A DNA stretch of 63,811 bases, filler included, from Octopus bimaculoides (taxonomy: Eukaryota): NCBI RefSeq assembly GCF_001194135.2. It is 6 parts of 6 records of this genome, joined end to end, with 100 filler letters (N's around TTAATTAATTAA, not from the genome) between each part and the next. Parts side by side here need not be neighbours in the genome. Positions count along the whole stretch, not along the records: positions 42,550 to 55,805 come from NC_069000.1; 5 more parts are not named here. One strand, 5' to 3'. The translations under genes and the position numbers were made by a program. The notes below the pieces were generated by a model. It had not been told where the DNA came from, did not search any database, and was given only the letters and a program-made list of their open reading frames with translations. Positions 1 through 63,811 of this stretch are shown piece by piece; position 1 is the stretch's first letter; every line of letters begins with the position of its first letter.

Positions 1-578
1 AATGTTTATAAGGAGAATTCAATAGTTGACAGGATATGAAATGTGGATCCTTAACTGTATCCTTGAAAAGACCAGTCGGAGTATCAACACTTAATTCTTG
101 AAGTTGGACCTCCTCCATTTAATCATTGGAAAATTTACCTTCCATGTGGATGCTTAAACATTTCCTTATTCACCTTTGCGCGGGGATTTACACTTTCATT
201 TTTTAATATATCGTTAATACCTTTCAACAAGGCTCATAACCTGTAAGTAGGACGATGTCTTCAATATATACCTTTCAAGATAGTTATCTATTTTTATACA
301 TCGATATAGTTCTTCTACCCATATATGTTTATTTTTATATATTTATGCATCTTTTTTCTTTAATATTTTTCAATAATTTTGATGAGTAATACATTAAATG
401 TATCTTAATAACTTGCATACACCGGTTACATGGCTTTGTATATGTGACTGAATAATTGTTGAACCTGCCTAAATTCTTCTTTTAACTATAATATATGAAC
501 CTAACACCTGAGGTTTCTTACCTGAGCACTTCACAGCACTGCCTAAATAATAAACAAAAATATAACTATATATTTATA

Positions 579-610
<32 letters not shown>

Positions 611-1403
611 NNNNNNNNNNNNNNNNNNNNNNNNNNNNNNNNNNNNNNNNNNNNNNNNNNNNNNNNNNNNNNNNNNNNNNNNNNNNNNNNNNNNNNNNNN
701 NNNNNNNNNNNNNNNNNNNNNNNNNNNNNNNNNNNNNNNNNNNNNNNNNNNNNNNNNNNNNNNNNNNNNNNNNNNNNNNNNNNNNNNNNNNNNNNNNNNN
801 NNNNNNNNNNNNNNNNNNNNNNNNNNNNNNNNNNNNNNNNNNNNNNNNNNNNNNNNNNNNNNNNNNNNNNNNNNNNNNNNNNNNNNNNNNNNNNNNNNNN
901 NNNNNNNNNNNNNNNNNNNNNNNNNNNNNNNNNNNNNNNNNNNNNNNNNNNNNNNNNNNNNNNNNNNNNNNNNNNNNNNNNNNNNNNNNNNNNNNNNNNN
1001 NNNNNNNNNNNNNNNNNNNNNNNNNNNNNNNNNNNNNNNNNNNNNNNNNNNNNNNNNNNNNNNNNNNNNNNNNNNNNNNNNNNNNNNNNNNNNNNNNNNN
1101 NNNNNNNNNNNNNNNNNNNNNNNNNNNNNNNNNNNNNNNNNNNNNNNNNNNNNNNNNNNNNNNNNNNNNNNNNNNNNNNNNNNNNNNNNNNNNNNNNNNN
1201 NNNNNNNNNNNNNNNNNNNNNNNNNNNNNNNNNNNNNNNNNNNNNNNNNNNNNNNNNNNNNNNNNNNNNNNNNNNNNNNNNNNNNNNNNNNNNNNNNNNN
1301 NNNNNNNNNNNNNNNNNNNNNNNNNNNNNNNNNNNNNNNNNNNNNNNNNNNNNNNNNNNNNNNNNNNNNNNNNNNNNNNNNNNNNNNNNNNNNNNNNNNN
1401 NNN

Positions 1404-1444
<41 letters not shown>

Positions 1445-1986
1445 TCAGTTTAAAATATTAGTGAAATCGTTTTAGACAGAAACATGATACCTACACACTT
1501 TTTATTGCATACGTGCAATACAACACAAACACAAACACTCACACGCGCACACACATGCATATACTCACAAACATTCACCCCCATATGCTGCAGATACCAT
1601 ATCCTCTCCTCTTTTTCGCTCTATGTTGGCATCTGAGGGAAATATTGCTACAATATTTGCCGAAATTATCTGACGTGTCGTAAAACTCACTTCATATACA
1701 CTTGTGCGTTGTATGTCCGCCATTACACGTTTTAAAATACGCCTTACAGAAAGTCACCACGTGTTGCAAGGGTTTATGGGTAAATACAAGCGTATTCGAT
1801 TTACACATACGGAGATAAGAACATACACACACACACGCACACATATATATATCGACTGACACGAATGCATACCTGTGCATACCTCTCTCTCGCTCACTAC
1901 AAATACAAACACACACACGTATACATCTATATATCCACACACACACACATACACACACACGCACATATATATAAATAAATAAATAA

Positions 1987-1989
<3 letters not shown>

Positions 1990-2019
<30 letters not shown>

Positions 2020-2078
2020 TATATATACTTATCCATCTCTCACTCTCTCTAGCTCTTTCTCTAGCTCTCTTTCCCTAG

Positions 2079-2146
<68 letters not shown>

Positions 2147-2227
2147 GGATATGAATGTGTATATAAATATATATATGTGCATGTATATGTATATATACAT
2201 ATATGCATATATATACATATACATACA

Positions 2228-2261
<34 letters not shown>

Positions 2262-2290
2262 CATACATATATACATACATATATACATAT
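1990..2290. repeat. Compound microsatellite (TA)n/(CT)n/(TACA)n; similar degenerate blocks at 2580-2870 and 3020-3210
   Basis: Direct reading; the source of the IY/HT/CV low-complexity ORFs. Confidence 0.95.
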
Positions 2291-3042
2291 GGTTGTGCGT
2301 ATAACTAAAATTATCTACTCAATCGATAGTAACCTATATTCATCATAGTCATGAATAATCGGGAAAAAGTTTCTAATCTCCAGGAACGGATGAGATTAGC
2401 AGCAAATCAATATGGTCCTGTTGTTTTGCATAACAAGAGATGCACTTATGTATGCAGCAATGAGATTTGTTTGCATGCAATGTCTTTTATGGAAGATAAT
2501 TACTTTTATGTCGAGCGCAAGACAAATGAGGTTCGTTCGTATTGTCTACCACAATGTCTGTGAGAAAGGTTATTCCTAAGAACGTATATGTGCATATATA
2601 CATATGTATATATGCACATATATATGTCTATATATGTATGTCTATATATACATTGTGTATATATGCATATATGTGTGTGTATGTATATATGAGTATATAA
2701 ACATACACACATACACACACACATATATATATTGATATAAGTATATATATATGATGGCATGCAGATATGTATGTATATATATGAAAGCATGTATATATAT
2801 ATGTGTGTGTGTGTCTGTACGTGTGTGTGCGTGTGTGTGTGTTTGTATGTGGGTGTATTTGTGCTAGCGTGTGTCATTATACATATGACTACGTAAGCAC
2901 CATCACATGCATACACGCACGGATACTACGACACGATCGCACGAAGGCAAATCTGTGTGAGTCAAATATATATGAGGGTCTAGTTGTTGTTGCTTGTATG
3001 AACGTACATATGTATATTAGTAAATACATGCACACACACACA

Positions 3043-3089
<47 letters not shown>

Positions 3090-3178
3090 GTGTGTATGTT
3101 TGTATATATGCACACACGTAAACACAGAAAATATATAACAATATATGATAACAATATATACAGAGTGTGAAATAAACC

Positions 3179-3211
<33 letters not shown>

Positions 3212-3730
3212 TTATACGTATACAGACATGGAACTACACAGCAGTGCATCTAACTGTGCCTATATATGCGTTATGTATGGCGGATGTACAAAAATACAAG
3301 TAGATATCATAAACATAAAGGGCAAGCCTGCACGCAGCGCAAACGTTTTCTTACATCGAGTACTCGATTAGAACCCCCTTTCAAATGCGATATACCAAGT
3401 TTTATGGTAAGAGCCATGCTGTTTACAAAGCCTGTTCATAAAAATACACACGTGTATTCTACTTTTGCAAGCACCTACATTTACTAATATCGTCCTGCAA
3501 TGTAACTTGCGGGTATTTATGCATACGGCATGCTGAATGAGTTGTTTTCTTGTGTCTCATAACGATTCAAACAAAGAAATAGTATTTTGCACTTGTAAGC
3601 AGAACAACATTAATATGAAACAGACACAAAGGTGACACGGTGACTGGACCTGTTGAATTGCCTTACATATCTTTCAAGTTGTTTCTTACAGGAGAATATT
3701 CATTTGCACATACACACACAAACACGCACA

Positions 3731-3774
<44 letters not shown>

Positions 3775-4273
3775 ATGACAATAGAGGATAGAATTATTAA
3801 AAATTTTATCGGGAGGCCAGCGCGAAAATAAAAACCTTATAGGTAAGTTTTACAAATATTATAATAATCATATACTTAATTATAATAAGCGATTGTCATA
3901 ATAGTTCTCCAGGCTCTGCAAACAGACACCAAATGATACCAACACGACCTTAAAAATTTCCAAATATCACAGGCTTTAGTCGAGCAGAAAGAAGATAAGG
4001 AACACGTTCAACCAAAGGTTCAATTTATCATTTTTCTTTGGCTCGACTACAGTCTACGTTTTTGTTTCTTTTTGAGATTTTAAGGTGGAGGTAGCGTCAC
4101 TTGGTGTCTATTTTCAGCGCATGGAGAGTCATAATGGCAATCCCTTGTTATAATTAACTATATAATATATATATATATANNNNNNNNNNNNNNNNNNNNN
4201 NNNNNNNNNNNNNNNNNNNNNNNNNNNNNNNNNNNNNNNNNNNNNNNNNNNNNNNNNNNNNNNNNNNNNNNNN

Positions 4274-4305
<32 letters not shown>

Positions 4306-4312
4306 TATTATA

Positions 4313-4570
4313 CGATGGGTTTCTTTCAGTTTCCGCTGACGAAATCTACTCACAAGTCTTTGGTCCGCCTGAGGCTACAGTATAAAGCACTGGTTCAAGG
4401 ATCCACATACTGGAATTGAACCGAAAAGCATGCGACTGGGATGCACGCTTATCACTACATGGCAGGCATAGCTTTGTCGCTAAGAATCTTGCATTTAAAA
4501 CCCGTGGTTCTGAGTTCAGTCTCACTGCGTAGTACATAAGGCAATTCCATTTTTCTATATCTTTGTGCCC
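4313..4570. mobile_element. Two SINE family A heads back to back (4313-4462 minus, 4463-4570 plus)
   Basis: tttctttcagtttccg... head on the minus strand, then ggttctgagttcagtctcactgcgt B-box-like region on the plus strand. Confidence 0.5.
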
Positions 4571-6129
4571 ACCTATGAATTCTAAAGGAATTTGGTGGAT
4601 ATTTTATTATCAATAAGAAGCCAAAATATCAGCTAATAGCTGGGCCAAAGCTATTTGTCTGGCTACGAAACATCTATATTAATTAATTTTAATGAACTAA
4701 ATGTAGGTAACAAGGCCGTTTACATTAGACCCCTTAGAGCCCATAACACATATCTGTAAGCCTAGAAAGGGATTAATTATATAAAAATGTTGGTAATTAT
4801 ATCGGATAAGGGGAATTATCGCGTCGTTGCTTTTAGTTTCTAAATATAGATATCGGATATTATAACTGAGAGACAATTGAAATTGTCTGTGCTAATAAGA
4901 CAGGGAAAATACCGCAAGAGGTGTCGGGTAAAATAACTATAAATGACACCAAATGCGCGTTTCTCTCACCAATGTCACTGTTTCCAGGTTTTTCCGAAAC
5001 GGAGCAGATCCAGTGAAATCGATCGTAACGACCAAAATCGCTACAACATTGCAGATTCCTGCAGATGTTCGTTGCGATTCAGTTACGTACTAAATGATGA
5101 TTATAATAAATATAAATGCAGTAATTGCAACAACGTTCATCAAAATGGCAGTAAGCAAAGCAAAAGATAAATTAATATGTAATTTAAATTTTACTCAACA
5201 GATACACAAGCTGTTGCTTTTGATTCATCAATAGTAATTTTTAATTCGTTTGATGTTTAAGAAAGTGATGCAGCTGCTACAGTCATTATAACTGAAAGGA
5301 GACAAATAAGGAACAAAGTTTAACTGAATTGTAACTAACAGATAGATCCAAGATAAACGAAAGATAAAATCGACATTAGGCAACAGTCTGAGTTATAACC
5401 AAAGGACACTATGTTTTCGACATGTCTCAGTCTTTGTAAATCGTCTGTAAATTATATATATATATACATATATATACATACATATATACATACATGCATA
5501 TATATATATATNNNNNNNNNNNNNNNNNNNNNNNNNNNNNNNNNNNNNNNNNNNNNNNNNNNNNNNNNNNNNNNNNNNNNNNNNNNNNNNNNNNNNNNNN
5601 NNNNNNNNNNNNNNNNNNNNNNNNNNNNNNNNNNNNNNNNNNNNNNNNNNNNNNNNNNNNNNNNNNNNNNNNNNNNNNNNNNNNNNNNNNNNNNNNNNNN
5701 NNNNNNNNNNNNNNNNNNNNNNNNNNNNNNNNNNNNNNNNNNNNNNNNNNNNNNNNNNNNNNNNNNNNNNNNNNNNNNNNNNNNNNNNNNNNNNNNNNNN
5801 NNNNNNNNNNNNNNNNNNNNNNNNNNNNNNNNNNNNNNNNNNNNNNNNNNNNNNNNNNNNNTATATATATATATATACATGTATTATATATATATATATA
5901 TATATACACAGCGACGCACAAAATATGTAAATTAGTATATCTATCTATGTATGCGTGACTTGGTACCTGTGTTTGTCGCCATCCCATAACTGCTTGATAA
6001 CCTGCGTTGGTGTGTGTATGTGTATGTAGCAACGCATTAGGAATGTACAGTAAGGATGAAGACGGGACCATGTCTGCAGAGAGCATACACAGATACGATA
6101 CACACTCACAAACACGCAAATATGTGCGT

Positions 6130-6204
<75 letters not shown>

Positions 6205-7344
6205 NNNNNNNNNNNNNNNNNNNNNNNNNNNNNNNNNNNNNNNNNNNNNNNNNNNNNNNNNNNNNNNNNNNNNNNNNNNNNNNNNNNNNNNNNNNNNNNN
6301 NNNNNNNNNNNNNNNNNNNNNNNNNNNNNNNNNNNNNNNNNNNNNNNNNNNNNNNNNNNNNNNNNNNNNNNNNNNNNNNNNNNNNNNNNNNNNNNNNNNN
6401 NNNNNNNNNNNNNNNNNNNNNNNNNNNNNNNNNNNNNNNNNNNNNNNNNNNNNNNNNNNNNNNNNNNNNNNNNNNNNNNNNNNNNNNNNNNNNNNNNNNN
6501 NNNNNNNNNNNNNNNNNNNNNNNNNNNNNNNNNNNNNNNNNNNNNNNNNNNNNNNNNNNNNNNNNNNNNNNNNNNNNNNNNNNNNNNNNNNNNNNNNNNN
6601 NNNNNNNNNNNNNNNNNNNNNNNNNNNNNNNNNNNNNNNNNNNNNNNNNNNNNNNNNNNNNNNNNNNNNNNNNNNNNNNNNNNNNNNNNNNNNNNNNNNN
6701 NNNNNNNNNNNNNNNNNNNNNNNNNNNNNNNNNNNNNNNNNNNNNNNNNNNNNNNNNNNNNNNNNNNNNNNNNNNNNNNNNNNNNNNNNNNNNNNNNNNN
6801 NNNNNNNNNNNNNNNNNNNNNNNNNNNNNNNNNNNNNNNNNNNNNNNNNNNNNNNNNNNNNNNNNNNNNNNNNNNNNNNNNNNNNNNNNNNNNNNNNNNN
6901 NNTATATATATATATATATATATATATTCATAAATTAATGCTCTGTTTCACATGTGTAATATTAATTTATTTCAGGTATGTTCCTAAATTGAAATCTTCT
7001 AGACAGCTGGAAGTTGCTTGTTTGCGTTTCTTTTTGTTTACTGAATATATTTTGTTTTAGTTTAAAACCGTGAAATACTTACCTTTACCAGTCAATGTAG
7101 CGTTTATAACATGTCTAAGTATTATAATTAGACATATTATCATAATAGTTGCAGTCATTTCTATACAATATGAATTGCTGAATATGAATATTGAATCACG
7201 TATTGAATATATAAATATGTACCTAGAAAATACATACATACCTACATACAAACATACATACATATACACAAACATATACACACACAGACACGCACAAATA
7301 CATGGACAAGCACATACAATTGTATATATTATTTTTTTTTTCTA

Positions 7345-7560
7345 TTTCTTTACATGCTTCAGTAAATTGACTGCAACCATGCTGGAGTACCACCTTATTC
7401 GAGCACACTGACCCCAGGACGTATTCTTTTGTAAGCCTGGTAGTTATTCTATCTGTCTCGTTTGCCGAACCGCTAAGTTACGAGGACTTAAACACACAAG
7501 CATCGGTTGTCAAGCGATGTTGAGTTGGGGGGGGGGCAAACACAGACACACAAACACACA
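7345..7560 (-). mobile_element. SINE family A, tail half
   Basis: tgactgcaaccatgctggag...gccgaaccgctaagttacg...catcggttgtcaagcgatg. Confidence 0.75.
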
Positions 7561-7737
7561 CATGAACAGAAATAAACACACACACACACACACACACACA
7601 CAAACCCACACACGCTAATATTTATAAAACACGTGACATACTAATAATAAACTGTAAATGTACAACCATCCAGATATATGAGTACCTTGTTATTTTTTCT
7701 AATATATAATACCTGTACATCACCTCTAAACCTTTCA

Positions 7738-7764
<27 letters not shown>

Positions 7765-7768
<4 letters not shown>

Positions 7769-7891
7769 AACATAATTAAGGGATCAGCAAATATTTGCTT
7801 CACCATATACCGAAGTTCAGAAATAGCTGCTATTTCTGAACTTCGGTAAATGGTGAAGCAAATATTTGCTGATCCCTTAATTATGTTTATA
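7765..7891. repeat. 127-bp near-perfect palindrome
   Basis: 63-bp arms around T7828 with one mismatch (catAtacc vs catTtacc), flanked by TA-rich runs. Confidence 0.95.
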
Positions 7892-8355
7892 AATATATAT
7901 GAGCTTTTAAATAAGTTCTCCACCAATAATGGTGCTTACATACCGATGGGCTTGGTAAAAATTATTAATTATTAATTGATTTATTAATTAATAAATTGAT
8001 AATCCTTTACCCTTTTAATTTGTATGTATATATATATATATATATATATATGATAATAATAATAATACAAAGAATATATACGCATGTATACACACATATA
8101 TGTACATACTTACACCTACATCTGTATATTGATGCATATCAGAGTACAGGACGTTAGAAAAATGAACTACAGACAACAGAACGAATTGTTATGTTTTCTA
8201 ATGTCTGAAGAATCAGAGGTTTTCCAGATATGCACACACACACACACACAAGAAAAAACTATCTGCAGAAGATAGAAGCTTATTCTTTTGAAAAACTCTG
8301 CTAGTTATTGCAAGAAGGAAGTATGTTACACTGAATTTTACAATACAAAGATTTA

Positions 8356-8573
8356 TTCTTTTCTACTTTAGGTACAATTCTCGAAATTTTGAGGGAGGGG
8401 GGCCAGGTGAATAGATCGATCCCGAGTACGTAAATGGTACTTCATTAATCGACAACAAAATGGATGAAAGACAAAGTCGACTTGGCGGAATTTGAACTCA
8501 AATCGTAAAGACAGACGAAATACCATTAAGCGTATCAGCCGGCGTGCTAACGTTTCTGCCAGCTCGCCGCCTT
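8356..8573 (-). mobile_element. tRNA-derived SINE family B
   Basis: Minus strand reads taaggcggcgagctggcagaaacgttagcacgccgg...gagttcaaattccgcc (B box)...gtcgactttgtctttcatcc. Confidence 0.8.
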
Positions 8574-11168
8574 ATGGCAATGATCTATTTACGTCAACAT
8601 GATACGGATCTCTTTGATAAAAATGAAATTTCTTAAAAATTGATGTAACCATTCGAAGAATTCCAATTGTTTCAATGCTGGAGCAATTCCTTTGCTGAAT
8701 TTCGGTGTAACCTCTCTGCATGTTTGTCTCGGACATTGTGGCATTTGAACCCAGAATACTAAGAGTCAGCAAAGTATCGCAAGGCATTCGATTACCATAG
8801 CTAGGTTTGCATTCAAAGTGCCGGGAGCCCGAATAAATAGCGCATAAATAAATGAATATATAAATTCTGTCGATGAATTAACGAGTTTACCAATTCACCG
8901 CGTACTGCTACGTGAATTTCTGTATGTAGAAAGAGAAAAGAAATAAATAGAAACATTTTTCTAATTAAAAAGACAAAAATAACTAGAGCAATGAGACTGA
9001 AAATACATCAAAATTGGTCTGGTTTGTTTCCCCCCCCCCAGCTTCTTAATAATAAAGCATTGTATGATCCAGGACAGGTTTTTGTCTGGTGTTTTACTAA
9101 ATAGCTGCGGCACTCCCAAATATTAACAATGTAACATTTGTTTCATTGTCACACCTTATGAAAAGAAAAAAGATATATATAAATTACCCTATACAGTTTT
9201 ATTAGTTTAAGCTTTTCTTCTGCATAGCGTTTTTATGGGCTTTTATTTTCTTTTGTGCAATTTTTGCTTTTCCATTAAATTTCAATGTTTAAGACAATCT
9301 GGCGTGAGTTAGTATAAATTTGGAAGTTTGTATTAAGATTTTGAAAATGAACTCATGATTATTCATTCAACACATTTCTATGCATTTCTTAATTTCCAAA
9401 AAATATATACTATCAGTGAACAAAATATGTCAATGTCTTTTTTTTAAATATGACTTGAAAATCTCGTGAAAATGGACACTAACTATACTAGAGTTGTAAT
9501 TTTGGAACAGGCGCATGTCTATCCTAATAGATGAGACTTATAATCAATTGTATTCCAGTCTAGCCATCTCAGAACTGTCGTACTTAAGATTACGATACAA
9601 AATGTTACTTACATTGACTTACCATTTTAGGGCGCCTTAAATAAACAAATAAGTGAATGCCTGATATGAAACTAACGCATACGTCTCTACTGTTAGCGGT
9701 GAAGTCATCAGTATGCCACTACAGAAAGTTCAAGATGTTGTCAATGCCACATCACGAATAAACAGCTCCTAAAAATAATTACCATAATCCATTTCACATA
9801 TTTCCACGTCGTGCTTGTCTGTGGGCTCTTATTTCTATATTCCTTTCTAAGGATAAATGCTATGATTTGAGGGAGAATTTGGTACCAGCTGTGCCAATCT
9901 TACTGATTATTGGTTTGCTTTTTATGAGGCCTTTTTGACTTATAGATCGTTCGCAAAGACACTAATCTTTGGTGTAGAGGTATTTAGCTGTTATATCTAG
10001 CTATTGCCTCATCTACATTAAAACATTATGTTGATATTACCGTTTAAGTATGTTTCTGTGTACGACTGCCCAGATGATAGAATTCAACTTGGTCACAGAT
10101 TTAGTCCAACAGACTTGGCGAGAAGGTACTCACACGGCTCCGGTTTACCAGATCTCACCCACAACGTTTTAGTTGAACGGTAGCTATGGCAAAAAGATAC
10201 TTCCTTCGTATGCAGAGTCGTGGAACCAAAACTGAAATAATCTGGTTATGACTTTGTTATTCATAGCTGCACCAAAATCTCTGTGGGTGAACAAGTGAAA
10301 CAATTACAAGCCGCAAGGGAAACCTGCTAAAAATCTGTTAGTGACGTGGAAATTCAGACATGGGTAACAAAGGTTTCCCCTAATAACATTCACATGCATC
10401 TAAAATGTCACTCAGTACATGTTTCCTCAAGTGGAGAATGGAGAATCATACATAAAGATTAAAAATGATTCCTAACGCTAATATCTAAAATATTAACAAT
10501 ATGTAACAGTTATATTTCACACTAAAATCTTGTTCACATAATCTGTCCATTAGCTTCATCGTGTCGTTGGTTGTAACTTGTGCTGTAGCATATGTACCGA
10601 CATTCTAGTTTTCAGTTCGACATCCTCTTTTCGATGTGAAACACTGCAGACTGATTTGTCTTTCATTCTTCCTGTCTCAAGAAAATATAGTGCAATTCAT
10701 ATATGTAACTATATATATGTGTGTGCATGTGTGTGAGTGTGTGCGTGCGTGTATCTATAGATGTATATGGTATATANNNNNNNNNNNNNNNNNNNNNNNN
10801 NNNNNNNNNNNNNNNNNNNNNNNNNNNNNNNNNNNNNNNNNNNNNNNNNNNNNNNNNNNNNNNNNNNNNNNNNNNNNNNNNNNNNNNNNNNNNNNNNNNN
10901 NNNNNNNNNNNNNNNNNNNNNNNNNNNNNNNNNNNNNNNNNNNNNNNNNNNNNNNNNNNNNNNNNNNNNNNNNNNNNNNNNNNNNNNNNNNNNNNNNNNN
11001 NNNNNNNNNNNNNNNNNNNNNNNNNNNNNNNNNNNNNNNNNNNNNNNNNNNNNNNNNNNNNNNNNNNNNNNNNNNNNNNNNNNNNNNNNNNNNNNNNNNN
11101 NNNNNNNNNNNNNNNNNNNNNNNNNNNNNNNNNNNNNNNNNNNNNNATATATATATATATATATATAT

Positions 11169-11378
11169 ATACCAGAGTAAGCACATGAATGCGAAACGAG
11201 GCGGAAAAAATACTACTCGAATACCAGAGGTAGAGTTATATGCTTTATTAAAAAAGCAGCAAAATTGTCACAAAAACTGTTACTCAGAGTTTCACGTTAG
11301 CGTTCGTCCGATGAACGGGAACGTGAAACTCTGTGTAACAGCTTTTGTGATATTTTTGCTGCTTTTTAATAATAAAGC
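11169..11378. mobile_element. Penelope-type pseudo-LTR end in inverted (hairpin) configuration inserted in (TA)n
   Basis: Inverted arms of about 57 bp (11242-11298 and 11320-11378), a direct ATACCAGAG repeat (11169 and 11221), and a hammerhead-like core at 11308-11341. Confidence 0.55.
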
Positions 11379-11496
11379 TTAGCCTAATAAAATTGTATAG
11401 GGTAATTATACATATATTTTTCTTTTCATAAGGTGTGACAATGAAACTACTATCAACGGGTAAGAGACATACCTTGTTAATATTTTTATATATAAC

Positions 11497-11850
11497 TTAT
11501 AGATGGGGATGGATGGAGAATAGGGAGTGTGAAGTATTGAAATTACGCATTAAAATATTAATGAACTTAAGAAAAACTAGAGCTTTGTGCGTCCAGTGTC
11601 TGTCCGTTGAAATTTGTTCATAGTATTTACTTAGTTGTGAGGAAGTAGGATGTAACATTATAAACCATTCTAAGGTGCATTGTTTGCAAGGATTTTTCTT
11701 GTTATAGGAGTAATTCTTCACGCGTGAAATAATGTTCAATTTAAATTTTGTTAAAATCTGTAGGGACCTTATATAAGGAGATAAAGAGATTGAGGGGTAC
11801 CTGTACTTGTATTTCTGTCGGCTTGGTTTAGTACATTTGTGTATACAGTG
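11497..11850 (-). mobile_element. Penelope-like element, degenerate GIY-YIG C-terminal region
   Basis: IISRVKNYSYNKKNPCKQCTLEW...QLSKYYEQISTDRH..K follows the PLE pattern W.I..K...Y....C.LC..EK....LLNKR.E.IS.CRH..K. It lies next to an inverted pLTR-like hairpin. Confidence 0.5.
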
Positions 11851-13454
11851 TAAAATAGTGCTTGAGTCTGTTTACTTTAAAATGTATATTAGCTAGTTAA
11901 TAAATAGTGTTCGATAATATGTTCGAAATTAAAAGCAGATACTGCGTTTGTTTCAATGTGGCAAACTTGCCTAGCGGTTGTGCTCTAATTAAACAATGCA
12001 TGGCAAAATTATAAATACCTAAACCATGGTTTATGAAGTACAAATACTTATACACTTGATCATTTCGCTGAATATACACATAAGGAACTGGAAGAAAAAG
12101 TAGGTCGTGTATGTTCATAATTGCTGTCTCATGAAGTTCATTACTTTTAACGCAGTACAGATTAACTTCATAATCATGATGTGTTACATTTTAGCGGTAC
12201 ATTTATACTCCTTAAGTCAGGCATTCACTGGCGGTTTGAGGACTGAGTTTGTTTAAATATACAGTTCCTCTCAAATAAATCAAAGAGAATAAAAGAAAAA
12301 AAAACCCATTGATGAGTAGAAAAAAAAAAACACACACATACACACACACACTTATACAAACACACACTTATACAAACACACTCACACATAAATGTATTTA
12401 ACATATACATCTAAAACTCCTCTTTGTGAAAACCAGAATTAATGGTTACATATCAAGTTTTGACTTGGACATTGATTTCTTGTTACTGATTTCTGGGATA
12501 GTTGAGATTATTAGAGCTTGGTATTCTTATAATATATTTTTGTGTAACAAACGATTTGAGTATAGCATTTTATTAAAAAAAGATGAAATTGAAGTGGAAT
12601 TACCTAACGAACGAAATGTTCCCATCAGCTGTTTGGAAAAATTACCGAAAATATATTGCCAATAGACGAGTGCATGATATAAACACAAGCGTGTTAATAG
12701 AAAAATCCTGATGATTATTTCAGAATTAGGAATATCTTAGATAAGCCTATATTGTATATTCCTGCTCAAATTATTTATATTTGGACGTCCCGAATAATCC
12801 ATTTTGTGGGATCGTATTCCATTATACTATCCCTTCGTTTTCACACAAAATAAGATACATATGTGAAATTAGCTTTGTTTGCAGACAGATTTCTATTGCC
12901 CTATAGTTTTATCCCATGCTGAACCTGTTGTCTCAATGACCAACTAAATTACATTCACATCCATCAGCATTTGTATTACTTCCCTATATATCATCCACTT
13001 TGAAAGGCAGGATCATTTAGTTGGGTATTTCTGAATGATTCTTAAATTGTAGACAAGAATTTGGTGTAGGGAATAACAGTGTTTACTTAAGCTGTGAGAT
13101 CTAAGAAACGATGCTATTAAGAAAAGTACGGATAGTCACAAAGCTGCCGTTGTTAAAATGTTTGTGGTATTTGTTTGGCAAGGAGATGTTTATATTGCAA
13201 GGAATAGCAAATTGCTAGCTATGTTGGAGATTACGTTCTGAATGTAGATCTAGGTCTAACAAATTGTGTTTCTCTTCATCTCATTGGTATTTTGCGTGGG
13301 TGGCGATGATTCTGAGACGCACGTTTCTCACCGAAGTCACATCTTAGTGGCAATTCTTATGAAAGAAGGGAAAATGAAAGCATCCACCAGATGACAAGTT
13401 GTGAATTCCCATGTATGTATGTGTGTATGTCACATACACACAGCCATTCAGGGA

Positions 13455-13490
13455 GAGAGAGAGAGCGAGAGAGAGAGAGAGAGTGAGAGA

Positions 13491-13560
<70 letters not shown>
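13455..13560. repeat. (GA)n microsatellite; another at 47938-48020
   Basis: Direct reading. Confidence 0.95.
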
Positions 13561-13563
<3 letters not shown>

Positions 13564-14199
13564 CCATGTTTTCTGAGTTTTGCTCGCCAAAGACACAAAA
13601 TTCCATAACAAAAAGAGTTTAGATAGATATCAATGTATATACAATATAAGAAACATGAATTTTGAATCGGCATATTTATGGTGTTGGAAAAGAGATGTAT
13701 TCAAATCATACGACGTGGAATAGAAGACAAATAAATTTCAATTGAATTTTATAAAGTCAGGAAACTAAGATCGAAAGCCCTTAGGTGTCAGTAATAGGTG
13801 AAAATTTCCCATAGTTTCCACGTTTTCTATTTGTGCTCAGAAAGCCGCCACCGTCAAGTGCCACAAAATCCAAAACGTTTAGAAAATTCGATACGATTTT
13901 ATATATATGTATGTATGTATATGTGTGTGTGTGTATGTGTGTATGTGTCAGCCATACTGGAGTACCACCTTGAAAAACGTTTAGACAAATGTATAGTCCC
14001 CGGTGCTTATTTTTAAAAGCCTGGTATCCATTTTATCTGTCTCCTTTAATGAACTGCTAGCTTAAAGGAACATAAAAGCATCAGCGCCGTTGTCAAAAGA
14101 TGGTTGGGAGAGAAACACAAACATTAAAATACACACACAAAGACACACACGCACGCACGCACGCACACACATCTTATTATAATGGGCGATATGTCCGTC

Positions 14200-14500
14200 T
14201 GTCTGCACGTCTGTTTGTCCATCTGTCCGTCTCTTTGTCTGTCTCCTCTTCATGGCCAGACGGCTGGACCAATGGTTACGATATTTATCGGGATTACAAA
14301 TACGATCGTCAGAAAGGTTTTTACCATTAAAACTAAAAACAGGAAGTATGATTTTTTTCGGGGATATCGATTTTTCAATTGATAGATAACCTTCGCATTT
14401 TTATTAAAAAGTCACCGACCACGAGTGGCTCTAGGTTTTCAGCGGATAGTTCGTAGATACGAAGGGTGTCAAGAGGACGGTTAATAGCGAAAATAAAATG
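14200..14500. mobile_element. Possible Helitron/Helentron-associated non-autonomous element
   Basis: (GTCY)n-like run gtccgtctgtctg...ctgtccgtc followed by acggctggaccaat, as in DINE-1/HINE-like elements. Ends not resolved. Confidence 0.3.
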
Positions 14501-15788
14501 GAAAAAGCACCGAAACACTAAAATAATCCTTTCTAATACTAGCAGATGGCTTGGAGGTTTGTGAGGAGGGGTTCGGTAATTACATCTATCTGAGTGCTTA
14601 ACGGGTATTTATTTCATCAATACCCAAAAGACTGAAAGGTAAAGTAGACCTTAGTAGAATTTAAACTCAGAAATTATCGACAGACGAAATGCTCTTAAAA
14701 GTACAGTAACGATTGAGATAGATCGCTGCCTTTAAAATAAAAGAATCATTTCCATTATAGGTACATGAACACGAATCTCCAAAGGGGTCAGGTGGTTTAA
14801 TAAACTCTCGTAATTAATTGATACTTTATGTTACCAAACACAGAAAAATGAATGGCAGAAGTAACATCAGCAAGATTTGAACTCAGAATTATTTGCAACA
14901 TAATCACAAAGTCACAAATTTTGGAGTGATATGTTGCCCACTGCAGCCTTATCAACTCAGAATGTAGAGAGCTGTAAAAAATAATTAAACATTAGAAAGG
15001 AAAGAGATAAATCGCTTGTTGGGCGGAATATTTAAATCATCGGTCAAAAGGGCTATTTTCTTCCGACAGTGTGTTCTTTCATTTCAAATCCTGCTGAAGT
15101 TATCTTTTGTCATTCGAACTTCAATAAAAACAAACAAGCAAATAAAATGAAGTAAAACTATCAATGTAACCCTTGACTAGAAATCACTCAATGTATGGCT
15201 GTTTCTTTCTCGGGTCCATTGCACTATTCTGTAAATAGAACTTAAGGGAGTCATTCTCAGTATCCCTTTCCTTTCAGTGGCGGAATGTAGTCCCCAAGGC
15301 ACCTTGCAGAGGATTCCACACAACGTTCATGAAATGGTATAGAGTAATACACATCTCAGACTAAAAGAAGGAAAGATATACGTTATGTGTGTGTGTAAGA
15401 GTGTAGGATTTGCTGAAGTGATATAATGGAAAGCAATTAAATGATAGGTATGCGCAACGCCCAACCTGTCTTTGTAAAATATAAACAGCGCAAGAATGTG
15501 TGTGTTTTCTTTATCTTATAATCAACATACTTATATTACAATTAATTATAGAAACCTAATAATAAAAGCTAGAGGGTATTACTTAATAAAGATATCGTAA
15601 GGGTAAGTAATTAACTTTTTACTTAATTTCATGATTTCATATCTTCTTTATTTGTATTTAGTGGGTTTTTTTCCCCATTTAAATCTCAACAAATAGTTTC
15701 CAAATACATATACATACGTGTGAGTATGTTAATATTTGCACATACATAACAATATATCTGTATACATATGTGTGTAAACATATTATTT

Positions 15789-16105
15789 TTTTATTCTTTT
15801 ACATGTTTCAGCCACTTGACCGCGGCCATGTTGCAGCACCAACATACAGTGTTTTTTTTTTTAGTAGAGTAATTCGATCTCAGGAATTATTCTTTTAGTC
15901 CTGGGATCAGACACAGAGACACACACATAGACACAGACATATACGTATGTCGGTTTTCTTTCAGTTTCCGTGTACCAAATCCACTTACTAGGCTTTGGTC
16001 GGACCGAGGCAATAGAGGTAACTTGCTCAAGATGCCATGCAGCGGGACTGAAACCTGAAGAGTGTGGTTGGGAAGCAAGCTTCTTGCCACAACCACACCT
16101 GCGCC
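15789..16105 (-). mobile_element. SINE family A
   Basis: tttcagtttccgtgtaccaaatccac...gtggttgggaagcaagcttcttgccacaaccacacctgcgcc. Confidence 0.75.
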
Positions 16106-16124
16106 TATATATATATATATATAT

Positions 16125-16224
16125 NNNNNNNNNNNNNNNNNNNNNNNNNNNNNNNNNNNNNNNNNNNNTTAATTAATTAANNNNNNNNNNNNNNNNNNNN
16201 NNNNNNNNNNNNNNNNNNNNNNNN
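16125..16224. other. Artificial 100-bp scaffold linker (44 N + TTAATTAATTAA + 44 N); also at 35821-35920, 42450-42549, 55806-55905 and 60713-60812
   Basis: Identical 44/12/44 layout five times; the 12-mer places stop codons in all six frames. Confidence 0.97.
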
Positions 16225-16265
<41 letters not shown>

Positions 16266-19020
16266 GATTATCATCACTTTAACGCCCACTTTTCCATGCT
16301 TGCATCACGAGTCTGACAGTTTTGGGAGCAGAATTTTCTTCAGCTGGACGCCCTTCCTGTCACCAACCCTTACCCTATGACCAGACATGCTTTTGCAGAA
16401 TATCAGAAATGAATGACATTCATTTACAATAATCACACCATGTCAGGACATTTTCACATTATACACACACATACACATTATCTACACATCTTTCATTATA
16501 AAAACAAAATAAATGGTACTTGTTAATTATTTGTTTGAGACTGGTGCATCAGCATAACACTACCCAAAATATTTAGCTTAAAGTGCTCTTATGGGTGAAA
16601 ACAAAAAGAGACATTTCTTTCTTGCCTAAAAGATTGCATTGAAACAGAAATTGAGCATTAACAGTCTGACATCCCAGCTTAGAAGATGAATAATACATTT
16701 ATATAAGTTGAGGTGCTGAAAGTTAAAACCCCAAACTGCACTAGTGAACACTCATTTTTAATTAGATCTTATATCAGTAAGCTTTGCTTATAAGTACTGA
16801 TCCATAATATACATATATATGGTCACATGCATACATATATACACACATACATATGCATAAATATGTCAAATATAGCAAAACATAAAACATTAATGATGCT
16901 TTAGAAAATTCTTGCTAGTAATTATTAATTCACTCTTTCAAAATGTGAGTCAAATAGTGTTTAATAGAAAAACAAAAAAATAACTCCAACATCCATGTAA
17001 CAAAATGTACAATAGAATGAATAAATAACAAATAGCAGAAATAACCAAGATTGTTGTGGCAGGCAGCAACTCAGTGCCACAAGTTAACATTCAACTATAC
17101 AGAAATTTATCAGAGTAGAAAAACTAGGTTGTTAAAACACTTGTGATTTGTCTATTGGTAACTATGGGACTATTCTACTTGTGGAGAGAACACTGTTTGA
17201 TATTAGGTAAAAGATTAAAGCAATTTTATTGGAAAACAATCAGCTTAAGAGGACCACTGTTTCTATTCTTGCATGTAGAATGATGATGAAACAGAACAAG
17301 AGATGAATGCTCAAATACTAGCTCATGGGTTGCTATTTCAAATGTGCTACAGGTGTAGTGTTTACAAGTAAGGACACTTAATTCTACATTGGTTTTGTTG
17401 GAGTTATTTTTGTGACAACCATGCACTGCATAGTTGCCAGTTGCCCTTTGGCAAGGTATAGCAGCTGTTCAGCCACCCTGACAAGGATATGGCAAAGTCA
17501 AGCGACTACAGCATGGTGGATTGTGAAGAGGTAGCAGAAGAGCTCAACTGAGCCAACAGTGCTTCTTACATGGAATCTAAGTGGAGAAATCCTAGAAGAT
17601 CAATGGTCAAGTTCACCAAGCTCTATCAAGAGAGTAACTGCAATGCATCCATAGGAGTGGCATCCATGGTTGTGTAATCATCTAAGGACAGATTCACTAT
17701 GACTCAAGCTCCTAATTCAATGGCATTGGATGGCAATAGAGTCATGGGAATCTGTGAAAGCAACAAAACTATATTTTTGTTAATCTTCCCATGGAGACAT
17801 AATTTGTCAGTTGTTGATCTTTAAGCTGAGATCAACTTTTATCATGCTAACTTTTTTTCAAACATGTGTCTGAGGTGCCACCTGGAGAGCTCATTGTCAC
17901 TTTGTCTCTTTAGAAACAACTGATTCATTCTCATTCTCTCATGTAAATGTTAGTAGCCATGTAGAATCTCTACAAGAACCTACTCTACACCAAACCCATT
18001 TTTTATACCTGAACACCCCACCCACACCTCCTCAGAAAATAAAGATTTGTGAGCTGCATGACAACCCCTTGATAGTGCTGGTGGCACAAAAAAAAAAACC
18101 TACCCAGTACACAGTGCAAAGTCAGTATTTGGAAGGACACCCAGCCATAGAAACCATGCCAAAGCCAGATACTGGCACATGATGCCAGTCCTTGGTTCCA
18201 GTGAACCTGTCAAACCTTCCGACCCACGGAATAATAAGTACTGGGGGGGGCGATTTGTTTGACTAAATTTCTTCAATTTAGTGCCCCAGCATGAGTGCAA
18301 AACAAAAGATAAATGATATTCCATCACTTTGCCTTCACCCTCAATCATTCTACAGTTAACTTCCAAGAACACAAAATTTTACTCTTCAAATCATCACAAC
18401 TAAAACAGTTGGAACATGGACATTAAATTATGATGATGATGATATATATCAAGAACAATATCCTTCAATGTGTCCTTAGACTCTATAGAGGCTTCTTTGT
18501 TGACTCACAGATTGTCAGTCAAACAACTAAATGTGATCTATGTATCCAACATTCCAAATATGTCATGACTCAGCCAAATACAGAATTACACTATGCAATG
18601 GTTTTATGATATCGAATACAGTATAACAGACTGGGCATGTTGTATTTTCTCCACTGTTCACCCTATTTTTCTAGGTGTTAGTGGTGGCCACAGAATGAGC
18701 AAGATGTATTTGGACAGAGTGCAATAGATGCATTTCCCATTCACTTATTTCTGGTGGCAAGCATTCCAGCATGGTGTTATAGATTAATGGCACTGATGAT
18801 ACTGCTGATCTTTGTGCATCTATGAACTATTAATGTTAGTCTAGAATGAACATGTAGTGACAGAACCTGGGTTAAAGCTTGCAACAACAAACTGTGCTCT
18901 TCACATATTCAAGTAATATTTCATTTTAAAGATTTTTGTTTCGCTGTTTTAGCTGCAATGATTTGAAGAGTAGAATTTTGTGTTTTTTGAAGTTAACTAT
19001 GGCAAAGTGATGGAATATCG

Positions 19021-19220
19021 TTTATCTTTTACTTGTTTCAGTCATGAGACAGCACCCATGCTGGAGCACCACCTTGAAGAAATTTAGTCAAACAAATCAA
19101 CCCAAGTACTTATTCTAACAGTCTCTTTTGCTGGACCTCTATGTTATGAGGACATAAACACACCAACACCAGTTGTCAAGCAGTGATGGGGGACAAAAAC
19201 ACACATACACACACACACAC

Positions 19221-19253
<33 letters not shown>

Positions 19254-19582
19254 TATATTAGGGATAAAAATCCAAATTTACAGGTAAAAACTCAAATTCA
19301 ATTTATCAAAAATTAAAATTAAATTAAGTTCCACTTGGTTCTTTTCTCTAAAACTATATATATANNNNNNNNNNNNNNNNNNNNNNNNNNNNNNNNNNNN
19401 NNNNNNNNNNNNNNNATATAATGGATTTCTTTCAGTTTCCGTCTACCAGGTCCACTCACAAAGCTTTGGTCAGCCTGAGACTACAGCAGGAAGACAATTG
19501 CCCAAAGTACCACGCAGAGGGACTGAACCCAGAACCAAGTGGTTGGGAAGCAAACTTCTTACCACACAGCCACACCTACACC
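19021..19582 (-). mobile_element. SINE family A interrupted by (TA)n, a ~90-bp insertion and a gap
   Basis: Both halves are recognisable; CpG sites are converted to CA/TG. Confidence 0.75.
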
Positions 19583-21716
19583 GATAATGCAAAAATACTT
19601 TAGAAATTTCAATTCTAATAGAAAGTATTAATAAGCTTTTCTGGAAAGTTGTCTACATTAACAATATATAATAAATGGGTCAACACCAGCTTTTGCAGGT
19701 ACAAGAAAACTTTTTGACACTTCTTAATAGCCAGTATTATTAAGAAATAAATATGAAATTAATCTAACAATTTTTATGAGCTCATAAATGGCTAAAATAA
19801 CTCTTCTGCTGTTTACTAGTATGTAATACAGCAAAGCTTCATCAACTGCTTAATGCTTTAAAAATTATTAAGCAACAAACAGCCTTACAGTTGTTTACAA
19901 TTCCTTATTCATAAATGGTTCAATGCATTCTAATGCATTCTTGTTATAAACTGCATTGTCTCTGAGTAAGGATATGTAATTTATGCTTATCTTAGTCTTT
20001 AAGTGACAAACAAATTCGTGACTGGCCAGTTGGCAACAGGTTTTCTGCTACACCCTGTATCACAAGTTTCAAATCTTCTCAAGGATTTATAAAAGAGAAA
20101 TGAGATTCTGACACATACTTTTCCCTAAGCACAGCACCAATATGAAAAGAAAAGAATGATTACAACCAACACTCAAAACAAGTCAGGGAGTTCATCTTGA
20201 TAGAGTTTTGACTGGATTGTACTGTAATAAAATATCAAGACAATGAATATTAATTGATCACAAAATAGAAACACACACAGATACACAACACTTGTTCATC
20301 ACTTGTTTAGTCACTCTGTTTTCCATTACAGCAATTAGCAAAATAACTAAAAACTCATGGAATCTTGAAATAAAAATCACTAAATGTCAAAACGTAAACT
20401 ACACCCATAATATTCTCCATGATAATCCCATCTTTAGTTATCATAACAGGTCATTATCAAAATTGTTTCCTTACTTATGCACAAGTATAGGGAAGAGGAA
20501 ATAAGAAGCTGTGATGACATGTAACTCGTATTATATTAAACATAACATTTACAGGGGAGCAAGGAAACAACAGGGAAATGTCATAAGAATTTGTTCATTT
20601 ATTTTTCTAAGGAAAAAAATTGGTCAAATGTGAAACCTTAGAGACCATATTTATAAAACATCCAGTCATCTAGAAATTTTGTTGGCTCTCAACATATTAG
20701 AAGGCTATTTTCACTAACAACTTTATGTTCTTCATGTTTGAGTGGTGTTTCTTTTTCACTTCCAAGTCTGGTGTTTGTCAATGTTTGTTCCTTTACTTGC
20801 TCTAGATGACTTGTTTAGTAATAGCATTCAGTGAAAATGTCAAAATTATTAAATAAACTGTAAGCTTTACATCATTGACGAAACACAGCTATGCTTCAGC
20901 TTCAGCCTTAGTTGCTGCAGAATACTTCTTAGCCGTCAAAATAATGAGTCTATTAACAACATTTCAGGAGACACTTAATGAAGAGCAAATTTGTCCCATA
21001 TTTGAAATATGAAAAAAAGGAGCAAAAAAAAAAAAAAAAAAAATCACATGCAAAGTCCCAAAGTATCAATGCTTTAAAGAAAATAAGAATTTAATTACCG
21101 ACAGCCTAAAAACTGATGTAAAATTTCAGCTAGTATAAGAAGTTGTTATTTGAAGCCAGCTATGTTCCAGTGACATACAATTAAGACTAACTAACCTAAA
21201 ATAACTTTGACACTAACTTTCAGTGATCACAATAAACCAACTGATATTAATGTCAATGAAAATTACACTTGAATTCAATTTACAAGGTATTTTTTACCTG
21301 TCAAACAATAGTTTGCTAGTTGTTTTCCCATCAGTAGTGCTGTGTCACACCCACAGCATAGACTTTTAAATCTCAATGACCCAGTCTGATTTATAATTTC
21401 TTAACATCCAGAGCTGAGCTGAAATCTTTTTCCATGGGTGTAGAGAATGCGATGAGAAACTACTATGGTGTACTCTTCTTTGTGAAATGTTGGAGTCAAT
21501 GATGCTCTAATGACCTAATTAATAGCTTACAGGATGCTACTAGAAAGTAAAGTAGCATACTGTCTGGAGTGGTAAACAAAAAATACATAAATTATGCCTT
21601 GGCCTGGAAATTTAGCATGTATTTGATCCACATTTTGACAATTATTGAAGTTGTTTAAAATTAGTTGAACTGTAGTTTAAACAATGTTCTTGTATTTTTC
21701 ATTGCAGTGTTTAGAC

Positions 21717-22031
21717 CAGTGGTTCTCAACCAGGGTCCATATAAGACTTTTGGGAACCCACACAACAAAATAGTAAATTGAGAACCACCAATAGTATTTT
21801 AAGGGCCCTGAAAAAATTTTGATTTAGATGTATTTATTGGTATGTATTGTAAGAAACAGCTAGGTTTCTTTCTCTAACATTTTACATAGTTCAACATACA
21901 CAAATTAATGTGTGGAAACAATAAATAACATTCTATAAAACTAGTTTTAAAACCTTGAATGGTGACAGGTGTCTACCAGAATAAAATAGCAATCAAAGGA
22001 GTCCATAGATTAAAATGGTTGAGAACCCCTG
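21717..22031. mobile_element. hAT-type MITE
   Basis: TIRs CAGTGGTTCTCAACC and GGTTGAGAACCCCTG. 8-bp target duplication GTTTAGAC / GTTTAGAT (7 of 8 match). Confidence 0.8.
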
Positions 22032-22277
22032 GTTTAGATAATTTCAATTTTGTGTAGAACACTGAAAGAAAATAATGCATGTGCCTTAGCATGGTCATAG
22101 CCAACTTATGAGAACCAGTTAAAGAATAAAAGAAGGGTAATATATCTGTCCTCATACATCAGTGAACTTAATATCACAATACAAAAATAAAACATTACTA
22201 GATGGACTCTTAACTTCAATTCTTTTTCAACATTCATAGATTACTTCAGATGTAACTTTAACACACATTTTACTTAC

Positions 22278-22395
22278 CAAGTGTGTGCAACTTAGTGAAG
22301 TTTATCCTTAGATTGGTAAGTTTCAAGAGATCCTGTACTTCTGAGCTGTATGGGTTACCAATACTAATAGATGTGGGCAAAACTTGAAAGACTAC
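22278..22395 (-). CDS. LAMB1: Laminin subunit beta, next exon (118 bp, phase 0 to phase 1)
   Basis: Not in the ORF track. Hand translation VVFQVLPTSISIGNPYSSEVQDLLKLTNLRINFTKLHTL(G) matches the LN continuation (TNLR..FTKLHTLG). Acceptor ctcatttcAG (22396-22397), donor G|GTAAGT (22276-22277). Phase matches the 33240 donor, giving a 10,844-bp intron. Confidence 0.95.
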
Positions 22396-22897
22396 CTGAA
22401 ATGAGAAATCAGTTTATTTAACCATTAACAAATAGAATATATTTTGTAGCATAATTTACATGGCAAACCTTTTTCTTCCTTTTTCAGTTTAGTCAAAAGA
22501 CTTTTTTTTTTATATCTTAACATACTGGTGATATTACCTGCTTCAGTACATGTAACTGGGAAAAAAGTACCATTTCAATTTTATGATAATGGTTTCTAAT
22601 ATTGAAATTTGCAGATATGATAGCATGGCAAAGTATATATTAGTGATAGAGGCAGTATTAATATCAAAAGGTAATATTTATCCCTGGTGGTCTCAGATTT
22701 ATCTCACCACTAGTGATATAAACAAGGGTGCATTTTACACCAAAAGTCAAAATAAGAGTTTCTATCAAGGTATCTACTGCAGTATAGTTTGTTTGAACAG
22801 AACATTCATGTTTAAGTGGGAATAAATATTACATCATGGTAAAGTAGACTAAGAGAAGGTACAGGTAAAATGAAAACATTCATGAACTTCACTACTT

Positions 22898-23610
22898 GGT
22901 ATTTAACACTTTAGCCATATCCGGCCCAAATATTCTGTTTTATGTTCAAACCAGCCAGATCCGGCTTCTCACACTTAACCAACAACATCATTCTAAAAAT
23001 AAAACCACCACAGCAACACAGTTTTGAAACTACGAGAAAATGCATGATTTATTGAAAACAATGTGAATAAAAAAAGCATTTTGACAGGGGAATCTGAATG
23101 CTAAATACTAAAAAAAAAATACCAAACTAAAAAGAATAACTATAAGATAGTAAATAAATAATCACAAGATGTGTCTAATAAAATCTCTGGCTAATCATTT
23201 TTCTCTTATACCTCATATAACAAAAATAGAAAAAGAAAACAACCAACAAACAGCAAAACTGGTGGAAAATTCATGTCAAGGGTGCCTAGGGAGTGACTTT
23301 CCACTCTGAGTGGACATTTTATATTATGTGTGTAACCTGACTTGGTAACATTGCACCAAGTTTTATTTCAGTCAGTTACAATTTTAAAAATTCATATTAA
23401 CCCTTAACATTTAAACTGACCATAAGTGGTGCATATATTCTACCTGCTTTATATTCAAATTGACCAGATGCAGCCTCTCACACCTACCCTACAATGTCAT
23501 TCTAAAAATAGACAGGCACATCAAAATCTTGAAGCTGTGAGAAAATGCCTAATTAATTCAAAACAAGGTGAATAAATAAGCATTACATTTGAGAGAGTAA
23601 TCTGAATGCT
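22898..23610 (+). mobile_element. Two diverged copies of a ~200-bp TTAA/CCCTT-ended element (about 22898-23106 and 23397-23613); an inverted copy at about 28530-28745
   Basis: Shared blocks: ccagat(c/g)c..ctctcacac, tcattctaaaaata, gtgaataaa, aatctgaatgctaaa. Confidence 0.5.
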
Positions 23611-24354
23611 AAATACTAAAAAAAAAATACCAAACTAAAAAGAATAACTATAAGATAGTAAATAAATAATCACAAGATGTGTCTAATAAAATCTCTGGCT
23701 AATCATTTTTCTCTTATACCTCATATAACAAAAATAGAAAAAGAAANNNNNNNNNNNNNNNNNNNNNNNNNNNNNNNNNNNNNNNNNNNNNNNNNNNNNN
23801 NNNNNNNNNNNNNNNNNNNNNNNNNNNNNNNNNNNNNNNNNNNNNNNNNNNNNNNNNNNNNNNNNNNNNNNNNNNNNNNNNNNNNNNNNNNNNNNNNNNN
23901 NNNNNNNNNNNNNNNNNNNNNNNNNNNNNNNNNNNNNNNNNNNNNNNNNNNNNNNNNNNNNNNNNNNNNNNNNNNNNNNNNNNNNNNNNNNNNNNNNNNN
24001 NNNNNNNNNNNNNNNNNNNNNNNNNNNNNAATAATAGAATTAATAATTAACAATTTTGCCAAGTAGTTCAGTATGAAAAAAACCCTTATCGGTAAGACCA
24101 TTTATCATCATAAATATAAGGGATTAGCAATTGAGTTGCTTCTCCAACATACTGAAAATTTAGAAATAGCAGTCAAAGAACTACTGATTCCAAACTACAA
24201 ATTTTTCTCTAAAACGGATGGCGATATTTATGGCACACATAGAACAAAAAACCGGAGGGAAAGCACAAACAAAACAAGCCTTTAGTTAATTGGGTACGAA
24301 TCGTTTCATGGTTAAGTGAATGAAAATTTCACTATTCCAATCTTCAGCCCAAAT

Positions 24355-24700
24355 ATTCTGATAGGCACCTTGAGCAATTGTCTTCTTTTATAGCCTCAGG
24401 CCAATCAAAACCTTAAGTGGATTTGGAAGACAGAAACTGAAACAAACCTCTGTGTGTATGTGTGTGTGAGTGTGTGCGCGCACATGTGCGTATGTGCGTG
24501 TCCATCAGTGCTTGACAAGCAGTGTTGGTGTGTTTACATCCCTATAACTTTGCAGTTCAGCAACAGAGACCAATAGAATAAGTACCAAGCTTTAAAAAAT
24601 ATTGCTGGGTGTCAATCGATTTCAGCTAAAATTCTTTAAGGCAGTGCCCCAGCATGGTCGTAGTCTAAAAACTGAGACAAGTAAAAGAATAAAAGAATAC
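24355..24700 (+). mobile_element. SINE family A
   Basis: gcaccttgagcaattgtcttc...gtggatttggaagacagaaactgaaa...gtgccccagcatgg...acaagtaaaagaataaaaga. Confidence 0.7.
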
Positions 24701-25378
24701 GTGTGCACACACACACACACACAGACAGAATAAGATTTCAGATTCTAGGTACAAAGAAAGCTGATGACTTCCACTGACGGAAAGTTACAAACTTGTAAGA
24801 GACGTATATAATTCATTGAATCATCAGAGTACAGACTGAAGAATGAAAAGCAAAGTTAACTCTAGCAGGATTTGAATTTAATACAAAGACAAAACAAAAC
24901 TATTTTTGCCACTGTTAAAATTCAAATTCAAAAGGAATTTAAATAAGAAAAAAAGTGGTTAGGAAAATGTACATCTGGAAGGAAAGAAGAAATCACCAGA
25001 ATTCCAATGAAAGGTGGGACATGGTTAATGAATAAAAAGACAACAGACAAATCCATTGGAAAAGAAATGGCATCAAATTGGTTAAGATGTCAAGTACTTT
25101 TACCTAATACAACTTTCATATAATTAAGTTATTAAATCAAATGATTTTTACCAAAATCGAGAACTAAAACGGTTTTTTAATATACCTTCATATGCTCTCT
25201 TTTCACTCTGTAACTTATGTAAAATTGAAGGATTGCATAGCTAATTCATCACCCATCTATCTATAGTTTTCTTACTCATTTTTCACATCCAGCCCTTTCT
25301 TCCTCTTCCATCGTACCATGTTTTTCATTTTAATAAGACTGAGGAAAACTTCTAGTTGCTTCTTGACAGAAAGTGATG

Positions 25379-25977
25379 GGAAAGAATTTGCAATATGATC
25401 AGCTGACAGATATGCAATCAGCATAATTCCACACATCAATGATCTGTAGATATTGTACCACTGCACAGATGGTGGTTATGTTTTCTTTCATATCTGGTTT
25501 GAAAGTTCTGTAGATCTTATCTCAAAGTAGCATCCTGCTACCTCCAGAAGGATCTGTCCGGAACAAGTCATTGCCCAATATTACACATTTGAAAAGAAAG
25601 GCATATTTAAATGAATGAACTCTAGTACTAGACTGGAATTCATTTTATCAACACCAGAAAGATAAAATCAAAGTTGACATCAACAGGTTTTGAACTCAGA
25701 ATGTAAAGTGACTGCAACAATGTTGTATAATGCTTTTATGACTGTAATCCAAATAACAACTCAAATGTGTAACATTTGGCGATGACTTGTTCTGGACTGT
25801 TATTCCTAGAGGTAGCAGGATGCTACTACTTTGAGATAAGGTCTGCAAAACTTTCAAACCAAATATGAAAGAAAACATAACCACCATCTGTGCAATGGTA
25901 CAATATCAACAGTTCAATGATTTGTGGAATTAGGTTGATTGCATATCTGTCAACTGATCATATTGCAAATTCTTTCC
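25379..25977. repeat. Inverted repeat with ~210-bp arms (25379-25592 and 25761-25977) and a 168-bp spacer
   Basis: Hand alignment of arm 2 reverse complement to arm 1 gives roughly 85-90% identity, with many of the differences being transitions. Confidence 0.9.
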
Positions 25978-26936
25978 GACCAAGACCAGAAGTTTAGAGG
26001 CTGAGGATCAGCCAATTATACTGACCTCGCCATCTGGCTGATACCTATTTTATTAATCCTGGAAGAATTTAAGGCAAAGCAGATCTTGACAGGATTTGAA
26101 CTCAGACTTTAAACAGCCAGAACAAATATCATAAGGTATTTTTTCCAATACTCTGATTCCTAACATAAGCATGAAACCACAAATTTAGGATGAGGTGCTA
26201 ACACTTGATTGATATTGTATGTCAAGTTCCCTAAATGGGATCTGAATTTAGATAGAGAGGGACATAACTAAATACTGCATGGCATTTTACCCAACATTCC
26301 ACTAACTGCTAAACAGGAAAAAACCATTTAAGTATGTTAAATATTTAGCTCAGTGAAAAGGGTGAAGACATGGAAGGAGAAAAGAGAACGAAAAGCAAGA
26401 TGATCCCAAGAGATAAACATAGATATATAAGAAAAACAACCTCACCCACTTCTGCCCATACTCTACCATCACTGTGCCTAACCACTCCCCACTTTAAATA
26501 AAATAATCAAAAAAGAAAGAAAATGATTTCCTAAGAAAAGAGATTAATGAAATCTAAGAAAAATATAAGAAAATAACATCACAGTCGTCAGCAATTAGAT
26601 GGTAGCACTTGTATATAATGAAGAGGCTGACTCAAAAGGGAAACAGTACCATCTGCTAGAGAAAGGAATTGTATTTCATTACACATCAGTTACTAACTGT
26701 TTATCATTTCCTTCTTATTCAGAGTTAGCTTCCTCTTCATCAGCTAATGGCTTAAAATGGCTCACAGATCAAACATACAAGGAATACATTTCCTTTAGCA
26801 GATTCTTTTGTTCTAAACTAACAGGCCAGTTCACCACCCCCTCCAACTACCAACTACACCTGTTCACTCTCTTATTTTTTCTTTGAACTATTTACTTTTC
26901 TTACATATGCTTTTCAAATTTTCAAAAAAAAATTAA

Positions 26937-27156
26937 CTCTTATGGTACCAACCAACCTGAGAATACTCTTGCTTTTATGATACAAATTTCATGTTTAATG
27001 TTTTCTAAATAAAAATGCTCCATCGAAATTCCATACTAATTCATGTTCCAAACAACAGATTATTAGTGACAAAGTTATTTTCCTAAATTCTTCATTATTT
27101 TCAAAATAACTGAAACAAAAGCAATCTAATTTGACAGAAATGTGGTAACGAAAGGG
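26937..27156. mobile_element. TTAA-flanked (piggyBac-like) MITE
   Basis: Left TTAA-CTCTTATGGTACCA and right TGGTAACGAAAGGG-TTAA form imperfect TIRs with TTAA on both sides. Confidence 0.5.
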
Positions 27157-28858
27157 TTAAGAGAAATCATTTCAATCCATTTCTATAACCTGCATTGTCT
27201 TCATTATGCCATTTAAAAAATACATATTTTCTACCACAAGTATTCTTTCATTCTTTTACTTGTTTCAGTCATTTGACTGCAGCCATGTTGGGGCACCACC
27301 TTTAGTCAAACAAATCAACCCCAGGCATCAACTAAATCATTGCTGCCATAAATCATTTCCAAAATTACCCTAAGACCACAAATTCACTGGCACTTTGGGA
27401 ATTCTTCCAGCCACCATTTTAATAGTTGCTTCTCATTTAGGCACAAAGCCAGTAATTTTAATTCAAGAGGTGGGGATCAGTTAATACCATTGACTCTAGT
27501 ATTTGACTAACACTTCATTTTATCAACCCCACAGAAACGAAAGACAAAGATGACCTAGGCAATATTTGAATTCAGAATATAGGGCAAGGCAACTAAATAG
27601 CACAAGTCATTTTTGTCTTACACTAACAATTCTACCAATCTGATGCCTAGGCACAATGCATGCAATTTTGAGGAGAGGGATTAATCGATTATATTGATTG
27701 TGCTGGTGCCACAAAAAACTCACTCAGTCCAATTTGTGGAGTGGTGGATGTTAAGAAGGGCATCCAGCTGTAAAAACCATGCCAAAACAGACAATGAAGA
27801 ATTCTGCATAGGCAGCTTCTATTAAACCATCCAACCCATTCCAGCATGGGAAGTTGACATTAAATGATGATGATGATCAACCCCAGTACTTTATTTAACA
27901 ATAATAATAATCCTTTCTACTTTAGACACAAGACCTTGAATTTGGGAGAGGGCTGTAGTTCATTACATCTGGTGTTGATAAAATAGTAAACGGAAAATAG
28001 TAAATGTCCCTGTTCCTGAGTTGTAGACACAATCTGTCAACTGGCTTAACACCACTACCTGGTCAATGAGCACTTTAGATGAACACACTGTAACAAATAT
28101 TCAGGCTAGGTCACTGATCTGAGGTTAACTTTGTACTTCCACCCACTCCACCAGAATAGTCTAAATGATGTATTACAAACTTATTCATCCCATACCAGTA
28201 CACAAGAAAAATGTGTGTTTTCCATAATGATGAAAATGATTGGCAGCAAACACCCCCCACCTCCACCCCACAGCAATGATGACAACAGGTTATTCAACCT
28301 GCTTCAAGTAACAGCCAAAGCTCCTTCAAACCAAACTCTACTCCTAAACTCTTTAGCAATAAGCTTACTCTGTCCAATGTAATGCTTATTTATTCACATT
28401 GTCTTGAATTAATCACTCATTATCTTATAACTTTAAGACTTGGATGTGATTGTTTATCTTATGATATTGTAGCATTCAAATTCTATCAAATGATAGAATG
28501 ACAGAATGATAGAATTATTTTATGATATTGTAGCATTCAAACTCTATCAAATGGAATATTTATTTATTCACATTAGTTTGAATTAATCATGCATTATCTT
28601 GTAACTGAGATTTTGATGATGTGACTGTTTATTTTTTAAATGGCTTTGTAGGGTACATGTGAAAGGCCTGATCTGAACAATGTGTACATAAAACAGGCAA
28701 AATATTAGGGCCTGATATGGTCAGTTTAAATACTAAAGAGTTATGATATAGTTTTAGAAAGCCACTCTTCAAAAGATGGCATGATCATAGTTGCAGTTCC
28801 TTTTATCATAAGTTTACTCAATGAAGGTTAACTCAGAGCTAAATAATAATCAATAACA

Positions 28859-28901
<43 letters not shown>

Positions 28902-29685
28902 GATTGGTTCATGTACTAATAAAAGAGCCTCTACTTATTCATTTGACTTGTTAGAAATATTCCAAAGTCTCCCTCAAATCACATAATACCTCAAAACAAG
29001 AACACATTCGATGATTTTGTCCTTAGAGTTTCTCTAAAATTCATAGAATGAATTTTATCATGGATATACTTGATCAGGGCTGATTTGAGGCTAAACAACA
29101 ACAACAGTAATAACTAAAGTTATGATAATGTGGTGGTAATGATGATGATTATGCTGATGGAGGTAGTGATGATAATGGTGGGGCTTACTAGTCATAGATT
29201 ACAGCAGTCTGTAAAATTTCCTCCAGAGCAATGCAAAACATATTTTCCATTATCAAATGTAAATTGAATGATTAATTGGAAAACATTATTATAAAGGTAA
29301 GTTGTTGTTTAGTCCTATATCAGCCTTTATAAAGCAGACTTATGATCAAAGATATTTCAGACATGGCTTCTTTTCTGCATTGTCCAATGTGTCTTCTTTT
29401 TTAAACAGAGTAGGGCAATGGTTCTCAATCTTTGACTTGGTGGGATACACAAGATCAAATAAAGAAATTAATAGTTCACCGTGCATCGAAATTCTTTAAA
29501 AGAAAATCGTGTATTTATAGGTGCCGGCATGGATGTGTGGTAAGAAGTTTGCTTGCCAATCACATGGTTCCAGGTTTACTCTTACTGCATGGCAGTTTGG
29601 GTGAATATCTTCTACCATAGCCCCAACTATAAACTTGAGTAGATTTGGTAGATGGAAATTTAAAGTTCTCTCTCTCTCTCTTTCT

Positions 29686-29818
29686 GTGTGTGTGTGTGCA
29701 TGTTCTTTTGGTGTGTGTGTGTGTGCATGTTCTTTTGTGTGTGTGTGCATGTTCTTTTGTGTGTGTGTGCATGTTCTTTTGTGTGTGTGTGCATGTTCTT
29801 TTGTGTGTGTGTGTGTGT
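29686..29818. repeat. Compound minisatellite (GT)n-GCATGTTCTTTT x5
   Basis: GCATGTTCTTTT starts at 29698, 29725, 29747, 29769 and 29791 (periods 27, 22, 22, 22). It follows a family A SINE head at 29520-29665. Confidence 0.9.
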
Positions 29819-30366
29819 AGCAAAGAACAAGTACCATTTAATGGTTTTAGTAAAATTATACAAAGAAAATATGCATTATACCATCCAGCATAAATAAAAG
29901 TCAACTTCCTTATATTTAAGCCATTATTTTTTTCTGCAAAAACCTATTCTGACATTAAATGAGTTAATTTCCGGTACAAATGTTTATGTATATGCTTTAT
30001 GCCTTCAGCATTTTTTTTTTTTTTTTTTAATTCTGGAAACGATCTTTTGATGTAATTTATGCACCCACTAAAGTTTATTTCTATTTTTGCAAAAAAAAAA
30101 GTGCATAAATTACACGGGTTTTTAAGGTAATTAGGAAAGGAATTAGCCTAGATGAGATGCAGTTCCATTTTGTGCCAAAGAGAAACACTACTGATGCTCT
30201 CTTTCAGTAAGGTAACTTCAGAAGTATTTAGCCAAAAACAAACCACTGTACTTGACACTTGTCAACCTGGAAAAAGCCTTCAGCAGGATTCCTCCTTATC
30301 TGATCTGGTAGTAGCTATGAAAGTTAAGAGTAGACCAATAGCAGGTCAGGTGAGTCATCCATACTA

Positions 30367-31010
30367 GGTACAAAGGTGTTGTCAGTAAGATGAAAGTTAG
30401 CAATGAGTACAGCAATGAATTTAGTGAGCAGGTAGGTATCACTATTCATTCTCCACCTCTTTATCATAGACCTCCAGGCCATAACAGAAGAGCTTAAGAC
30501 TGATGGTTCATAGGAGCTCCTCTAAGCTGATTATTTTGTTTATACTGCTGAATCTGTAGTAGAATTAGAAAAGAAATTCTAGGTGTGGAAGCAAAACCTG
30601 GAATCAAAGAGCTTTAAAGCAAACTTAGCAAAGACCTGAGTTCTAGTAAGCAGAAAAACAGACAGGACTCTACTTCTTTCAGGAAAATGACCCTGCTCAA
30701 TATGCGGAAAAGGTGTTGGTAGAAAATTTAAATGGTGTGCCCAGTGCAAATTGGACACAAAAGAGATGCAGTAGACTCACAGGAAAGTTAACAGAGAAAG
30801 TAGACTTTGTGCATAGCATATGAGCAGGAGCAATGTACAATAAGAACATAAAAGAAATAAATTTTCTTAAATACCCAGAGTGATTAATGACAGAGGTAGT
30901 AGATAGTTTATGCTACTTAGGTCACCTAGTTAGCAGTGGACAGGACTGATCTGAAAGTATAGTCACTAGTAAAAAAAAAAACAGCTGGAGAAAGTTCTGA
31001 GAGCTACTAC
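30367..31010 (+). mobile_element. RTE-clade LINE reverse transcriptase remnant with Cys-rich insertion
   Basis: Broken frames read YKGVVSKMKVSNEYSNEF..., LFIIDLQAITEELK...ELL*AD (YADD region), VWKQNLESK...N.AKT, PCSICGKGVG...C.QC...KRCS.LTG and DS.CYLG. Confidence 0.75.
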
Positions 31011-32961
31011 TTCTATTAGTAACAAAGGCCTCTTTCTCAGAGTGAGAAGCAGTTTCTGTGATACTTGGGTGCAAACAGCAATACTACATGATAGACAGAA
31101 TACATCAATATTAATAAGAATTCAATAAGACAGAAATTAATATAAATACAATATATGAAGAACCTCCTCCAAACTGGTCTATTTGGTCCCCATGCACTCC
31201 ATTCATTTGACATTATCCAAGCACCTAGTATTTCTTTATCAGAAGTTTTGTGTTTTTTATTTTCTTTCAATCAAGAACAGATACAATGAACCATTTCTTT
31301 CAAATGTGTTCTATTTATTTTCAATAAGTTCAGCGATCTGGTGATAAAAGTATCTATAGTTATTTTTCATAAATTGCAATTATCATTTTGAATTGTATTA
31401 CATTACAATATTATGTATTTATTTATTGTTCACTCATTATTTTTCATTTATTTGGATTCTGTTTGAGTAGAAATTTGAATTTCAAAAGATAAGAGATGAT
31501 CAGAGTTGAAAAACTTGAAAAAGAAAAACTGATTCTATAAAGTAGTTGGAATGCTTTCATTCATGAAAAAAAATCTCATTCCATAAAAAGACAAGATGGT
31601 TACAGTTGAAATGCTTTCTATCTATCTAATGTTTGATAAATTGATAAATTCTCTAATTCCTTGCTGACTTGATATGAAATTTGAATATTTTTTAGCACAA
31701 AGAAGAACAAAGTTAATCAGATGGCACTGTCAAAATTTCTATTTCAGATTGTAAAGTAAATACTAACGAATGATAAAAGAGATGCACACAGCTTTACATT
31801 TACTACATTTATCTGACACCTGTATATTAATACAGCATCTCAATGTTTAGGTAACTGGACTACTGGCTATCAATTTGTCAGGGCCCAAATCTATACACTA
31901 TCATATCTGTATGTCTGATTTTACAAGACTATTAGATGGAATATCATTAATCACAGGTCTATTTGAACCTTGCACTAAAAACAATTCATGATCAAGTAAC
32001 TTAAACCATGTGTTTATTTAACCACACTCCACTATTGTTATGCAAAAGTTATTATGAGGAAAATATCAAAAATCAGAGATATTCTCAGCAAGAAATTGTG
32101 TTAATCACACTAATCATCTATTCACCAATTCTAAAAAGTTGGTAAACCTAAAAAAGATGCACTATCACATCACAATGCAATCTGACCCTCAAATAATATT
32201 ACAGCTGCCTAACTATCACAGTTTTCAAGATACATGTGTAAGAATATATAAACATGTCTCTGTTCTTTCTGTTTCTTCAAGGACCATGGATGCTAAATTA
32301 GGCTATTTTTCAGGGTTGCAGGCTACTATTTTATTTTTAGTTTTGGGATTTGCTACTTTAAAATTCACTTTTGAATATCCTGAAATTATCAACTAAGTCA
32401 ACAATCTTTTATAAATATTTAAAAAAATATTGACAACATTTTCATTTTGGGATACTTTCTACCACAATATGCTACAATTTGAATATTTTATGCTACATTT
32501 TTAATATTTTGTGCTACATTTTATTAAACTAGTCTGGCAATCCTGCAAGTGACCTGTTAGAGACTATCAGATAGTTTTCTGACAAGAAAAATTGAATATG
32601 GCCTAACAGACCAATAAACTCCTCGTAAAAATTAACTGTCACCATTAATTATAGCATTGCGTTATTTCGTATCTGTCGTACCTCTTTACAATGAGGCCAA
32701 CTTCATTACTTTAAAGTTAATTCTTTGAAAATGCACACAACATACTACAAGCTATAATCTTCTCAATTAGTTGTCTACTATCATAAGGAATATGCTCTCC
32801 ACAAAAGAAGGCAACAGAAAACAATTAAAATGTATAAAAAGAGTACATAACAAAATTGAGTTATTGCAATGTCATTTTTTCGTACCATTTAGTCAGGGAG
32901 AGAAATGCAATAACCATGGCCCTTTATGTTAACAAGGTCCCTGAGATTAGTGGGAGGATGG

Positions 32962-33198
32962 TATTTATTCTACCAGTTTCTTTTTAGCAGAACTATTTGT
33001 TAAACAGTGCTGAAAGAGATAGACACACATACAAACATATACAATGGGTTTCTGCATAGTTCCCATTGACCAAATTCCTTCATAAGGCATTAGTTGACTG
33101 GATGACACTGAAAGATAATTTCCCAAGGTGCCACACAATGGAACCAAACCCAGAACCAATGTGGTGTCAAAGCTAACTCTTTAACTACACAGCCATAT
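32962..33198 (-). mobile_element. SINE family A, diverged, about 40 bp from the laminin donor
   Basis: cccaaggtgccacacaatggaacc...ttaactacacagcca head. Confidence 0.55.
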
Positions 33199-33239
33199 CT
33201 CAAAAGTAAAGTTTAAATGAAACAATAAATAAAGCTTAC

Positions 33240-33796
33240 CTCTCCTCGTGTAGATGGTGCAGCATCTGAATATTTTGATTCACAAATTACTTGATCAAGT
33301 CGTCTGATGGGTCCAGTTGGAACTCCAGGGAAAGACTGAGCACAGTTTTCAGCAAAGTAACGATAAACCTTCCATGTCTTACCAAAATCATATGACCTTT
33401 CCACCAACATTGCAGCAGGACGGAATGTTTTGAATCTCATAATCAAATGAGTGAATTGGAACTCTGCTTCCAAATCTAGCTGAATATAGACATCTTCCTT
33501 ACCATTTTCAGCCTGCCACCATCGTCCTCTTTTACGCCGGCCAAATGAATACACTATGTTTTGTATCCGGTGATTAAGTGGTTGAGTTTGTTGATGTGGC
33601 GAAAAGGGCTGCCTTGAATCACAATTAAAACATTTTTTAACATCTTTTAAATGACTGACAATACAGTAATGTTCTCGTAGTTTAAGACCACAGGTTGATG
33701 ATGCATAAAGATTCTTCTCTCGGCCTATAAGTAAATCACCTGTTGCAGGGTAGCAGCTTCCTTCCAAACATCGGGAATGTTTTTGCGCATACACAC
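33240..33796 (-). CDS. LAMB1: Laminin subunit beta, internal exon encoding most of the N-terminal LN (domain VI) region; 557 bp, phase 1 to phase 0
   Basis: Translation (G)[25 protein letters not shown]...WWQAENG...[36 protein letters not shown]...PSTRGE carries laminin-beta hallmarks ([14 protein letters not shown]). Acceptor tttgatttcAG (33797-33798) and donor GAG|GTAAGC (33238-33239). The symbol is a family-level call. Confidence 0.95.
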
Positions 33797-35949
33797 CTGA
33801 AATCAAAAATGCAGAAATATTCAATAACAGCAGATAAAGATAAAAACAACAAAGCAGCTATCTTCCTACCTCTTACTATTCCTAAAACACAATCAATTTA
33901 TATTTCAGACAGTCACTTTATACATAATGAAAAACTTAGAGATATAATGCCTTGTTATTACTGCAAGATGATATGAAATGGAAATAGTTGCTGAAAGGGT
34001 AAATAGTCAATCCAATTGGAATACAGGGAAAGCAATCAAACAGATTAATGAATTTAAATATTCGGAAGAACAGGTGTGAGATGATTAAAAAAAAAAAGGA
34101 AGTAAAATGCAAGATTGCAACAGCTAGTGGTCTTAGAAAAATTAAACTGTTTCAGAAAATAAATAGATTACAATAATAGCAAAAATTTGGTTTTATGAGT
34201 AGTAATAATTTCAAGTGCACACTAAGTACAAACTATAGATGTTAGACACTGAAAGTGCAAAAATGATCATGGTGTTTAAAATGAAATGAAATATAAAGTG
34301 ATGCAATACAGTCCATAAACAGAACATCAAACTAATATCATATAAGAGAAACATTCACATATGGTGTTATACAAGGAAAAGTTACTAATCTAATAATTAT
34401 CACTAACATTTTACATCCATTTTCTATGCTAGTATGGGTTAGACAGGTCATTAAGACTGATGTCAGTTCCTATTTAGAGTTACTGGCTTTCTATATGGGT
34501 CAAAAGGCCACATTTGCTTCCTTGTTAATTTTCAGTTTCTATGGTTGAATACCTTTCCTGTCACCAGCCACTTAGCAGAGAGTACCAAGTGCAATTAATT
34601 ATAGTACTAAGACTAGAGAAATAGACATGTCTTTGGCAACACTAAGGACCTTCTCAACTCCACACTATTTCCATTTGTTCATTAATCATTTTACTAAGTG
34701 TACTGGGAGCATTTTAATGCAGCACCAGCACTAATAGGGTTGTTTGTAACCTATAAAAAGAGTACTCAATACTGTATGATGTCTTTGTTCACTCAAGGCA
34801 ACAAGAAAGGGAAGGGGAACTGGAGGAAGAGTGAAAACCCAAGATGAACCAGGCTTTTTTTTTTTTTTTTTTTTTGTATAATTTAAAGAAAACATAGCAA
34901 TGTAATAATATGCCAGGAAAACATACAGAACTAATGTTATATAAGAAAACATAGGCTATGTAAGGAAAATGTAGAATCTAATGTTTCATAAGAGGAACTC
35001 AAGACAATCTAATGTTACATAAGGAAAACAGATTAATCTAAATAAAGACTAAACTGATTTTAAATGTAAAAACAATCAGAAATGAAAATATCTTAATTTA
35101 CTTTGAAATAAAACATTTAAAAAGGGTATTTATTATTCAAGCAACATTTTTTTTTAATTTTCTTCCTAAGCATATCTAGTTATCATATAATTTAGAAAAT
35201 TTGAGGAATAATTTTTTTAATAATCTATAAAAAAATTGGAATAAAAAAACATATTTGAAGAATTGAGGTCAAAAATTCTTCTCCTTTGAATCTCACAGAT
35301 ACACACACACAAGGACTTATCAATGTGTCTACAGTTGATATTTTAGACAGAAGTTTGAAATGAGAGTAAGGGATGAATAGAAATAAACAAACAAACAAAC
35401 AAGAAGCAGAATGTGAGAATTTCATTTGGAAATCAAAACAGTTTAACTTTTACAGTTTACATAAAATTTGATTTCTTTACAGCTGATAAACATGTAGCCA
35501 AACTACCTAAAAAATATTGAGGTGACAACTTAGACTGATAGAAAACAGCTGTACACACATCAACTGAAGCAAAGAAATAAATAACGACAATAACTTGTTT
35601 GTCCCCCACTTTTTTCTTTTTTTATTTTATTTTTACATATGGTTTGTCTAATACATGCAAGAAAGCAAGCCAGTCATAGGTCTTTAGTAACATGGGAATG
35701 AATATTTCACATTCTGAATATTTAATACACTCTCTACTAAAAGCATTCTCCAAGCTAATGTAGATGTGATTATGTGATTTTTTTCCCAGAATGTACCTGC
35801 TTTTTTTTTTTTTTTTTTTTNNNNNNNNNNNNNNNNNNNNNNNNNNNNNNNNNNNNNNNNNNNNTTAATTAATTAANNNNNNNNNNNNNNNNNNNNNNNN
35901 NNNNNNNNNNNNNNNNNNNNTATATATACATATATATACGTATATATAC

Positions 35950-35990
<41 letters not shown>

Positions 35991-36091
35991 CACATATAAG
36001 TGTATATATTTGTGTGTGTGTATTGTGTGTGTATACATATTTATATACATGTATATATGTACGTATATACATACATATATATATATATATA

Positions 36092-36133
<42 letters not shown>

Positions 36134-36329
36134 CGCGTGTGTGTGTGTGTGTTGTTATGATGTTAGTCGGACATATCGACCGGGAGAAACAAGTACGTTT
36201 CGGCCGCTTTATTGACTAATGCACACTCCACTCTGAGAAAAGAGGTAAAAAGCTGAGTCACATATTTTATATTAGTGTGCTTGGATGGTTTCTGCAAGAA
36301 ATCTATCTCTTTTGCAGTCAAAATGCATG

Positions 36330-36560
36330 AAATTCTGATATTTGACCATTGGATGTTATTGCCAGATCTTGCAACATGCAGCCTTGATGACGGAGAATGA
36401 CAGGTGAGATTTGTCACTGATGATTATCTGAAGGCCGCAGTAAGAGTTATATCTTTGGTTGGAAGTGAAAACTAATAGAAAACATTGCTTTCATGGAGAA
36501 TGATGGTTCTTCTCTCCACGGTGAATACCTAATAGACATACGGCAAGTACCAGGGAATTG
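36330..36560 (+). mobile_element. Highly degenerate mariner transposase fragment
   Basis: Residual motifs PDLA and RFVTDDYLKAAVR (compare YSPDLAP and RF.SDDE.K.AV). Confidence 0.35.
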
Positions 36561-38599
36561 TTTGAGCCGAATACCAAAACAAGACAAAATCAACTTGCTG
36601 GACCTTGTTAGTGCAAATTGTTACGTGACTTTGGAAAAGCACAATTCTAATAGGGTTAATGAGAAATAGTATCTCCAATAATGTTAGACCCTAAACTAAA
36701 CGCAAGGAGTAAACATTACTAATCACCAGTACATTATTTTCTCGAAGAACAGACACATGTTTCCATTAACAAAATCCGCAAGATAAATGTGATTGATTAC
36801 GTGATCCTGTGGAACTTACACATCATGAAGGAGCCAAAGATTGATGTACATACAATGACTGTTACTACATTGTCACATTGTAATTCAACTCACTTCAATA
36901 CGAAGCTAACGGTAGATATGATGCCAACGGAAAGAACATCAACAATGAGTGTCTCCTAGTATAAGTAGTGCACCTTTCAACGCTAGCCAAGTAAACATCG
37001 TCATACCGCAATCTGAAACACTACGAGTCATATCAAAACGAATTGTGCGTTCGAAGTACAGGCTCACGTTAGATTTTAGCTTTCATAGCATGGAAAGAGC
37101 ATGTCTGACAAGAGCAATACCTAATCAAGTACTTAGTGTATAGAAATGGAACGGGTATTTCTACCAGCCAAACTAAGAATATTAAGCCTAAATGAAAGGT
37201 ATGTCGTCATGTAAAATCTATAGGCCAGAATCAAATTTGTGCAAAGCAAGAAATTTTAGCATTTCAATGCACTTTAAATCTAGCAGCTAACATGACATAA
37301 AATGATTTATTCAGTCAATGAACAATAAAATATGGCCCTTAAGCAACAGATCTTCCACCATTCAGATCGGAAGACGAAATAACCTTTTGAGATAAAAAGC
37401 AGCATTTACAACCGATGGAAACAACGTTTCAAAGACTTGCTTCGTGACGTGTCTGCAACTAACGAAAGATCTCAGGACATACAAAAGCCAATGGGAAATT
37501 ACTTAACTGTAACAACTATCATTCTAGTAATCTCAAAAGTAATCTGTTCTTGACAAAAACTGTAAACTCTTAAAGCTCTGTGTTAAAAATCATTTTAAAT
37601 TAAAAGGTAGTATATTTTTATTTCATTATTATTTCTTGTGAAGAAATACATGAATTAGCGAAAGAAATCTTATACGAGATTCATAAACTTTCTCTACTGT
37701 TAAGATTGTTTATACCTTTTTTTCACTATGGCTTGTAATTCAATTTTTTTGTTAAAGCCTAGAGTAATGAATAGAACAAAAATAAAGAATAAACTGATTT
37801 AGGTGATTATATCTTTAGTTCATAGAATAATCTAACGTTTCAATCAAATAATGAGACTTTTGCTTGAAAATTCCATTAATTTGTTGATAAAAAGAATTTA
37901 TTTTTTATGGCGTAGTCAGATCTAGAATAGTAGCTACCATTATTATTTTGCAGGAACACCTGACAGATGAGGAAATGGGAGGGAATTCGTGGGTTTTCTT
38001 CAAATAAGAGACTTAGTTTGAATGCTTAAGAGAAACTGAACCCTCGAAAGCCACTTATGGATTGGGTGGTTGTTATTGATACAGGCAATAAATTTAACTG
38101 AGCATAAATTTCCATTTTTAAGAGACTTAGGTGAGATTTAGGTCATTTGGTTGCTACTTTGAGTACAACCAATAACCAAGTAGAGCCTCCACGATTCGAT
38201 CATCAATCTCCTAATTTATTTCCGTTGTCCTCCTGTTCTGCGTTGCTATTTAGCTTCTACAAATATATTGATTTTATGTTTTTGTTAGTTGGATCTAAAT
38301 CAGGACTCAGTGTGTATATTATTCTGTTATTTGTAGAGGCGTATTGAATCATGGACTAAATGCCTGATGAATCCTTCAATTTTTAAAACATCAGAAAATG
38401 AGTTGATAGAAACTTGGATGTTATTTCGAGTAAGTCAAATAACAACGTTTGATACAGTCTCAACCACAAAAAATTTTGGCAACTTCTAAAGCATGCAACC
38501 GATATTCTATCTATTTTCCTGTACAGTATTTTTATGCATTTTCTTGTAAATTATTGAGTTAAAGCCGAGTATGTCTTGCATTTTTCTGCTGCACTTTTG

Positions 38600-39002
38600 A
38601 AAGGCCCGGGAAAACTGACGAAAGGTGGCAGGTTTCATATTAAAAATGCTCCAGCACACAAACCCTTGCTTTAAATGGCTGTTGTACATGACTGTGGTTT
38701 TGAACCGAATTACCATCCCTCCCAATTTTTTTTTTATTTGTACCCATCTGACTAGTATCTGTTATCCAACATGAAAAATAGTTGGCTGGAAACCCGTATT
38801 GCAGTGATGATGACATCATATCTGCTGTTGATTTTTTAAACAAACAGGATGAAAACTACGTCACCAATGGGACCCAAGCACTGCAATACCGAGGGAAGAA
38901 GTGTGTAGACCGCAAGGGGGCCTATGTTGAAAAATAAACCTCATTTGGTCATATTCCAAAAATATTTTGGTCAGCCTATGGACTTCTCAGCCGACCCTCG
39001 TA
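38600..39002 (+). mobile_element. Mariner (Tc1/mariner DD34D-type) transposon 3' remnant with right TIR and TA
   Basis: Frameshifted translation KGPGKLTKG.RFH.KNAPAHK...HDCGFE..HP...PSD.YL..NMK..LAGNPYCSDDDIISAVD...QALQYRGKKCVDRKGAYVEK* is typical mariner C-terminus. It ends in a TIR-like ..TCTCAGCCGACCCTCG followed by TA (39001-39002). No left end seen. Confidence 0.85.
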
Positions 39003-40454
39003 TAAGAATCACTTCGGTTTAATTCCCTACATTTCCTTCTATCTCTAATATCTTTATTTTATTATTTGCTCTTCTTTCTCGCTCGCCTTATTGTTTTACT
39101 TGACTCAATCCCTATCAAACCACACAGTAGATCCTTGGCAGAATTTTGACCCTCTGGAATTTCCTCTCAGCCCCTGTTACTACAGCAAGTGTTGTCTTAC
39201 TAAGGTTGAAGAAGAAAATTAAGACCTCACTCACACTTGACTAACATTGTCCTTTCCTCAAGATCTAGAAAGTAAAAGAGAACATAGAAAATCCTTCTTT
39301 TATATGAACGTAATCAGATATTTAAACAAAAGCATTAGGTGCGTCGTAAACACCAATGAACATGTTCAAGTTTAACAATTGATGTATGATGTTGCTCTAA
39401 AAAGTACAACCCTTTCTATGTGACGCTCAAATGTGTGTGTTTGAATGTATACGTGTATGTGATTTTATAAACATCATGTCATACTCATAACATGACAAAA
39501 GCTACACCGTAAAAGCTATCATGCATCTTCAGGGTAGAAATGACTTAGTCTCTGTTACAATACTGCCTAAATATCGTGATAAAAACAGAATATCGCAAAA
39601 TTCTAGGCATTGCTCCAATATCATTTTATTGATTGTAGACACTAAACATACATTCAGTTAGATCTAATGACGGATTGATAGAATCTTTAAGGTGTCGGCA
39701 AAAAAAAAAAAAATCTGCAATATATACTCTACTTTCTTCTGTGGATGATCAGTAATGTAGTAACCGTGATAGATTGGGAGAACCATTAGGGCGTCAGACG
39801 GATGTCATGTCGTGTCCGTTTCAGCATTTTACATTTTGGGTTCAAATATCATCGTAGATACCTCATTCATTAGACATAATCAAACAACTGTTTTGAAACA
39901 CCATCCAGTCCGAGGGCACCTTTAGCAGTGACCCCTATATTGTAAGCAATAAGACCAAGTTTCAGATCCCACCACTATTAGAAGCTCTGAAAGAGATCTG
40001 TCCCTCTCTCTTCATTAAATGATAAAAGCAACAAAATAAAGACTAACTGAAAGAACTAGAAGTGTCTTGTACTTAAGATTACTAACAACTCGTAATTACG
40101 TGTGTATTGCATACGGACTTTTATACAAGATACAAGTGTAACTAAATACAAACAGAATAATGCGTGGTGCAACAGATGTATACATATATAAATCAAAAGC
40201 AAAGTCTGTACATAAAACTTATAGAAGTAAACTAAATTTTATGAAGTGAGTCAATTTCAAAAATAATTAAATAAAATCAAAGATTTCCAGTCAGACGGAA
40301 TAAAACTTTAAAGAGCAGCAATTAGCAATAAAAGTCATTTACTTCTTCTCATTAAAATAAATGTATTGCAGTAACATAATAATGCTGAGCAACTAGCTTT
40401 CTTTATATATACGTGTTATATATGCACATAGACATACATACATACATACATACA

Positions 40455-40486
<32 letters not shown>

Positions 40487-42390
40487 CGTATGTGTGTGTT
40501 TGTTAGTGTATATACATACATATAGACTCTCATATGTGGGTATATGAATTTGGTCCTCAGTCAGCTTTGGTTATAAGTATCGAGATGCTCGATCTATTGA
40601 ACGTTATATATCAGTTGATTTGGCGTGTAAGAAGTTTGAGGATTTCACAGGTGTATATGTCTCGTCGCGTAATTCCCAGGCTAGAATCAGAGAAATGCAT
40701 TATATGTAACCAGCCTAGACTTTTGAATTTCAAGTGTAATCTAACTTCTGGGTTCCGGCACGGTTTCATTTTCCTCAGTTACACTTAAAAGGATTGGGCT
40801 GCCAGGAATTTCAACCATGTTTCGTGGTCTGCTACCACAACAGCTCCTTTATAGGATCCAGTTAGCTCAAGACATCATCAGGAGGAACCACGTCCGGTTT
40901 CGGCCCCTACTCCTCTACCGTTTTGACATGGAGGTGTCTTCAGCTCTGGTGTTGGGTGCATGTCTTCTTTCACTGNNNNNNNNNNNNNNNNNNNNNNNNN
41001 NNNNNNNNNNNNNNNNNNNNNNNNNNNNNNNNNNNNNNNNNNNNNNNNNNNNNNNNNNNNNNNNNNNNNNNNNNNNNNNNNNNNNNNNNNNNNNNNNNNN
41101 NNNNNNNNNNNNNNNNNNNNNNNNNNNNNNNNNNNNNNNNNNNNNNNNNNNNNNNNNNNNNNNNNNNNNNNNNNNNNNNNNNNNNNNNNNNNNNNNNNNN
41201 NNNNNNNNNNNNNNNNNNNNNNNNNNNATATATATATATATAATATATATATATATATATACGCATTTCTGTGTTATAATCGGCTACGTTGTGCATAAAG
41301 ATTTTCTCATTCACCTAGAGAATAGAAATTCTTTTTGAAATACATGCAACAAAATCATGTGTAATATTTTAAAGATGATTACTGTTTACGTTAATGTGTC
41401 TTAGGCTAGTATTCGGTTTATGGCATAGTTTGTAATTATCTATTTCTGGATCGAGGTTAATGTCCAAGAAATTGACTGAATTATATTCATTTTCCATAGC
41501 CTATATTTCTTTAAAGTTTGGGAATTTTTAAAAATTATATATTTCTAATCTCCTGTTAGAGATGTTGTCTTGGGTACAAGTGCGTCATCCGTGTATAGGT
41601 TCCCTCCAAACTCCGGAAATTTCCTCTTTCAGTTAAATAGTGTGTAAACTCCCACTAAGTCTGTGACTTGTGCTGAATCAGCAGAAAACATTCTTATGTC
41701 AAAATTATCACTAGTGTTCTTTTCTAAACTAGTATTTGTTGTCTATTCATAAAAATTAAAAATATAAATTTCTTTAATTAAAAAACAAACATTAATTAAA
41801 ATAAACATTATATGAATGATAGAATAGTACATATGCTCTTAGGTCAAAAGATGTATATTTTTTGTGTTTAAATATATTCAAATAATTTTATCGAAAAATA
41901 TACATGGTGTATATGAAAATTTAGAATCACACTTCTATACTATTAAATAAATAGAAACACAGGAAGCAAAACTATCAAGTAATGAATATAAGTAATATAT
42001 TATATTACAATATATATATATAAAGCTGAGAATGCGTGTATTTCTGTCTGTATGTCTGTATGTGTGCATCACTAAAGCACGAGTACTTCCCAACCGCTTT
42101 CTTTCAAATTTCACACATGCCTTACGTAACATCCGTGCAATATCATGGGCAAAGGAATTTCAATTTCTTGCCTATTCCGAGCCTGGAACAATCTCTTATC
42201 TCTTACACTAGTTCAGTATCACGTGTCAAAATTAAACAATAATATATTTATTGCAATGTAAGATAACCCTTTCAGTATTAATAGTTTCACTATTAATACT
42301 GAAACTATTAATTAAAAGTGAAATTAAAATCTCACTTACATATATACATGCATATGTATACATATATATACGTTATATATACATACATAC

Positions 42391-42449
<59 letters not shown>

Positions 42450-42637
42450 NNNNNNNNNNNNNNNNNNNNNNNNNNNNNNNNNNNNNNNNNNNNTTAATTA
42501 ATTAANNNNNNNNNNNNNNNNNNNNNNNNNNNNNNNNNNNNNNNNNNNNCAAATCAAGAAAAAAAAAGTTTGGAATATAAAAATTGATTTTTATTTTACT
42601 GGAAATATTGAAAAAGTACTGATGTATTACTTATGAA

Positions 42638-42985
42638 CAGGCTGTGTGGCAAGAAGCTTGCTTCCCAACCGCATGACTCCGGGTTCAGTCACAGTTTAGG
42701 TGTCTTCCACTATCTATGGCTTTGGGCCGACGAAAGCCTTGAGTGGATTTGGTAGACGGAAACTGAAATAAGCCCGTCGTGTATATATGTATGTGTGTCC
42801 CTGCCATTGCTTGGCAACCGATGCTGGTGTATGTCCCAGCAACATAGCGGTTCGGCAAAAAGACCGTTAGAATAAGTACTAGGCTTACAAAGAACAAGTC
42901 CTGGGGTAGAGTTCTTCGAGTAAAGATCCCTTAAGGCGGTGCTCCAGCATGGCCACAGTCAAATGACTGAAACAAATGAAAGAAC
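42638..42985 (+). mobile_element. tRNA-derived SINE family A, near full length
   Basis: A-box-like tgtgtggcaag and B-box-like ggttcagtcac. Body gagtggatttggtagacggaaactgaaa; tail ggcggtgctccagcatggcc.cagtcaaatgactgaaaca. Many copies in the window. Confidence 0.8.
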
Positions 42986-42989
42986 GTGA

Positions 42990-43205
42990 TCACGTGGAAA
43001 ACGCGACCGAGCTTTCTTTCCAACTTGATAAATGAATGTCGTCCATTTCCAGCATTCGAACATTCTGCAAAAGGGTTTGAGCAAACATCGCATTGCCTGG
43101 AAACAAATGAGGGCTGGCGTCTGGAAGAGCGTTCATCCGTAGAAAATCTGTCTCAATAAACTCCGCCTGAGCCATGCAATAATGGGGGAAATTGGACGTT
43201 AAAAC
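42990..43205 (+). mobile_element. Repeat family C with (GAT)n-type tail (RTE-like 3' end); other copies at about 16268-16450 (-), 18060-18445 (+), 27705-27880 (+) and 49108-49205 (-)
   Basis: Shared ggaag.gc.tcca.ccgtagaaa, gcatgg.aa..tggacgttaaa and atgatgatg motifs. Confidence 0.55.
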
Positions 43206-43589
43206 GATGGCTCTTCTGTGTGAGTGTATTTAACGGCGGACATCTTCGGAGTTTCTGTAAACCAAATTCCTCTCACACACAACCCAATATTACTGTGGTA
43301 GAAAGGCCCAAGGAACCATATAGTGTGTTCGAAACCGAAACTGCTTTCATGGGAAACAAATTTCTTAACCATACGATAAAAAAAAAACAATCAATATTAT
43401 TCTCGTTATTGCATCTTGTGTTTGAGTGTTAGGCTTTAAACAACCTCAACTACAGAACGAACTCAAGGACAAGCAAAATCCTTAAAGTAATGAAACAATG
43501 CCGTATAAAAATATCTAAGTATGAATCAAGAATAAAAGTAAAGACTATTCTAGAACGTGGAAACTTCGTGGATCCTGTTTGTGATAATG

Positions 43590-43795
43590 GTTTCAAATTT
43601 TGGCACAAGGCTAACAATTTCGATGTCGAGGTAAGAGGCGACCCCAGTACTCAACTGGTTCCTATTTTATCGACCTTCGAATGGATGAAAGGCAAAGTCG
43701 ATCTCGGCAGAAATTGAACTCTGAACGTAAAGGCGGACGAATGCCGCTAAGCACTGTGCCTCGTGTGCAAACAACTCTGCCAGTTCGACGCCCCG
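43590..43795 (-). mobile_element. SINE family B
   Basis: ggcacaagg...cgaccccagtac.caactgg...gatgaaaggcaaagtcgatctcggcagaaattgaactc. Confidence 0.7.
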
Positions 43796-44006
43796 ATTGT
43801 AATAAGAATTTCTCTTCGTAAAGTCTTTTAACGTCTTTGACTAGCTTATCTTGCTCATTTTATTTTATTTTCATTTACGGTGATTAGCATATTGACCCCC
43901 GAAAGAGATAGTAAGTTCGGTTCGTTTATGTTACATTTTTTTTCTTGCTTTGACACTTGGTTGTTAGCTAAATACCAGGTTCACACCGGGGACGAAGGGA
44001 AGGGAA

Positions 44007-44420
44007 ACAAGCAGACTGATTGGCTGCTTAAGTTAAAATAAATAATTTCCAACAAACAGGAAGAGATATTTATCTAAAACAAGCAAGTAAATAAATAAAT
44101 AAATAACTATGAAAATAAAAACGAAAAACTATATAAAACAAAACAAATCAACAGTGAGCCGCGCGTGGTTAACGGCGGGGAGCTGGGACCGGCAGACGAA
44201 AGCATGAAAGCATAAAGCTTGTTTGCTTGGAGTACGACAGATGAGAAAGAAGCAATTAGCGTCTCCATTTGTAACAAAGCGTTCCTTTACAAGGTTGGTA
44301 GGAAACAAATGTAGATACATACAAATACTTTTTATATATACATACACATTTCCTCTGCCGGTCAACTTGTCAAACATGGAAGTTGTTTGTGGTTTTGCTT
44401 AATATTGTCACGTGACTTTA
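44007..44420. promoter_or_regulatory. CpG-rich non-repetitive block with NF-Y and E-box motifs
   Basis: AGCCAATCAG on the minus strand (core 44019-44023), palindromic GTCACGTGAC at 44407-44416, and a CpG cluster at 44158-44200. Confidence 0.35.
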
Positions 44421-44673
44421 AAGTAAATTTTTAGGGACAAAATTATCAAGTCTGCTAGTTCAGGCTTCTACTTTCTTCGTCGTCGTTGCTATTGTCTCCA
44501 TTTTCATTACACTGCGTTCCCCAACTCCCACCCTTTCGATTGTTACTAATCAGGGGCGAATCTCCTTTCAAAAACAAACAAAAAATCTGTAAAATGTTCT
44601 TGCACTCGTGTGTCCCTTATGTGGTTTGTATATTTAAAAAATATTTGCCTTTAAAAAAACGTAGCACATTGAA

Positions 44674-44856
44674 TTATTCTTTTACTTGTTTCAATCATTT
44701 GACTGCGGCCATGCTGGGGCACCGCCTTTAGTTGAATAAATCGACTCCAAGACTTATTCTTTGTAAGCCTAGTACTTCTATCGGTCTGTTTTGCCGAACC
44801 ACCAAGTTACATAAACACCAACATCAGTTGTCAAGCGATGGTTGGGGTGGGGGACA

Positions 44857-44904
<48 letters not shown>

Positions 44905-45065
44905 ACAGGCTTCTTTCAGTTTCCGTCTACCAAATCCACTCACAAGGCTTCGGTTGGTCCGAGGCTTATAGTAGAAGACACTTGCCAAGGTGCCACGCAG
45001 TAGGACTGAACCTGGAACTATGTGGTTGGGAAGCAATATTCTAACCACACAGCCACGCCTGCTCC
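44674..45065 (-). mobile_element. SINE family A, full length with internal (TA)n
   Basis: Reverse complement of the 42638 copy; includes the gcaccttggcaagtgtcttc CORE-like motif. Confidence 0.85.
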
Positions 45066-45410
45066 TATTAACCTTGATTTCAACCATAACCGTTCAGTCC
45101 TTTATATTTTTCGGGAATTTACTTTTTATTGCTGTTTATCCATCAGTGGTAACATTGCTGGATTTCTGAAGACTTCTTCCTCTTCTGTTAACCACTTCCG
45201 CTTCCATAAACGATAGTCCCCAGGGTAAGAAGTGATGTGGGTTCAACACCAACCAATCTGTTTTTACCACTGAAACCTACTCCTCTCCCCCACCCCACGG
45301 AAAGATCAGTCACTTCATTAAATCTAACGTCGTTTCTAGCGAGATCCGATCTACTTTGAGGAATTCAAGATTTTACAAATAAACAGGAAAAATGTGTATG
45401 TACATTAAAT

Positions 45411-45416
45411 TTTATT
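45411..45416 (-). terminator. Candidate polyadenylation signal (AATAAA) of the tandem-repeat gene
   Basis: AATAAA on the minus strand about 210 nt past the stop codon, followed by a U/GU-rich tract. Confidence 0.45.
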
Positions 45417-45626
45417 TTATAATTAAAATCTAAAATATATGAAAACGAAAAAAATTCTAAAATGATCATAATTGGTTAATATTCATCTTGAAAAACATTA
45501 AAAATGACAGTTCATTTTCTATCTCTTTTGCTGTCAGTTAAATAGGTTTGAAGGTAAAAATAACAATTGATTATCAGAAGGTAATTGTGTGTATGAGAAA
45601 ATAATGAATATCAACAGAAGTTGGTA

Positions 45627-46512
45627 TTAATATAAAGCAATTTCAGTTGCTGACGTTTTAGCTATTTCTTTGGCGTGATTGACAACATCGGGTAAGTTTG
45701 GCGATGTCGATTCCCTTGGCTGCACTTGGACGTTGTTTGACGTTCTGGAAGTCATTATTGTCGAAGTGACTGTCGTTGGAGTGGTTATACACGTCGATGG
45801 AAGAGCAGCCGGAGGCAAAGAGGACAAATGGCCGGCATCGAACGTTGCTGTTATAAACGCTTCGTATTCAACGGTCCCCATTTTAAAATGCAGACGATCG
45901 TGTGCTAACTTCATAATACGCCCCTGAAGAGTGCCATCACTCAAGGTATCAATAATGGATTCTGGGATTATCGCATAGACCACAGCAGTTATATAGTCGA
46001 TTGTCCATTGGCATAAATTTGCATAATCGATTAACTCGAGAATCAGGCCATTGGTGAAGTTTTCCACGCCAATGCGGTGAAGATTTTGCTCATTAAGACT
46101 TTGTTTGCACAGCCTACTTGAGAATGTGAAAATACCGGCATAGCGAAATATTATGGAAGTAGGCGGCGGTTGAATCTTCTCATAATCAAATGTGGAGTCT
46201 GTTTTGTCAAAGAATTCGTTCAAAAGCCGTAAATATTCCGGAGTTCCCACTGAAAGTTGAGACCTCTTTAATACCACGTCTAAAATACGATATTGAATGT
46301 TGGCTGGTTTTATACAGACTTGAACTGAATCGGGTGCCAACTGACGGATTACTCCAACCAAATGCTCAAATGTCCATTTATTGATGTTAGAATAATCATA
46401 AAGTTCCAATACCAGACCATTTACGTACCAATGGGCTTCAATTCGTCGTAAATCTCCAGACTCTAGTTTTGCATTGCTGATGTCAGCCGACAGACAATAT
46501 AATCCAGGATAT
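45627..46512 (-). CDS. Terminal coding exon of an unrecognised protein with two tandem 103-aa repeats and a Thr/Ser/Pro-rich tail
   Basis: 886-bp open frame in otherwise stop-rich DNA. It extends the tracked ORF (45627-46409) back to an acceptor ttctttcgttgtttctAG (46513-46514). In-frame stop about 30 nt further upstream and no ATG, so splicing is required. Internal repeat is 32/103 identical without gaps; ends in TAA. Confidence 0.8.
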
Positions 46513-47934
46513 CTAGAAACAACGAAAGAATAAAGATAGTATTAATTGATAGAAGTTAAAACATAATTATTTTATCTTTTACAAATTTTACTTATTTCTC
46601 ACAGCAACTGAACATTGTCTTTCGTCACAGGTTTCCAATCGACTGTTTCAATGGATTTCCAACGATGAAAGTAACAAGGGCGATGCCGTAAATAATGTAG
46701 AACAAATATAACAAAGGAGTCTGTTCGCAAAGCCCAGGTCTTTCGAGGGCATTAATGAAAGCTACACGCAGAACGTTCTACTGTTTCCACCAACCAAATT
46801 TCACTCATAAAACATCGTCGATCGACCCGCAAGGAGTCACTTTTCCCCAAGATGCCGTAGAGTGCGATCAAATCGGAACTACAGTAGGTGCGAAGCTAAC
46901 TATTTAACAACAAAACTATCAAAATTCATCTCTTCCTACCACCACCACCACCCTGCTACCACTTCATTTTTTTCTCAGCGGACACTATTGATCGATCTAT
47001 TGCCTTATTGAAATACACTAATCGAAAATGGCAGATTGAGCTTGCCTGCTGCATATAATCCAGAAACCTGAAATACAAGAAGTTGGAATATATATATAAA
47101 AAAAAAAAAACTGATTCAACCGCAAAACTATATTTTCATTTATTTGATAGAAACGGAAATACTCCAATGAAACATATTCACTGGCGTTGGTAAAAACACT
47201 TCTAACACGAACCAGTGAGGAAGTATCTTGGTAGGTTTTAGTCTTCTGTAATAAATTCTATTTACATCTAGTCTGTATTACAGGATTATTAATTCGACTC
47301 GAGTACTTCTTGTCTAGTAATTTATTTTCCGTCCTCTGAAGAAGGAAAACCAAAGTTACCTCGGCAGGATTCGAACTCAGAACGTAAAAAGTTGTAACTG
47401 AAAAAAAACTTATTATTGTAGATATTTTGTCCTAAGTTCTAACGATTCAGTCAATCGCTTGATCTATTAAAAATACCAGTTAAATCTGTTCCTAGCATCT
47501 TATTAAAAGATACAAACATACTCGTAAACTATTTTGATCATAATAAATTGAATAAAGTACGAGAGGATCACGCACAAGATATTCTATCAAGGGCCCCTGC
47601 CCCTGGGTTGTTAGGGCCTTTTTTTAAAATTTTCACAAAGGTTAAAATCTACAAATAATGTGCTTATTACATTTTCTTATCCTTTTTATTTTGAAAACCC
47701 TAAGCACAGAACAATGACACCCCTCTACAACGAGAACGTGATGTCCTTGGTGACTGCTCGAGTTGTTGGTACCTTCTTCTGGTACCTTCATCGATAACGA
47801 TTGTATAGATTCCTCTTTAATCTTCGTTACGAACGAAGAATAACTATTGCATTAGAATAATCTATGTTAACGATCTTCCGACGTAGAAGGTTACCTGGGT
47901 TATTCTAATCAAATATAATAGAATGAAGCATAAG

Positions 47935-48023
<89 letters not shown>

Positions 48024-48672
48024 AAACAAAAGAGAAAGAAAGAGAAAAATGTAGAAAAGATTTATATTTTAATCCTTTTGTTTCCATTGTATCTCGCAGA
48101 AATGAATTCCTAGCTAGAGGCGATAGCTGTGAGCTATTCGATGTTAAGCTATAAAATTATCTTCTTAACAGTAGTCAGCCATCTTTAAAACTTATATAAG
48201 TTTCAAATGAATTGAATAACTTGAATAGAAATTGAGGCGTTCCTCCACCCACTGCTTATAGCCACAATCGTTTTTCTTTCAAAATTAACATTTAGTCTGT
48301 CTTTCTTGATATTTCACGTAAGTCTTTACATTAATTTCGAGAAACAGAAGCTTCAATATCAGTAACATTGTTGTCACAAAGAAAAGTTGCATCTATACGT
48401 GTACCAAACAGGCCAAAAAGAAGAAAAAACCCTTCGCATTCGGAGTGAGCATAAAATCATTTAAGATTCCTGCACTGTTGTTGTCAAACCAATGTACAAA
48501 TTGAGACAAATCGGGGCCCTTTTTCCATCTAAAGCTTGATGAAACATTCTCCTGTGCTATCCAGACCATCATCATCATCATCTACCTCATCTGATGAAGG
48601 AAAATCAGAAAAAAAAACTTTGCTGTATAAATCTTCCATTTGCAACTGGGTTTCTCCTGTCGATGTGTGTTT

Positions 48673-48846
48673 TAGGGCGGTGAGCTGGCAGCATTGTCAG
48701 CACGACGGACAAAATGCCCTGTGACATTTCATCCAGCTTTATTATGTTCTGGTCTAAAATTCCGCCGAGGTTGACTGTCTTTTATCTTTTCGGGGTCGAT
48801 AAAATAAGTACCAGCTGCACACCGGAGTCGATGTAATCGATTGCCA
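48673..48846 (+). mobile_element. SINE family B
   Basis: ggcggtgagctggcag...aattccgccgaggttgac...ttcggggtcgataaaataagtaccag. Confidence 0.75.
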
Positions 48847-49419
48847 GGAGCACCACTCAGAGCCATGCAATGTTCACCTGTCTCATCGCCATCACTATTT
48901 CTGCTTGTTGAACCCTACACAGTGCTTTCTTAAAAAGCATAGACACACGAGTCTTCACAACTCAAGCAGTCTAATGCTAATCTATATATGATGCTATCGT
49001 TAATGTAAGGGCTCCGGTGCATTGCTTTGCTGGTAATGGTGTGGGGACCATATTGTAAAGAGGCTCCTGACGCTGTATTAACTCTTGTTACTGCTAATGA
49101 GTAGATCGCGTATATCATCATCATTTTAACGTCCACTTTTCCAAGCTTTCATGGGTCGGACGGAATCGATCGAGGCAGATTTTCTCGGACCGGACGCCCT
49201 TTTTGTCGTATATATTTCAATTTACAAGATAAACTTTTGAAAATATTTAGTCAGATATCTGTAAATTTATTTATTGTTACATGCGATGCCGGGATAGACG
49301 AATTATAATCTCGTACTTATGATTCGATTTTGATAATGTTTTAAAATTTAAGTAAGAACACATTAGAACGGTTGTCTTAGAAGGGTTAGTATTAAAAAAA
49401 TCTATCGCTTCTTCAAATC

Positions 49420-49730
49420 CTTTCCAGACATTCACTCTTTTCAACAGGCAGACGTTCCAGTTTAACCAACTACAATGGCCTCTGCAGTACGAGTGCTTGT
49501 CTACAAAGGATACGAGCCCTGACTTTCTACTTCAGACTAATAAAAAGAAAACGTCATTGAAGTAGATGCTTTATCTCATGTTTTATCATTGAGAAACTAT
49601 ACAAACCTAGTTATATTTGCCGACGAAGATAATGCCATCGAGAAATACATAAATCAGGATTACATTCAGAGAGAGACGAAGCCAGAACAGCATCGACAGA
49701 TGGGCGTCAATTGCTGATGTCTATATTTAG
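49420..49730 (+). mobile_element. Highly degenerate mariner transposase fragment
   Basis: QQADVPV..., YEP*LSTSD (compare YSPDLAPSD) and IFADEDNAIE..., with several stops. Confidence 0.35.
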
Positions 49731-51474
49731 ATCATACATTATTAACGCTCACGCTCCATTCTAATTTGCTGGTGTCGCAATGACTGCTGAAGCTTAAATT
49801 ATTATTTTGGAAAGGAATTTCAAACATAACAACCTCAAGGATTTATTTTTTAAATATGCTAATTATTCACGCCCACTCCTGGTGCAATTTCGTACATATC
49901 CTTATTGATTTTCTCTGCATTACTTCGGCAAATAAAATTAAGCGTATGCTTAACTAAGGCTTAAAGGCCTCCAATTGTCAACCTCGCCGAAATGATTAAC
50001 TATAAACTCTTTTTATCCCCAACTCGTGTTTATTTATTAGATTTTTGATGATCATAAAATACTAACTCAACTATTGTTGGTTTTTTTTTTCTTCTTCTTC
50101 TTATATATATAGAGGCGGTTTTCATGAGTAATTGAACAGAACACAAAAGATTCGAGAAATTTCGTTTTATTTTCCTTTTGCAAAAAGGCTGCAGTACTAT
50201 ATATAGTTAGAACAATTTCCAACGAAAACCTAATCTGTGTAGAAATAGCTGCCAAACGTCCGTCAACACATCACACTCTAGTATCTTAAAAACAAAGAGA
50301 AATACATTGAATAATGCATGTCTAGCTGTACAAAAAGACGAGACATTGTATTCATAGCCTGAAAGCTTTTATTACTGGCCTGTTCAATCAAGACTGATTT
50401 GGAGGGGTTACACAAGAGCTGAAATAAGAAGTTCTTCATATTTTCAAGAATTCATATCGCCAAAAAATGTCCCCATTTACCGTCTTACCCACTTCACCAG
50501 ACTTTCGGAAACATCGCTATCATCAATCCTATTAGGGGACGGAATGATTTCAACCAATGCCAATAGCTTGTATTTTGTCGCTGAACCAAAGAAACTCAAC
50601 AGCAACATGTGCGATGAGGGAGACTTAGCTGCACCAGGACTCGGTTGAAATGATGCATCGCGCCGCCTCGCCCGTAAGTTGAACTTGCGCCGTGACTAGC
50701 CAAACAGCCTAACCACTAAGCGACGCGCGCTCGTGCATTGATTGCTAATGTAAAAAATCAAAATTATAAAAAGGAACAAGATTGACATGCTATCCATCAA
50801 AGGTCATCAAATCTTTTCACATTGCAAAGGGTTTTAATAGCTGCTGCCCCCCCCCCACCTTTGACGCTACCTGCCCACAAATTGAAACAAACAACTTCAC
50901 TGCCCTATCACTTCCTGGTCATCAACATCCTTTCACGCGAGCTCTCTCTCTCTCTTTCTGATCNNNNNNNNNNNNNNNNNNNNNNNNNNNNNNNNNNNNN
51001 NNNNNNNNNNNNNNNNNNNNNNNNNNNNNNNNNNNNNNNNNNNNNNNNNNNNNNNNNNNNNNNNNNNNNNNNNNNNNNNNNNNNNNNNNNNNNNNNNNNN
51101 NNNNNNNNNNNNNNNNNNNNNNNNNNNNNNNNNNNNNNNNNNNNNNNNNNNNNNNNNNNNNNNNNNNNNNNNNNNNNNNNNNNNNNNNNNNNNNNNNNNN
51201 NNNNNNNNNNNNNNNNNNNNNNNNNNNNNNNNNNNNNNNNNNNNNNNNNNNNNNNNNNNNNNNNNNNNNNNNNNNNNNAGATAAGCGCTAAATTCAAAAT
51301 ATTGTTTCAAACAATAAGTTCGACAAGTAAACAACATGAATTGAAGGGTGGACCTCTATGTGGTCACTCGACCTGCAAGAAAGTGGTAGCAGAAAATCTT
51401 CCTCCAAATTAAACTGAATAAATAAAAATTGAAAATAAAAGCACCAATCTAAAAAGACAAAATACGTGGCAAGT

Positions 51475-51697
51475 CCCTCTTCTTACTACAACCTCGGATC
51501 GACCAATGAATTTGGTTGAGGAAACTGTGTGGAAACCTGTCGTATGTGTATGTATGTGGCTATGAGGGTCCTGTCGAGTAAAGAGACCGCTAGAATAAGT
51601 ACCAGGCTTTAAAAAAAGAACTGGGATCGATTCATTCGACAAAAACAAAATCCAAGATGGTGCCCCAGTATGGCCGCAGTCTAATGGCTGAAAGAAT
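51475..51697 (+). mobile_element. SINE family A, partial, tail-to-tail with the 51703 copy
   Basis: agaataagtaccaggct...gatggtgccccagtatggccgcagtctaatggctgaaa tail. Confidence 0.65.
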
Positions 51698-51702
51698 ATA
51701 TT

Positions 51703-51914
51703 CATTTATTTGTTTCAGCCATTTGACTGCGGCTATGCTGGAGCACTGCCTTTACGCGAGCAAATCGACCCCAGGATTTATACTTTGTCAGCCCAGTACT
51801 TATTCTATCGGTCTGTTTTGCCGAACCGCTAAGTTACGGGAACGTAAACACACCAGCATCGGTTGTCAAGTGATGGTAGGGAGCAAAACACAGACATGCA
51901 AATACATATATACA

Positions 51915-51951
<37 letters not shown>

Positions 51952-52073
51952 GACGAACTTTCAGTTACCGCCTTGGTCGGTCCTAGGCTATAGAAGACAC
52001 CCGCTCAAGGTGCCATGCAGTGGGACTGAACCTGGAACCATGTGGTTGGGAAGCAGGCTTCTTACCACTCCTG

Positions 52074-52075
<2 letters not shown>
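51703..52075 (-). mobile_element. SINE family A, full length with internal (TA)n
   Basis: Closely similar to the 44674-45065 copy. Confidence 0.85.

Positions 52076-52152
<77 letters not shown>
52076..52152. repeat. (TA)n microsatellite; many other (TA)n/(CA)n arrays flank the N gaps
   Basis: Direct reading. Confidence 0.95.
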
Positions 52153-52157
<5 letters not shown>

Positions 52158-52265
52158 ACACACACAACCAGGTCCGTCCGTCCGTCTCCACCGTTTGATC
52201 AGTTGTTCAGGAAAGGTGACAGAATACGTAGCAAGTCTTCAAACTCCTAAGCACTTCGACTAAAC

Positions 52266-52434
52266 CAGTGGTTCTCAACCGGAGTCCACATGGCCCTTGG
52301 GCGGGGGTCCATACAAGATTGTTATCAAAGTTGCTTATATTTCTACAATACGGAAAAAAATAAAGGGATTTTTTAAGCATCGAATGGCTGCGAGGGTCCA
52401 GTCGAATAAAACAGAAAATGGTTGAGAACTGCTG
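52266..52434. mobile_element. hAT-type MITE, same TIR family, shorter
   Basis: TIRs CAGTGGTTCTCAACC and GGTTGAGAACTGCTG. Flanks GACTAAAC / GACTTAAAC. Confidence 0.7.
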
Positions 52435-52734
52435 GACTTAAACCTTTCAAGACGGTGCCCCAGCATGACCGTAGTCCAATGACTGAAACAAGCATGTTGA
52501 ACAGTCTACATAGATTCAGATAAACTGTCTGCAATGCCTTTGATAATATCGATCAGAGCTAATCTAGAAGCTAAGGATTATTTTATGAGAATTAAATCAA
52601 TTCAAATTAAACAAAAGGTAGATTAAATTAGAGAATTATCGATAAAAGGTCGTTGATAAATCTATTTCAGGAATATATTCTAGAAATATATTTTAAGATT
52701 TTTCCTTTTTAGATTTACACAATCGAAGTTTTAT

Positions 52735-53046
52735 GACAGCCGCAGCCATGTGGTTAGGATGTTTGCTGTCAAAGTACAGCATCTCGGATTTCGTTCCGCA
52801 GCACGGCACCTCCCTCGTGAGTGAATTTGGCAGATGGAAACTGTCTGGAAGCCTTTTCTATGTATGTGCCTTGGTGTTTGTATTTGTCTTCCCACCACTC
52901 GACAACTAGTGTTGGTTTGCTTACGTCCCCATAACTTAGCTGTCCGACAAAAGAGGATGATAAAATGGTTTCGGTTTGTTTGATTAAAACCCTTCAATCT
53001 TGTACCCCAGCATGGCCGCAGCCCAGAGACTGAAAGAAGATAAAAT
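52735..53046 (+). mobile_element. SINE family A, diverged
   Basis: gtgagtgaatttggcagatggaaactg...ccccagcatggccgcagccc. Confidence 0.6.
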
Positions 53047-54944
53047 ATCATTCCAACCGTGCCCATCATCTCGTGTTTCAAGAGGATATCTACATCCAGG
53101 ACTACGTTGGCTAATGTGGTCTTTCATAGTTGATGGGATTCGAGAGATATTTGGCTGCTGTTTATAACAGGTTAGACCAGTCGTGTAGAGCAGTGTTTAT
53201 TTACCTGTTGTCTATGTCCCACTCCTGTTAGTAACGGATTTCACCTCGATCCACTCACGATATTACATTGGTCATGGAAATCGATCTTCCTATAAAATCG
53301 AAGAAACTGTGTCTCCATTGGTTTTTCAAAATTGTTGCTATTCGCTCTCGGTTGTCCCTGATAAAATTTCACTAAAATAAAATTTTTTTCAAAGAGTAAT
53401 GATGACAGAAAATCACACGTGAGTGAGTGGGGTGGACCAAGCAGTAATCACAGCAAAATAAAGTACCTGTCAAGTACTGGTACTTTATTTGTCATATATA
53501 ATTGACTATCCCTCTTTAAAAATTTAAAATATTTTTAATGATGAATTAGCTTAGCTGTTCCAAACAATTAACTCCATTCTAGGCCCAGTCACATATTCTC
53601 CATTGACAGAATTGCACATTTGCTTTCGGTTCTAATCATTGCTGAAAACATTTGTTTACGATAACCAGGGGATGGGATCCGCAAAAGGTTTCCTGTAAAC
53701 TTTATTTTTAAGCCCACGAGTCTTTTGTTGGTTGTGAATATTTCAAACTTGCCGTATATTTACAAACTTCGCGCTCCCTACAATTTCTCTTGCGTACGTC
53801 TGCGCGTGTCGCGGTCTAAGAATCTCCCGATCTTATCGCTTCAAATAATAAGGAAACATTGGAAAACATAGTCCTCAACATCCCCTCCTCCCTACGAAAA
53901 GAAAACCCCGAGAGACCAGGCCTACCTTCGGGTTTAATCAACTAAAACAAGAGTTTTGCATGAAAGACAAGTCTCAGATTAAGAAAAAAAACCTTCATGC
54001 TATATTATCACAAACAGACATATTTTTGAGAAAAAGATTTTGGGCCATTTACCCCGTTATTTGTGTAAGACCTGAAAACTAATACATCCATTCGTAATTT
54101 AAAAAAATGTTTCTACTCTAATTTGAAATATAGTCTTTTGTACAAATCTCTTGTGGTTTCATTAAAAGAGCAGCTTGTAATATATTCCTCATATCCTCAA
54201 TAAAACAACTTCAAACAACTCATAGATACCAAATGAAAAGAAATTATAGCACCAGAATAACAGAAGATTCCCATTAATGGAGTTTTAGGATTCGTTAATT
54301 AAACACGAGAGCAGGGAGACCTTTTTTTATCATTTCAATCGTTTCCAAAGTTTTGTGAGCTGTCAGAATTGTGGGGAAAATACCACAAGGTATTTTCCCC
54401 AGCTCTCTCACTGAGTTTAAATCCCACCGAAGTCATCCCTCCGAAGTCGATAGAATAAAGTACAACTCAAGAACTAGTGCTGGTAATATCGACTAATCTA
54501 CACTCTTCAGAAATTAGAACAACTGGAACAATCGGGATTGCTCCGATTGAATTACTGGTATTTACCTTATCAACTTTAGAGTTTGACTCTGCTAGGATGT
54601 GAAGTTTGGAGTCGTATTGTGTAAAGAGACCAAATAAAATACAGTTAATTAATGAAAGGTGATTAATAAAAAAAAAAAAGGCTCAAATAAACTCCAAAAA
54701 TATAGTGAACGAAGTATTTTATCACCTGACTGACATTTTCTCATAACTTGCCAATTCCCCAGCAATTAAGAATTTGCCACAAATGACAAACAACAATAAA
54801 CTTATTCCTTTTGTGAGTTTAACGAAACAACATTGCTACAGAATTGATAACTGTAAAACACTTTGACTTAAAAACGATTGGAACTTGAAGAAGAAACAAA
54901 TGCAGCTAACTTAAAGCATCAATCGAGGAATATGTAGAGCTTAC

Positions 54945-54961
54945 CTCGTATGAAGTGCCAT
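54945..54961 (-). CDS. Candidate first coding exon ATG GCA CTT CAT ACG AG (MALHT-R), phase 2
   Basis: Strong Kozak context (atcATGG), consensus donor AG|GTAAGC, A-rich UTR-like upstream sequence and a CpG-rich neighbourhood. Phase fits the 46512 acceptor. Confidence 0.5.
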
Positions 54962-55079
54962 GATAATTGTTCCCGAAGCGATGTCAGTTTTTATTTCGTT
55001 GTAATTTATTTTCCCTTCTTATTTTTTTTCTTTTCTTTTCTTTTTTTGTCTGTTTATATTATTCTGGTCGAAGTAATTT

Positions 55080-55420
55080 CAGCAAGATATCCAAAAAGAG
55101 GGGAGGGGCAACGTTAGTCTGAATGCAACGATATTATTACCTGTTGCCGTTTGAGTCGAAACCAAAAAGGAGAGATTATTCTTTGTAAGTTGTGTGAGGG
55201 GGTAGGGTTTATTAAAGTGAGGAGGACGGCTTCACGAGTGGCCACTGAATGGACGGCAAGGTGGGGGTTTCTTTTTGTAACCAAACTGGCTTAAAGAAGG
55301 AAGGACGACGCAGATTTCACCAGTTCTGTCCTGGTGTACCGGAGTAAGTATGTTTCACAGTTGCTGAGGTGGAGGAGAGGGGGTCGAGTCAGCCTCTTAG
55401 CATTGTTTAGTCTTCCTTTT
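55080..55420. promoter_or_regulatory. GC/CpG-rich promoter-like region with splice donors on both strands
   Basis: G-rich boxes (gaggggagggg, gtgagggggtaggg, ggtggggg). Minus-strand donor CAG|GTAATA (55139-55140) and plus-strand donor GGA|GTAAGT (55344-55345). Confidence 0.4.
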
Positions 55421-55514
55421 TTATGATTGTCGTTATTTCCCCTTTTCTTTTCTTTCTTTCTTTTTTTATTTATTTTAAGACCACACTCCTGATAAACTTT
55501 AAATCTATTTATAC

Positions 55515-55550
<36 letters not shown>

Positions 55551-57600
55551 ACACACGCACAGGTGAAATGGTCTGGAACGTCGAATCTGTCACCTTTTTT
55601 TTTGTTTCCGTCATTAGACTATGGCCATGCTGCGGCACCTCCTTTGAGAATCTTTTCTTAAATGAATAAACCCAAGTACTTATTTTTTTGAAGTCACGTA
55701 ATTATTCTAATTTTTTTTCGATTTTGCCGAACCGCAAGGTTACGGGGGACTGACACACACACACACACACACATAAATACGACGGGCTTCTTTTAGTTTC
55801 CGTCTNNNNNNNNNNNNNNNNNNNNNNNNNNNNNNNNNNNNNNNNNNNNTTAATTAATTAANNNNNNNNNNNNNNNNNNNNNNNNNNNNNNNNNNNNNNN
55901 NNNNNTATATTTATATGCATGCTTATATAAGTATATATATATATCATATAAATCTATACATACATATAAATTTGACATGGGCGATTCTTTCTTGTCTTGG
56001 AATTCACGGTCAAACGGCTGGGTGGAATTGCGCGAAACATTACATGTGTAGAATGATCCGGTGGTGATGCTGGGCTTTGTATTATTTTCATAGCTCCCAT
56101 GGTTACAGAGATAATCTACTATAATAATACTCATGTGTTTATGAATGAGAAAGGAAGGGGTGATAGATGAATAAGGAAGGAAGAGGTGAGCGTTTCAACT
56201 CTATGTGAATATATGTGTATGTAAATGGGGGTATGTGAATATGTGTGTGTGCGTGTGTTTATGTGTGAGTGTGCGTGTGCGCATGCAATGTAAGTGGGAT
56301 GGTTCATCTTTGTTCGCTTTGTATTTGGGTTTATTTTTTGATTTGCTTGAATCTTGGTTGGTTTGTTTTGTTTTTTTTTTTTGTTGGTCAGTTATTTTTA
56401 GCGTTTTGACAGAAAAAAAAGGCATTCTAAAATTGTTTTTTAACGTACGCGTGCCCAAACAAGTCGAATGCTTACACAGAGCAGGTTTTACATCCAAATC
56501 ATCCAAACCGACAGGGTGAAACCGGGCTTAGCTGCTAGTATATATATATATATATATATNNNNNNNNNNNNNNNNNNNNNNNNNNNNNNNNNNNNNNNNN
56601 NNNNNNNNNNNNNNNNNNNNNNNNNNNNNNNNNNNNNNNNNNNNNNNNNNNNNNNNNNNNNNNNNNNNNNNNNNNNNNNNNNNNNNNNNNNNNNNNNNNN
56701 NNNNNNNNNNNNNNNNNNNNNNNNNNNNNNNNNNNNNNNNNNNNNNNNNNNNNNNNNNNNNNNNNNNNNTATATATATATATATATATATATCAACATAC
56801 GTATATGTAACAGCTTTACGGATAGTACCGCCTTGTAGACACACTCAACACAATGAAGAAAATCTAATAATAGTGGCCTTGTAAAATTCAAATTGCACAT
56901 ATGAAGTAGACATAACACAAACACTAATTTACACACACTTTGGAAACAAGCAAACACATATTTTTATGAAATAATTGAAATAATTTATGTAAACGTTCCG
57001 GTTGTAAGTTGAAGACTAAATTTACATGTAGTTAAAATTAAGGAACGAAATTGCATTTTCTATCTAATTAGTTTCATAATTATACATCGCCCTGCTTATA
57101 ACATTCGCATATACAGGTAGTTTTACTGATTTTTGTCGATCAATGGCGATATATTTACAACGTTATTATTCTGTTTAAATCTTTATATTCAGTAGTTTGT
57201 CTCCTATAACCGCCAGAACGAAGAACGAAAACAGAAATTCCAAGACATTTGGAAAATTAGCATCCAGGTGATTTTGAGAACATTGAAAAAGAATATGAGA
57301 GAACGCAAGTGACAGACAGACAAAGCAGAATGAACTTTTATTTTTCCTTTGTTTCACTTATTCGACTGTGACTATGCAGGGGTACCTCTTTAAAGGGTTT
57401 AGGCAAACAAATCTACTCCACTTATTTTTAAGTCTGGTACTTATACTATCGCTTTTCTTTTTCCAAACCGGTTACATGAACATGTTAACACCGTTTGCCA
57501 AGCGTTGATGACGGTCAAACAAAAACACACTCATACAGATATACACACGTATACACACACACACACACACACACACATATAACACACACACACACACACA

Positions 57601-57645
<45 letters not shown>

Positions 57646-57920
57646 GATAAGCTTCCACTCAATTTCTGTCAACCAAATTCACTCACATGGTTGCAAAGCG
57701 CGCTTCTTACTATATAGTCATGCCTAACTCTTCTTGTAATAGAGCATTATCAACTATGTCAAGCACAGAGGGTGAGAATTCTTGCCAAATCTCTATCAAA
57801 TATCACTCTGCTGTCTTGCTAGAGCAAAAATCTAGAAAATTTAATCATAGATGCACGGACGATCAAGGTCAGAATACTTTTGATCGCTGCGATGATGCAA
57901 CATAGATATAATGCATGTCT

Positions 57921-58021
57921 AGGTTTTGGCCACCCACGCCAACCAAACCTAACATATATAGGTTTTGGCCACCCACGCCACCCAAACCTAGCATGTATAA
58001 GTTTTGGCCACCCACGCCAAA
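57921..58021. repeat. 39-bp minisatellite, about 2.6 copies
   Basis: Units start at 57921, 57960 and 57999; invariant core GTTTTGGCCACCCACGCCA. Confidence 0.9.
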
Positions 58022-58339
58022 ACGTACATCTTACATTGTATCAGCGTTTGAAACCATTGAAGTCAGACACGTCAGTGGCTGACTAGGTCACTGGGTTTCA
58101 CTAAATAATGTATATTAACTGCAGTGAGATCTAATCTGATAAAAATAGTGTTTTGTTGAATTGTTTTTGCAGACCTAATGCAGAATATGAAAAGGAAAAT
58201 TCAAGTGAGAGACGACAAACGTATCAGGTGATCACAAAATGTGTGTGCGTCGGTATGTGTGTGTGTGTGAGTGTGTGTGTCTGTGTGTAACATTCTCTCT
58301 CTTACTCTCTATCTAGCTATCTATTTACCTATCTATCTG

Positions 58340-58373
<34 letters not shown>

Positions 58374-58649
58374 CATCTATCTATCTCATCATGTATGCAC
58401 ACATGTATAGTCATACCACAACTTATGTCGTTTCGAGTTACGTTCTTTTCGACGTTTTATCGATTTTAAGAAATTAAATAGAGAAATAACCTTCAATTTC
58501 AGTCGACTGACCCGACTTTATGTCGGTTCCACCGAAGATATATAAAAGCATATACTTAAAAAAAAAAATAAACAAATAGAAATAGAAGTGGAAATCAAAT
58601 AAAAACATTTACTGAAACAGATATGTGTTATTAGTTATATATAATATAA

Positions 58650-58685
<36 letters not shown>

Positions 58686-58785
58686 NNNNNNNNNNNNNNN
58701 NNNNNNNNNNNNNNNNNNNNNNNNNNNNNNNNNNNNNNNNNNNNNNNNNNNNNNNNNNNNNNNNNNNNNNNNNNNNNNNNNNNNN

Positions 58786-58820
<35 letters not shown>

Positions 58821-59917
58821 AAACATTAGATGCATACATACGCACATATATATCAACACAAACTTTGAATTATATACAAAGATCTCTACAGTTTCACGGT
58901 TTATCCTTGAGTGCGACTGCTCACTGCTAGAACGTGTTGACAAAAGTATCTTAGACTTGAAAACTCACTCACAAACACACACATGAAAGCAGTAAATAAT
59001 TAAATGAATGAATAAATAAATAAATTAATGGTCTTGAAAATCGGCGTTGCTTCAAAACGCTCATGCTTTAGTCTTTCCAACTGGTTCTCTTGTGTTCAAC
59101 ACCATCCCAAAACATATTAAGGGAACAAAATAGAAACGGTAATCGGATAAATTCATCCAAGAAATACAAAAAAAAAACCCCAAAAACAACCAACAGAAAC
59201 ATATAAGAAACACCCTCAAAAGATCCACTGACGTTTGGCATACATTTCTGTGAACAATTCCCAACTGAATTGGGCCTGAAATGATTTAAAAGACCATCAT
59301 ATGAGGTGCTATAAATTAGATATGCCCTGGGCGAATAATGGCCAAAATTCGTTATACACAAAGACACACACAAACGCGTGCACATATGCGCACTAAGGCT
59401 TGCCTGTTCATAAGAACATAAACAAATTTGAGCCACTAAGAACTCAAAGTGAATATCAATGGTTTTTTTATCGATAACAATTTAGCCCAATAACATGCAA
59501 ATTCTACTTGGCTCATGCATATTGTGTGTGTATTCACACACACTCAAACATGAAGAAAGCTTAATAAACATTTATTCAAAAATATACATAGTTAATCCGT
59601 ACATAAATATTTAATAGATTTATAGATTTTTTTAATGAATGGTTTTTACATTTTCAATGAACAGTATTGTATTTCTTCGCTGTATTTATAAGTTTAAATG
59701 AATATGAACGTATTAATCAATTACAAACGGCTCTTGTATATTGACATTTTACGGTAATTGCTCTGCCCTCTCTCTACTCGTTTCATGATCATAATTAAAA
59801 ACTTCACATACGGCAACAGTTGTTGTTAACAACTATATCGGATTGAACACCTGTACTTATTAATCACAACGCAAAATGCAAATAGCAACATGAACAACAA
59901 CACCACCATAAAGAATT

Positions 59918-60640
59918 ATAATGATTTCAAATTTTCGCACACGGTCAGTGACTTTGAGGGCGAGGATAAGTCGATTGCATCGGCCGCAGGACCTAACTTG
60001 TACTTATTCTTTGACCCCGAAAAGATGAAAGGAAAAGTTGACCTCAGCGGAATTTGAACTTAAAACGTAAAGATGGACGAAACATTTTGCCTGGCGTGCT
60101 AACAATTCTATTATAAGCACAAGGCCTGAAATGTGTGGGGAGGGGGAAAGTCGATCACGCCAATGGCAGTACTTTACTGATGCTTAATTTATCGACCCCG
60201 AAAGGTTGAAAGGTAAAGTTGACCTTGGCGGAATTTGAACTCAGAACATAGCGAGAGACAAACTACCGCTAAGCATTTCTCCCGGCGTGCTAGCGATTCT
60301 GCCAGTTTGCCGCCTTAATAAAAATAATAATCTTCTCTACTCTAAGCACGAGGCCTGAAATTTTGGAGGAGAGGGCCAGTCAATTAGACCGACCTCAATA
60401 CGCAACTGGTACTTAATTTATTGACCCCGAAAGGATGAAAGGCAAAGTCGACCTCGGCTGAATTTGAACTTAGAACGTAGCTACGGGCGAAATACCGCTA
60501 AGCTTTTCGTCCAGCGTGCTAACGATTCTGCCAGCTCACCACATTAACATTAATAATAATAATCCTTTCTACTGAAGGCACAAGGGGAGCAATTTTTGGG
60601 GACGTGACAAATCGATTACATAGATCCCACTGTGATTGCA
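59918..60640 (-). mobile_element. Head-to-tail array of three SINE family B copies plus a tail fragment
   Basis: Units at about 59918-60110, 60111-60317, 60318-60546 and 60551-60640; each of the first three has gaccccgaaag.tgaaagg.aaagt.gacct. Confidence 0.85.
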
Positions 60641-61085
60641 TTAAGCCTTGTATTAATACTTATGTTTTGTCTAGCAAGGTAGAATGCAAAGCATTGTTCA
60701 GGTCTTGTCAAANNNNNNNNNNNNNNNNNNNNNNNNNNNNNNNNNNNNNNNNNNNNTTAATTAATTAANNNNNNNNNNNNNNNNNNNNNNNNNNNNNNNN
60801 NNNNNNNNNNNNTGTGTAGATTTGCAGAGTAGTAAGTAGAATGAGCTGTTGTTAAAGCGCCAGAATAGATGTAATAAATTTACATAACACTGTGTAACCT
60901 TGTCAGAAATAAAGCAATTATAAGCAATTGAAATGAACTTAAACCGAAGATAATAACATAAATTCTCTTCCAACCTTCTACTTTATATATCGATTTTTTC
61001 ATTGCTATTATTATTTATGTATGATGCGGTGTATCTGGCATAGAGCTGTGTGTGAGTGCAAGTGAAGCTTGATTATACAAGAATA

Positions 61086-61124
<39 letters not shown>

Positions 61125-61233
61125 ACATACACACACTTATGTGCGTGTTTAAACATATATACATATATGTGTATATCTATATGAAAACTTCCTCTAATGT
61201 ATTTGCATAATTCCGTGCCTGTATATATATATA

Positions 61234-61296
<63 letters not shown>

Positions 61297-62390
61297 GTCT
61301 GCGTGTATATTCTACATAACAGCTTCAGTCTACAGTATTATAAGTGTATATAAATGTCTGCATACGTATTCTACATGAAAGCTTTAGTCTAATGTGTATA
61401 CATGAACACGCACTCGTATTTGCGGTGTATATATAAATATATTAAATATGTCTGCAGATGGATGTGTTTGTATGAAAGTTTGCTATAAATGTATACGCCT
61501 ACTCGTGTATGTATGTACGTACATTATGTATGTATGTACGTAAACGTGCATGCTTGTAGGTACGCATGTATTTATGTATGTTTTTATAAATGAGTGCATG
61601 TGTTCATGCGTATACCATTACTTGCAGCCTGATGTTGATACATTTCTATGATTTTAGGTGTATGCATACATGGAAGTTTATGTTTATAGCAATATGTGTG
61701 TAGTTATATTGACCGAGTCACGAATTCCCAGAGAGAGGATAATATACGTATCTATGTTAACAAATATCCTCTTACTTTCAAATAGATAATTACATTAATC
61801 TTTAATTGCAACCGAAAATAAAATACTCTTCGGCTAATTGCATTCTATTTTTTCCCCAATTTTATTTTGCTTTAAAACAATTGAGAAATATTGCAGATTG
61901 GACGTTTATTTGTTTCGATATCCATCATGTTCTGAATTTTATATAAGACAAGAATATCCAGCCACGTAACTAAGATACTACTGACTTTTCTTCTGTCAGT
62001 CTGTTTCAACGTAATTAACTCAAACTTCATAACGCTAAGAAAACTAATCCCTTTTCTGAACAATAGAAAACTCAAACTGTCATTTACATTATGTACGTAT
62101 GTACGTATGCATGCATATTGGCATGGATGGATTTATGTATGTGTGTTTATAAATGAGTGCATGTGTTCTTGTATATACCATTACCTGCAGACAAATGTTG
62201 ATATGGTGTCCCTCGAGAATTACTTTATATTATAGCAATTTCATTGTCTAATGTATCCTTTTCATATGTAAAATGCTTTTTAAGGGATATTTGGCTGCTA
62301 TTTACTGCTGACGAATCGACTCTATAGAAGCATTCGATTATAAAACTGAGTCTCAAGCTGTCACCTTTCATAGGGAGACGGAGAATATTG

Positions 62391-62431
<41 letters not shown>

Positions 62432-62433
<2 letters not shown>

Positions 62434-62880
62434 CCGTCCCTCAGGTCGCCCCAAGAGTGTTTCCACACGTTCTTCCCATCCATCTCGATCTTCCATAATG
62501 GTCCTCACCAACTGTACCCCATACGTACTTGTATGCCCCAGCAAGTTGTTGATACAGGTCTTCTTCCTCCTTCCTCTCCTAGTTCTTCCTTCCGTTGGTT
62601 GCCAGAGCACTGGCTTGTTAGCAATTTCATCGGAGTGTCTGATGCAGTGCCCAGCTAGTTTCATCCTTCTATGCCGTGCCGACACTTGACGCCTGCATTT
62701 TCGACCTGGGAGATCATTTCTTCCAGTTGCTTCCCTTCAATCTCTTGGTACTCCTGTTTTAGATCCTCTTTGTTCCTTTGTAAAGTTTGTTTAGTATCGT
62801 TGTTAGCAGCTTTTTTATAGTTGCTGAATGCCTCTTGTACATCACTGCGTGCTTTCTCACTCAACGCTAGGATCATCAGC
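62432..62880 (-). mobile_element. RTE/RTE-X-type LINE fragment, 3' end abutting (TA)n
   Basis: RRMKLAGHCIRH...VLWQPTEGRTRRGRRKKT...MEDRDGW is a typical RTE C-terminus. The adjacent 62661-62876 ORF resembles the endonuclease-RT linker. Confidence 0.75.
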
Positions 62881-63015
62881 TAATTATCTTCGTTCCATCC
62901 ATCCTCGTCTTTATACGTATATACAGATATATATATATATATATGCTTGTATGTGAGTGTGTGTGTGTCTTGGATTGTGTATTCATGCATGGATGCAAAC
63001 ATATATTACATACAG

Positions 63016-63061
<46 letters not shown>

Positions 63062-63255
63062 NNNNNNNNNNNNNNNNNNNNNNNNNNNNNNNNNNNNNNN
63101 NNNNNNNNNNNNNNNNNNNNNNNNNNNNNNNNNNNNNNNNNNNNNNNNNNNNNNNNNNNNNNNNNNNNNNNNNNNNNNNNNNNNNNNNNNNNNNNNNNNN
63201 NNNNNNNNNNNNNNNNNNNNNNNNNNNNNNNNNNNNNNNNNNNNNNNNNNNNNNN

Positions 63256-63321
<66 letters not shown>

Positions 63322-63776
63322 CCTTCATACATGCATATATATATATATAAATATATACACGCATACATATAGATATATACCTGTAGAAAAATATATACAC
63401 GTATACACAGGTATAGATATAGACGCTTGTGTGTATATCCGCTTGTGTGTGTATGTGTGTTGGGATGTGTATACATGCATGCTTGTATAGATATGTTAGA
63501 TGCAGCTAACTTTACAAACACAAGACGTCGTAAAAATTCTGACTTCGCCTTAGGTCTGATGTTTTTCCAGTAGAATATTGCCAAGCGATAAATGAGCCAA
63601 GGAACCGTCGATTTGGATAGGGATTAAATTAGATTTACCACATGCAAAGGCGTCGAATACGCATTATTTGGTTGCAGGCGAGAGAGAGAGAGAGAGACGA
63701 GAGAAAGACAGGGAGACGGAAAGAATAATAAAAATATATAGCAATATTTTATGAAAAGAAATATATAAACACGCAC

Positions 63777-63811
<35 letters not shown>

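Follow-up and report, generated by a model that had tools for sequence, protein, structure and literature searches.

The minus-strand reading frame at positions 45,627–46,512 of the window (the whole stretch of Octopus bimaculoides DNA that was analysed, 63,811 nucleotides with filler) is the principal coding exon of a real two-exon gene, most of whose product consists of two old, diverged tandem copies of a ~100-residue unit that is predicted to be helical. The gene model is already public in RefSeq as LOC128250357; it is the domain family, with its tandem arrangement, that is undescribed. Our overall reading, to which we assign a probability of roughly 0.55, is that this is an octopod two-exon gene with an ancient duplicated, undescribed domain, and that its product would act as a soluble intracellular adaptor. 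Lineage-restricted genes are plentiful in cephalopod genomes, and few have been studied beyond their database label. LOC128250357 makes a good study case: it is single-copy and strongly constrained, its exon structure is fixed in two octopod families, and its duplicated domain is unmatched by any sequence family, solved structure or viral predicted structure. The newness concerns the distance of the domain family from known families rather than a demonstrated new mechanism, and its present importance is modest.

Gene structure and orthologues

The piece of the window that carries the gene matches O. bimaculoides chromosome CM046620.1 with 100% identity at ~1.40–1.42 Mb, with assembly gaps bounding it on both sides, and the database protein XP_052831169.1 ("uncharacterized protein LOC128250357") is identical to the spliced 300-aa product. 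On the minus strand, an open frame extends from 46514 to a TAA at 45629–45627 (295 sense codons plus the stop), and it is preceded by a polypyrimidine tract and AG (…ctttcgttgtttctAG|A TAT CCT…), the acceptor being ...ttgtttctAG at 46514–46513. Exon 2 opens at position 46512 with the third base of codon 6, so the interval 45627–46512, which the preliminary description had presented as the protein-coding unit, is an exon and not the whole gene. That description had placed the start of the exon exactly, but missed both the 17-nt first coding exon and the RefSeq entry.

The coding part of exon 1 (54945–54961, minus strand) reads ATG GCA CTT CAT ACG AG, that is, MALHT plus two nucleotides of codon 6, and is directly followed by the donor GTAAGC at 54944–54939. 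We knew the MALHT start from a 98%-identical 300-aa O. sinensis protein found by protein search, which guided the pattern search for exon 1; the ATGGCNYTNCAYAC pattern has a single match in the window, at 54961–54948 (minus strand), where chance alone would give 0. The start codon at 54961 thus lies 8.4 kb upstream of exon 2. The phase-2 intron (46513–54944, minus strand; 8432 nt) has canonical GT..AG splice sites, and splicing 54945 to 46512 makes codon 6 AG|A (Arg). The coding part of exon 2 (45630–46512, minus strand) supplies the third base of that codon and codons 7–300, followed by the TAA stop codon (45627–45629); this terminal coding exon is 886 nt long and carries 98% of the coding sequence.

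Two clusters were all that phmmer returned from 1.84 billion representative proteins, one of Octopus proteins and the other a single Argonauta protein, and the same two came back from a word-indexed search and from a profile search with the four full-length proteins (5.8e9 clusters). The Octopus cluster comprises the O. bimaculoides protein, O. sinensis XP_036366982.1 and O. vulgaris CAI9738004.1, at 97–98% identity; Argonauta hians GAB1603203.1 is 257 aa long and 51–55% identical. All four orthologues share the intron position. In O. sinensis, a 17-nt coding exon is followed by GTAAG in the same phase as in O. bimaculoides, and the first coding exon of the Argonauta gene is also 17 nt (ATG TTT GTT TAT CAG TG|GTAAGT), with a second exon in the same phase preceded by a T-rich tract and AG. 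Each annotated proteome searched holds one copy, and there are no paralogues among the 1.84e9 representatives. As far as the available protein sets go, the gene is found only in octopods (Octopus plus Argonauta), a restriction judged on protein sets, with the genomic DNA of squid, cuttlefish, Vampyroteuthis and Nautilus outside its scope.

The distance from ATG to stop is 9.3 kb here, shorter than in O. sinensis (14.9 kb) or O. vulgaris (14.6 kb). The intron contains a run of N's at 50964–51278 (an assembly gap), one full (51694–52068) and one weaker, partial (~51580–51696) copy of a SINE-like repeat, and microsatellites. Given this gap, and the kilobase-scale N runs that flank the piece (at 42550 and 55805), the O. 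bimaculoides intron length and the immediate neighbours of the gene are uncertain. The preliminary description had put the gene upstream of, and possibly nested in, a laminin beta gene. This placement is not supported: the annotations of O. bimaculoides, O. sinensis and O. vulgaris show no gene but this one at the locus or within 10 kb on either side, and the laminin that had been seen lies on a different, unrelated piece of the window.

The SINE-like repeat is dispersed, ~380 nt long, and has a (TA)n microsatellite in each copy. In addition to the full intronic copy, which is on the plus strand, copies occur at 44671–45048 (plus strand), at 42640–42984 (inverted) and, in part, at 55590–55805. 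The copies within the piece are 68–79% identical, and each 35-kb orthologous Octopus locus has at least 10 of them. No tRNA or Rfam match was found for this repeat, nor any Rfam family in the piece as a whole. Long (GA)n, (GA/CT)n and (TG)n microsatellites in the intron and 5′ flank (47933–48031, ~55520–55550 and ~55750–55775) produce artefactual ORFs with many SL or IY repeats.

The internal duplication and its age

The central claim of the preliminary description, that the protein contains two homologous units of ~103 residues aligning without gaps at 32/103 identities with a period of 123 aa, is reproduced in full. The units at 46512–46206 and 46145–45837 (residues 1–103 and 124–226 of the open frame) give a Smith-Waterman BLOSUM62 score of 168 (z ~32), whereas 3000 shuffled versions of one unit scored 25.0±4.5 (maximum 54). 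All of the shared motifs that had been listed (RY.G, L....L.RI, NGL.LEL.DY.N...WT, P.S, Q.RI, GT.EY and FD) are present. Numbered along the spliced protein, copy 1 (46206–46512, minus strand), delimited by the internal alignment and the AlphaFold single-domain model, spans residues 6–108, and copy 2 (45837–46145, minus strand) spans residues 129–231. Between them lies a linker of residues 109–128 (46146–46205, minus strand) that includes the sequence IQPPPTS (I119, Q120, P121, P122, P123, T124 and S125), which is invariant in the alignment of the Octopus and Argonauta proteins.

At the DNA level, the two units are identical at 143 of 309 positions, which makes the duplication an old one: this is a repeat at the level of protein and not a recent duplication of DNA. 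The Argonauta orthologue helps to date it. Unit 1 of Octopus matches unit 1 of Argonauta at 51/103 positions and unit 2 matches unit 2 at 60/103, whereas every cross-comparison of a unit 1 with a unit 2, in either animal or between them, yields 26–32/103. Since the orthologous units resemble one another more than the paralogous ones do, the duplication is older than the split between Octopus and Argonauta (Octopodidae/Argonautidae), in agreement with the age that had been suggested for it, and both copies have been retained since. PMC9635652 states no divergence time for this split.

Across the four diverged units, 18 positions are invariant: Y2, G4, S9, L17, L22, N32, G33, L34, L36, E37, D40, W47, P61, R76, R84, E93, Y94 and F102. 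The conserved acidic (E37, D40, E93) and basic (R76, R84) residues are on helices 1 and 4 of the model described below, and the other invariant residues would be mainly hydrophobic or aromatic ones of the core. Acid/base pairs on these two helices would be consistent with salt bridges between the helices or with a conserved surface for interaction. No conserved Cys/His pattern or catalytic-looking set of residues appears among the invariant columns.

Predicted fold and comparison with known families

AlphaFold did poorly on the full-length protein, for which the alignment held 3 sequences (pLDDT 45, pTM 0.31), and made it all-helical except for a short hairpin in the linker. The single-domain model, built on an alignment of the four diverged repeat units and hence on only four sequences, was better, with a mean pLDDT of 76.8, a pTM of 0.71 and core blocks at 86–92. 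It has helices at domain positions 32–44, 49–59, 62–65, 70–86 and 92–99; the N-terminal 30 residues are less certain, and two of the five single-domain models were weaker (pLDDT 59–62). From the better models, we infer that each copy folds as a compact bundle of about five helices, and the all-alpha pattern that had been read from the sequence is borne out by the predicted structures.

No family had been recognised before, and our searches gave no meaningful match either. For the full-length O. bimaculoides and Argonauta proteins, Pfam-A returned no family at E ≤ 10; when the domains were isolated, one repeat drew two chance-level matches (E of 0.08 and 0.14, 13 bits against cut-offs of 27–31). 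Searches of PDB sequences with single sequences and with a four-repeat profile gave best E values of 0.58–0.96, which are chance-like. Foldseek comparisons of the domain model found nothing better than E = 2 in the PDB (TM ≤ 0.36) or than E = 2.5 in BFVD. By every test run (Pfam, PDB sequence, and Foldseek against PDB and BFVD), the domain lies outside known families; the fold search covered PDB and BFVD, with AlphaFold DB, ESM Atlas and HHpred outside it, so a remote known fold is possible. RFC lid domains recurred among the weak Foldseek matches and were rejected as non-significant. An HTH-like nucleic-acid-binding domain is not supported either, as both domains are net negative and neither PDB nor BFVD yielded a matching fold.

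One way to account for these results is that the unit belongs to an old, known family of helical domains (death-fold, SAM-like or a helical-repeat adaptor) that has diverged beyond recognition, its orphan status being an artefact of fast evolution. The protein does evolve fairly fast: Octopus and Argonauta differ at close to half of their residues, as given above (51–55% identity), with dN ~0.35 and saturated synonymous sites (pS 0.87). Small helical bundles are, moreover, a very common architecture, and divergence past recognition is often cited as a way in which orphan genes come about (general background, also treated in PMC12904771 and PMC8059200). The full-length model also produced generic helical-repeat matches (eIF2B-epsilon, TPR, HEAT/W2, 14-3-3, PUF), but these have E ≥ 0.12 and TM ≤ 0.21 and come from the model with a pLDDT of 45, and a repeat unit of 103 residues with a period of 123 is far from the 34–45 residues expected of TPR, HEAT/W2, 14-3-3 or PUF members. 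The single-domain profile matches nothing among PDB sequences, and the full-protein profile returns the orthologues alone. Foldseek usually recovers common helical folds even when sequence similarity is gone, yet TM values stay at or below 0.36 in spite of a model core with pLDDT 86–92. We therefore consider a diverged known fold unlikely, while taking it seriously; if it were correct, the protein would be an ordinary fast-evolving adaptor.

A second possibility is that a mobile-element gene was domesticated, either as the transposon-derived nucleic-acid-binding module that the preliminary description had floated (here, one derived from a transposase) or as a two-lobed helical protein resembling Gag/capsid, of the Arc/PNMA type. 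A layout in which a tiny 5′ coding exon precedes a single exon with nearly all of the coding sequence is common among retrogenes and domesticated element genes, although an almost intronless coding sequence, while compatible with a retrogene or element origin, is equally so with birth de novo. Retroviral and LTR-element CA domains, Arc, PNMA and SCAN are likewise all-alpha bundles of ~100–130 residues arranged as two consecutive lobes, and several retroviral capsid N-terminal domains (HTLV-1, MLV, BLV) do appear in the weak Foldseek list. Their E values of 3–10, TM of 0.33–0.36, probabilities of 0.07–0.15 and rmsd of 8–11 Å are far from significant, and BFVD gave a similar picture; we regard these matches as noise. 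In known capsids, the two lobes do not repeat each other's sequence, whereas those of LOC128250357 do (31% identity). Nor does the locus have the surroundings of an element: as had been observed, there are no TIRs around exon 2, and we found no LTRs, target-site duplications or other direct repeats there. Pfam gave no Gag, capsid, SCAN, transposase or integrase match at E ≤ 10; the 1.84e9 representatives, annotated Octopus proteomes included, hold no further copies, and IMG/VR has no encoded relatives. The domains are also acidic, with net charges of −1 and −4 for domains 1 and 2 in Octopus and −1 and −7 in Argonauta, which is atypical of nucleic-acid binders. Domestication of an element, in either form, thus seems quite improbable.

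A further reading is that the ~100-residue unit is a genuinely new domain, possibly with a new helical fold, which would have arisen in the octopod stem (de novo or from an unrecognisable source), undergone an early tandem duplication, and then been strongly constrained, within a single-copy gene, from a time before Octopodidae and Argonautidae diverged. We rate this full scenario as a little short of an even bet. Were the domain truly new, it would offer a small, expressible structure target (~12 kDa per unit) and a model for how domains arise, duplicate and become indispensable.

Constraint and possible function

In a comparison of 294 aligned codons with O. sinensis, 35 synonymous and 7 non-synonymous differences were counted (dS 0.196, dN 0.010, omega 0.053), a synonymous excess with Fisher p = 2.5e-17; taken separately, the two domains give an omega of 0.032 and the tail one of 0.108. 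Exon 2 shares 95.2% identity with its O. sinensis counterpart and 95.1% with that of O. vulgaris. The last 800 nt of the intron, by comparison, are 88–89% identical to the same two species and have 37–42 gap positions. Because purifying selection, which had been proposed earlier, goes together here with an intact frame and with a splice structure conserved in orthologues, these comparisons identify the frame as functional coding sequence under strong purifying selection, and not as a pseudogene or a chance ORF. Although no contig for the exact protein was found in RNA assemblies and no mention of the locus or of the protein identifiers in the literature, a non-functional reading (chance ORF, pseudogene or annotation artefact) is effectively refuted by the substitution pattern, with a dN/dS of 0.05 and not one indel over 883 nt beside an intron that accumulates them, and is also at odds with an intact frame and identical splice structure in 4 species from two octopod families, whose separately deposited gene models (2 RefSeq records plus the O. 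vulgaris and Argonauta submissions) agree.

The 250 nt after the stop codon (45377–45626, minus strand), a probable 3′ UTR, agree with O. sinensis and O. vulgaris at ~95% of positions, a level that matches the coding sequence and exceeds the intron. Such conservation points to constraint on the 3′ UTR, which may hold regulatory elements or perhaps a structure related to RNA editing. A canonical AATAAA at 45416–45411, 211 nt past the stop codon, would serve as the poly(A) signal.

Beyond domain 2, the Octopus protein ends in a tail of residues 232–300 (45630–45836, minus strand) that fits what had been described: a Ser/Thr/Pro-rich segment (49% S/T/P over 41 residues), predicted to be disordered, and then a short predicted terminal helix (~45633–45695). 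In the full-length AlphaFold model, the former has pLDDT <50 and the helix falls at ORF residues 274–294. The tail is kept in all three Octopus species. Neither tblastn nor the protein alignment turned up an Argonauta counterpart, and since the tail is absent from the Argonauta model, it cannot be essential to the ancestral function. The Argonauta protein instead stops 28 residues past domain 2, in a basic tail (net +6; 12913–12982 of the Argonauta locus excerpt). Both proteins have a hydrophobic-x-aromatic C-terminus (-ALY and -LQF).

We found no signal peptide or transmembrane segment in the protein, as had been stated before: the highest Kyte-Doolittle mean over 19 residues is 1.3, and this maximum falls in a buried helix of domain 2. 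With no Cys/His metal site, no catalytic-looking constellation and acidic domains, non-enzymatic action is most likely. We tentatively propose, with about one chance in three of being right, that the protein is a non-enzymatic, intracellular, protein-binding adaptor, a reading drawn from absences (of an enzyme motif, a basic surface, a signal peptide and a transmembrane segment). Its two related helical bundles would be held together by the rigid, conserved IQPPPTS linker, and in this predicted arrangement they would form an intramolecular pseudo-dimer whose two protein-binding surfaces are alike without being identical; the S/T/P-rich tail, specific to Octopus, could be a modifiable or regulatory extension. 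Such a protein may work like death-fold, SAM and FF-type adaptors and helical-repeat proteins, which share its size, all-helical content, tandem layout, soluble intracellular character and freedom from catalytic or metal-binding motifs. This is an analogy of action only: neither sequence nor fold searches gave a significant match to death-fold, SAM, FF, TPR, HEAT-W2 or 14-3-3 proteins, and we do not claim membership.

Among cephalopod proteins, the reflectins (taxonomically restricted cephalopod families; PMC9068888) offer a comparison. As far as protein databases show, LOC128250357 resembles them in being confined to a cephalopod sub-lineage and in lacking homologues elsewhere, and it is likewise built from internal repeats. 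In contrast to them, LOC128250357 is single-copy rather than organised in tandem gene clusters, is an ordinary globular helical protein by prediction rather than one of Met/Tyr-rich low complexity, and has no demonstrated link to morphological novelty. As to its origin, the gene may be a fast-diverging older gene or may have been born in the octopod stem lineage. If lineage-specific birth of a domain followed by its internal duplication is the true history, LOC128250357 would be a clean and tractable cephalopod example. The upstream neighbour of the Argonauta orthologue encodes a protein with zf-CCHH (PBZ) and HPF1 domains (1–2575 of the BAAFZT010000030.1 excerpt), and this gene is a possible synteny anchor for squids and Nautilus.
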